From Macrostomum lignano (taxonomy: Eukaryota), in assembly GCA_002269645.1 (NCBI GenBank), contig NIVC01003669.1, positions 19,922 to 83,921 on the forward strand: DNA of 64,000 nt. Direction: 5' to 3'. The notes below the pieces were generated by a model. That model was not told where the DNA came from. It saw only the letters and a list, made by a program, of their open reading frames with translations, and did not search any database. How positions within the stretch are numbered: position 1 is the first letter of the stretch; each line of letters opens with the position of its first letter. The translations under genes were made by a program, and so were the position numbers. Positions 1 through 64,000 of the stretch are shown here, piece by piece.

Positions 1-960
1 AGTGTCTGTCTGTGCCTGAGTGTCTGAGTGTCTGTCTGTCTGTCTGTGCCTGAGTATTTGAGTGTCTGTCTGTCTGTCTGTGCCTGAGTGTCTGAGTGTC
101 TGTCTGTCTGTCTGTGCCTGAGTGTTTGAGTGTCTGTCTGTCTGTCTGTGTCTGAGTGTCTGAGTGTCTGTCTGTCTGTCTGTGCCTGAGTGTCTGAGTG
201 TCTGTCTGTCTGTGTCTGAGTGTCTGAGTGTCTAAGTGTCTGAGTGTCTTAGTGTCTAAGTGTCTGAGTGTCTTAGTGTTTTAGTGTCTGAGTGTCTGAG
301 TGTCTTAGTGTCTGAGTGTCTGAGTGTCTGAGGGTCTGGGTGTCTTAGTGTCTGAGTGTCTGAGTGTCTGAGTGTCTTAGTGTCTGAGTGTCTGAGTGTC
401 TTAGTGTCTGAGTGTCTGAGTGTCTTAGTGTCTGAGTGTCTGGGTGTCTTAGTGTCTGAGTGTCTGAGTGTCTTAGTGTCTGAGTGTCTGAGTGTCTTAG
501 TGTCTGAGTGTCTGGGTGTCTTAGTGTCTGAGTGTCTGAGTGTCTTAGTGTCTGAGTGTCTGGGTGTCTTAGTGTCTGAGTGTCTTAGTGTCTGAGGGTC
601 TGGGTGTCTTAGTGTCTGAGTGTCTGAGTGTCTGAGTGTCTTAGTGTCTGAGTGTCTGGGTGTCTTAGTGTCTGAGTGTCTTAGTGTCTGAGTGTCTGGG
701 TGTCTTAGTGTCTTAGTGTCTGAGTGTCTGGGTGTCTTAGTGTCTGAGGGTCTGAGTGTCTTAGTGTCTGAGTGTCTGAGTGTCTTAGTGTCTGAGTGTC
801 TGAGTGTCTTAGTGTCTGAGTGTCTGGGTGTCTTAGTGTCTGAATGTCTTAGTGTCTGAGTGTCTGGGTGTCTTAGTGTCTGAGTGTCTTAGTGTCTGAG
901 TGTCTGGGTGTCTTAGTGTCTGAGTGTCTGAGTGTCTGAGTGCCTTAGTGCCTGTCTGTC
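1..960. repeat. (GTCT)n grading into an 8-mer GTCTGAGT/GTCTTAGT array
   Basis: direct reading. Confidence 0.95.
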
Positions 961-1381
961 TGTCCGTCTGCCTTTTTGTATACGTATCAGCATTATTTCC
1001 ATGTCATGATTAAACTGTTAAAAAGTTTCAGCATCAAACAGCTGTAATAAATCAGTGCAAAGCAGCCCATTTCACCTGTTAGGATTAGTCACTCGAAAAT
1101 TAGTTACATAATATCTGAAACCATTTCCCTTATTAAAAGCACAGTCGAAAGCTTTATTTGCAAAATTCGCTGTCCTTGTCAACCTGTACTACTCGGAAGT
1201 AACTTAACCGTGTAAAAGTTTGTTTTTTATTTCTACACATCAAACTTAGTCGTGAAGATTTTTGAAAGGTGAAGCAAGCAAATCATTGACATTAAGTGTA
1301 AAATTACTTTAAACCAAGGGTTATGCACTGTACTTTTACATAGTGAGTTTCTTTTTTCAAGATCGCTGTGCGCCGGCTTAC

Positions 1382-1387
1382 CCTTGG
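1382..1387 (-). CDS. HYDIN: Candidate 6-nt HYDIN microexon (CCAAGG)
   Basis: minus strand tttctacctgcag|CCAAGG|gtaagc; preserves the phase 1 left by exon 14. Confidence 0.45.
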
Positions 1388-1487
1388 CTGCAGGTAGAAA
1401 TTTTTAAGTTGAAAGTAATTCATAGAAAGTATCTCTGTTGTCGTTGTCATTAAATCGAGTTCTTATCTCGCTTCACCTAATCTCTCC

Positions 1488-1635
1488 TTTCTACCCCGCA
1501 GACACCCACCTCACTCCCTCGTCCCCTGTCTATCATTTCTACCCCGCAAACACCCACCTCACTCCCTCGTCCCCTGTCTCTCATTTCTACCCCGCAAACA
1601 GCCACCTCACTCCCTCACCCCTGCCTCTCATTTTT
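1488..1635. repeat. 48-bp unit x3
   Basis: tttctaccccgcaaacacccacctcactccctcgtcccctgtctctca. Confidence 0.85.
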
Positions 1636-1711
1636 GCCTGGCGGGCACCCTCCTCGCTCCACGCCCATTAACACATCCTGCATCGCTATCCATCGCCAAC
1701 CTTTCACTCAC

Positions 1712-3527
1712 CTCTACCCTCCTGAGCTGCCAGGGCTGCCACGGCATCTTGGCTGAGGCCGCCGCCAGGCCTGTCTCCGTCGGCGTCGCCTTCGCCCTCC
1801 TCGGCCATGCGCAGTTTAGCCGCCTCAGAGCAGAGCTCGCGAGCTCGCTTTCCAGCCGGAGAGGCGGCCGATCCGATGGCCTCCTTGACCACGCCGTCGA
1901 TGCTTAGCAGAGCGGCCTCGTAGTGCTTGGCCAGCAGGATCGCCGCGTCAGATTTGCCCGACAGCGGAGCGCCGTGCACTATAATCGCGATGCCGCGGCG
2001 GTTGCGGCTGGCCCGACCTTCGTTAGACAGATCGATGCCCAGATAGCGGGCGATCGCCATGGAGACGGGCGTTGCTTCCAGCTCGGCTATTCCGGAGCCC
2101 CCGCTAGCCAGGGTGCGGTTCGAGGCCTCCCGCTCCGGCCCGCGCACTGGGGACGCCGCCACGACGCCGTCTTCGGCATTGCTGGCGACTGGGACGTCCT
2201 CGCCGTTCTCCGCTGCGGCTGCGGCGGCTGCGGCGGCTTCGGCGGCATCCTGCCGGGCCTTCTCGGCCTCGTACTTGCGCAGCTGCTCGGCGTAGAACTC
2301 CAACAGCTCCGGGGGCAGCTTCTCGCCCGGCCGGCGGGGCGGCAGCAGCAGCGTGTTGTACTCATCGTAGCCGGGTATCTGCCTGAGGATTTTCTCCTCT
2401 TCCAAGTAGAACTTGTCGTACTCAAGGCTGTAGAACTCGATGGGGAAGTCGCACGGATTGCGGACGACAATTTCACGCTCAGCGCCGTCCTGAGCGAACG
2501 GCAGGATCGGGCCGAACTCGATCATGTTGCTGTCGAACTCCAGGCGAGGCTCCAGGCCCTGGCCGCGGCACATGACCAGCAGGCGCTGGGAGCTCTGCCC
2601 GATGCGCAGGTTCAGTCGGGACTCGTAGCTCCGCTCCTCTCTCGGTATGAACTTGATCTGCACGTTGAGCTTCTGGCCGGGCCGCAGGTCGCCAAAGCCG
2701 GGGATCATCTCGAAGACTGGCGCCTCGGGGCCGCGCGGAGTTCCCGCTGAGATGTCCTGCGATGACTGCACCTGCTGCTGCTGCTGACGGAGGTACAGCG
2801 GCGAAAATCTGTCGGCGGCTTTGCGACGCTTGCCGCGTTCGGTCAGCGCCGAGTCGGGGATGGCGGACCACTGGGCGGGCACCGGGGAGCAGTTGTGCAG
2901 CTGCACCGTCACCACCTTGGCCTCCGAGCAGTGGACGGTGTTGAAATCCACGAGGTCTCGGCTAACGGTCAGGCAGGGCATTGTGACGTTGGCCTTCAGC
3001 AGCAGCGGCAGGCAGGGCCCGTTGACCAGGTTGATGAACACGCGGCACTGCACCGGCCCGAGCTCCAGGTTGGCGCCGCGCGGGTCGAAGCTGATCCGCA
3101 GGTTCTGCGTCTCCGACGGCGGCAGGTCGCGGACGCGCTCAACGTCGAAGGCGAACCCGAGAGCCCGGGAGTCGTTGCGATTCACCCGGAAGGATAGCGG
3201 CGCGTGGCCGATGTTGGTGGCCCGGAAGGTCTTTGGTTCGACTCCGGAGAGCAGCACGTAGCCAAAGTCGAGCACGTACTCCGGCAGGGTGGGGCGCAGG
3301 ATCTTCGTGCGTCCGTCCATCGGCGGGTTGGCCTTCGCGAATTCGTCGACGAATCGCCTTTCGGCTTCCAGTTTGAGCTGGAGATCGTCCAGCTCGGGCT
3401 TCTCTTTGCGCACCTCGGCCTCCATTTCCTGGGCCTCCGGGCAGCGCGGGATGTCCAGGAAGAGGCGGGGGAACGAGGCCTCACCGCGGACTGTCACCTC
3501 CTTGGCTGGGAAGTGAGCGACTTGCAG
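1712..3527 (-). CDS. HYDIN: HYDIN exon 14 (includes adenylate-kinase-like region)
   Basis: LQVAHFPAKEVTVRGEASFPR...GAPLSGKS...; cgcag / gtgagt; phase 0-1. Confidence 0.92.
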
Positions 3528-6500
3528 CTGCGGGATGATTTGAGGATTTCCGGGTTGGACTTTTGCTTTCGGTTGCCACCTTCAACTTCCGGTTTTTTTT
3601 ATTGAAGTTTCTGGTTTGTATTTTTAGCTTCCGGGTCCTACCACTAGCTTCCGGTTCCTATCATTAGCCTCCAAGTTCCCAAATGTATTAATAGCTTCCG
3701 GTTTCTATCAGTAGCTTCCGGTTCCTATCTGTAGTTTCTGGTTCCTATGCAGTAGCTTCCGGTTCCTATGCAGTAGCTTCCGGTTCCTATGCAGTAGGTT
3801 CCGGTTCCTATGCAGTAGGTTCCGGTTCCTATGCAGTAGGTTCCGGTTCATATGCAGTAGCTTCCGGTTCCTATGCAGTAGGTTCCGGTTCCTATGCAGT
3901 AGGTTCCGGTTCTTATCAGTAGCTTCCGGTTCCTGCTGAAAATTTCCAATTTCAGCAAATTAAAACTAACCTTGAACGTTCGCTGGAACTTGTCGGGATG
4001 TCCGGGATGGTACAGCACCCGCAGCTGCACTGTGGAGTCCGGCGACACAGTGCCGAAGGCTGGCCAAAGGATCGGCACTCCGACTGGCGGGATCGCGCCC
4101 TCCTCCAGCTGCGGCATGTCGGGCGCGGCGAAGGCGAACTCCACCCGGCCCCGGTTGGTGATGCTGAGCTCCGCCTCGGCGATCTGGTTGTACAGGACGC
4201 AGCCGTAGTCCACCTTGCAGGAGCTCAGCTCCGGCTCGATCAGCGAGGACTCGCCGCTGAGCCGTAGCTCGTAGTCCGGGCCGCCGTCGACCTCGCAGAT
4301 GGCCGTCACCTGGGCTTCGATGTCCGGATGGCCGAAGAAGGTCAGCGTGAGCTGCTCGGTCATGCCCGGTGGGATGGTGCCGTGGATCGGCAGGATGTCG
4401 AACACCTCCTCGATGCCCAGCGGCACGATTTCCTTATCCTGTTGAAATGTTTCAGTATGTTTGTAGATAATTTAAGTGGAGATTTCCCTTGATTCTCAAT
4501 CATTATAGTGGGAATTCCCCTCGATTCTCAATCATTATAGTGGGAATTCCCCTCGATTCTCAATCATTATAGTGGGGATTCCCCTCGATTCTCAATCATT
4601 ATACTGGGTATTTCCCTCGATTCTCAATCATTATAGTGGGTATTCCCCTAGATTCTCAATCATTATACTGGGTATTCCCCTCGATTGTCAATCATTATAG
4701 TGGGTATTTCCCTCGATTCTCAATTATTATAGTGGGGATTCCCCTCGATTCTCAATCATTATAGTGGGGATTCCCCTAGATTCTCAATCATTATACTGGG
4801 TATTCCCCTCGATTCTCAATCATTATAGTGGGGATTCCCCTAGATTCTCAATCATTATACTGGGTATTCCCCTCGATTCTCAATCATTATAGTGGGGATT
4901 CCTCTCAATTCTCTTAGCTTAGAGTCAGAAGACCCTTTAAGCCTCAATGACTAGAATGGGGATTTCCCTTAATTGCCAAAGGGATTCCCTTGTTTCTCAA
5001 ATATTTGAACGGGAATCCCCCCATGGTCCCGCTCTTCATTCACCTGCTCGAGCAGTTCGCGCAGCTTCGGATTCAAGGATCGTCGGGAACCCCGGCTGCC
5101 GCCGCTATTCTCCGCCGTCGACGGGCGCCCCTTCGGCTTGGCCGCCGCGGTGGTCGAGACGATCTCCAGCTGCTCGCGGTTGTCAGCCTCATCCTTCTGA
5201 GCGAACAGCTGCGGCACCGAGGCCTCGTTATCGCCCTCCCTGATCGCTCGTCGGGGCACCACAATTTCTTCAACAACTTCGTCGGCTGTGTCCGATTTCT
5301 CTGTTCCGGAATCTTTCTCGGCGGCGTCGACAACTACAACGGCGGGCGGCGGCGGCTCGAGCTCGGACTCGTAGACTTCGGTGTCGCCATCGGCCGGGCT
5401 CTCGCAGTCCTGCAGGCGCATCGCGTCCGGGCTGCGGCTTCGATAGCGGTGGAAGAAGATGTTCGGTCTGTCCTCGCCGATCAGGAACTTCCACCGGTAG
5501 GTGACCGGCAGCGGCGAGGTGTTGGTGACGTTGAGGTACCTGGTGACCTCCGTGTGGTTCAGGATGCAGCCGAAGTTCACTTGATCCTTCTCGAAGGCCA
5601 GGTTGGGGAAGTGGACCTCGCCGCGGAGCGGCACTCGGTCAACGTGCGGATGCTCGCGGTATTCGACGGTGAGGAACTCACCGGCCACGCGGCTGTGCAG
5701 GTCGGTTTTGTAGGACGGGTCGAATTGAACTCGAAGATCGAGCGAGTCGCCGATCTCCAGGGTGACGCTCTGCGGTGCCAATCGGGATAGAAGTGCTTTT
5801 GCAATGTTTTTAAAGATTTTGAGTCCTAGCTCTCAATAACCTATTGAGGTCTTTTATGTGGATTTCCAGATTGAAGAGAATTAAAGTAGGGATTTCCCTC
5901 CATTCTATAAAATTGAAGGGGGTTCCCTTCAATTTCCAAGATTAGAGTGGGACTTCCGAAAGATTCGAGAAGATTCACTCGAAAAGATTCGAATGAGAGG
6001 ATTCCCCTCTGCGTCACTCTCTTAAAGAATCGAATGGGGATTCCTCTCTGGGTCGCTTTAAGATTGAAATGGTGATCCCCCTCTGTACTTCTTAAAGATT
6101 CAAATGGGGATCCCCCTCTGTACTTCTTAAAGATTCGAGTGAGGATTCCCCTGTGTATTTCTTAAAGATTCGAATAGGGATTCCCCCTGGGATTCCCTTC
6201 TGGGATTCCTCCCTGGAATTCCCCTCTGGGATTCCCCTCTGGGATTCCCCTCTGGGATTCCCTATGGGATTCCATTTCCGGGATTCCCCTCTGCGTCACT
6301 CTCTTAAAGAATCGAATGGGGATTCCCCTCTGGGTCGCTTTAAGATTGAAATGGTGATTCCCCTCTGTACTTCTTAAAGATTCAAATGGGGATCCCCCTC
6401 TGTACTTCTTAAAGATTCGAGTGAGGATTCCCCTGTGTATTTCTTAAAGATTCGAATAGGGATTCCCCCTGGGATTCCCTTCTGGGATTCCTCCCTGGAA

Positions 6501-9500
6501 TTCCCCTCTGGGATTCCCCTCTGGGATTCCCCTATGGGATTCCCCTCTGGGATTCCCCTATGGGATTCCCCTATGGGATTCCCCTATGGGATTCCCCTAT
6601 GGGATTCCATTTCCGGGATTCCCCTATGAAATTCCCTTCTATGAGTCTCAAAGATTGGAGTGGGATTCCCCTCTCTGATTCTCATGTGTTAGTCAACCAT
6701 GACAGCTATACTCACGGTCTCTAAACTGAGCCCCGAGTCGGAGGCCACCAGCTGGAACGGGTAGCTGACGGAGATTCTGCAGTGCAGCTGGAGGCCGGAC
6801 ACATTCTCCAGGCTGAGCGGCTGGGTCAGGCACTCCAGCTCCTCGTGCTGAAGCTGGGGGTTCGGTGAGTACAGAGTTTTTGAGACATGGTGATATTTTA
6901 TATTCAAAGTTACTTAAAATAACAATTTGCTTAGGTGAGGATTCACTCTATTAAATTTATTCACAATGACCGCTCGTTCAAATGACTATTCACTAATAGT
7001 GACCATTCACTGAAAATTACTATTCAGTAAAAACTATTCACTGAAAATGACTATTCACTAAAATGACTATTCACTAAAAATGACTATTCACTCGAAATGA
7101 CTATTCACTCAAAATGACTATTCACTCAAAATGACTATTCATTCACTCAAAATGACTATTCATTCACTTAAAATGACTATTCACTCAAAATGAAAGTTCA
7201 CTCAAAATGAAAGTTCACTCAAAATGACTATTCATTCACTCAAAATGACTATTCACTCAAAATGAAAGTTCACTCAAAATGAAAGTTCACTCAAAATGAC
7301 TATTCATTCACTCAAAATGAAAGTTCACTCAAAATGACTATTCATTCACTTAAAATGACTATTCACTCAAAATGAAAGTTCACTCAAAATGAAAGTTCAC
7401 TCAAAATGACTATTCATTCACTCAAAATGACTATTCACTCAAAATAAATGTTCACTCAAAATGACTATTCATTCACTCAAAATGACTATTCATTCACTCA
7501 AAATGACTATTCACTCAAAATGACTATTCACTCAAAATGACTATTCACTCAAAATGACTATTCACTCAAAATGACTATTCACTCAAAATGACTATTCACT
7601 CAAAATGACTATTCACTCAAAATGATTATTCACTCAAAATGACTATTCACTCAAAATGACTATTCACTCAAAATGACTATTCACTCAAAATGACTATTCA
7701 CTCAAAATGACTATTCACTCAAAATGACTATTCACTCAAAATGACTATTCACTAAAAATGACCATTCACGATTCACTAAAAGCTCCGCTAGTCGCTCACC
7801 TTCTCAACCCTGAAGTAGAGCTGCGGTGAGCTGAATCGCACCATGGGGTTGACAAAGTCAACGCACAGATTCACCCGCTTGATCAGCTCCTTGCCGCCCT
7901 GCCGGCCGATGATGGCGTGGCACAGCAGCGTCTCCTCCACCCTGGCCGGCTCGTCCACCCGGCCGCGCAGTTGAATCTCGGCCGACTGTCCGGGTGTCAG
8001 GTCGAACCGGTGCGGCGTCACGGAGAAAATCGGCGCAGTCACGTGATCGGAGTTGGCGGCCATGGCCTGGCGGACAGCCTTCACGTGACTGTAGCCTTCG
8101 GTGGTCCACACCAGCTGCTGGTGCCGGCGGCCGCTGTTGCGGACCACAAAGCGGCGAACGAAATCCGTCTTGCTGAACTGCGGACCGAGGTCCATGGCCT
8201 CGGGCATATCCGGGTCTGTCACGATGGTCGTGCCCTGGCCGTACGCCTGCGGTGAGTTCGGGTGGGATTTGGGTTGCTATGCCCCCTGTCTCATGATCCT
8301 CTCCTCTCAGTCTCCTCTCTACTGCCCCTCACTGTCTCCTCCCTCTCTCCCTCACTGTCTCCTCCCTCTCTCCCTCACTGTCTCCTCCCTCTCTCCCTCA
8401 CTGTCTCCTCCCTCTCTCCCTCACTGTTTCCTCCCTCTCTCCATCCCTGTCTCCTCCCTCTCCCTCACTGTCTCCTCCCTCTCCCTCACTGTCTCCTCCC
8501 TCTCCCTCACTGTTTCCTCCCTCTCCCTCACTGTCTTCTCCCTCTCCCTCACTGTTTCCTCCCTCTCCCTCACTGTCTCCTCCCTCTCTCCATCCCTGTC
8601 TCCTCCCTCTCCCTCACTGTCTTCTCCCTCTCCCTCACTGTTTCCTCCCTCTCCCTCACTGTTTCCTCCCTCTCCCTCACTGTTTCCTCCCTCTCTCCCT
8701 CACTGTCTCCTCCCTCTCCCTCACTGTCTCCTCCCTCTCTCCCTCACTGTTTCCTCCCTCTCCCTCACTGTTTCCTTCCTCTCTCCATCCCTGTCTCCTC
8801 CCTCTCCCTCACTGTCTCCTCCCTCTCCCTCACTGTTTCCTCCCTCTCTCCCTCACTGTCTCCTCCCTCTCCCTCACTGTCTCCTCCCTCTCTCCTCACT
8901 GTCTCCTCCCTCTCCCTCACTGTTTCCTCCCTCTCTCCATCCCTGTCTCCTCCCTCTCCCTCACTGTCTCCTCCCTCTCCCTCACTGTTTCCTCCCTCTC
9001 TCCCTCACTGTCTCCTCCCTCTCCCTCACTGTCTCCTCCCTCTCTCCCTCACTGTCTCCTCCCTCTCCCTCACTGTTTCCTCCCTCTCCCTCACTGTCTC
9101 CTCCCTCTCCCTCACTGTCTCCTCCCTCTCTCCATCCCTGTCTCCTCCCTCTCTCCCTCACTGTCTCCTCCCTCTCTCCCTCACTGTCTCCTCCCTCTCT
9201 CCCTCACTGTCTCCTCCCTCTCTCCCTCACTGTCTCCTCCCTCTCTCCCTCACTGTCTCACTGTCCCTGCATGCGCCTCCTCCCTCATCTCACCTGCAGA
9301 GCCACCTGTTTGGGATTCTCATTCTTGACCTGCACCAGCAGTTTGTCCTGAAACCGCAGGCAGTCATTCAAATTGGCAATGAGAGTCAGTCGAGCGGTCT
9401 GATTGGGTTCAATCACTCCGACATCCGGTACCACCCGGAACTGCGAGTCCTTCCTGGCCAGCTGGCAGGCGAACTCAGCCGGTATCAGCGACTCGTTGCT

Positions 9501-12500
9501 CAGGCAGATCTCCCGGGGGATGTCGGTCAGCACCGGCACCTTGCCGAAGTCCAAGTCGTAGGGTGTCACGTGGACAACCGGGCCCTCGCCGAAGCACTTG
9601 ATGCAGACAACCAGCGGAGGCTGATCGCTGCCAAATATCTTGATGTAGGCCAGCTCCTCGCGCTCTTCGACCTCCCTGACTGCCACAGTCAGCGGCATTT
9701 GGAATGTGGACTTCGGCTGGATAATGCCCTGCAGTGTTGTGTTTGGCAGTGTTTGATGACTAGTGCACATTGTTCACCAGGACTATGAATGTACATTGTA
9801 CGCAAAGACTATGAATGTACATTGTACACAGACTATGAATGCACATTGTACACAAAGACTATGAATGTACATTGTACGCAAGGACTATGAATGTACATTG
9901 TACGCAAAGACTATGAATGTACATTGTACGCAAAGACTAAATGCATTTTGTACACACAAAGACTATGAATGTACATTGTACGCAAAGACTATGAATGTAC
10001 ATTGTACGCAAAGACTATGAATGTACATTGTACGCAAAGACTATGAATGTACATTGTACACAAAGACTATGAATGTACATTGTACGCAAAGACTATGAAT
10101 GTACATTGTACACAAAGACTATGAATGTACATTGTACGCAAAGACTATGAATGTACATTGTACACAAAGACTATGAATGTACATTGTACGCAAAGACTAT
10201 GAATGTACATTGTACACAGACTATGAATGCACATTGTACAGTGTACACAAAGACTATGAATGTACATTGTACGCAAAGACTATGAATGTAAATTGTACGC
10301 AAAGACTATGAATGTACATTGTACGCAAAGACTATGAATGTACATTGTACACAAAGACTAAATGCACATTGTACGCCATGATTTTGGATACACTATACGA
10401 GCGTACACAACAGTACCAACCTTCGGCTTCGGGCTAAAGTACACAATGGAAGTCAGTTCAGGATTCTCCTGCGGCAGCAGCTCGTACTTGGCTGGCAGAT
10501 CCGTGTTGTTCACCAAGCCCACCGTGCGCTGGTCGGGGTAGGGGTGGTTCAGGAACAGCCTGTGATAGTCGAGCACGTTCTGCTCCAGCATGATGTCCGG
10601 CACAATGGACCTGGGTAGAGGGCACAGGCTTGGATATGCAGTATATGAATCGACTAAAGATGCTTAATCTGCAGCTTGAAGATGCTTAATCTACATCTTT
10701 GAGCAGGCTTAATCTACATCTTTGAGCAGGCTTAATCTAAATCTTTGAGCAGGCTTAATCTACATCTTTGAGCAGGCTTAATCTACATCTTTGAGCAGGC
10801 TTAATCTACATCTTTGAGCAGGCTTAATCTACATCTTTGAGCAGGCTTAATCTAAATCTTTGAGAAGGCTTAATCTACATCTTTGAGCAGGCTTAATCTA
10901 CAGCTTTGAGAAGCTTAATCTACAGCTTTGAGAAGGCTTAATCTACAGCTTTGAGAAGGCTTAATCTACATCTTTGAGAAGGCTTAATCTACAGCTTTGA
11001 GCAGGCTTAATCTACAGCTTTGAGAAGGCTTAATCTACATCTTTGAGCAGGCTTAATCTATATCTTTGAGCAGGCTTAATCTACAGCAGATTGCACCCCG
11101 ACCAATCTGTAGTTGAGGAAATTCAAAAGTTCTCAGTGCTCTCATCTGCTACAGCCACTCACTTGGCCACAATGGGAATCGCCAGAACCTCCTGGCCGAC
11201 ATTTTCCACATCCACCACCAAGGAGCTCTTGAACTTGGCGCTGCAGTTGGCGGTCAGCGTCACCGCCACTCTGACGCTGCTCATCGCGTCCAGGTGACCG
11301 CTCTCCGGGTCGATGCTGAACTCCTGCGGCGGCCCGGCTCGGTAGGCCGTTCGGGGCGAGGAGCTGCTGTCCTCGGCGTCCTCGTCCAGAGCGCACACCG
11401 GGCGTCCTTGGCCGTCGCCGGGCACGCGCAGACGGAAGTCCATGGGGATCAGCGAGGTGTTGTTCAGCATGACGGTCTGGGTGGCCGGGAAGCCCAGCGA
11501 GACGGGGCCAAAGCGCAGTTCGGGCGTCTCGAAGTGGAAGGTCGGACCGATGACCGAGCCGCTGGAGGGGAGAGAGAGGCTTGCAACCTTGCGGACTGGG
11601 GAGATGAGATGGGGGAAAGCGAGGGAAGAGAGGAGATGCAGAGACAAAGAGGAGGTGCAGGGTCAGAGAGGAGATGCAGGGATAGAGAGGAGATGCAGGG
11701 ATAGAGAGGAGATGCAGGGATAGAGAGGAGATAAAGGGGCAGAGAGGAGATGCAGGGGCAGAGAGGAGATGCAGGGCAGAGAGGAGATGCAGGGCAGGGA
11801 GGAGATGCAGGGCAGGGAGTAGATGCAGGGCAGGAAGGAGATGCAGGGCAGGGAGGAGATGCAGGGCAGAGAGGAGATGCAGGGCAGAGAGGAGATGCAG
11901 GGGCAGAGAGGAGATGCAGGGCAGAGAGGAGATGCAGGGGCAGAGAGGAGATGCAGGGCAGAGAGGAGATGCAGGGCAGAGAGGAGATGCAGGGGCAGAG
12001 AGGAGATGCAGGGCAGAGAGGAGATGCAGGGCAGGGAGGAGATGCAGGGCAGAGAGGAGATGCAGGGCAGAGAGGAGATACAGGGGCAGAGAGGAGATGC
12101 AGGGCAGAGAGGAGATGCAGGGACAGGAAGGAGATGCAGGGCAGGGAGGAGATGCAGGGCAGGGAGGAGATGCAGGGCAGAGAGGAGATGCAGGGCAGAG
12201 AGGAGATGCAGGGCAGAGAGGAGATGCAGGGGCAGAGAGGAGATGCAGGGCAGAGAGGAGATGCAGGGCAGAGAGGAGATGCAGGGCAGAGAGGAGATGC
12301 AGGGGCAGAGAGGAGATGCAGGGGCAGAGAGGAGATGCAGGGCAGAGAGGAGATGCAGGGCAGAGAGGAGATGCAGGGCAGAGAGGAGATGCAGGGGCAG
12401 AGAGGAGATGCAGGACAGAGAGGAGATGCAGGGCAGAGAGGAGATGCAGGGCAGAGAGGAGATGCAGGGCAGAGAGGAGATGCAGGGCAGAGAGGAGATG

Positions 12501-15500
12501 CAGGGGCAGAGAGGAGATGCAGGACAGAGAGGAGATGCAGGGCAGAGAGGAGATGCAGGGCAGAGAGGAGATGCAGGGCAGAGAGGAGATGCAGGGCAGA
12601 GAGGAGATGCAGGGCAGAGAGGAGATGCAGGGCAGAGAGGAGATGCAGAGGACGCAGAGGCCTCACCGGAAGTTGACGGACAGCGTGTCCGGCGAGCCCT
12701 CCAGCTGGAAGTGAAAATTCTCGTCGAAGTCGCCCAGCATGGCCGAGCAGAAGCGGATGTGGATGGCCTGATGGCCGCCCGGAGACACGATGCCATCGTC
12801 CGGGTGGAATTGAAAGCACTTGGCGAACTGGCTGTTGCTAGGCTGAATCTTGTAAATCGCATCGATGTGGCCTTTGTTCGCGAGCACGAGCTCGTAGGTG
12901 TGCACGGAGTTCACGAACAGGAAGCCCAGGTCGAGACTGTCGAAGCTGAACTGAATTTTCGGGCCAACCCCGATGCCGGTGACCTTCAAGGCCAGGCGGG
13001 TCTGCCGGCCGGTGACGTCGCAGAACACGGTGCGATTGTAGGTGGTGGCCTCCCCCGGGCGGAAGGTCAGCGTGACCTCCCGGCTGCTGTTCGGCCAGAC
13101 CTCGCCGGACACCGGATTCACCTGCATGGTTGCATCAGATTTTTGGATCATTAACCAAGATTTGTTTGAACCATTCGAGACCAACCAATGTGAATCATCC
13201 AAGATCCTTGTGAATCATCCAAGATCCTTGTGAATCATCCAAGATCCTTGTGAATCATCCAAGATCCTTGTGAATTATCCAAGATCCTTGTGAATCATTC
13301 AAGATCCTTGTGAATCATCCAAGATCCTTGTGAATCATTCAAGATCCTTGTGAATTATCCAAGATCCTTGTGAATCATCCAAGATCCTTGTGAATCATCC
13401 AAGATCCTTGTGAATCATCCAAGATCCTTGTGAATCATCCAAGATCCTTGTGAATCATCCAAGATCCTTGTGAATCACCCAAGATCCTTGTGAATCATCC
13501 AAGATCCTTGTGAATCATCCAAGATCCTTGTGAATCATCCAAGATCCTTGTGAATCATCCAAGATCCTTGTGAATTATCCAAGATCCTTGTGAAGCATTC
13601 AAGATCCTTGTGAATCATCCAAGATCCTTGTGAATCACCCAAGATCCTTGTGAATCATCCAAGATCCTTGTGAATCATCCAAGATCCTTGTGAATCATCC
13701 AAGATCCTTGTGAATCATTCAAGATCCTTGTGAATCATTAAGGATCCTTGTGAATCATTCAAGATCCTTGTGAATCATTCAAGACCACTGTGAATCATCC
13801 AAGATCACTGTGAATCATTCAAGACCCTTGTGAATCATTCAAGACCCTTGTGAACCACTCAAGACCCTTGTAAATCAATTAAGACCATTGTGAATCATCC
13901 AAGCCCCTTATGAACCATTCAAGACACTTGTGAGTTATCCAAGACCATTGTAAATCATCTAAGATCATTGTGAATTATCCAAGACCATCGTGAATCATCC
14001 AATACCATTTTGAATTCATCAAATGACATCCGTGATAGTCAGAGACCAGTTTATACGATAAAAAACGGTAAAAATAACTTTAAAAAAGTGGTGTAAAAAC
14101 CACACAAAATCCCCGACAAAAAACCAACCTGTAGCACGTCATCCTCAAAGACGAGCTCATTATCCTCGATCTGCTTTCTCCTATTCAGAAAGCTGCGATT
14201 AATGATGGCCATCTTGTCCTTGACAGTGGGATCAGCTCCCAGCTCCTCGGCAAATCGCTTCATCTCCGCCTGTCGATCAATATCCGACAGTCTCTCCAGC
14301 ATCTCGCGCTCCATCTCCTCTTCCAGGGCGGTGGCAAATTTGGTGAATCGAAAACTGGCCATCGCGTCGCTGCGGTTCACGATGGTGACTGCGCGCTGGT
14401 TGGCCAGCCCGACGTACGTGCTCTCGATGCGGATGGCGCTTTTGTCCAGGCGGACGTTCACGTCCTGACCGACGCCCGTCAGGGACATGTAGATTCTCTC
14501 GCCTGTGTCGTATTCGATCTCCAGGTCGCCCTGGTGCGGCTCCGAGGTCTGCGGCTCGAATGCGACGCAGACTTGCAGGGACTCTTGGATGGCCAGGGTG
14601 CCAGTGCTCGGGGTGACGTGGAATGGGCTGCGGGTTTGGGATGTCAGACTGGAGATTCGATGTGGCAGAATAAATTTCCCTAGGAACTCACTAGATTTCC
14701 CTAGGAACACACTAGATTTCCAAAGCAACTCACTAGATTTTCTTAGCAACACACAAAATTTCCCTAGCAACTCACTAGATTTCCCTAGCAACGCACTATA
14801 GTGCCCTAGCAACGCACTAGATGGCCCTAGCAACGAACTAGATTTCCCTAGCAACGCACTAGATTTCCCTAGCAATGCACAAGATTTCCCAGGAACACAC
14901 TAGATTTCCCTAGCAACACACTAAATTTTCTAGCAACACACTAGATTTCCCAGAAACACACTAGATTTCCTTAGCAACACACTATAGTCCCCTAGCAGCG
15001 CACTAGATGGCCTTAGCAACGAATTAGATTTCCCTAGCAACGAACTAGATTTCCCTAGCAACATACTAGATTTCCCTAGCAACGCACTAGATTTCCCTAG
15101 CAACACACTAGATTTCCCTAGTAACGCACTAGATTTCCCTAGCAACGCACTAGACTTCCCTAGCAACTCACTAGTTTTCCCTAGCAAACCACTCACCCGC
15201 TAGTCCTGAGGAAGAACTTGGCCTCCCGATTGCCCACATTGCGCACCAGCAGGCTCCGCTCAGTCTTGTACTTCACCGGACAGGTGTCAAAGTTCACGCT
15301 GTCCGGGAAGTCGAGAATCGCCCTGGCGCCGACGCAGCGCACTGGTACAACGAATTTCTCGCGCTCCGTGATGCACATGAGCTCGTGAGTGTAGTCCTTC
15401 TTCTCGTCCGGTATGAACTGAATGAGGAAGGTCAAGGCCAGGCCCGGGGCGCACTTCTCGCCCACGTTGTTGGGGCTGATGATTTTGAAGTAGGGCGAGT

Positions 15501-18354
15501 CGGCCTGGACTACTTTCACCAGACGGGGCACCTGGGGGAAATGGAAAACGGATGGGGGGATTGTTTGCTTTGTGTTGTTGGTTTTAGTGGTGCCGTTTTG
15601 TGTTGTTATTGTTGTTAGTGGTGCCGTTTTGTGTTGTCATTGTTGTTAGTGGTGCCGTTTTGTGTTGTTATTGTTGTTAGTGGTGCTGTTTTGTGTTGTT
15701 ATTGTTGTTAGTGGTGCCGTTTTGTGTTGTTATTGTTGTTAGTGGTGCTGTTTTGTGTTGTTATTGTTGTTAGTGGTGCTGTTTTGTGTTGTTATTGTTG
15801 TTAGTAGTGCCGTTTTGTGTTGTTATTGTTGTTAGTGGTGCTGTTTTGTGTTGTTATTGCTGTTAGTGGAGCCGTTTGTTGTTATTTTTGTTAGTGGAGC
15901 CGATTGTGTTGTTACTGTTGTTAGTGGTGCTGCTTTGTGTTGTTATTGTTGTTAGTAGTGCCGTTTTGTGTTGTTATTGTTGTTAGTAGTGCTGTTTTGT
16001 GTTGTTATTGTTGTTAGTGGTGCTGTTTTGTGTTGTTATTGTTGTTAGTGGTGCTGTTTTGTGTTGTTATTGCTGTTAGTGGAGCCGTTTGTTGTTATTT
16101 TTGTTAGTGGAGCCGATTGTGTTGTTACTGTTGTTAGTGGTGCTGCCTTGTGTTGTTATTGTTGTTAGTGGAGCCGATTGTGTTGTTACTGTTGTTAGTG
16201 GTGCTGCTTTGTGTTGTTATTGTTGTTAGTAGTGCCGTTTTGTGTTGTTATTGTTGTTAGTGGTGCTGTTTTGTGTTGTTATTGTTGTTAGTGGTGCTGT
16301 TTTGTGTTGTTATTGTTGTTAGTGGTGCTGTTTTGTGTTGTTATTGTTGTTAGTGGAGCCGTTTGTTGTTATTTTTGTTAGTGGAGCCGATTGTGTTGTT
16401 ACTGTTGTTAGTGGTGCTGCTTTGTGTTGCTATTAGTGTTAGTTCTGCATTGGGTGCATTCCCAAATTATGTTTAAAAAATCAGTTAGATATAAAAAGTC
16501 GCGAACCTTGTCATTATTTCTGAGCAGCAGAGGCAGCTCGTGAGCAATATTGGGCTCATAGTTGACGAATACCAGCTCAGACGGGTAGGGCTGGAAGATC
16601 GGCTCCTCGATGTCCACTTGAGAGAACTGAAGCAGAAATTATGCATTGAACTTTCATTGATTAGTTTTTACTGCAATTTTCGCACTGCTACATAGACACG
16701 GATACGGGACAGAGTTTCCACCAATTTAGAACAATTTCAGACAAGCGGACTACGAAATATTGCATTGAAGCAATGCTTCCAGGCAATTTAATAAAACAAA
16801 AAATCAAAAGAGAATCGTGCGGATTTTTGCTTTTGAAAAATAGTGAATCGTGTGCAAAATTAATTTATATATAATAAATATCTGTGGCTTGCGGTGATTT
16901 ACCTTTCGGTGTGCAGAAATTATTAATAATATGTGACGATAGTTTTGCAATAGAGATTTTATATAACTGCTTTGCAATTTAAGTCTAAAAGGGGACAACC
17001 CTTTAAGGGGAGTAGACACCCCATCTGAACGTGGACACCCTCACCTGGAAGTGGACACCCTCACCTGGAAGTGGACAGCCTCACCTGGAAGTGGACACCC
17101 TCACCTGGAAGTGGACACCCTCACCTGGAAGTGGACACCCTCACCTGGAAGCGGACACCCTCACCTGGAAGTGGACACCCTCACCTGGAAGTGGACGCCC
17201 CATCGACTATCAAATAAAAGCAGCAGAAAATCAGAAACAAGAGCGGCAAGCAATTTGAAAACAACTGAAAAAGCAACACAAATTTTTGCTGGGCTACAAT
17301 TATTCTTTTTCAAATTTAATTCGTACATTCTCGTCGAAGTAAATTATTTTCGGCTTGTTTCGCTCCTGGAAGAGAATTAAACACGACAGATTGACAGGTG
17401 ACGTTCTGCTAATACAAATAGAGCATTCTGGAGCCTTCTGCTCCTTGTGCTCCCTGTGAGCTTCTAAGCTACATCATGTGAGACAAAGTTGGTTTTCAAC
17501 TAAAAATTCTAACTATAGCTAAACTAAAAGACTGACTTTTTAAGTCTAAAATTGACTTAAACATTTAAAGTACAAAACATTTATTGATCTGGTGAAGACT
17601 TGATCTACTCTACAGTGTGATTAGGAGTTTTACATTTAGCGTAAAAAATTCTAAATGTTTTACTCGTATGTAAGACTATTATTTATTTTTGTTTAAAAAT
17701 ATCTGTTTAACTTCTAGAATAATAATTCAATGTATTGTTTCTAAAAAGCAAAGTAAATTATTCAAAAGTTTTTATCAGAAACTTCTATAAAATACACGAA
17801 TACAATTTCATAATTTGAGCTCATTAGTCATTACCACAGCTAATGACAACCTATAAAAGTATATATTTGTTCCTAATGAAATCAAATCGAAAGCTGGCTC
17901 ACCCTCTGATGCGTTGTCTCGCCCATGTCCAACAGGTTCAGCTTCTTTGGCAGCTGCATGTTGTGCGTATTGGCAAGCTTCTTTTCCGTGGTCAATGACA
18001 TTTGGAACATGTATTGTGACGGGGTCATCTAAGGGTAGGTGAGTTTTGATATTATTATATAAGCAAATACTTTTTAAACAATAAATAAACCCACAAAAAT
18101 GACTTATAAGCATACAGCTTTTATTTAGAAAAAAATCAAAACAGGTTAATAAAACTGAAAATGAAAAAAACAATAACAAATAAATTGCCATGGTTTTCAT
18201 AAATCAAACTCACCTTAAATGGTGGCGGATCTTCCCGAAGCAGCTTTGGGTTGCGCGGCGCCACAACATGACTCTCATAATTGCGCGCATCTGGGTCCAG
18301 CAAGTCTAGGGTACCGGTGGTGCCCAGAACTTGACCAAAGGGTCCCAGCGGCAT
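1712..18354 (-). CDS. HYDIN: HYDIN axonemal central-pair protein, 5' part (14 exons, ~2096 codons; continues beyond window position 1)
   Basis: Spliced peptides match Hydin as I recall it (TPSQYM..SLTTEKKLANT..LLDMGETTHQR/FSQVDIEEPIFQPYPSE..LRNNDK/VPRLVKV; repeated ASH/PapD-like Ig blocks; GAPLSGKS adenylate-kinase-like motif). All junctions are GT-AG and phase-consistent. Confidence 0.95.
3550..3935. repeat. 21-bp intronic minisatellite
   Basis: gtagcttccggttcctatgca. Confidence 0.9.
3971..4438 (-). CDS. HYDIN: HYDIN exon 13
   Basis: DKEIVPLGIEEVFDILP...FQRTFK; aacag / gttagt. Confidence 0.9.
4480..4910. repeat. 32-bp intronic minisatellite (~13 copies)
   Basis: tcattatagtggggattcccctcgattctcaa. 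Confidence 0.95.
5044..5769 (-). CDS. HYDIN: HYDIN exon 12
   Basis: SVTLEIGDSL..RGEVHFPNL..FGCILNHTE..YRWKFL; cgcag / gtgaat. Confidence 0.9.
5880..6670. repeat. GGGATTCCCC-rich array with a 282-bp higher-order duplication
   Basis: block at 6001 recurs at 6283. Confidence 0.85.
6716..6847 (-). CDS. HYDIN: HYDIN exon 11 (alternative in-frame acceptor at 6853)
   Basis: HEELECLTQPLSLENVS...SLET; donor gtgagt. Confidence 0.85.
6960..7780. repeat. 17/21-bp intronic minisatellite
   Basis: ttcactcaaaatgacta. Confidence 0.95.
7800..8246 (-). CDS. HYDIN: HYDIN exon 10
   Basis: AYGQGTTIVTD...FRVEK; cgcag / gtgagc. Confidence 0.9.
8300..9260. repeat. 21/23-bp pyrimidine-rich minisatellite
   Basis: ctccctcactgtctcctccct(ct). 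Confidence 0.95.
9294..9728 (-). CDS. HYDIN: HYDIN exon 9
   Basis: GIIQPKSTFQ...QVALQ; tgcag / gtgaga. Confidence 0.9.
9780..10380. repeat. 26-bp minisatellite
   Basis: tgtac(g/a)caaagactatgaatgtacat. Confidence 0.95.
10421..10610 (-). CDS. HYDIN: HYDIN exon 8
   Basis: SIVPDIMLE...FSPKPK; cccag / gttggt; phase 2-0. Confidence 0.9.
10660..11090. repeat. 23-bp minisatellite
   Basis: ctttgagcaggcttaatctacat. Confidence 0.95.
11163..11561 (-). CDS. HYDIN: HYDIN exon 7
   Basis: GSVIGPTFHFE...IPIVAK; tccag / gtgagt; phase 2-2. Confidence 0.9.
11620..12650. repeat. 18/19-bp purine-rich minisatellite
   Basis: gggcagagaggagatgca. Confidence 0.95.
12667..13121 (-). CDS. HYDIN: HYDIN exon 6
   Basis: VNPVSGEVWPNS...LSVNFR; tgcag / gtgagg; phase 0-2. 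Confidence 0.9.
13190..14010. repeat. 20-bp minisatellite
   Basis: aagatccttgtgaatcatcc. Confidence 0.95.
14129..14627 (-). CDS. HYDIN: HYDIN exon 5
   Basis: PFHVTPSTGTL...EDDVLQ; cgcag / gttggt; phase 2-0. Confidence 0.9.
14670..15185. repeat. 21-bp minisatellite
   Basis: ctagatttccctagcaacgca. Confidence 0.95.
15197..15531 (-). CDS. HYDIN: HYDIN exon 4
   Basis: VPRLVKVVQADSPYFKII...; cccag / gtgagt; phase 0-2. Confidence 0.9.
15570..16440. repeat. ~31-bp G/T-rich minisatellite
   Basis: gttagtggtgctgttttgtgttgttattgtt. Confidence 0.95.
16507..16626 (-). CDS. HYDIN: HYDIN exon 3 (FSQVDIEEPIFQPYPSE...RNNDK)
   Basis: ttcag acceptor, gttcgc donor, 120 nt. Confidence 0.9.
17030..17200. repeat. 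20-bp minisatellite (~8 copies)
   Basis: gtggacaccctcacctggaa. Confidence 0.95.
17903..18028 (-). CDS. HYDIN: HYDIN coding exon 2 (MTPSQYMFQMSLTTEKKLANTHNMQLPKKLNLLDMGETTHQR)
   Basis: Hand-translated, not in the ORF track in this frame; ttag acceptor, gtgagc donor; 126 nt; conserved Hydin N-terminal motif. Confidence 0.9.
18214..18354 (-). CDS. HYDIN: HYDIN coding exon 1 (MPLGPFG...DPPPFK)
   Basis: cag|AAAA-ATG at 18354; donor gtgagt; phase 0. Confidence 0.8.
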
Positions 18355-19903
18355 TTTTCTGTACAATAATTTAGTAGATATTATGACATTAAATTTTTTT
18401 GTTGATGCCAGAAATTTTATGCCTACAAACCATGTTACTTAAACTAAAATTATTACAAGCATGCATACATAATTTATTTGTCTATTTTTAGACAAAAATA
18501 CTTAAAATTCAAAAATAAAGAATTTCAATTCCAACTTTGTTTTATAATTGTAATTTAACTTTTCCAATAATCTTTGAATTGTAAATTATAATACATTCAT
18601 ATAATAATTGTATATATTGCAAACAAAATTAAGGATTATTTTAACAACAAAATAAAATAGCTAACCCCTTAATAATTTTGATGCTATATGATAAAAATCA
18701 CATCAGTAAATACTTCTTTCTTCTAGGGTACAATGCACTCTGAATGTAAATTTTTGAAAGCAATTTAAAGTTCACACTGATAACACTACCACAAATCAGG
18801 GCTTCAACACTAGTCAGCCAACGAATATTGATACTATCAAGCCTGAGAGTTTAAAATAATTTACCTTTTTTCAGCAGAAGTATTTCAATATTCTTTCCTA
18901 GTCATAAAACAGACTCAGAAAGAAAGTCTTTGCCTCGATCGATGAAAACAATTTGTGAAATTAGCATTAAGCATTCTAGATTTTAAACATTAAAAATATT
19001 TTGTTGCTAATGCACGATATGTATCTATAAATGCTACATGTTTATTTTGATATTTATAATTCAAAAACCAAAAATAGTTCGATTGCATTTAAAAATTTAT
19101 TAGGTTTAGAATCTAAACTAAGTTTTTACTGCATTCTTTGTTAAAACAGTTAACAGTATATTTTCCGGTATAACTTTAGTGTCTTCGGTTAACAACAGTC
19201 GAAAATTCCGTAAAAAGTGAAGCAGTTTGTCTGTTATCATTCTCACGGTTCTCAGCATTTTTTGTATCAGTCACAGTTTATCATAGTTTTTCTAATCATA
19301 CACGTGTAAGTGCCATGAATTTCACAAATACGGATAATGGGCCACAATCTGACTACAGTTGCTGTCATGCATGTAGTGATGATCAATAGTAGTTTTTACA
19401 TGTAGATCTGTAGATCTGTATGCATGTAGATTAACTGATTTAGTCCCGGAATAAATAAAAATTGAATAAAACAAACCAGAGCTTAATTTAAAAAAAGATT
19501 TCAAAATCACAAAATTATCGTATTGTCAATTAAGGAATTTACAGGTATACGAGTATTCTATGCATTACACTGTATTTTACATATTATAACATAACTAAAA
19601 ATATCAGGTGATTTTAACTAGGAAATCAATCATGACAATGACTGCAAAGACAAGTGGGAAGCGCACGCAACAGTACGTCTTAGCAAAGTTATGGCAAGGA
19701 TAGGGTCAAATAGGAAAATACTCATATGACGACATATTGATTTAATTTCGAGTTGCAATAAGCAATACTTTGGAAGCTGACAGATTCGATAGGAAAATTG
19801 AAAACAAAGGATTGCAAAACAGTTCACATGGCACGCATTAAAATCTAATGTTATTTATATTAAATTCGAATAAAAACTTAATACCAAATACTAAAATCTA
19901 GAA

Positions 19904-19923
19904 TTTATTCTTTATTCTTTATT
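19904..19923 (-). terminator. Triple AATAAA polyadenylation signal for DEPDC5
   Basis: minus strand AATAAAGAATAAAGAATAAA, ~130 nt after the stop. Confidence 0.6.
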
Positions 19924-20053
19924 CTTGGCATAGAAACCACCCGAGCTTAAACAACAGGCTGGGCCATAGACACTTGAGCTCAGGCCTGCACCCAGCACCT
20001 GTCCCGGCCCCAACACCTGCACTGGACAACAGGCTGGGCCATAGACACTGAGC

Positions 20054-33352
<13,299 letters not shown>

Positions 33353-33459
33353 TTTTATGGCTATTCAAATAAACATTAAATCGCAGTTTTGAACGATCAA
33401 AAACTTGTGAAGCAGAAAATTTTTTATTGACAATTTTGTCCTTCGTTTCTAGGAATAAT

Positions 33460-34140
33460 CAGGGGTCTCGGTCACGAGTAATCTGGGGTCTGGGTCACGA
33501 GTAATCAGGAGTCTGGGTCACGAGTGATCAGGAGTCTGGGTCACGAGTGATCAGGAGTCTGGGTCACGAGTGATCAGAAATCTGGGTCACGAGTGATCAG
33601 GAGTCTGGGTCACGAGTGATCAGGAGTCTGGGTCACGAGTGATCAGGAGTCTGGGTCACGAGTGATCAGAAATCTGGGTCACGAGTGATCAGGAGTCTGG
33701 GTCACGAGTGATCAGGAGTCTGGGTCACGAGTGATCAGGAGTCTAGGTCACGAGTGATCAGGAGTCTGGGTCACGAGTGATCAAGAGTCTGGGTCACGAG
33801 TGATCAGGGGTCTGGGTCACAAGTGATCAGGAGTCTGGGTCACGAGTGATCAGGAGTCTAGGTCACGAGTGATCAGGGGTCTGGGTCACAAGTGATCAGG
33901 AGTCTGGGTCACGAGTGATCAGGGGTCTGGGTCACGAGTGATCAGGAGTCTGGGTCACGAGTGATCAGGAGTCTGGGTCACGAGTGATCAGGGGTCTGGG
34001 TCACAAGTGATCAGGAGTCTGGGTCACGAGTGATCAGGGGTCTGGGTCACGAGTGATCAGGAGTCTGGGTCACGAGTGATCAGGAGTCTAGGTCACGAGT
34101 GATCAGGGGTCTCGGTCACGAGTGATCAGAGGTCTGGTTC
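33460..34140. repeat. 23-bp minisatellite
   Basis: gggtcacgagtgatcaggagtct. Confidence 0.95.
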
Positions 34141-34411
34141 AAAGGGTCAGGGCTATCCAGGAGTAGATATAATTAGTTGAATATTTCAAATGAAAAAAAT
34201 CGAAATCAATTTAATATTTCTGTTATCAAATGCAAAAAATGCCGTCTCATAGCGTTTAGCTTTGAATATCAGCGTGTATATTTCAACATGATTATGATCA
34301 GTTTTGCATTTGCATACGTGCAATATATACACACACACTAATTCTCATTGACAGTACAAACCGTAAGCATAAAGTTTGATGGGAGATACAGCATAAAATA
34401 TATCCCTTGAA

Positions 34412-34810
34412 GAATCAGGGATGGGGTAGCAGCCAGATGGAGGATCAGGGATAGGGTAGCAGCCAGATGGAGGATCAGGGATGGGGTAGCAGCCAGATGG
34501 AGGATCAGGGATGGGGTAGCAGCCAGATGGAGGATCAGGGATAGGGTAGCAGCCAGATGGAGGATCAGGGATGGGGTAGCGGCCAGATGGAGGATCAGGG
34601 ATAGGGTAGCAGCCAGATGGAGGATCAGGGATGGGGTAGCGGCCAGATGGAGGATCAGGGATAGGGTAGCGGCCAGATGGAGGATCAGGGATAGGGTAGC
34701 AGCTAGATGGAGGATCAGGGATAGGGTAGCGGCCAGATGGAGGATCAGGGATAGGGTAGCGGCCAGATGGAGGATCAGGGATAGGGTAGCGGCCAGATGG
34801 AGGATGGGGT
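34412..34810. repeat. 30-bp minisatellite
   Basis: ggaggatcagggatagggtagc(a/g)gccagat. Confidence 0.95.
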
Positions 34811-34840
34811 GGGGTAACCACCAATCCCCTGAAGCAAGGC

Positions 34841-35440
34841 TCATCCCTTTAGCCCAGATTTGGGCCCTCCCGACGCCCCAGTCAACTTTTTCGCGGAGGC
34901 GGCCCGCTTGGCGGCGCGCGCCACATCGGCCTTGATGAAGTCCCGATCCTGACGCCAGGCGTCCAGAAACTCGCCGTCATCGTCCAGCTTGGGCCGGGCG
35001 GCGAAGAAGTCCAGGCCGAGCTGCACCCCGGCACGCAGAGGATGGAACTCGGCATTGGAGGCTGCCGGAGGTCGCTGCAGCTGACGCTGCCGACCGGTCG
35101 CCGCCGCTGTCCCGTCGTCGTCCTCCTCCTCTCCAAGCCGACCGCCAGTTTGGGGAAATTCAACATCGGCAGATTCGACAATTTCGGCGTCCAAATCCAG
35201 ATCGTCCTCGCCGAAGTCAAAGGCGAATGCGAACTTGGACCCGCCAGGTTCGTCGGGCCTGTTGATATCCAAGCCGGTTACTAGACCGTTGCTATGGACG
35301 CCAGACCCGTTGCTAGGGTTGTTGTTATTGCTGCTCTCACTACTATGCTTTTTGCTGTTAATTCGGCGCCGTTTTCGGCTGACATCATCAGCATCTGCCG
35401 CAGGCGCAGACGGCAGCTTGGACTTGTCTGTGGTGGCAGG
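34841..35440 (-). CDS. Methionine-less coding exon (199 aa + stop), acidic/basic, possibly nucleolar-type
   Basis: tgcag|CCT acceptor in phase 0; GC-rich open frame ending TGA; RKRRR basic patch, acidic tracts, C-terminal FF..W..R..K-A..K helix. A faint NOL8-like C-terminal resemblance is unverified. Confidence 0.65.
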   Translation of the reverse strand, partial: PATTDKSKLPSAPAADADDVSRKRRRINSKKHSSESSNNNNPSNGSGVHSNGLVTGLDINRPDEPGGSKFAFAFDFGEDDLDLDAEIVESADVEFPQTGGRLGEEEDDDGTAAATGRQRQLQRPPAASNAEFHPLRAGVQLGLDFFAARPKLDDDGEFLDAWRQDRDFIKADVARAAKRAASAKKLTGASGGPKSGLKG

Positions 35441-36052
35441 CTGCAATCCATTGAGTCAAAATTTCTCATTAATAATTGTTTTATTAAAGTATTAAAGTAA
35501 ATTAAAGTACACAGAACTACTATTCTATACAATATTATTACTAGTGTTCCATTGTAGCTACGGCTATGGGCTACGGCTACAGGATCTTACAGCAAATATG
35601 GTAAAAATAGGTGTCTACGGCAACTACAGATATGCCTATGGTAGATAGCTGCTCTTACAACTACGACTACAGAAATATGGTAGTTGTTGTCACATTCTGT
35701 AGTGTTGTGCCCAGGTGCACTTGCACCAATGAGCAATCTCTGGCTCTCAGTCAAGTGTGTCAGGCACTGCACTTCCACCCCTCCCGGCCGCATGCCTGCA
35801 CCAAACCACCCCCATTCTGTTTGTGTCAACCCCCCCATTCTGTCTGCGTCAACCCCCCTCCAGTTGCACCCACCCCACTGTCTGTTAGGCCAGCCGGCTT
35901 TGGCTGGCTGCAGCTCCAGTGTGCCCCCTCGCTCACCCTGTGATTGGCTGGTGGTCCAGCCAATTGGTTTGTATTCTTTCCCCCTTCCAATTGCGACCCT
36001 GACTTTGTAACTTTTATAAGACAATTATAATTTTGGCTAGCTGGGCCTGGTG

Positions 36053-36899
36053 TAGGCATTCCAATCCCGGGATCCCGGGATTTAGCCTCAAAACATGGGA
36101 TTTCAATCCTGGGATTTTTTGGGACTTGAAATTTAAGGATTTATGATCCTTGGGATTACAACAGTGCAGGATTGGGATCCTGGGATTGTTTCGGGATTCA
36201 AACTGATTTTAATTCTCTTTTTTTCAACTAATCGTGTAAAATTTGAAAAAAAGGTTCTACTTTAAAAATATGAAATAATACTACTGCAGCCTGCATGTCT
36301 GTATCAAAATCATACATAAAAAGCAGCAAAATTTGTTAGAGCAGTTTGTTAAGCAGAAATATAATTTTTTTTCGTTTTTGTAAGGTGTAATTTAATTTCA
36401 CATGTTCCTCAGTTGCCTGATGTCTAACACTGTAACGTGGCATTAAACATGACATTCACTTTGATAATTTACATTGATATTGCATAGCTAGCTATATAAC
36501 CTATATTAAAGCAAGTTATTATTGTTGTAATCAATTATTATCAATTATCTTTTATGGATAAATATTATTTATTATTATTAAACAATTTTCTATTTTTACT
36601 TGTACAATAACTAAGCAAAGAGAAGTTTATTGTATAAATATACCAGTTTGGACCATTAGCTATCATTATAAATATCATAATTATACTTTGTGGTTGTGGT
36701 GGAAGCTGGATACAGATGTTTCAATACATTTGATATTGGGATCCCAGTATCCTAGGATTTTTTTGAACTTTGAAGCGGGATCCCGGGATTACTTTCAGTC
36801 GGGATTTTCTGGGATTAGTGATCCCAGGATTTTAAACCATCAGGATTTCAAGATTTTTCAATCCTGGGATTGTAAATTGTCGGGATTTTGGAATCCCTA
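36053..36899. mobile_element. Non-autonomous hAT-type element (847 bp)
   Basis: Termini TAGG(C/G)ATTCCAA..TCCCG; 8-bp flanks GCCTGGTG / GCCTGGTT; subterminal GGGAT repeats. Confidence 0.8.
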
Positions 36900-37241
36900 G
36901 CCTGGTTTAGCAATACCCCAGGGCTCAACCAGCTAGCATAAATATAAATGTATGCAGGAGTGGTGGTAGGGGAGGCATCTTTTTGGTTGAATTGTGCAAG
37001 ACATAGCCATAAGTGATGCCATCTTTAGCTTATTCACTGTGATAATCAGAGTCACCATCAATAGTCATAATAATAATAATACACATCTCTTGGCTAAGAA
37101 ATTGCTTATTGCTCATTGCTAAAAGGATTAAATATAAAAACATGCCTTTTTATATATGTCAAACAGACATTTTGACTTGAAGTGAATTGTAAAAATGCTA
37201 GAGAAAAAACTGACTGACTGAATTCTAATAAAGATTATATC

Positions 37242-38876
37242 CAGTGCTAGGCAAGTTTATCAATTTTTTTAACTCGTTAAAAGTTAAAAAGTTAATTTAA
37301 TTGCTCCAAAATAATTAATTGTAACTAGTTAATTATTTAACTTTTGCCCAAACTTTAACTTCTAAAAAGTTAAAAGTTAAAGTTAATAATTCCCTAACAG
37401 AAAAAGTGACATTTTCATGGACATGTGTTCGGTGTGTTTTTTAAATTTCAGGTTGGTGCGGCGCGGCTGTGGCCAGGTCGCGGCGCACTGGGGAGCTTGT
37501 CAGGGAATACTCCCCTGGGAATTAGACCGGGGACCCTGGGGAGAAAAAAAGCATTTTTAACTAAATTTTTGCCATTTAAATAAGAAAATATTCACAGAAA
37601 GCTGATTGAAACTCTGTCTATGCTTTTTTACCATAAAACTGCTTATTTTAATGTATTATTTCAAACACAACACAAATTTGAATGGGGGGGTTCATAAGAC
37701 CCAAATTTCACAACGCCGAAACACCATACTTCACAAGACTGAAACTTCATAAGACCAAAATTTCACATTGTAGAAAACTTTACAATAAGGATTGTATTGC
37801 ATGCAGAATTTTTGGCGTTGTGAAATTTCGGTCTTATGAAATTAGCAACCCGTTTGAATGTTTTTTTTTTCACTATGAGTCTTTCAATCAAGCAAATTGA
37901 ATGTACGAGCATAGAAACCTGTCAGGAAAAAGAAGCCTTACTGACTATTGTGTTGGTCTACGTTGATGGCTTGACACATTTGACGCAGACACAGCGCCAT
38001 ATCCTGTGTCAGTCACTGACGCATAGGGGGGTGTCATACAATCACAAAATACTCCGTATTAGACAGACAAAATGGTGATTTACATGTATCTGCAAGAAAT
38101 TAAAATTCCAATTATAAAAACAGTCTCATTCATTAATTATCCTCCCATGAGTGCAGCTGCTGAGTATGCATTTTCTGCCTCTGGAGTCTGGACCCTTTCT
38201 GATAAAGGTGCGGACACGATTTGGTGATGCCATGTTGTCAAATACAGTTTTAAACAAACATTGCTTAAAGTTTTTACCCTTGCGCCTTGAATATGTAGTC
38301 CATCCAAAGCTTTAATCAAAGTTTAAAAAATGCCACTTAGTGACTTATAAAGATCTAAGTTATCGGCCGTTTTTTACTTATTTTTTTCCCCGGGGTTCCC
38401 AGGGAATGACAGTAAATTCCCCAGGTCCCCAATAAGAAAATTCCCTGGGGAATCGACATCCCTATGTACAACGATAACTTCTAGTAGTCCTTGGGTAGAA
38501 TATCAATAGATAATAGTTGAAGATTCCAGAATCTTCCGGAATATTCTATACATTATAACTTGTAACTGAAATATATACATGTAATAGTTTGTGATGCATT
38601 AAATAATGCTTAGAAAGGCAAAGTTATTTTATGTATGTATTAATTTTACTTTTTAATGGCATACAAGCTGTTGAAACCCGCGGATTTTGAACCCGGGGAA
38701 CTACATTTCCCGGAATTATTAACTTTTGTCATTTAACTTTAACTTACAGAAAAAATTTTATGATTTTTGTTAACTAGTTAATACATAAAAAATTTAACGA
38801 AAATTTAACGATTTTTTAAAAAATTTAACTAGTTAATTAACTAGTTAAACAATTAACTAGTTAATGCCCAGCACTG
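37242..38876. mobile_element. Non-autonomous hAT-type element (1635 bp) with nested inserts
   Basis: TIR CAGTGCT(A/G)GGCA; subterminal TTAACTAGTTAA repeats; TSD ATTATATC, right copy split by a later insertion. Confidence 0.8.
37691..37840. mobile_element. Small foldback/MITE nested in the hAT element
   Basis: ~31-bp inverted repeat TTCATAAGACC(C/G)AAATTTCACAACGCC. Confidence 0.6.
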
Positions 38877-38882
38877 ATTATA

Positions 38883-40571
38883 GGGTTATTCCATGATAGG
38901 GTCATCAAAGGTATAGAAATTTTTTTAAAAAATTATTTGCAAATGTGAATATTTCATTTTGCATATAATTATGTATAGTTTCATTTTTATGTAGTTTCAT
39001 ACACATTTATCTACCTCTAGGTATATATATTTTGTTTTGATCATGGTACCCTTACAAGATTTTAAATGTCCCGCGGGACATTATAAAAAGTTTAATCTAG
39101 TTTTCAATAAGAAAAAAAGTTAATCAACATAATGCATCAAGTGCATAAATAATAAAAATCTTTCTTTCTTATATCTAAAGACTGAAATTATAAAATTTTA
39201 TGATCTAATATAGTTCTATCTATCATAATTTTTTATTTCAAAAAGTTTGACTTCCCTTTTTTAAGTGTTAAAAACGACCATCATTTTTTTTTTACAAAAA
39301 GTTGTTGTACTAATTTTCAAGAGGTTTATAAGTTGATAATTTTTTGCTAAAATATTTTCTGAGCCTATATTTAAGTTTATAGTCATTTTTGTTAGTTTAT
39401 GATAAGTGTAACATGCTAAAAAAACCCTGCAAAGTTACCTAACGACCATCATTTTCTGGTATTCTGAAATTTGTTGATCTTCATAAAACCTGAATTACTA
39501 TCATTTATTCCTAAATTTTATACAAAAAACTGAATTTACTGATATTCTAAAATCATGTATTTTTTAATGTGAATTACTTATTCAATTTCTCTTTCAAAGT
39601 TTTTACAGTTTTGATTGTAAAGAAAAATATAGTGGAATTCAAGTCTTTTATTAAAAATGTATACTGTCAATTACTTGTTTGATACCTTAAAATCATTTTC
39701 AACCTGCACTATTAAAAAGGTTGTTCCAATTACTAACCATGCACCTAGAACTCTCCACTTTAGTTTGCAATGCACCTTAACACATGCCCCAATCTTCAGC
39801 ATAAGTAGTCTAACTAGACTCAAGTTTTTACTATCCATTGGTGCTACTGCTTATTGCCTAACAAATAATCTGTATTTGCCTTTGGTTTTGTTAATTGTTA
39901 TATTCTATTCTTTGAATTCTTGAATAGATTAGGACTGTCCATCTTTATGATCATATGTTGAGTTGTGCAATCATGAAGTGATGTTTTTGTTGAAGGTGCA
40001 TAAGTACATTTGATCTGAAATGTGAAACAGGTATAATAAATTTTATGGTTAGACAAGCAAGTTATAGTTTTTATATGAACAACTATGGATTATAAACAAT
40101 CTTTTAACCAAGATTGTATCTAAAAATAGAGAATCCTAATACACTTTTTAAAACTGAAGGTCGTTTTTTTGAAACAAACGACCGTCAGTCAACGACCGTC
40201 ATTTAAGAAAAAATGTGCAACACAGTTAAAGTTATCTACTAAAATGTAATAATTGTTTGTAACCATTCATCTAGCTATTGTTTACTACAATTAATGATCA
40301 ATTGAGACAAAAACTTGCCTGATTCGCAGGAATCTTAAACTTAAGTTATAAAGTTAGATACATAAACTTTCACCAAAAACAACCGTCATCAAAAGTTTCT
40401 CTCTGCTAAATCAACACAGTAAGACAAATGACTTTAAAATGTATCTCATCTTAATCTAGAGGTCACGCCCATAAATATAGAACTCACAAAGTCTCAATTT
40501 AGTTTGTCTTTTGTATGATTACTGATTAATATTTTCTCCAACCCAACGACCGTCATCTCGTGGAATTACCC
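38883..40571. mobile_element. Non-autonomous TIR DNA transposon with 4-bp TATA TSD (Sola-like)
   Basis: TIR GGGT(T/A)ATTCCA(T/C)GA; TATA on both flanks; internal AACGACC(A/G)TCAT repeats; superfamily is inference. Confidence 0.7.
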
Positions 40572-40633
40572 TATATCACAACAGGCTTTTAATATATAAG
40601 CCAAGCCTTATTGGCTAAATTGAGGGTCTAATC

Positions 40634-41184
40634 AATTTCATGAAAGGCAGTGCTTATCCCTATGGTACCGTAGGAATAATTTCTATCTTATTCCAACAGT
40701 ACTGTGAGAATAATTTTCTGCTTATCTGCATGGCACACTGACGAGATAGCTGTCCCATCTTCTACATATGCGGATATGCTGTGGGAATAATTTAGTTTAG
40801 TACTTACGGTTTGAGTGCAGTATAACAACATAACTTTGTTTGACAATTTGTTTAATAGAAATAAAGATTTAATGGCCTTTTATGCAAAAAATGCTAGTCG
40901 TGGTGTTGATCTAGATCAATAGCTTCTTAGTATCCTCAATTCAAATTCCCTTTCAAAAAGCTATAAACTATTCACATTAATAGCATATATATGTAGAAAA
41001 TATGGCAGTTATCTCGTCAGTGTGCCATGCGGATAAGCAGAAAATTATTCCCATGGCATATGTAGAAGATAGGGTAGCTATCTTGTCAGTGTGCCATGCA
41101 GATATGCAGAAAATTATTCCCACAGTACTGTTGGAATAAGACAAATACTGTGCTATGTGGATAAGCATTGCCTTCATGAAAATT
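40634..41184. mobile_element. Foldback element with ~130-140-bp imperfect inverted arms
   Basis: aatttcatgaa..cttatcc..ttattccaacagtactgtg..gcatggcacactgac..ttctacatatgc is mirrored at ~41057-41184, with an extra partial arm at ~40985-41055. Confidence 0.65.
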
Positions 41185-42584
41185 GGTTGAGCTATTTTTC
41201 TGGAGTCAATTACATATATACTTAACCAAATTAGATAGATACAACTCATTCTTAGCATATAGGATAGGCCCTACAATACAATTATGCCCATATCAACAAA
41301 ATAATAAATAATTTGTAGGCATAACTGTGCTATTTCTTTTCATTTGTTTCTATTTTCATTTTCATTTTCATTTCTTTGTTGATTTATAAATTTTTGTAAA
41401 ACTTTAGCCACCATATATTTTTTAAATGTAAGCCATAGGGTGTACTGAAAAAAGGTTTGAGAAAATTATTTAAGCCAATTAAGTCAAAGGCAACAGTTGA
41501 GTTGATTTTTCATAGCAATGATAATGCTGAAGATGCAACATTTACTAAAGCAATTTATAAGCTAATAAATGTAATTGTAAAATGGAAAGCTTCAGATTTC
41601 CTGGGTTTACTTCTAAACGTCAGTTCGAAAAAATGTAACCAACAAGTCCCAGTCACTATACACCCAAGTGCTATAGGCTCGTTGATTCCTGTAAACTACT
41701 TGACAAGGTGTATTTTTAAAATAATGCACGTGCACTGTGATTAAAACAAATTTAGTTTAGTTTAATTTTATTAAAATTTAGAAAGGAAAAATAAAGATAG
41801 CAGTCAATTAGTTACTATTGTTACTAGAAAAATACATATTTATAAAAAAATTTCTGTTAGTGCAGGACAAAATATTTTTTAAGAATAATACCTTCAAAGA
41901 GCTCTTGAGAGCAATTCTACATTTAGCTATGCATGCATCAAAGATATTTTCCATGCATCAAGTAACATATACATAAAATAAAATGTAGCTCGTATATGCG
42001 AATGAAGTCGTCCTTTGTGTTACAGTGAATTAATTGGCTTTAATCTGATCAATGATCATATATTATACTTCAAATGGTTCCACCATAAATAAAATTCTCG
42101 ACGTGCCCATGGGGTCGCTTTCGCATACTATAGAAATTTCACATTGTCGAAGACAGCAAATTCATAAGCTTGAGCTTCAAAAGCCTGAAATTTCGAAATT
42201 TCCAATCGTCATATATAGTTGTTTATTGTTAAAGTTGTGAGCTAGCGAAAGTGACTAGGCTATAGCAAATGTTCGACAATGTTAATTTTTTTATTTGACT
42301 TCCTATACGATGAGACATTTCAAAATTTCCAGAATAGATACAGTTGAGGAGCTCAACTGCAGATCATTCAATGAATGGAATTGAAGTTGCATGTGGTACG
42401 TGTACAATTATGTACGTACAAATGTACACATACATATGTAGAACGCCGTTTAGTCAAGACTGAGCGAGGGCACTGCATGTCCACGACAATATCATTTATT
42501 CAGTATCATTTATTTATTCAACAATTACTTGACTGTGAGAGCATAGCCAGTGTGTAAATATAGTTCACATACAATTGCTATATT

Positions 42585-43421
42585 AGGTCGTATGAATAAA
42601 ATGAGCAATACCTTGCGAGTTCAAGCTTAAACGCTGAGACTGAGCTACTGCTCAGGTCTGAGATTTTGCTCCGAGTCGGAGCATCTGCTCAAGGTCAGTA
42701 TGAATAAAGTTGGGACTCCTAGTCAGAGTTCAGACTTTTGGTCTCAGAGCTGTAACTCCAATATTGCGATACTTTAAACCATAGACAAATGTTGTTTTCT
42801 AAGAGTATGCTACGAGTATATGCTTTGTGTTTTATGCAGAATCCTTCTTTCTGTTTTCCCCTTGTGGCTTCTTTATAATCGGTTAAGTCTGTGCATCAAA
42901 TCACGAATGAAGCCGGCATCAGCGCACCGCCTCTTGTCTCTGTGCTGCCGTTCAGAAAGCGCGTGGCCAGATACTGCACGTTGGTGCGAGAAAATCGGTA
43001 GAGTCGACCATACTCCGTGTCTCTAGTCAAGTCGGAAGATCGGCGCTCCGGATAAAACTTCCGTCGAGCGGGAGCACGTGCAGCAAAGAACTCAGCCATA
43101 CTGCCAAAGAACTCAGTCAAAGAACATCAGCAACTAGAAAGCGTTAGTTACAGCAACCAGTAGAGTATAGATGGCTGAGGCAGGCAGAGGGCTGCCTCAA
43201 CATTTTGTGAGTTGCAGCTCAGAAAAGATTGTCTATGGCCCGAGTTTATTCATACAGACCGGAGAGTTTGCTCAGCCCCGGATTTTTTCGCTGACACTCG
43301 GAGCAACAACTTTCAAGTCAAAACTCATGAGCTGTTGCTCGGAAGTCACTGCTCCGTTTTTTCATACTGACTTGAGATTTTGTGCGAGTCTGAGCAATTG
43401 CTCATTTTATTCATACGGCCT
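42585..43421 (-). mobile_element. Internally deleted PIF/Harbinger-type element (837 bp) with a transposase N-terminal remnant
   Basis: 25-bp TIR AGG(T/C)CGTATGAATAAAATGAGCAAT; 3-bp ATT flanks; ORF 42896-43120 with EYGRLYRFSRTNVQYLA..ETRGGAL resembles Harbinger DDE_Tnp_4 N-termini (from memory). Confidence 0.72.
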
Positions 43422-43772
43422 ATTGGAATCGAGGAGGAGGGCTCGAGCTAATTTATTTGAAATTAAATTGAAAATCAAGTTGTTCGTCATGATTCGTCAA
43501 ATTTCTTATAATGTAATTCATCTACAGGTTATACTTTAGTTCATTCAGCCGCTTTTTCATCTATTAGGCGTAGGGAAAGATATAAATACTACTGTAGAGC
43601 CGCCCGTACAGCAATCCGACTTCGGGTAAACGTCGACGGACGTCGGAATGTTGCTCAGGCTTAATTGGACGCAGATGCAAAGTTATACGCGCGTAAATAA
43701 TTAAAAACGGCTGCAAACATGTACATTTGCATGTTAATTTTCTCAAAACGCCATATGGATTAAGTCCAAGTC

Positions 43773-44202
43773 CTAGGGTGCCGCTTTCGACTGCTTTATC
43801 TCCAATGCCCGGGAATTCGGCGGGGTTTTGGCCACATCGTAGGCGCTCAGCCGGCTTATAATTGTCTCGAGCTCTGCTTTGGTGACGCCCGGCTTTCCCT
43901 GACTGCCACCGTTCGAGCCCCGATAGAAATCGTAGCGATTCTGTCCCAGCTCGTGTCGACCGACCCGCGACTCCACGGGCCAGCGGCTGAAGTCGCACTG
44001 CTGCAGCCGGTTGAAAATCTCTCGAGCCTCGGCTTCGCTCACTGTCCGGTGGCTGTGCTTTGGCTGCTGCTGGTTGTCATTTCGACGAACGTCCTGGCGT
44101 AGGCGCTGAACTATGGCGTCAACATCGGCTGCTGAACGCTTTTGCTGCTGCTGCTGCTGCTGGTCCTGAGATGATGACTCATCTTCTACATGATAGTCGT
44201 AC
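43773..44202 (-). CDS. Exon 2 of an uncharacterised ~170-aa protein
   Basis: ttcacag|G TAC GAC..; open frame with polyQ, in frame with track ORF 43773..44042; TAG stop. Confidence 0.75.
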
Positions 44203-44329
44203 CTGTGAAATTTACATGCAGGCTATCGGACGATTTTGACATAATTTAGTGCAGCTGCATATAAGCTGTGATCATTGAAGCATGTGAAAGTATTCACAGC
44301 AAATTGTGGCGCCAGAATCCATAAATTTC

Positions 44330-45450
44330 AGGCGCTCTAAGCACAACACTGACCCAACTATCTAACGCTCTAAGCACAACACTGACCCAACTATCTAACG
44401 CTCTAAGCACAACACTGACCCAACTATCTAACGCTCTAAGCACAACACTGACCCAACTATCTAACGCTCTAAGCACAACACTGACCCAACTATCTAACAC
44501 TCTAAGCACAACACTGACCCAACTATCTAACGCTCTAAGCACAACACTGACCCAACTATCTAACGCTCTAAGCACAACACTGACCCAACTATCTAACGCT
44601 CTAAGCACAACACTGACCCAACTATCTAACGCTCTAAGCACAACACTGACCCAACTATCTAACGCTCTAAGCACAACACTGACCCAACTATCTAACACTC
44701 TAAGCACAACACTGACCCAACTATCTAACGCTCTAAGCACAACACTGACCCAACTATCTAACGCTCTAAGCACAACACTGACCCAACTATCTAACGCTCT
44801 AAGCACAACACTGACCCAACTATCTAACACTCTAAGCACAACACTGACCCAACTATCTAACGCTCTAAGCACAACACTGACCCAACTATCTAACGCTCTA
44901 AGCACAACACTGACCCAACTATCTAACGCTCTAAGCACAACACTGACCCAACTATCTAACGCTCTAAGCACAACACTGACCCAACTATCTAACGCTCTAA
45001 GCACAACACTGACCCAACTATCTAACGCTCTAAGCACAACACTGACCCAACTATCTAACGCTCTAAGCACAATACTGACCCAACTATCTAACGCTCTAAG
45101 CACAATACTGACCCAACAACTATCTATCTAACGCTCTAAGCACAATACTGACCCAACTATCTAACGCTCCAAGCAGAATACTGACCCAACTATCTAACGC
45201 TCCAAGCACAACACTGACCCAACTATCTAACGCTCTAAGCACAACACTGACCCAACAACAATCTATCGAACGCTCTAAGCACAACACTGACCCAACTATC
45301 TAACGCTCTAAGCACAACACTGACCCAACTATCTAACGCTCTAAGCACAACACTGACCCAACTATCTAACGCTCTAAGCACAACACTGACCCAACTATCT
45401 AACGCTCTAAGCACAACACTGACCCAACTATCTAACGCTCCAAGCACAAT
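44330..45450. repeat. 33-bp highly homogeneous minisatellite in the intron of the 170-aa gene
   Basis: tctaacgctctaagcacaacactgacccaacta. Confidence 0.95.
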
Positions 45451-45652
45451 ACTGAGACAACAATCTACTTAATAAGTTGATTTGCTGTTCTACATAATCC
45501 TAACCAAACTACGAGTATTTAACGCTCCCAAACTCAACTCGGGCCCAACCCAAGCTATGACCCTATCGGAACTCCATCCTTAACCCAGCAATCTGCAAAG
45601 CCGATGCTGCACCACCTGCACCCTAGATGATAGCGCCACTGCCAAATCGCAC

Positions 45653-45735
45653 CTGCCAAACTGAAGCTGTCGTCGATGCTTCCTGGATTCTGGCGGACTC
45701 TTCTTGTCGCTGCTCAGCCTCTCGTATACTGACAT
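45653..45735 (-). CDS. Exon 1 of an uncharacterised ~170-aa protein (MSVYERLSSDKKSPPESRKHRRQLQFG)
   Basis: ccgccATG Kozak context; ag|gtgcga phase-2 donor matches the exon 2 acceptor. Confidence 0.65.
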
Positions 45736-47026
45736 GGCGGCTAAAGGAAATTCAAATTGAGCTCTTGGACAAAAAACTTTTTTGTTTTATAGCCGTTTTT
45801 GCGTAGTCCAACTTGAAATAAGATTGCCTGAGACTTGAGACCCCCATTGGTGCTAATTACTCAAACTGTGTCGTTAAAAAAGTTTTCTATGTAGTCTGGT
45901 GTATGGCTTCACCATGCACCGAGTTTCTGTGTGTGTGCTCAACAGTCCTCAAACTGCGCACTGAAGTGTCTAGCAATTATTTGCCTATCGTTCTCCACTG
46001 CTCACTTCAAAAGCAGCCTTCAAACGGGGGCAGCCACAACGACTACCACAAAGATCGAGTGAGTTCGTGCAAAAGGCTACCCGAACTCGGGTACAGAAGG
46101 CAGAATACTCAAACCCTCTCATTGCATCGGGCATCGTTAAGCACGAATTTAATGAACTGCCTGCATGGCGAATAAGTGGACCGGCCTGTCTTCTAAAAGC
46201 AATTTTATCGCAGCTTTTGAGCAGCAGAGCACTAAATGCCGGCCTCTATAAAATAATTATTATGGCTCTATCATGCACTTAGAGCAGTGAACTAGTACAG
46301 CAGTACACTTCCTAGGCTTAGCCTTGGATATGACGAACATTTATCACCCATATCGCACACATTATCTGCATCTTTTTAGGCTTTTAAACTTATGCGACTG
46401 CATTGGGCTTCGAAATGCACTTTTATCTAGTAAGCTAAGAACTTACGAGCTAGTAACAGACAAATGAGAACTGTCCATTCTGGACAACTGGACAAACAAT
46501 TGAATTATTTATTTTTGTTCCCCGGGTTTGGTCTGCGATCGGTGAGTGCTTGCTTGAGCAGGTGTGCACCGGTGCTTGGAGGAGGCGACTGGGGGTTGGT
46601 TGGGAGTAGAAACAAATATTTGTACGAGGAAACTTCTCCTGCTAGATTAGACGCAGGGAGTTTGGGTGGAGCTTGACTGGTGCAACGGGTAGCAACTACA
46701 GGTGAGTTGCCTGTTCACAGATGCCATTCAAACTTATATGCAGCTAAAAACCCACTTTTTACGAAAATCGAAATTCTCTTAATTAATTATGATAAAGGAA
46801 AAGAGTGGAAAAATTACAATTACATTGTGAATGGCTAATGAAACAGAAATTGCAATTGCAATGCAAATCAATTTAAAAAATTACAGAACAGGGGGGGGCA
46901 CTATGATAATAACGAAAAATCAATATCTCAATAAATAAATAATGAAAATTAATCTAGGAATTCAGGGTGCAGCATAACCTAGAATTATCGGTTTGGTGTT
47001 TAGTGACAAAAGAATTATGTCAATAT

Positions 47027-47206
47027 CAGGGACTACTCAAACACCGGGACGGGAAACTAAATTTTTTATACGAGGCTGGCTGGCAATTATTTTCATTAGA
47101 GAGATGCTGTGTTACTTTTTTGTCTATGGTTATTTTCTACTGCTGATGATAGACCAGCCTCGTAAAAAAATCCTAGTTTCCCGTCCCGGTGTTTGAGTAG
47201 TCCCTG
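47027..47206. mobile_element. hAT-type MITE (180 bp)
   Basis: 33-bp perfect TIR CAGGGACTACTCAAACACCGGGACGGGAAACTA, extending imperfectly to ~52 bp; perfect 8-bp TSD GTCAATAT. Confidence 0.92.
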
Positions 47207-47439
47207 GTCAATATATAACAAATATTGTTGGATGTTGAGGTATTAACGATGTGTGATGTACATGCAGCTGCTATTTATAGAGAAGCCAATGACTTCAAAG
47301 CATTGAGTCATGTAAATCGAATGACCGGGGCCAAGCATATACACAATATATAGTGATAAATGGATAGATTGATAGATGTAAAGACAGCAATAATATTTCC
47401 ATTAATTTTCATTTTGAGTGCGAGTGTTTTAAGGTGAGG

Positions 47440-47712
47440 TTTTGGGGTAGTGGTCTTTGGGGTGGCGGTCTATGGGATGGTAGTCTATTGGGTGGCGGTC
47501 TATAGGGTGGCAGTCGATGGGGTGGCGGTCTATGGGGTGTGCGGTCGATGGGGTGGCGGTCTATGAGGTGGCGGTCGATGGGGTGGCGGTCGATGGGGTG
47601 GCGGTCGATGGGGTGGCGGTCGATGAGGTGGCGGTCGATTGGGTGGCGGTCTATGAGGTGGCGTTCGATGGGGTGGCGGTCGATCGGGTGGCGGTCTTTG
47701 GACTGGCGGTTT
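47440..47712. repeat. 15-bp minisatellite
   Basis: ggggtggcggtcgat. Confidence 0.9.
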
Positions 47713-47834
47713 TTGGCTGCTTATTTACAAAGGCAATTCGTAAGTACTTTAGCGATGTAAATCCTCATTCGCACTGCCTCAGCTACTTTGAACAATCCAT
47801 CGCTAAGAAATAAGTAATTATTAATCTCAATCAG

Positions 47835-48785
47835 TCACACTCTGCAGGTGTCCTCTCTGACCAGCTGTCGCGACTCGCTCGCACCTCGCGATCTGGCCTC
47901 CAGGCCGATGCCGCTGCTGGCCTCATCTCGCTGGCCGCACCCGAAGCAGCAGGAGAACAGCTCGGCCGCCTCCCTGCGGAACAGCGGATTCCCGACGCAG
48001 TAGAGCAGAAAGTTGCAGCAGTGATTGGCGAACTGCAGCATCAGCAAGGCTGTCCAGACCACCCTGTATGAGTAGTAGTCGCTCTCTGACAGACTGTCCG
48101 ACTGGGGATGCGGGCCGCCCAGGCAGGTAAGGTAGAGCTTCACTGGCGATGTCAAAGCAACGAATGCGAAGCTGGTGAGCAGCAGCATGACGGTGGTTCG
48201 GTAGTTGGCCAGCTTGGACTGGCCGGAGCCGAGCATTGAGTCCCGGCGTACGGCCCTCAGCTTAACCAAAATGCACGCATTGCAGCCCAGAATGATTAGG
48301 AACGGTCCAAAAGCGGTGAGCGCCAGGTCTATCTGAGGGAACACTCGCTCGACAAAGTACTGATAGTCCTCGGAGTTCTCGCAAGATCTGCGCCAGCCCA
48401 GTGGTGCGGTGGAGTTCACGACTAGATTCCGGGTGACCAGAAAGTGCAAATTGCAGCCTACAAGGCAGACGAATCCTGTGGACATGATGATTGCCAGTCC
48501 GCGTCTAGACACTAGGAACGCTCGCGCCCAGTTGCCAGGGGAGATGCACACAGCGGCGAATCGCTCCACGGCTACTAGAGCTACCAACCAGGAGGCCACC
48601 ATCAGGCTGAGGTAGAGTGACAGTTCGTGCAGCTTGCAGCACAAGCCGCAGGTCACCTGAGGATCCAATGCGTTGCCGAAGCGACTTTTAAAGTAGGCCG
48701 CCTTGCGCAGCCAATGACGCAACGGTCCGGTAAGAAGGGCCAGAGAGTCTACGATTGCCAGGACCGAAAGTGGAAGATGCACCAC
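47835..48785 (-). CDS. Rhodopsin-class (FMRFamide-receptor-like) GPCR, exon 2 (TM2-TM7)
   Basis: LAIVDSL (TM2), C in ECL1/TM3, AVERF (TM3), PF.IILGCN (TM5), FVALTSP (TM6), NHCCNFLLY (TM7), FRRE helix 8. Confidence 0.88.
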   Translation of the reverse strand: MVHLPLSVLAIVDSLALLTGPLRHWLRKAAYFKSRFGNALDPQVTCGLCCKLHELSLYLSLMVASWLVALVAVERFAAVCISPGNWARAFLVSRRGLAIIMSTGFVCLVGCNLHFLVTRNLVVNSTAPLGWRRSCENSEDYQYFVERVFPQIDLALTAFGPFLIILGCNACILVKLRAVRRDSMLGSGQSKLANYRTTVMLLLTSFAFVALTSPVKLYLTCLGGPHPQSDSLSESDYYSYRVVWTALLMLQFANHCCNFLLYCVGNPLFRREAAELFSCCFGCGQRDEASSGIGLEARSRGASESRQLVREDTCRV

Positions 48786-48899
48786 CTTGTTTGTTTGGGA
48801 GTGTGGGCGTTTTTGCATTCATTTGAGCTTCACCATTGTATGATGAGCTTCACACAACAATAAAAACAGCAGAAATTGTCAGGGAAGACAGTAAAGATA

Positions 48900-50070
48900 C
48901 AGAGAGCACTCGTCCCTGAGAAGACCCATCAGCACTCATCCCTGAAGACACAACAGCACTCGTTCCTGAAGACCCATCAGCACTCATCCCTGAAGACACA
49001 ACAGCACTCGTCGTCACTGAAGACTTATCACCACTCGTCACTGAAGACCGATCAGCACTCATCCCGGAAGACGCATTAGCACTCATCCCGGAAGACGCTC
49101 TTCACTGAAGACACAACAGCACTCGTCACTGAAGACACAACAGTACTCGTCACTGAAGACACAACAGCACTCGTTAATGAAGACCCATCAGCACTCGTCA
49201 ATGAAGACTCATCACCACTCGTCACTGAAGACTCATCAGCACTCGTCAATGAAGACACAACAGCACTCGTCACTGAAGACACAACAGCACTCGTCACTGA
49301 AGACACAACAGCACTCGTCACTGAAGACACAACAGCACTCGTCACTGAAGACTCATCAGCACTCGTCACTGAAGACTCATCAGCACTCGTCACTGAAGAC
49401 ACAACAGCACTCGTCACTGAAGACACAACAGCACTCGTCAATGAAGACTAATCACCACTCGTTAATGAAGACTCGTCAATAAAGACCCATCAGCACTCGT
49501 CACTGAAGACTCATCAGCACTCTTCACTGAAGACTCAACAGCACTCGTCACTGAAGACACAACAGCACTCGTCACTGAAGACACAAAAGCACTCATTAAT
49601 GAAGACACAACAGTACTTGTCACTGACGACCTATCAACACTTGTCAATGAAGACACAACAGTACTCGTCACTGACGACCATCAACACTCGTCAATGAAGA
49701 CTCAACAGCATCACTGAAGACCCATCAGCACTCGTCACTGAAGACCCATCAGCACTCGTCAATGAAGACTCAACAGCATCACTGAAGACCCATCAGCACT
49801 CGTCAATGAAGACTCAACAGCATCACTGAAGACCCATCAGCACTCGTCAATGAAGACTCAACAGCATCACTGAAGACCCATCAGCACTCGTCAATGAAGA
49901 CTCAACAGCATCACTGAAGACCCATCAGCACTCGTCAATGAAGACTCAACAGCATCACTGAAGACCCATCAGCACTCGTCAATGAAGACTCAACAGCATC
50001 ACTGAAGACCCATCAGCACTCGTCAATGAAGACTCAACAGCATCACTGAAGACCCATCAGCACTCGTCAC
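48900..50070. repeat. 24-bp-based minisatellite in the GPCR intron, with a longer derived unit at ~49680-50060
   Basis: cagcactcgtcactgaagac(aca/tca/cca). Confidence 0.95.
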
Positions 50071-50097
50071 TAAAAGCAAACCAGCTCGGTCGCCAAC

Positions 50098-50313
50098 CTG
50101 CGATCGCCGAATCCTGGGCCGCAGCAGCACCAGCAAGGCGCAGAAGTTGCAGGCCAGACCGCACGGGATGAGAATCGGAGGCAAGCAGCTCCACATAGCC
50201 GAATGAAGCTGTCGCTTCCACAGCCAGTCCATCGGCCGCGGTGTCTCGCTGATGTTGCCGACTTCGATGCTGTCATTGATGCTGTTGGCTTGCTCAGATA
50301 TTTTTGACAGCAT
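50098..50313 (-). CDS. GPCR exon 1 (N-terminus with NDS/NIS sequons, TM1)
   Basis: PPILIPCGLACNFCALLVL TM1; RSQ|gttggc donor, phase 0, joins VVHLPLSVL. Confidence 0.8.
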
Positions 50314-51224
50314 CGTCCGGCTAGGATTTTAAGGCATGAGTAATTCGCAGTTAAGCACAGGCGTTCCGTAGGAAATCCGGCGTTGAAATACCCGAGAAGG
50401 ATCTGGATTCCACCCTGCAATGACCCTCGGACTAAGCTGACTGCAAATCAGAGATCCCAATTTCTACCCCCGTGTTTGGTTTATAACTGTACAGCACGTG
50501 TATCCTTGAATTGGCTGTCCGTTAACTGGAGTAGCATGATTTCCTTGTTAAAATAAATAGGAATTTGTTAAAATTGACCAAAATTTACGACTTAGTGAGT
50601 TCAACTAGCATTTTGTAAGATTAATTTTCTAAACGAAACTGTCGTGGAAGTGAGGAACCTCTGGTTCGATTCCGTGAGCGGCCCGCATTCATGTGGGGCT
50701 GGTGCACACAAAAATGGGTCGGTGGGTTGTCCGGCGATTCGCACCCATAAGGGCCAACCCCCGAAGGCACGGAGAGTGTACATGCCTGACCTACTGCATA
50801 ATACGTACTCAAAGCCTGATTGATTTACCGCTAAACTTCCCGAACCCGACAGAATAATCAATTGTGGCACAATGCTTCGCAGACTGTTTTGTACTCAAGC
50901 GCGTTTTTCTTCCCAGCCAGATTGACGAGAAAAAAAAGCAGAAATTTCTGTTAGCTCTTCCATTAGCGACACTTGGCTCCCGGGGTTGCTGCCTGCTTTG
51001 TTCAGCCTATAGGCAGCCAAATCATGATTTGCCAGTGCGCATTGCTGAGCACCGAGGTGATAAATGTGTCAATAATGGCTGTCTTTGTGGACTGGATAGG
51101 ATGGGTATTTGGGCGAGTTAAGCAAATGGTTGTAAAATAGGTTTTTTCGATGACAGATTGGGACCGGCTGCAGACTACTTTTTGCACCTCCGTGCTCTAC
51201 TAGCATGCATAGCCATTGGTATTG

Positions 51225-53230
51225 GCTAGATTAGCAATCCATTCTATTCCTTCATTGATGTAGGCTAGATTAGCAATCCATTCTATTCCTTCATTCATGT
51301 AGTCTAGATTAGCAATCCTTTCTATTCCTTCATTGATGTAGGCTAGATTAGCAATCCATTCTATTCCTTCACTGATGTAGGCTAGATTAGCAATCCATTC
51401 TATTCCTTCATTGATGTAGGCTAGATTAGCAATCCATTCTATTCCTTCATTGATGTAGGCTAGATTAGCAATCCATTCTATTCCTTCATTGATGTAGGCT
51501 AGATTAGCAATCCATTCTATTCCTTCATTGATGTAGGCTAGATTAGCAATCCATTCTATTCCTTCACTGATGTAGGCTAGATTAGCAATCCATTCTATTC
51601 CTTCATTGATGTAGGCTAGATTAGCAATCCATTCTGTTCCTTCATTGATGTAGGCTAGATTAGCAATCCATTCTATTCCTTCATTGATGTAGGCTAGATT
51701 AGCAATCCATTCTATTCCTTCATTGATGTACGCTAGATTAGCAATCCATTCTATTCCTTCATTGATGTAGGCTAGATTAGCAATCCATTCTATTCCTTCA
51801 TTGATGTAGGCTAGATTAGCAATCCATTCTATTCCTTCACTGATGTAGGCTAGATTAGCAATCCATTCTATTCCTTTATTGATGTAGGCTAGATTAGCAA
51901 TCCATTCTATTCCTTCACTGATGTAGGCTAGATTAGCAATCCATTCTATTCCTTCATTGATGTACGCTAGATTAGCAATCCATTCTATTCCTTCACTGAT
52001 GTAGGCTAGATTAGCAATCCATTCTATTCCTTCATTGATGTAGGCTAGATTAGCAATCCATTCTATTCCTTCATTGATGTAGGCTAGATTAGCAATCCAT
52101 TCTATTCCTTCATTGATGTAGGCTACATTAGCAATCCATTCTATTCCTTCACTGATGTAGGCTAGATTAGCAATCCATTCTATTCCTTCACTGATGTAGG
52201 CTAGATTATCAATCCATTCTATTCCTTCATTGATGCAGGCTAGATTAGCAATCCATTCTATTCCTTCACTGATGTAGGCTAGATTATCAATCCATTCTAT
52301 TCCTTCATTGATGTAGGCTAGATTATCAATCCATTCTATTCCTTCATTGATGTAGGCTAGATTAGCAATCCATTCTATTCCTTCACTGATGTAGGCTAGA
52401 TTAGCAATCCATTCTATTCCTTCATTGATGTAGGCTAGATTTGCAATTCATTCTATTCCTTCACTGATGTAGGCTAGATTATCAATCCATTCTATTCCTT
52501 CATTGATGTAGGCTAGATTAGCAATCCATTCTATTCCTTCACTGATGTAGGCTAGATTAGCAATCCATTCTATTCCTTCATTGATGTACGCTAGATTAGC
52601 AATCCATTCTATTCCTTCATTGATGTAGGCTAGATTAGCAATCCATTCTATTCCTTCACTGATGTAGGCTAGATTAGCAATCCATTCTATTCCTTCACTG
52701 ATGTAGGCTAGATTAGCCATCCATTCTATTCCTTCATTGATGTACGCTAGATTAGCAATCCATTCTATTCCTTCATTGATGTAGGCTAGATTAGCAATCC
52801 ATTCTATTCCTTCACTGATGTAGGCTAGATTAGCAATCCATTCTATTCCTTCATTGATGTACGCTAGATTAGCAATCCATTCTATTCCTTCATTGATGTA
52901 GGCTAGATTAGCAATCCATTCTATTCCTTCACTGATGTAGGCTAGATTAGCAATCCATTCTATTCCTTCACTGATGTAGGCTAGATTAGCAATCCATTCT
53001 ATTCCTTCATTGATGTACGCTAGATTAGCAATCCATTCTATTCCTTCATTGATGTAGGCTAGATTAGCAATCCATTCTATTCCTTCACTGATGTAGGCTA
53101 GATTAGCAATCCATTCTATTCCTTCACTGATGTAGGCTAGATTAGCAATCCATTCTATTCCTTCACTGATGTAGGCTAGATTAGCAATTCATTCTATTCC
53201 TTCATTGATGTAGGCTAGATTAGCCATCCA
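51225..53230. repeat. 39-bp minisatellite (~50 copies)
   Basis: gattagcaatccattctattccttca(t/c)tgatgtaggcta. Confidence 0.97.
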
Positions 53231-53854
53231 TTATTTTCATTAATTGATTTAACAAAGCTCATGTGATTTTGAAAACGCAGAAAAATTCCCAGCTTCAGAA
53301 TCGCCCAAGGAGGATGTTGTGCATACAAATGAGCTAATTTTATCTGTTTCCCAGGCCAGCAGCTGCAACCCCCCCCCCCAGAGACTGGCGACACAGCCTT
53401 AGATAGATGGTGTGAGAAAATATTCACAGCCTATTGGAATATTAATGCGCATCAACAGATAGCCAAGACGCGGCCCAGACTCAGCTGAGCTCAGATGGAA
53501 GCTGTAAATCACCATTTCTGTCAGCTGAACCGGGAAAACGGGGGGAGGAAGAGATGAATGGGAGAAGTAGAGAGGCATCGCCGCACCCAGCGATTATCTG
53601 AATGATGCAGTTTCTGTCCCAGAATCCGCCGGGCCGAGTCGCTAATGGGTTTCCTTTGCGCTTCACTGAAACCGAATGAAATTTGAAGACAATTAGGGAT
53701 CAGCTGCAGTGGCGTATATGGCATTCCATAGACCCAGATATTGCCCCAACGCGTAAATCCTGCTTGAAATATTTAGCAATCAATAGTTGAATTGGAGATT
53801 TTAAGAGGTAAAATTCACCTGGGTTTCAGAGAGACATTTAAATCATTAACTAGC

Positions 53855-54592
<738 letters not shown>

Positions 54593-55209
54593 CACACGGA
54601 AAGTCAGAAGCAGGGAGTGACTGGTTGAGAAATGCAGCAAGGCAGCTGCAGCATCACAAAAGAGGATGGGGAGCAAACGCAGAACTTGGAAAGAATCCCA
54701 AACAGCTGCAGGTCTGCCCAGTTGAACTGTCACGGCATACAATCTGCCTCATTTTGAGGCCTCTCTCGAAGACCTCGAATAAACATAAATTTTCCAGTGC
54801 AGAATTTCTGAGGAACAAAGAATGAGTATTGGGCAGGAGTTTGCACTTTTAGCCACTCTTAGAAATGGCAATAAGAGTTGCCAGGCAATTTAGCTGAGTA
54901 GCTTCCATCCAGCGAACGACTGTCCTCAGCTTTTTTATTTGTTCAACAAGGATTTCTTGCTGACAGATGGGCTGGGTCCTGGCGTAGGCCCGCATGTCTA
55001 CTGCAGTTGCTGGGCAAGTCTCAAGGATGGAGATGAGGTGAGCAGCCGGACACAAAGACATTGCATTGCACTTAAGCCTGATGGAGCGTCCTTGAGTTCG
55101 TCGAACTTTTCTCTCGAAAGTGAGGGAATTCGCGAGTAGTGACGGCTACCACTGGCTGAGTGACTGACTATCGGGTTGGCCCCCTGTCACTGATACTCAA
55201 ATTGAGCTG

Positions 55210-56225
55210 TCAATCAGCACAGCTATCAATCAATCAGCACAGCTATCAATCAATCAGCACAGCTATCAATCAATCAGCACAGCTAACAATCAGCACAGCT
55301 AACAATCAATCAGCACAGCTAACAATCAATCAGCACAGCTAACAATCAGCACAGCTATCAATCAGCACAGCTATCAATCAATCAGCACAGCTAACAATCA
55401 GCACAGCTAACAATCAGCACAGCTAACAATCAGCACAGCTAACAATCAGCACAGCTAACAATCAGCACAGCTAACAATCAGCACAGCTAACAATCAGCAC
55501 AGCTAACAATCAGCACAGCTAACAATCAGCACAGCTAACAATCAGCACAGCTAACAATCAGCACAGCTAACAATCAGCACAGCTAACAATCAGCACAGCT
55601 AACAATCAGCACAGCTAACAATCAGCACAGCTAACAATCAGCACAGCTAACAATCAGCACAGCTAACAATCAGCACAGCTAACAATCAGCACAGCTAACA
55701 ATCAGCACAGCTAACAATCAGCACAGCTAACAATCAGCACAGCTAACAATCAGCACAGCTAACAATCAATCAGCACAGCTAACAATCAGCACAGCTATCA
55801 ATCAATCAGCACAGCTATCAATCAGCACAGCTATCAATCAATCAGCACAGCTATCAATCAATCAGCACAGCTATCAATCAATCAGCACAGCTAACAATCA
55901 GCACAGCTATCAATCAGCACAGCTATCAATCAATCAGCACAGCTATCAATCAGCACAGCTATCAATCAATCAGCACAGCTATCAATCAATCAGCACAGCT
56001 AACAATCAGCACAGCTATCAATCAATCAGCACAGCTAACAATCAGCACAGCTATCAATCAGCACAGCTATCAATCAATCAGCACAGCTATCAATCAGCAC
56101 AGCTATCAATCAATCAGCACAGCTATCAATCAATCAGCACAGCTATCAATCAGCACAGCTATCAATCAATCAGCACAGCTATCAATCAGCACAGCTATCA
56201 ATCAATCAGCACAGCTATCAATCAG
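55210..56225. repeat. 16/20-bp minisatellite
   Basis: aatcagcacagctaac / aatcaatcagcacagctatc. Confidence 0.97.
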
Positions 56226-56619
56226 ACCTGAACACCATATTAGGTGCGTGAATGAACTAAGCAAAACTGTTAATGAATGACACTGTGAATACAGCAGTGA
56301 ACATGGCTTAGTGCTGCTCTTACCCAGTCTCAAACATAGCGATGAGTTGAACCGACAAATTTATTATTGAATTTTCGTGCGATTTGACAAAATCTTATAT
56401 CTAGAGGAAATTCCTACACACGCATTAAAGCAGGATTTCTATAGCATACAAATATAGATGGGATAACTCTCCTTAGTAATTCCTAAGTGAAGCTGAAATT
56501 TTAATGGCTTAAGCAATTTAAAGTGATTTTAGTTGCAAAGAAAAAATTGTCTTCGTTCAAACTACTATTAGTAGAGTACATGACATTTACGTCCACTCGA
56601 TTTTCTTAGAAATGAAATA

Positions 56620-56830
56620 GGGGTTGTAGCCTAGTGGTTAGTCGTGGGGCGTCGGAATCACGACTTAAAGCTTGGGGGTTCGATTCTCGATCCCACTGGA
56701 ACAATTTGTATCCTTGAGCAAGACAATTACATGTAGCTCTGCAGTGCTTCCCAGCTATAAAATTGGTGCGCTTAGCATTCTCTCGAGAATGCGCAGGGTT
56801 TCGGGCCATAGACTGGGTTTCGCTCTTTTT
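56620..56830 (+). mobile_element. tRNA-derived SINE with CORE-like body
   Basis: A box TAGCCTAGTGG, B box GGTTCGATTC, then TCCTTGAGCAAGACA...CCCAGCTATAAAATTGG. Confidence 0.65.
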
Positions 56831-57118
56831 AGATCATCGCCGGAAAATTAACGAAATTACCGAAAAATTAACCATAGACTATTGATTGATTCTTTACCAT
56901 GCCTTTTCAAAGTGCATCTGACAGAGCAGAAGAGTTGACTAGAAATCCGTCAACAATCATAGTTCATACAAAAGGGTACAATAACGACATGGACAGATTT
57001 TTCCAATTTAAAATCCATTTAGACAACACAACTTTATTTTGAGCATTGCGGCTCTCAAAAATCAATTAGTTTTTCAATTCTTTTTCTTAACACACTTGCT
57101 TCATTCATTTGCAATTTG

Positions 57119-57405
57119 GAGTCCAGAGTGCCAGACATTGCAAGAATTTAGTGCTTTCTGAGTCCAGAGTGCCAGACATTGCAAGAATTTAGTGCTTTCT
57201 GAGTCCAGAGTGCCAGACATTGCAAGAATTTAGTGCTTTCTGAGTCCAGAGTGCCAGACATTGCAAGAATTTAGTGCTTTCTGAGTCCAGAGTACCAGAC
57301 ATTGCAAGAATTGAGTGCTTTCTGAGTCCAGAGTGCCAGACATTGCAAGAATCGAGTGCTTTCTGAGTCTAGAGTGCCAGACATTGCAAGAATTGAGTGC
57401 TTTCT
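57119..57405. repeat. 41-bp unit x7
   Basis: gagtccagagtgccagacattgcaagaatttagtgctttct. Confidence 0.95.
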
Positions 57406-58081
57406 GCAGCGCAAGCATTCCTCGTTTAATCCTCAACAGCTGATCAAATACGGTTCGAAGTTGATCAGATTTTCCAATCAGAGCCCTGTCCACGCGCCTC
57501 CCAGTAACAGAGCTACTCCAGCTGTCTCACAACATTTTTTTCGCTTAAACTCCAAAAACACTACACGGCTAACCTTTGCTTCTTTGTTGGAGAAGCAGAA
57601 CTAAAACAAAAATACAGTATCTTTCTACATCACTTGAGCTCAATGTGCTCAAGGGTCAACGGAATGGACATGAATGCTTGCCTCCGATCTCGGTCTGCGA
57701 GTCAACTCTCTACTTGACAACTCCATGACAGGTGGTCATGGACACTCATTAGTTAATCAAATCGCTTGCCTGCCTGTTAAGATTTAAGAGAGTAATAAAA
57801 CTAAAATGCCTGTCTGAGAAAGTTCCATTGAAACTTTATTCAGCTGAATAAAAGTACAATTCAGCATAGAGACAAAATATTACGTCTCATCGGTACCAGT
57901 GCACAAGTAGCAGGTGTACAGCGTGTTGTATAGCTTTATTGCGCTTTGAATCCTAAGACCCAGCTTGCAGGTGAAAGACCAACTTCTGCACGACATATAC
58001 AGTATTAGTGACAATATTGGGCATTGAGGACCGGGTAGTGCGAATCTGTAATATACTGTGAGAGTGCTCTGTTAGTATGAT

Positions 58082-58149
58082 GGACAGACAGACAGACAGA
58101 CAGACGAACAGACACTAAGACAGACACTAAGACAGACAGACAGACAGAC

Positions 58150-58212
<63 letters not shown>

Positions 58213-58215
58213 CTA

Positions 58216-58260
<45 letters not shown>

Positions 58261-58379
58261 CTAAGACAGACAGACACTAAGACAGACAGACACTAAGACA
58301 GACAGACACTAAGACAGACAGACACTAAGACAGACAGACACAGACGGACAGACAGACAGACAGACACAGACAGGCACAT

Positions 58380-58434
<55 letters not shown>

Positions 58435-58527
58435 CAGACAGGCACATACAGACAGACAGACACAGACAGGCACATACAGACAGACAGACACAGACACACA
58501 GACAGACAGACAGACAGACACAGACAC

Positions 58528-58588
<61 letters not shown>

Positions 58589-58613
58589 CAGACAGACAGA
58601 CAGACACAGACAT

Positions 58614-58680
<67 letters not shown>

Positions 58681-58700
58681 CAGACAGACAGACAGACAGA
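58082..58700. repeat. (GACA)n with GACACTAA and GGCACATA variants
   Basis: direct reading. Confidence 0.95.
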
Positions 58701-58759
58701 CTGGCAGCCCCACGGCTACCCCGCCCAGACTCAGGCCAGGCTGCGCTCTCTCAGTCGTC

Positions 58760-59059
58760 TCAGACCGCGGTTGACGCCGCTGCCGGGGGCGCCTGCACGG
58801 GCAGGAAGGCGTCGCACCTGCGGCAGTACTCGTACTCGTCCTCGCTCCAGATCACCTCCACTTCGCTCAGGTCGCCAGTCGAGACGGCGGAGGCTCCGCC
58901 GCGGCGACTCTCGGCGGGATCAGCGGCCCGGACGAATAGTTCTACTCGGCCGTTGCTGAGGCAACAGAGGAATGCGGCGTAGACTAAAGCGAGGCCGACC
59001 AGGAGGCAAGCGGCGAGGGCGAGGATTCTGTCGCCGGGGAACAGATGCCAGTCGGACAT
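58760..59059 (-). CDS. Small single-pass membrane protein (99 aa), unknown
   Basis: gccATG; hydrophobic [23 protein letters not shown]; GC-rich island between repeats. Confidence 0.55.
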
Positions 59060-59249
59060 GGCTCTTCGATTGACTGATCCGCTTTGCTGCTTTGTCTATT
59101 GCAGAGGTGACTTAATTATGAATCCAGACTGTCATAGTAAATCCGACTAGACTGTCCTGCATATACAGGATGAGGTCGAGACTTTGGCGAATCAGAGAAG
59201 CTCAATCACCGGGGGGATGGTTTTATTGGATGCGGAGCTCAAATGAGCG

Positions 59250-61100
59250 ACTGGCTAAATGACTGAACTCAGTGACTGGCTGAATGGCTGAACTCAGTGA
59301 CTGGCTGAATGGCTAAACTCAGTGACTGGCTGAATGGCTGAACTCAGTGACTGGCTGAATGGCTGAACTCAGTGACTGGCTAAATGGCTGAACTCAGTGA
59401 CTGGCTGAATGGCTAAACTCAGTGACTGGCTGAATGGCTGAACTCAGTGACTGGCTGAATGGCTGAACTCAGTGACTGGCTAAATGGCTGAACTCAGTGA
59501 CTGGCTAAATGGCTGAACTCAGTGACTGAATGGCTGAATGGCTGAACTCAGTGACTGGCTAAATGGCTGAACTCAGTGACTGAATGGCTGAACTCAGTGA
59601 CTGGCTGAATGGCTGAACTGTGACTGGCTGAATGGTTGAACTCAATGACTGGCTGAATGGCTGAACTCAGCGACTGGCTGAATGGCTGAACTCAGTGACT
59701 GGCTGAATGGCTGAACTCAGTGACTGGCTAAATGGCTGAAATCAGTGACTGGCTGAATGGCTGAACTCAATGACTGGCTGAATGGCTGAACTCAGTGACT
59801 GATTGGCTAAATGGCTGAACTCAGTGACTGACCGGCTGAATGGCTGAACTCAGTGACTGGCTGAATGGCTGCACTCAGTGACTGGCTGAATGGCTGAACT
59901 CAATGACTGGCTGAATGGCTGAACTCAGTGACTGGCTAAATGGCTGAACTCAGTGACTGGCTGAATGGCTGAACTCAATGACTGGCTGAATGGCTGAACT
60001 CAGTGACTGGCTAAATGGCTGAACTCAGTGACTGATTGGCTAAATGGCTGAACTCAGTGACTGGCTAAATGGCTGAACTCAGTGACTGATTGGCTGAATG
60101 GCTGAACTCAGTGACTGGCTGAATGGCTGAACTGTGACTGGCTGAATGGCTGAACTCAGTGACTGGCTGAATGGCTGAACTGTGACTGGCTGAATGGCTG
60201 AACTCAGTGACTGGCTGAATGGCTGAACTCAGTGACTGGCTGAATGGCTGAACTCAGTGACTGGCTAAATGGCTGAACTCAATGACTGGCTAAATGGCTG
60301 AACTCAGTGACTGATTGGCTAAATGGCTGAACTCAGTGACTGGCTAAATGGCTGAACTCAGTGACTGGCTAAATGGCTGAACTCAGTGACTGATTGGCTA
60401 AATGGCTGAACTCAGTGACTGGCTGAATGGCTGAACTCAATGACTGGCTGAATGGCTGAACTGTGACTGGCTGAATGGCTGAACTCAATGACTGGCTGAA
60501 TGGCTGAACTCAGTGACTGGCTGAATGGCTGAACTCAGTGACTGGCTGAATGGCTGTACTCAGTGACTGGCTGAATGGCTGAACTCAGTGACTGGCTAAA
60601 TGGCTGAACTCAGTGACTGAATGGCTAAATGGCTGAACTCAGTGACTGGCTGAATGGCTGAACTCAGTGACTGGCTAAATGGCTGAACTCAGTGACTGAT
60701 TGGCTAAATGGCTGAACTCAGTGACTGGCTAAATGGCTGAACTCAGTGACTGGCTAAATGGCTGAACTCAATGACTGGCTGAATGGCTGAACTGTGACTG
60801 GCTGAATGGCTGAACTCAATGACTGGCTAAATGACTGAACTCAGTGACTGGCTGAATGGCTGAACTCAGTGACTGGCTGAATAGCTGAACTCAGTGACTG
60901 GCTAAATGGCTGACTCAGTGACTGGCTGAATGGCTGACTCAGTGACTGACTGGCTGAATGGCTGAACTCAGTGACTGACTGGCTGAACTCAGTGACTGAC
61001 TGGCTGAATGGCTGAACTCAGTGACTGACTGGCTGAATGGCTGAACTCAGTGACTGGCTAAATGATTGAATTCATTGACTGACTCAGTGCCTGACTAAAC
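59250..61100. repeat. 25-bp minisatellite
   Basis: ctggctgaatggctgaactcagtga. Confidence 0.97.
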
Positions 61101-62719
61101 AGTCGCAGTGTTGTATGATGCCAATTTTTAAAATTGTGCGTTAATTGAAACCGTAAATAAAATAGCAAAAAGTGAAATCCCAGGCCTTGGTGGATAATTT
61201 ACGGGCCTCACAAACATGATGACCATTGACCCAAACTGGCGATACCATAGCAACTACAATCGGTTGTATTCAGGCGATAAATAAGCAGAATCTAGCGCGT
61301 ATGTTAATATGAATTTAGTAAATTGTTATATTAAATATTAATTAATAATTCAAATAACATAAGGCCAGAAACGCACGCGCAAAAATGCAGGCATATAGAA
61401 AGCCAACCAAATAGAAAAAAATTTTTTGGAGGCCAAAGCTAAGAAACAGATTACAACTGTATTATATAAGAGATACGTGTGTTTACAAGAAAACAAAGAA
61501 TATGCAGCATTTATGAACAGAAGCTATTTAAATATAAGGACGCAATAACTAGGACAGAGGCACCGCGAATTTCAGAAGGGCAAGCTGCAATATGACAAGC
61601 ACAATGGCAGGGGTCATGACTTGCGCATTTCATTTGTATTTGGCCGTTATTTAAGGCCATGGGTCATAAAAATCATGAGGTCATTTAAGGTCACGGGGTA
61701 AAAGTGATGTGACCATTAAAGGTCAAGGGGTCAAGGAGGCCATTTAGTCACGGGGTCAAATGTCATAGGTTATAAAAGGTCATTTAAGGTCACGGTTGAT
61801 AAAAAATTCGGGGGCATTTAAGGTTAAGGGTCATTAAAGGTCGCGAGGCCTTTTAAGGTCACTAGGTCATTTAAGGTCATTAGGCTATTTAAGGTGATCA
61901 CGCCACTGAGGTTATTAAGCTTTTCAACGTCATATGACCTTTATAGGCCTGAGGACTTTAGTTTAAGGCCCCAAAACTAGGCTACTCAAGGTCACAAACA
62001 GATTTTTAAGGTCAAGAGAAAAATTCAAATACAAGGTCATTAGGATGAGTAGAGCCTGCCACTAGAAATTGAGATTCTAAAAAAATAATAATAACTTTAA
62101 TCTAATCTAAACGCTAACCGCCCGTTGCATACATAAAAAAACATTGACAGAAAATCGATAAGTTAAAATTTAACTTAATTTTAAGATATGTCGATACACG
62201 TACTACATGTACTACTTATAAAAAGCCAATAAGATAGCAGAACTATTTGTAAGACACAATATTATTAGCTTACTAAATACAGTAAAGTACACAAAATGTA
62301 CGCTAAAATCTGTACACTAGGCGGTATTGTATGAAGCAGGGTTGGGAACAAACTACGCGCGCAAAAGCAGACAGGTAAAGGCAATAAATTTACTTTCAGT
62401 GATGAGAGAAGAAGTGACTAGCAGTTAAGATATAAGTTTAGTAGTATATAACCGCAAAGAGAAATCACAGTGCCAAACAGAACAGGGGCTGGAGCTTCAA
62501 TATCCTTCGCATGAATTCCACATTTAGTAGGGACTTCTAGGACTAGAGACTTAGCTAGTTAAGCTTATTTGCACGGGGGCTGTGGACAAAGCAAAGCAGC
62601 AAATCAACTCGACAGTTCGCTGATCAGCAGCCATCGACGAGGCTAGCAGTAATGGTCAATCAGCAGATCCCGGACAACGGACACAGGTGTGTACGCAGGG
62701 GAGTACAATTCACTCCCGA

Positions 62720-62955
62720 TGATTTAGTTTAGGGTTTAGGTTGCTAGAGCTAGGCTTTAGGTTGTTAGGGTAAGGTTTTAGGTTAAGTTCATAGTTTATG
62801 TTAGGTTTGAGGCTTAGGTTAGGGTTTAGGTTAGGTATAGGATTAAATTTGGGTTAAGGGTTTAGGTTAGGTTTAGGATTTAGGTTAGGTTTAGGTTAGG
62901 TTTAGGGTTTAGATTAGATTTAGGGTTAGGTTAAGGGTTTAGATTAGGGTTAGAG
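62720..62955 (+). repeat. Degenerate telomere-like TTAGG/TTAGGG/TTTAGG tract
   Basis: direct reading. Confidence 0.8.
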
Positions 62956-63194
62956 TGGGCAGTTAATAACGCAGACAGGCACTCGCGCTGGTCCAGAGTC
63001 TATATAGCGGCCCTGACTCTTTTTAGATTCAGCCAGTATACTTACTGTACGCGACAAGCTCCATAGTAGAATCTGCAGCAGCAGATATCCATAGTTCCAG
63101 CTACTAATAGTAGTGCAATATGTACAGTCCAAAATAAAACAGCATCGACATGAAAATCCGAATTTAAACGCTATTAAAAGATTTTTTAAAACAT

Positions 63195-63511
63195 TCAGGA
63201 CAGCACGAAAGGCGCCGGCGCTTGCTGCAGCTGCTGACACGACGCGGCCCGCCTTACTCTAGCAGCCTGAATCACTGAAGCAGCCGGCTTTGCTGTTCCA
63301 CCGCTGCTACTAGAAGCAGCCGCGGGTACAGCAACAGCCGATACCTGCTGCTGCTGCTGCTGCTGCTGGACCGAAGCCTGTTGCGGCCTGGCGGCCGAGC
63401 TGCCGGAGAATTCCGGCCGAGGCCGAGGCAGGCGGCTCGATCGCGCGTCAGGCGGCCGGCCGCTGCCCCATGCCGTGCGCAGTTACAAGACTGCGCAGTT
63501 CAAAGTAGTAT
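63195..63511 (-). CDS. Probable terminal coding exon of a gene starting beyond the window; reading frame ambiguous
   Basis: ccccaacag acceptor; YYFELRSLVTAHGMGQRPAA* in one frame, Q/A/S-rich 90+ codons to TGA 63195 in the adjacent frame. Confidence 0.45.
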
Positions 63512-63589
63512 CTGTTGGGGAGTAGTGAGATGATAGGCAGATTCCTACACAGATTTCTGGGGTAGACAGGTTAGAATTGTATAGGTAGA

Positions 63590-64000
63590 CTTCTTAGTAG
63601 GGTAGATTCCTAGGGTAGGGTAGATTCCTAGGGTGGGTAGATTCCTAGGTAGGGTAGATTCCTAGGGTAGGGTAATTTCCTAGGGTAGGGTATATCCTCT
63701 TTAGGGTAGATAGATTAGTTAGGGTAGATTCTTCGGTAGGGTAGATTCTTCGGTAGGGTAGATTCTTTGATAGGGTAGATTCTTTGTAGGGTAGATTCTT
63801 TGATAGGGTAGATTCTTCGGTAGGGTAGATTCTTTGGTAGGGTAGATTCTTTGGTAGGGTTGATTCTTCGGTAGGGTAGATTCCTCGTAGGGTAGATTCC
63901 TCGTAGGACAGATTCCTCGTAGGACAGATTCTTTGGTAGGACAGATTCTTTGGTAGGACAGATTCCTCGGTAGGGTAGACTCATAGGGTCAGATTTCTAG
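63590..64000. repeat. 17-bp minisatellite
   Basis: gggtagattcttcggta and variants. Confidence 0.9.

What the first reader, a model, noticed from the sequence alone, without database searches (positions are those of the whole stretch)
34841..35446. Methionine-less 199-aa exon that a flatworm spliced leader AUG would complete in frame
Seen: a GC-rich, protein-like frame begins exactly at a phase-0 acceptor (tgcag|CCT GCC ACC ACA) and contains no ATG at all. The next ~8 kb upstream is AT-rich transposon DNA in which I found no convincing coding exon, and the next gene ends in its own stop at 43773. Known: flatworm SL exons end in AUG, and that AUG can serve as initiator. Inference: trans-splicing at 35440 would yield M-PATTDKSKL..., a single-exon gene that depends on the SL for its start codon and lies 1.5 kb upstream of DEPDC5. 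The alternative is an orphan terminal exon of a larger (weakly NOL8-like) gene.
Basis: partly seen in the sequence, partly recalled or inferred. Interest (0 to 1): 0.7.

Follow-up and report, generated by a model that had tools for sequence, protein, structure and literature searches.

The report
Start codon fossilised from spliced leader

Summary
The window is Macrostomum lignano (Mlig_3_7 contig NIVC01003669.1). A 199-codon frame on the minus strand (35440 to 34841) has no in-frame ATG, starts right after ttGCAG, and lies 1.5 kb upstream of DEPDC5. No coding signal was found in the AT-rich 8 kb upstream.

Three other near-identical copies of the locus read ttCATG|CCT at that position. They therefore encode M-PATTDKSKL… from a genomic ATG.

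The 17 nt ending at that ATG/AG match the 3' tail of the M. lignano spliced leader (GACTCAATTTATTGCATG). The edit distance is 3, which is the single best of 128,002 end positions in the window, and the match ends exactly at the ORF start.

Best reading: an intronless, lineage-restricted gene whose start codon is a DNA fossil of an SL AUG, from a retroposed or cDNA-converted trans-spliced mRNA. The window copy has lost that ATG.

Whether trans-splicing at the new TTGCAG now restores the AUG is untested. The public gene models for all four copies start 12 nt further down at a second AG, where the SL AUG would be out of frame.

No homologues were found, and the NOL8 idea is not supported.

The parts
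34841..35440 (-). 199-codon ORF plus TGA stop, with no in-frame ATG. It encodes PATTDKSKL…SGLKG: a low-complexity acidic and basic protein with an NLS-like RKRRRINSKK and two predicted C-terminal helices.
   Evidence: identical protein from D5 onward in L001-L003
35441..35444 (-). The other three copies read CATG here, so their ATG corresponds to 35443-35441.
   Evidence: four-copy alignment; per-segment differences; 200-aa ORF from the ATG in L001
35441..35457 (-). GACTCAATGGATTGCAG, a likely relic of the 3' tail of the spliced leader (GACTCAATTTATTGCATG). The sister copies read GACTCAATGGATTCATG.
   Evidence: 16-mer with 2 mismatches; end-anchored edit distance 3, unique best of 128,002 positions and ending at 35441; one occurrence per locus
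35456..35458 (-). In-frame TGA, 15 nt upstream of the ATG/AG position and inside the SL-like stretch. It closes the frame on the 5' side.
   Evidence: read directly; the ORF list starts at TTG 35446
35449..35451 (-). Upstream ATG in frame +1 (CTCAATGG), present in all copies. It opens a 56-aa overlapping ORF in unspliced transcripts.
35428..35429 (-). Second AG (ccaccacAG|ACAAG). The first base of the public gene model is 35428. This is inferred to be the trans-splice site used by the annotation pipeline.
   Evidence: CDS begins GAC AAG in all four copies; method in PMC5730564; inference
35281..35427 (-). Frame +1 stretch. It would be read from the SL AUG if the SL is joined at 35427, giving 49 aa (MTSPSCRLRL…IATV) and then TAG.
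34414..34805 (.). 30-nt tandem array, 13 copies, starting 36 nt after the stop codon (presumed 3' UTR).
33458..34141 (.). 23-nt tandem array, about 30 copies, between this gene and DEPDC5.
33350..33428 (-). AATAAA (33428-33423), then 62 nt on an AG (33362-33361), then the DEPDC5 ATG (33352-33350). The spacing resembles an operon junction.
   Evidence: inference

Best explanation
The ORF is one of four near-identical copies of a small intronless gene found only in Macrostomum lignano so far (the BOX15_Mlig021781g1 family). The copies are homeologues or alleles of the neopolyploid genome. The gene sits just upstream of DEPDC5 and encodes a 200-aa, mostly disordered, probably nuclear protein.

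Shown: The window copy carries a private CAT>GCA change. That change deletes the ATG and, as a side effect, creates TTGCAG.

Inferred: the ATG and the 14 nt before it are a decayed, 5'-truncated DNA copy of the spliced-leader tail. The gene, or at least its 5' end, would then derive from a reverse-transcribed SL-trans-spliced mRNA. This could be a retrogene, or a cDNA conversion of the original locus that also removed any introns. In that ancestral mRNA the SL AUG was the initiator, since the ORF has no other AUG. Retroposition fixed it in DNA.

The window copy is therefore a start-codon-loss variant of a gene with a fossil SL start. It is not evidence that the gene needs the SL today.
For: - Window identity: the window is 100% identical to NIVC01003669.1, and three further contigs carry the same gene.
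- Start codon: the alignment shows CATG in L001, L003 and L004 against GCAG in the window at 35444-35441. The next 600 nt differ at 1, 1 and 3 sites from L001, L003 and L004 respectively. L001 gives a 200-aa ORF starting MPATT….
- SL sequence comes from PMC8629364.
- SL tail match: GACTCAAT--ATTGCA-G. The 16-mer with at most 2 mismatches occurs once in the window. The 18-nt tail has edit distance 3 at one position out of 128,002, and that position ends at the ORF's first codon. Distance 4 occurs at 11 positions. This gives a position-specific P of about 1e-5 to 1e-4.
- The motif is not part of a dispersed repeat.
- The gene is intronless, with a single contiguous 588-nt CDS in the annotation.
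- Against L004 the ORF is less diverged (4 differences in 600 nt) than the flanks: 6 substitutions plus 2 indels in 330 nt upstream, and 15 plus 2 in 303 nt downstream.
- A genome-encoded SL at the 5' end of another M. lignano protein gene (Mlig013257.g1) is reported in PMC8629364.
- DNA-encoded relict SLs mark retrogenes in dinoflagellates (PMC6050394, PMC5585692, PMC12014239).
Against: - Only the 3' 18 nt of the SL are significantly similar. With 24, 28 or 35 nt the match is no better than background. The tail length was chosen after seeing the match.
- No poly(A) remnant or target-site duplication was seen downstream.
- No intron-bearing parent or any paralogue elsewhere was found.
- The ORF has no homologues at all and its first third has no codon-usage signal, so its coding status rests on modest evidence.
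- The public gene models start downstream of the ATG in all copies. This suggests that present mRNAs may not include the ATG.
- The GCAG/CATG difference could be an assembly error, although the window copy's other private indels fall only outside the ORF.
Confidence: 0.55

Rival explanations
1. The pre-mRNA is SL-trans-spliced at 35441|35440, and the SL AUG starts translation of M-PATTDKSKL…. The CAT>GCA allele then makes the same protein as its sisters, with the start codon donated in trans.
For: TTGCAG fits the M. lignano trans-splice acceptor motif [T/C]TNCAG. The junction is in frame and yields exactly the 200-aa protein of the sister copies. SL AUG initiation is documented in flatworms (Cheng et al. 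2006, cited in PMC9851317). The ORF of this copy is still intact.
Against: There is no transcript evidence. The public model for this very contig starts at 35428, not 35440. The tract before the AG is purine- and AT-rich rather than pyrimidine-rich. The site does not exist in three of the four copies.
Confidence: 0.15
2. In all four copies the mRNA is trans-spliced at the second AG (35428|35427). The genomic ATG is removed with the outron and the SL AUG lands in frame +1. The first product is then a 49-aa peptide, and the 195-aa 'partial' protein is not made by normal scanning. This is compatible with the fossil-SL history.
For: All four public CDS models begin at the G of ccaccacAG (GAC AAG…) and are flagged partial. 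The annotation pipeline cuts transcripts at mapped SL sites (PMC5730564). The SL's last G always matches the G of an acceptor AG, which would explain a start at 35428 (inference).
Against: Codon usage and the G1/A2 periodicity favour frame 0, not +1, over the 3' two thirds. CCACAG departs from the acceptor motif at its second position. The model start could have another cause.
Confidence: 0.3
3. An ordinary small gene with an ordinary ATG. The likeness to the SL tail is chance, and the window copy is a null allele, a young pseudogene or an assembly error.
For: The SL 5' half does not match. No poly(A), target-site duplication or parent gene was found. Local alignments of the SL scoring 20-24 occur elsewhere in the window.
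Against: The end-anchored match is the best in the window and falls on the one pre-specified base. The ORF has no other ATG, as expected for a frame that relied on the SL AUG.
Confidence: 0.3
4. The stretch is the 3'-terminal exon of a larger multi-exon, NOL8-like gene whose upstream exons supply the ATG.
For: An AG precedes the frame in this copy, and a second AG lies 12 nt inside it in all copies.
Against: No Pfam domain (RRM or any other) was found in the three minus-strand frames of the 8.3 kb upstream. Three copies have ATG instead of AG at the frame start. There is no match to NOL8 or any family in Pfam, PDB, or the 5.8-billion and 1.8-billion protein sets. The sequence 0.4-1 kb upstream is not even conserved between copies.
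Confidence: 0.03
5. Not protein-coding at all. The open frame is a by-product of GC-rich sequence in a non-coding transcript upstream of DEPDC5.
For: An open frame of this length arises in 6% of shuffles. There are no homologues. The first third has no codon signal. AF2 pLDDT is 53.
Against: Frame 0 is the best of six frames, and its 3' two thirds score close to real exons. Divergence is lower than in both flanks. No indels occur in 600 nt across four copies, although indels are frequent just upstream.
Confidence: 0.15

Closest known systems
Flatworm SL 3'-terminal AUG used as initiator methionine (Cheng et al. 2006, J Biol Chem 281:733; 'slORFs', PMC9851317)
   Same: The SL ends in AUG, the recipient frame has no AUG of its own, and the junction is in frame, so the SL would supply Met1.
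   Different: Here the same Met is DNA-encoded in three of four copies. Use of the SL AUG at this site today is unproven, and the annotated 5' end lies at another AG.
Retrogenes tagged by DNA-encoded relict spliced leaders in dinoflagellates (PMC6050394, PMC5585692, PMC12014239)
   Same: An SL remnant lies in genomic DNA directly 5' of an intronless coding region, at the former SL-exon junction. Such genes can be trans-spliced again.
   Different: This is a metazoan (flatworm) case. Only the last 18 nt survive. The relic carries the start codon itself. No poly(A) remnant or parent gene was found. It is a single locus, not a genome-wide pattern.
Genome-encoded SL at the 5' end of M. lignano gene Mlig013257.g1 (noted in PMC8629364)
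   Same: Same species, with the SL sequence present in DNA at the 5' end of a protein-coding gene.
   Different: That case was reported only as a mis-assigned SL RNA. I could not inspect it, and no link to a start codon was made.

Membership tests
SL-AUG-initiated ORF (slORF) | The organism's SL ends in AUG | tested here: met
   The M. lignano SL ends …TTGCATG (PMC8629364).
SL-AUG-initiated ORF (slORF) | An AG acceptor lies directly before the ORF, with the junction in frame | tested here: inconclusive
   Met in the window copy (TTGCAG|CCT). Not met in L001, L003 and L004, which read TTCATG|CCT.
SL-AUG-initiated ORF (slORF) | The recipient ORF lacks its own initiator AUG | tested here: inconclusive
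   The window copy has 0 in-frame ATG. The sister copies have a genomic ATG at codon 1.
SL-AUG-initiated ORF (slORF) | SL-containing transcripts are joined at that site and translated from the SL AUG | not testable with these tools
   No reads are available. The public model starts at 35428, not 35440.
Relict-SL retrogene | A DNA-encoded SL remnant abuts the coding region at the former junction | tested here: met
   15 of 18 bases with one gap. This is the unique best of 128,002 positions and ends at the ORF start. The 5' 17 nt of the SL are not recognisable.
Relict-SL retrogene | Intronless coding region | tested here: met
   A single 600-nt ORF, and the annotated CDS is contiguous.
Relict-SL retrogene | Poly(A) remnant and/or target-site duplication | tested here: not met
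   No A-tract lies 3' of the gene. Tandem arrays fill the 1.5 kb down to DEPDC5.
Relict-SL retrogene | An intron-bearing parent gene exists elsewhere | tested here: not met
   Only the four syntenic copies were found in 5.8 billion and 1.8 billion protein sets. The genome DNA itself could not be searched.
NOL8 (nucleolar protein 8) | N-terminal RRM and recognisable sequence similarity | tested here: not met
   Pfam finds 0 families at E up to 10. No RRM was found upstream. No NOL8 hit appears in any search.
PKD-domain repeat proteins (top non-self hits) | The PKD beta-sandwich profile matches at domain level | tested here: not met
   The hits reach E of 1e-18 only by summing 10-12 weak matches of one acidic segment to tandem repeats. 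Identity is 26-29%. No Pfam PKD hit was found. The segment is predicted disordered.
SL-resolved operon with DEPDC5 | Same strand, repeat-adjusted spacing under 1 kb, downstream gene trans-spliced | tested here: inconclusive
   Same strand. The 1488 nt from stop to ATG include 1076 nt of tandem repeats, leaving about 412 nt. The threshold is from PMC8629364. Trans-splicing of DEPDC5 is not testable here.

The most novel reading that the evidence does not exclude
A start codon that moves between DNA and the spliced leader. An SL AUG was fixed in DNA by retroposition of a trans-spliced mRNA. In one copy, a small change in the fossil tail (…ATTGCATG-like to …ATTGCAG) turned the fossil back into a trans-splice acceptor at the original junction. 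The SL would then again donate the AUG, and both kinds of allele would make the same protein. Because the flatworm SL ends in GCATG, any relic SL is one deletion away from GCAG, which would make such reversions easy.
Probability: 0.12. Interest if true: 0.7.

Novelty: new variant of a known kind. Interest (0 to 1): 0.45.

Why it matters
If the SL-tail relic is real, it is direct genomic evidence for two things in a flatworm. First, a gene once relied on the spliced leader's AUG as its only start codon. Second, trans-spliced mRNAs are reverse-transcribed back into the genome, as is known on a large scale in dinoflagellates. Relict SLs could then serve as a marker for retrogenes in flatworms. 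They would also show how SL-dependent and SL-independent starts interconvert.

For annotation, there is a practical lesson. 'Partial' methionine-less models in this polyploid assembly should be checked against their sister copies and against the SL sequence before unusual initiation is proposed.

Tried and rejected
- Homology. Pfam gave 0 families at E up to 10. The 5.8-billion protein search returned only the gene itself. Exhaustive HMMER against 1.8 billion representatives returned only three prokaryote-type PKD-repeat proteins. Their E-values come from 10-12 summed weak matches to one acidic segment, so I rejected them as spurious. The PDB sequence search gave only E=0.13 to a designed ankyrin repeat (GxDxNxxDxxGxxxF motif), which is not significant. 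The AF2 single-sequence model had pLDDT 53, too poor for a fold search, so none was run.
- The full-length SL. Alignment of the 24, 28 and 35 nt versions was not better than background. The local-alignment score of the SL is not exceptional in the window. Only the end-anchored tail test is.
- Poly(A) or target-site duplication. I read the 1.5 kb downstream and found none.
- Upstream exons. Three minus-strand frames of 35441-43800 against Pfam gave nothing.
- Published gene tables. 'Mlig021781' was not found in full texts or in the held supplements of PMC5730564 and PMC5816591.
- The bacterial promoter and terminator scan is irrelevant to a eukaryote and was ignored.
- The dN/dS approach. Only 4 variable sites occur in the ORF (2 synonymous, 2 non-synonymous), so it has no power.

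Full report
**Source and observation**

The window is Macrostomum lignano. A 20.6-kb locus from assembly GCA_002269645.1, contig NIVC01003669.1, is 100% identical to window 24841-45428.

On the minus strand the frame CCT GCC ACC ACA GAC… runs from 35440 to a TGA at 34843-34841. It has 199 sense codons and no in-frame ATG. It is preceded by tggattGCAG, and an in-frame TGA lies at 35458-35456.

- The 36-43 kb stretch is 27-39% GC.
- None of its three minus-strand frames hits Pfam.
- The upstream annotated gene ends at 43773.
- A gene with IML1_N, vWA_IML1 and DEPDC5_CTD domains starts at 33352.

The statistical oddity is modest. In dinucleotide shuffles, 6.2% give an equally long open frame and 4.0% give no in-frame ATG.

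The frame does have coding-like periodicity, with G at 0.44 in position 1 and A at 0.33 in position 2. With a codon table trained on 1468 codons of neighbouring exons it is the best of six frames. It scores +0.15 bit/codon in the 3' two thirds, against 0.18-0.37 for real exons. The first 66 codons show no frame preference.

**The decisive comparison**

The protein is in the public collection as a 195-aa 'partial' hypothetical protein. One example is PAA56748.1, BOX15_Mlig021781g1. It is encoded on four contigs of the same assembly, which fits the duplicated genome of this neopolyploid.

At 35444-35441 the window reads GCAG, while L001, L003 and L004 read CATG. Those three copies therefore have no AG there. 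Instead they carry a DNA-encoded ATG directly in front of CCT GCC ACC, which gives a 200-aa ORF MPATTDKSKL….

The ORF that follows differs from the window at only 1 site (L001, L003) or 3 sites (L004) and has no indels. The 330 nt upstream carry 2-8 substitutions and 3-6 indel events between the window and the other copies. The window copy's other private changes are slippage-type deletions outside the ORF. This argues that they are real rather than assembly noise, but I could not check reads.

**The SL fossil**

The M. lignano SL is CGGTCTCTTACTGCGAAGACTCAATTTATTGCATG, and the enriched trans-splice acceptor motif is [T/C]TNCAG (PMC8629364).

The 17 nt ending at the ATG/AG position read GACTCAATGGATTGCAG in the window and GACTCAATGGATTCATG in the others. 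The SL tail reads GACTCAATTTATTGCATG.

- A 16-mer search with at most 2 mismatches finds this site only.
- The end-anchored edit distance of the 18-nt tail is 3 at exactly one of 128,002 end positions in the window. That position is 35441, the base before the ORF's first codon.
- Distance 4 occurs at 11 positions.

The position-specific probability is therefore about 1e-5. Allowing for my post-hoc choice of tail length, it is perhaps 1e-4.

The 5' 17 nt of the SL are not recognisable. The motif occurs once per locus and is not part of a repeat.

**What this most likely means**

I infer that the start codon of this gene is a DNA copy of an SL AUG. A trans-spliced mRNA (SL|CCUGCC…) had the SL AUG as its only start codon, since the ORF has no other ATG. 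That mRNA was reverse-transcribed and fixed in the genome, either as a 5'-truncated retrocopy or by cDNA conversion of the original locus. The gene's intronless state fits this.

Two precedents exist:
- The same paper notes a genome-encoded SL at the 5' end of another M. lignano protein gene.
- DNA-encoded relict SLs are the accepted marker of retrogenes in dinoflagellates.

Several things count against it:
- No poly(A) remnant or target-site duplication was seen.
- No parent gene or paralogue was found.
- Only half of the SL is preserved.

**Present-day expression is unresolved**

All four public CDS models begin at 35428 with GAC AAG, that is, at the G of a second AG (ccaccacAG|ACAAG). This is so even in the copies that have the ATG 12 nt upstream.

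The annotation pipeline cuts transcripts at mapped SL sites (PMC5730564). The final G of the SL always coincides with the G of an acceptor AG. I therefore infer that the annotators saw trans-splicing at 35428|35427.

An SL joined there puts its AUG in frame +1 and gives a 49-aa peptide. Frame 0 stays open through the SL without any AUG. This conflicts with the codon evidence for frame 0 and cannot be settled without reads.

In that mechanism, trans-splicing at the newly created TTGCAG restores M-PATT….

**What the protein is**

No family could be assigned:
- Pfam gave nothing.
- The exhaustive search returned only PKD-repeat proteins. Their scores are sums of many weak matches to one acidic segment.
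- PDB gave nothing significant.
- A single-sequence AF2 model is mostly disordered, with two C-terminal helices at 134-147 and 157-186.

With an RKRRRINSKK motif and acidic tracts it looks like a small nuclear protein, but that is a guess. The NOL8 suggestion is not supported.

**Verdict**

The in-frame SL junction is real for this copy, but the gene does not need it in the other three copies. The 'acceptor' is a mutated start codon.
- The more interesting result is the probable fossil SL AUG. That would be a flatworm variant of the relict-SL retrogenes known from dinoflagellates, combined with the known use of the flatworm SL AUG as initiator.
- The evidence is a single 18-nt match plus context, so I rate confidence at about 0.55 and interest as moderate.

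Noticed in passing
window 33350-34841: The 1.5 kb between this gene's stop and the DEPDC5 ATG is mostly two tandem arrays: 30 nt x 13 at 34414-34805 and 23 nt x 30 at 33458-34141. The repeat-adjusted spacing is about 412 nt. An AATAAA (33428-33423) sits 62 nt before an AG (33362-33361) that precedes the DEPDC5 ATG. This is the layout expected for an SL-resolved operon by the criteria of PMC8629364.
   Followed up: partly
window 44333-45467: A 33-nt tandem array of 34 copies lies inside the span of the upstream annotated gene (170-179 aa product). One frame reads (LRALDSWVSVV)n. Copy number differs between the four loci.
   Followed up: no
window 47835-48818 (-): An intact 327-aa ORF hits Pfam 7tm_1 (rhodopsin-family GPCR; E=9e-10, above the gathering score). 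It looks like a single-exon GPCR gene.
   Followed up: partly
window 22433-23344 (+): An intact 303-aa ankyrin-repeat ORF (Ank_2, E=9e-18) lies on the strand opposite to DEPDC5 and within its span, so it may be a nested gene in an intron.
   Followed up: partly
window 20600-24800: Long arrays of a GTCTGTCTGTCT-type microsatellite, translated as (CLSV)n or (DRQT)n, lie in the 3' part of the DEPDC5 span and create many spurious ORFs of 150-360 aa.
   Followed up: no
window 37229-41028; L001 and L003 upstream of the gene: Structure differs between copies. The window has about 3.8 kb of AT-rich DNA that is absent from L001. L001 and L003 instead carry a long (GGGGGGTTGACGCAGACAGAAT)n array 0.4-1 kb upstream of the gene, where the window has only 2.3 copies (35804-35858).
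   Followed up: partly
window 24785-35860 vs L001-L004: The window copy is a mosaic. Upstream of the ORF it is closest to L004. In the ORF and 3' repeats it is closest to L001 and L003 (1 ORF difference, none in the 3' repeats). Over DEPDC5 it is 99.7% identical to L003. A recombination or gene-conversion breakpoint therefore lies close to the mutated ATG.
   Followed up: partly
L001 3280-3310; L004 31-60: The upstream neighbour gene starts …gagCTCAATTTgaatttcctttag|CCGCC ATG. It has a clean acceptor 5 nt before its ATG and an 8-mer shared with the SL (CTCAATTT) 13 nt upstream of the acceptor AG. The shared 8-mer is probably chance.
   Followed up: no
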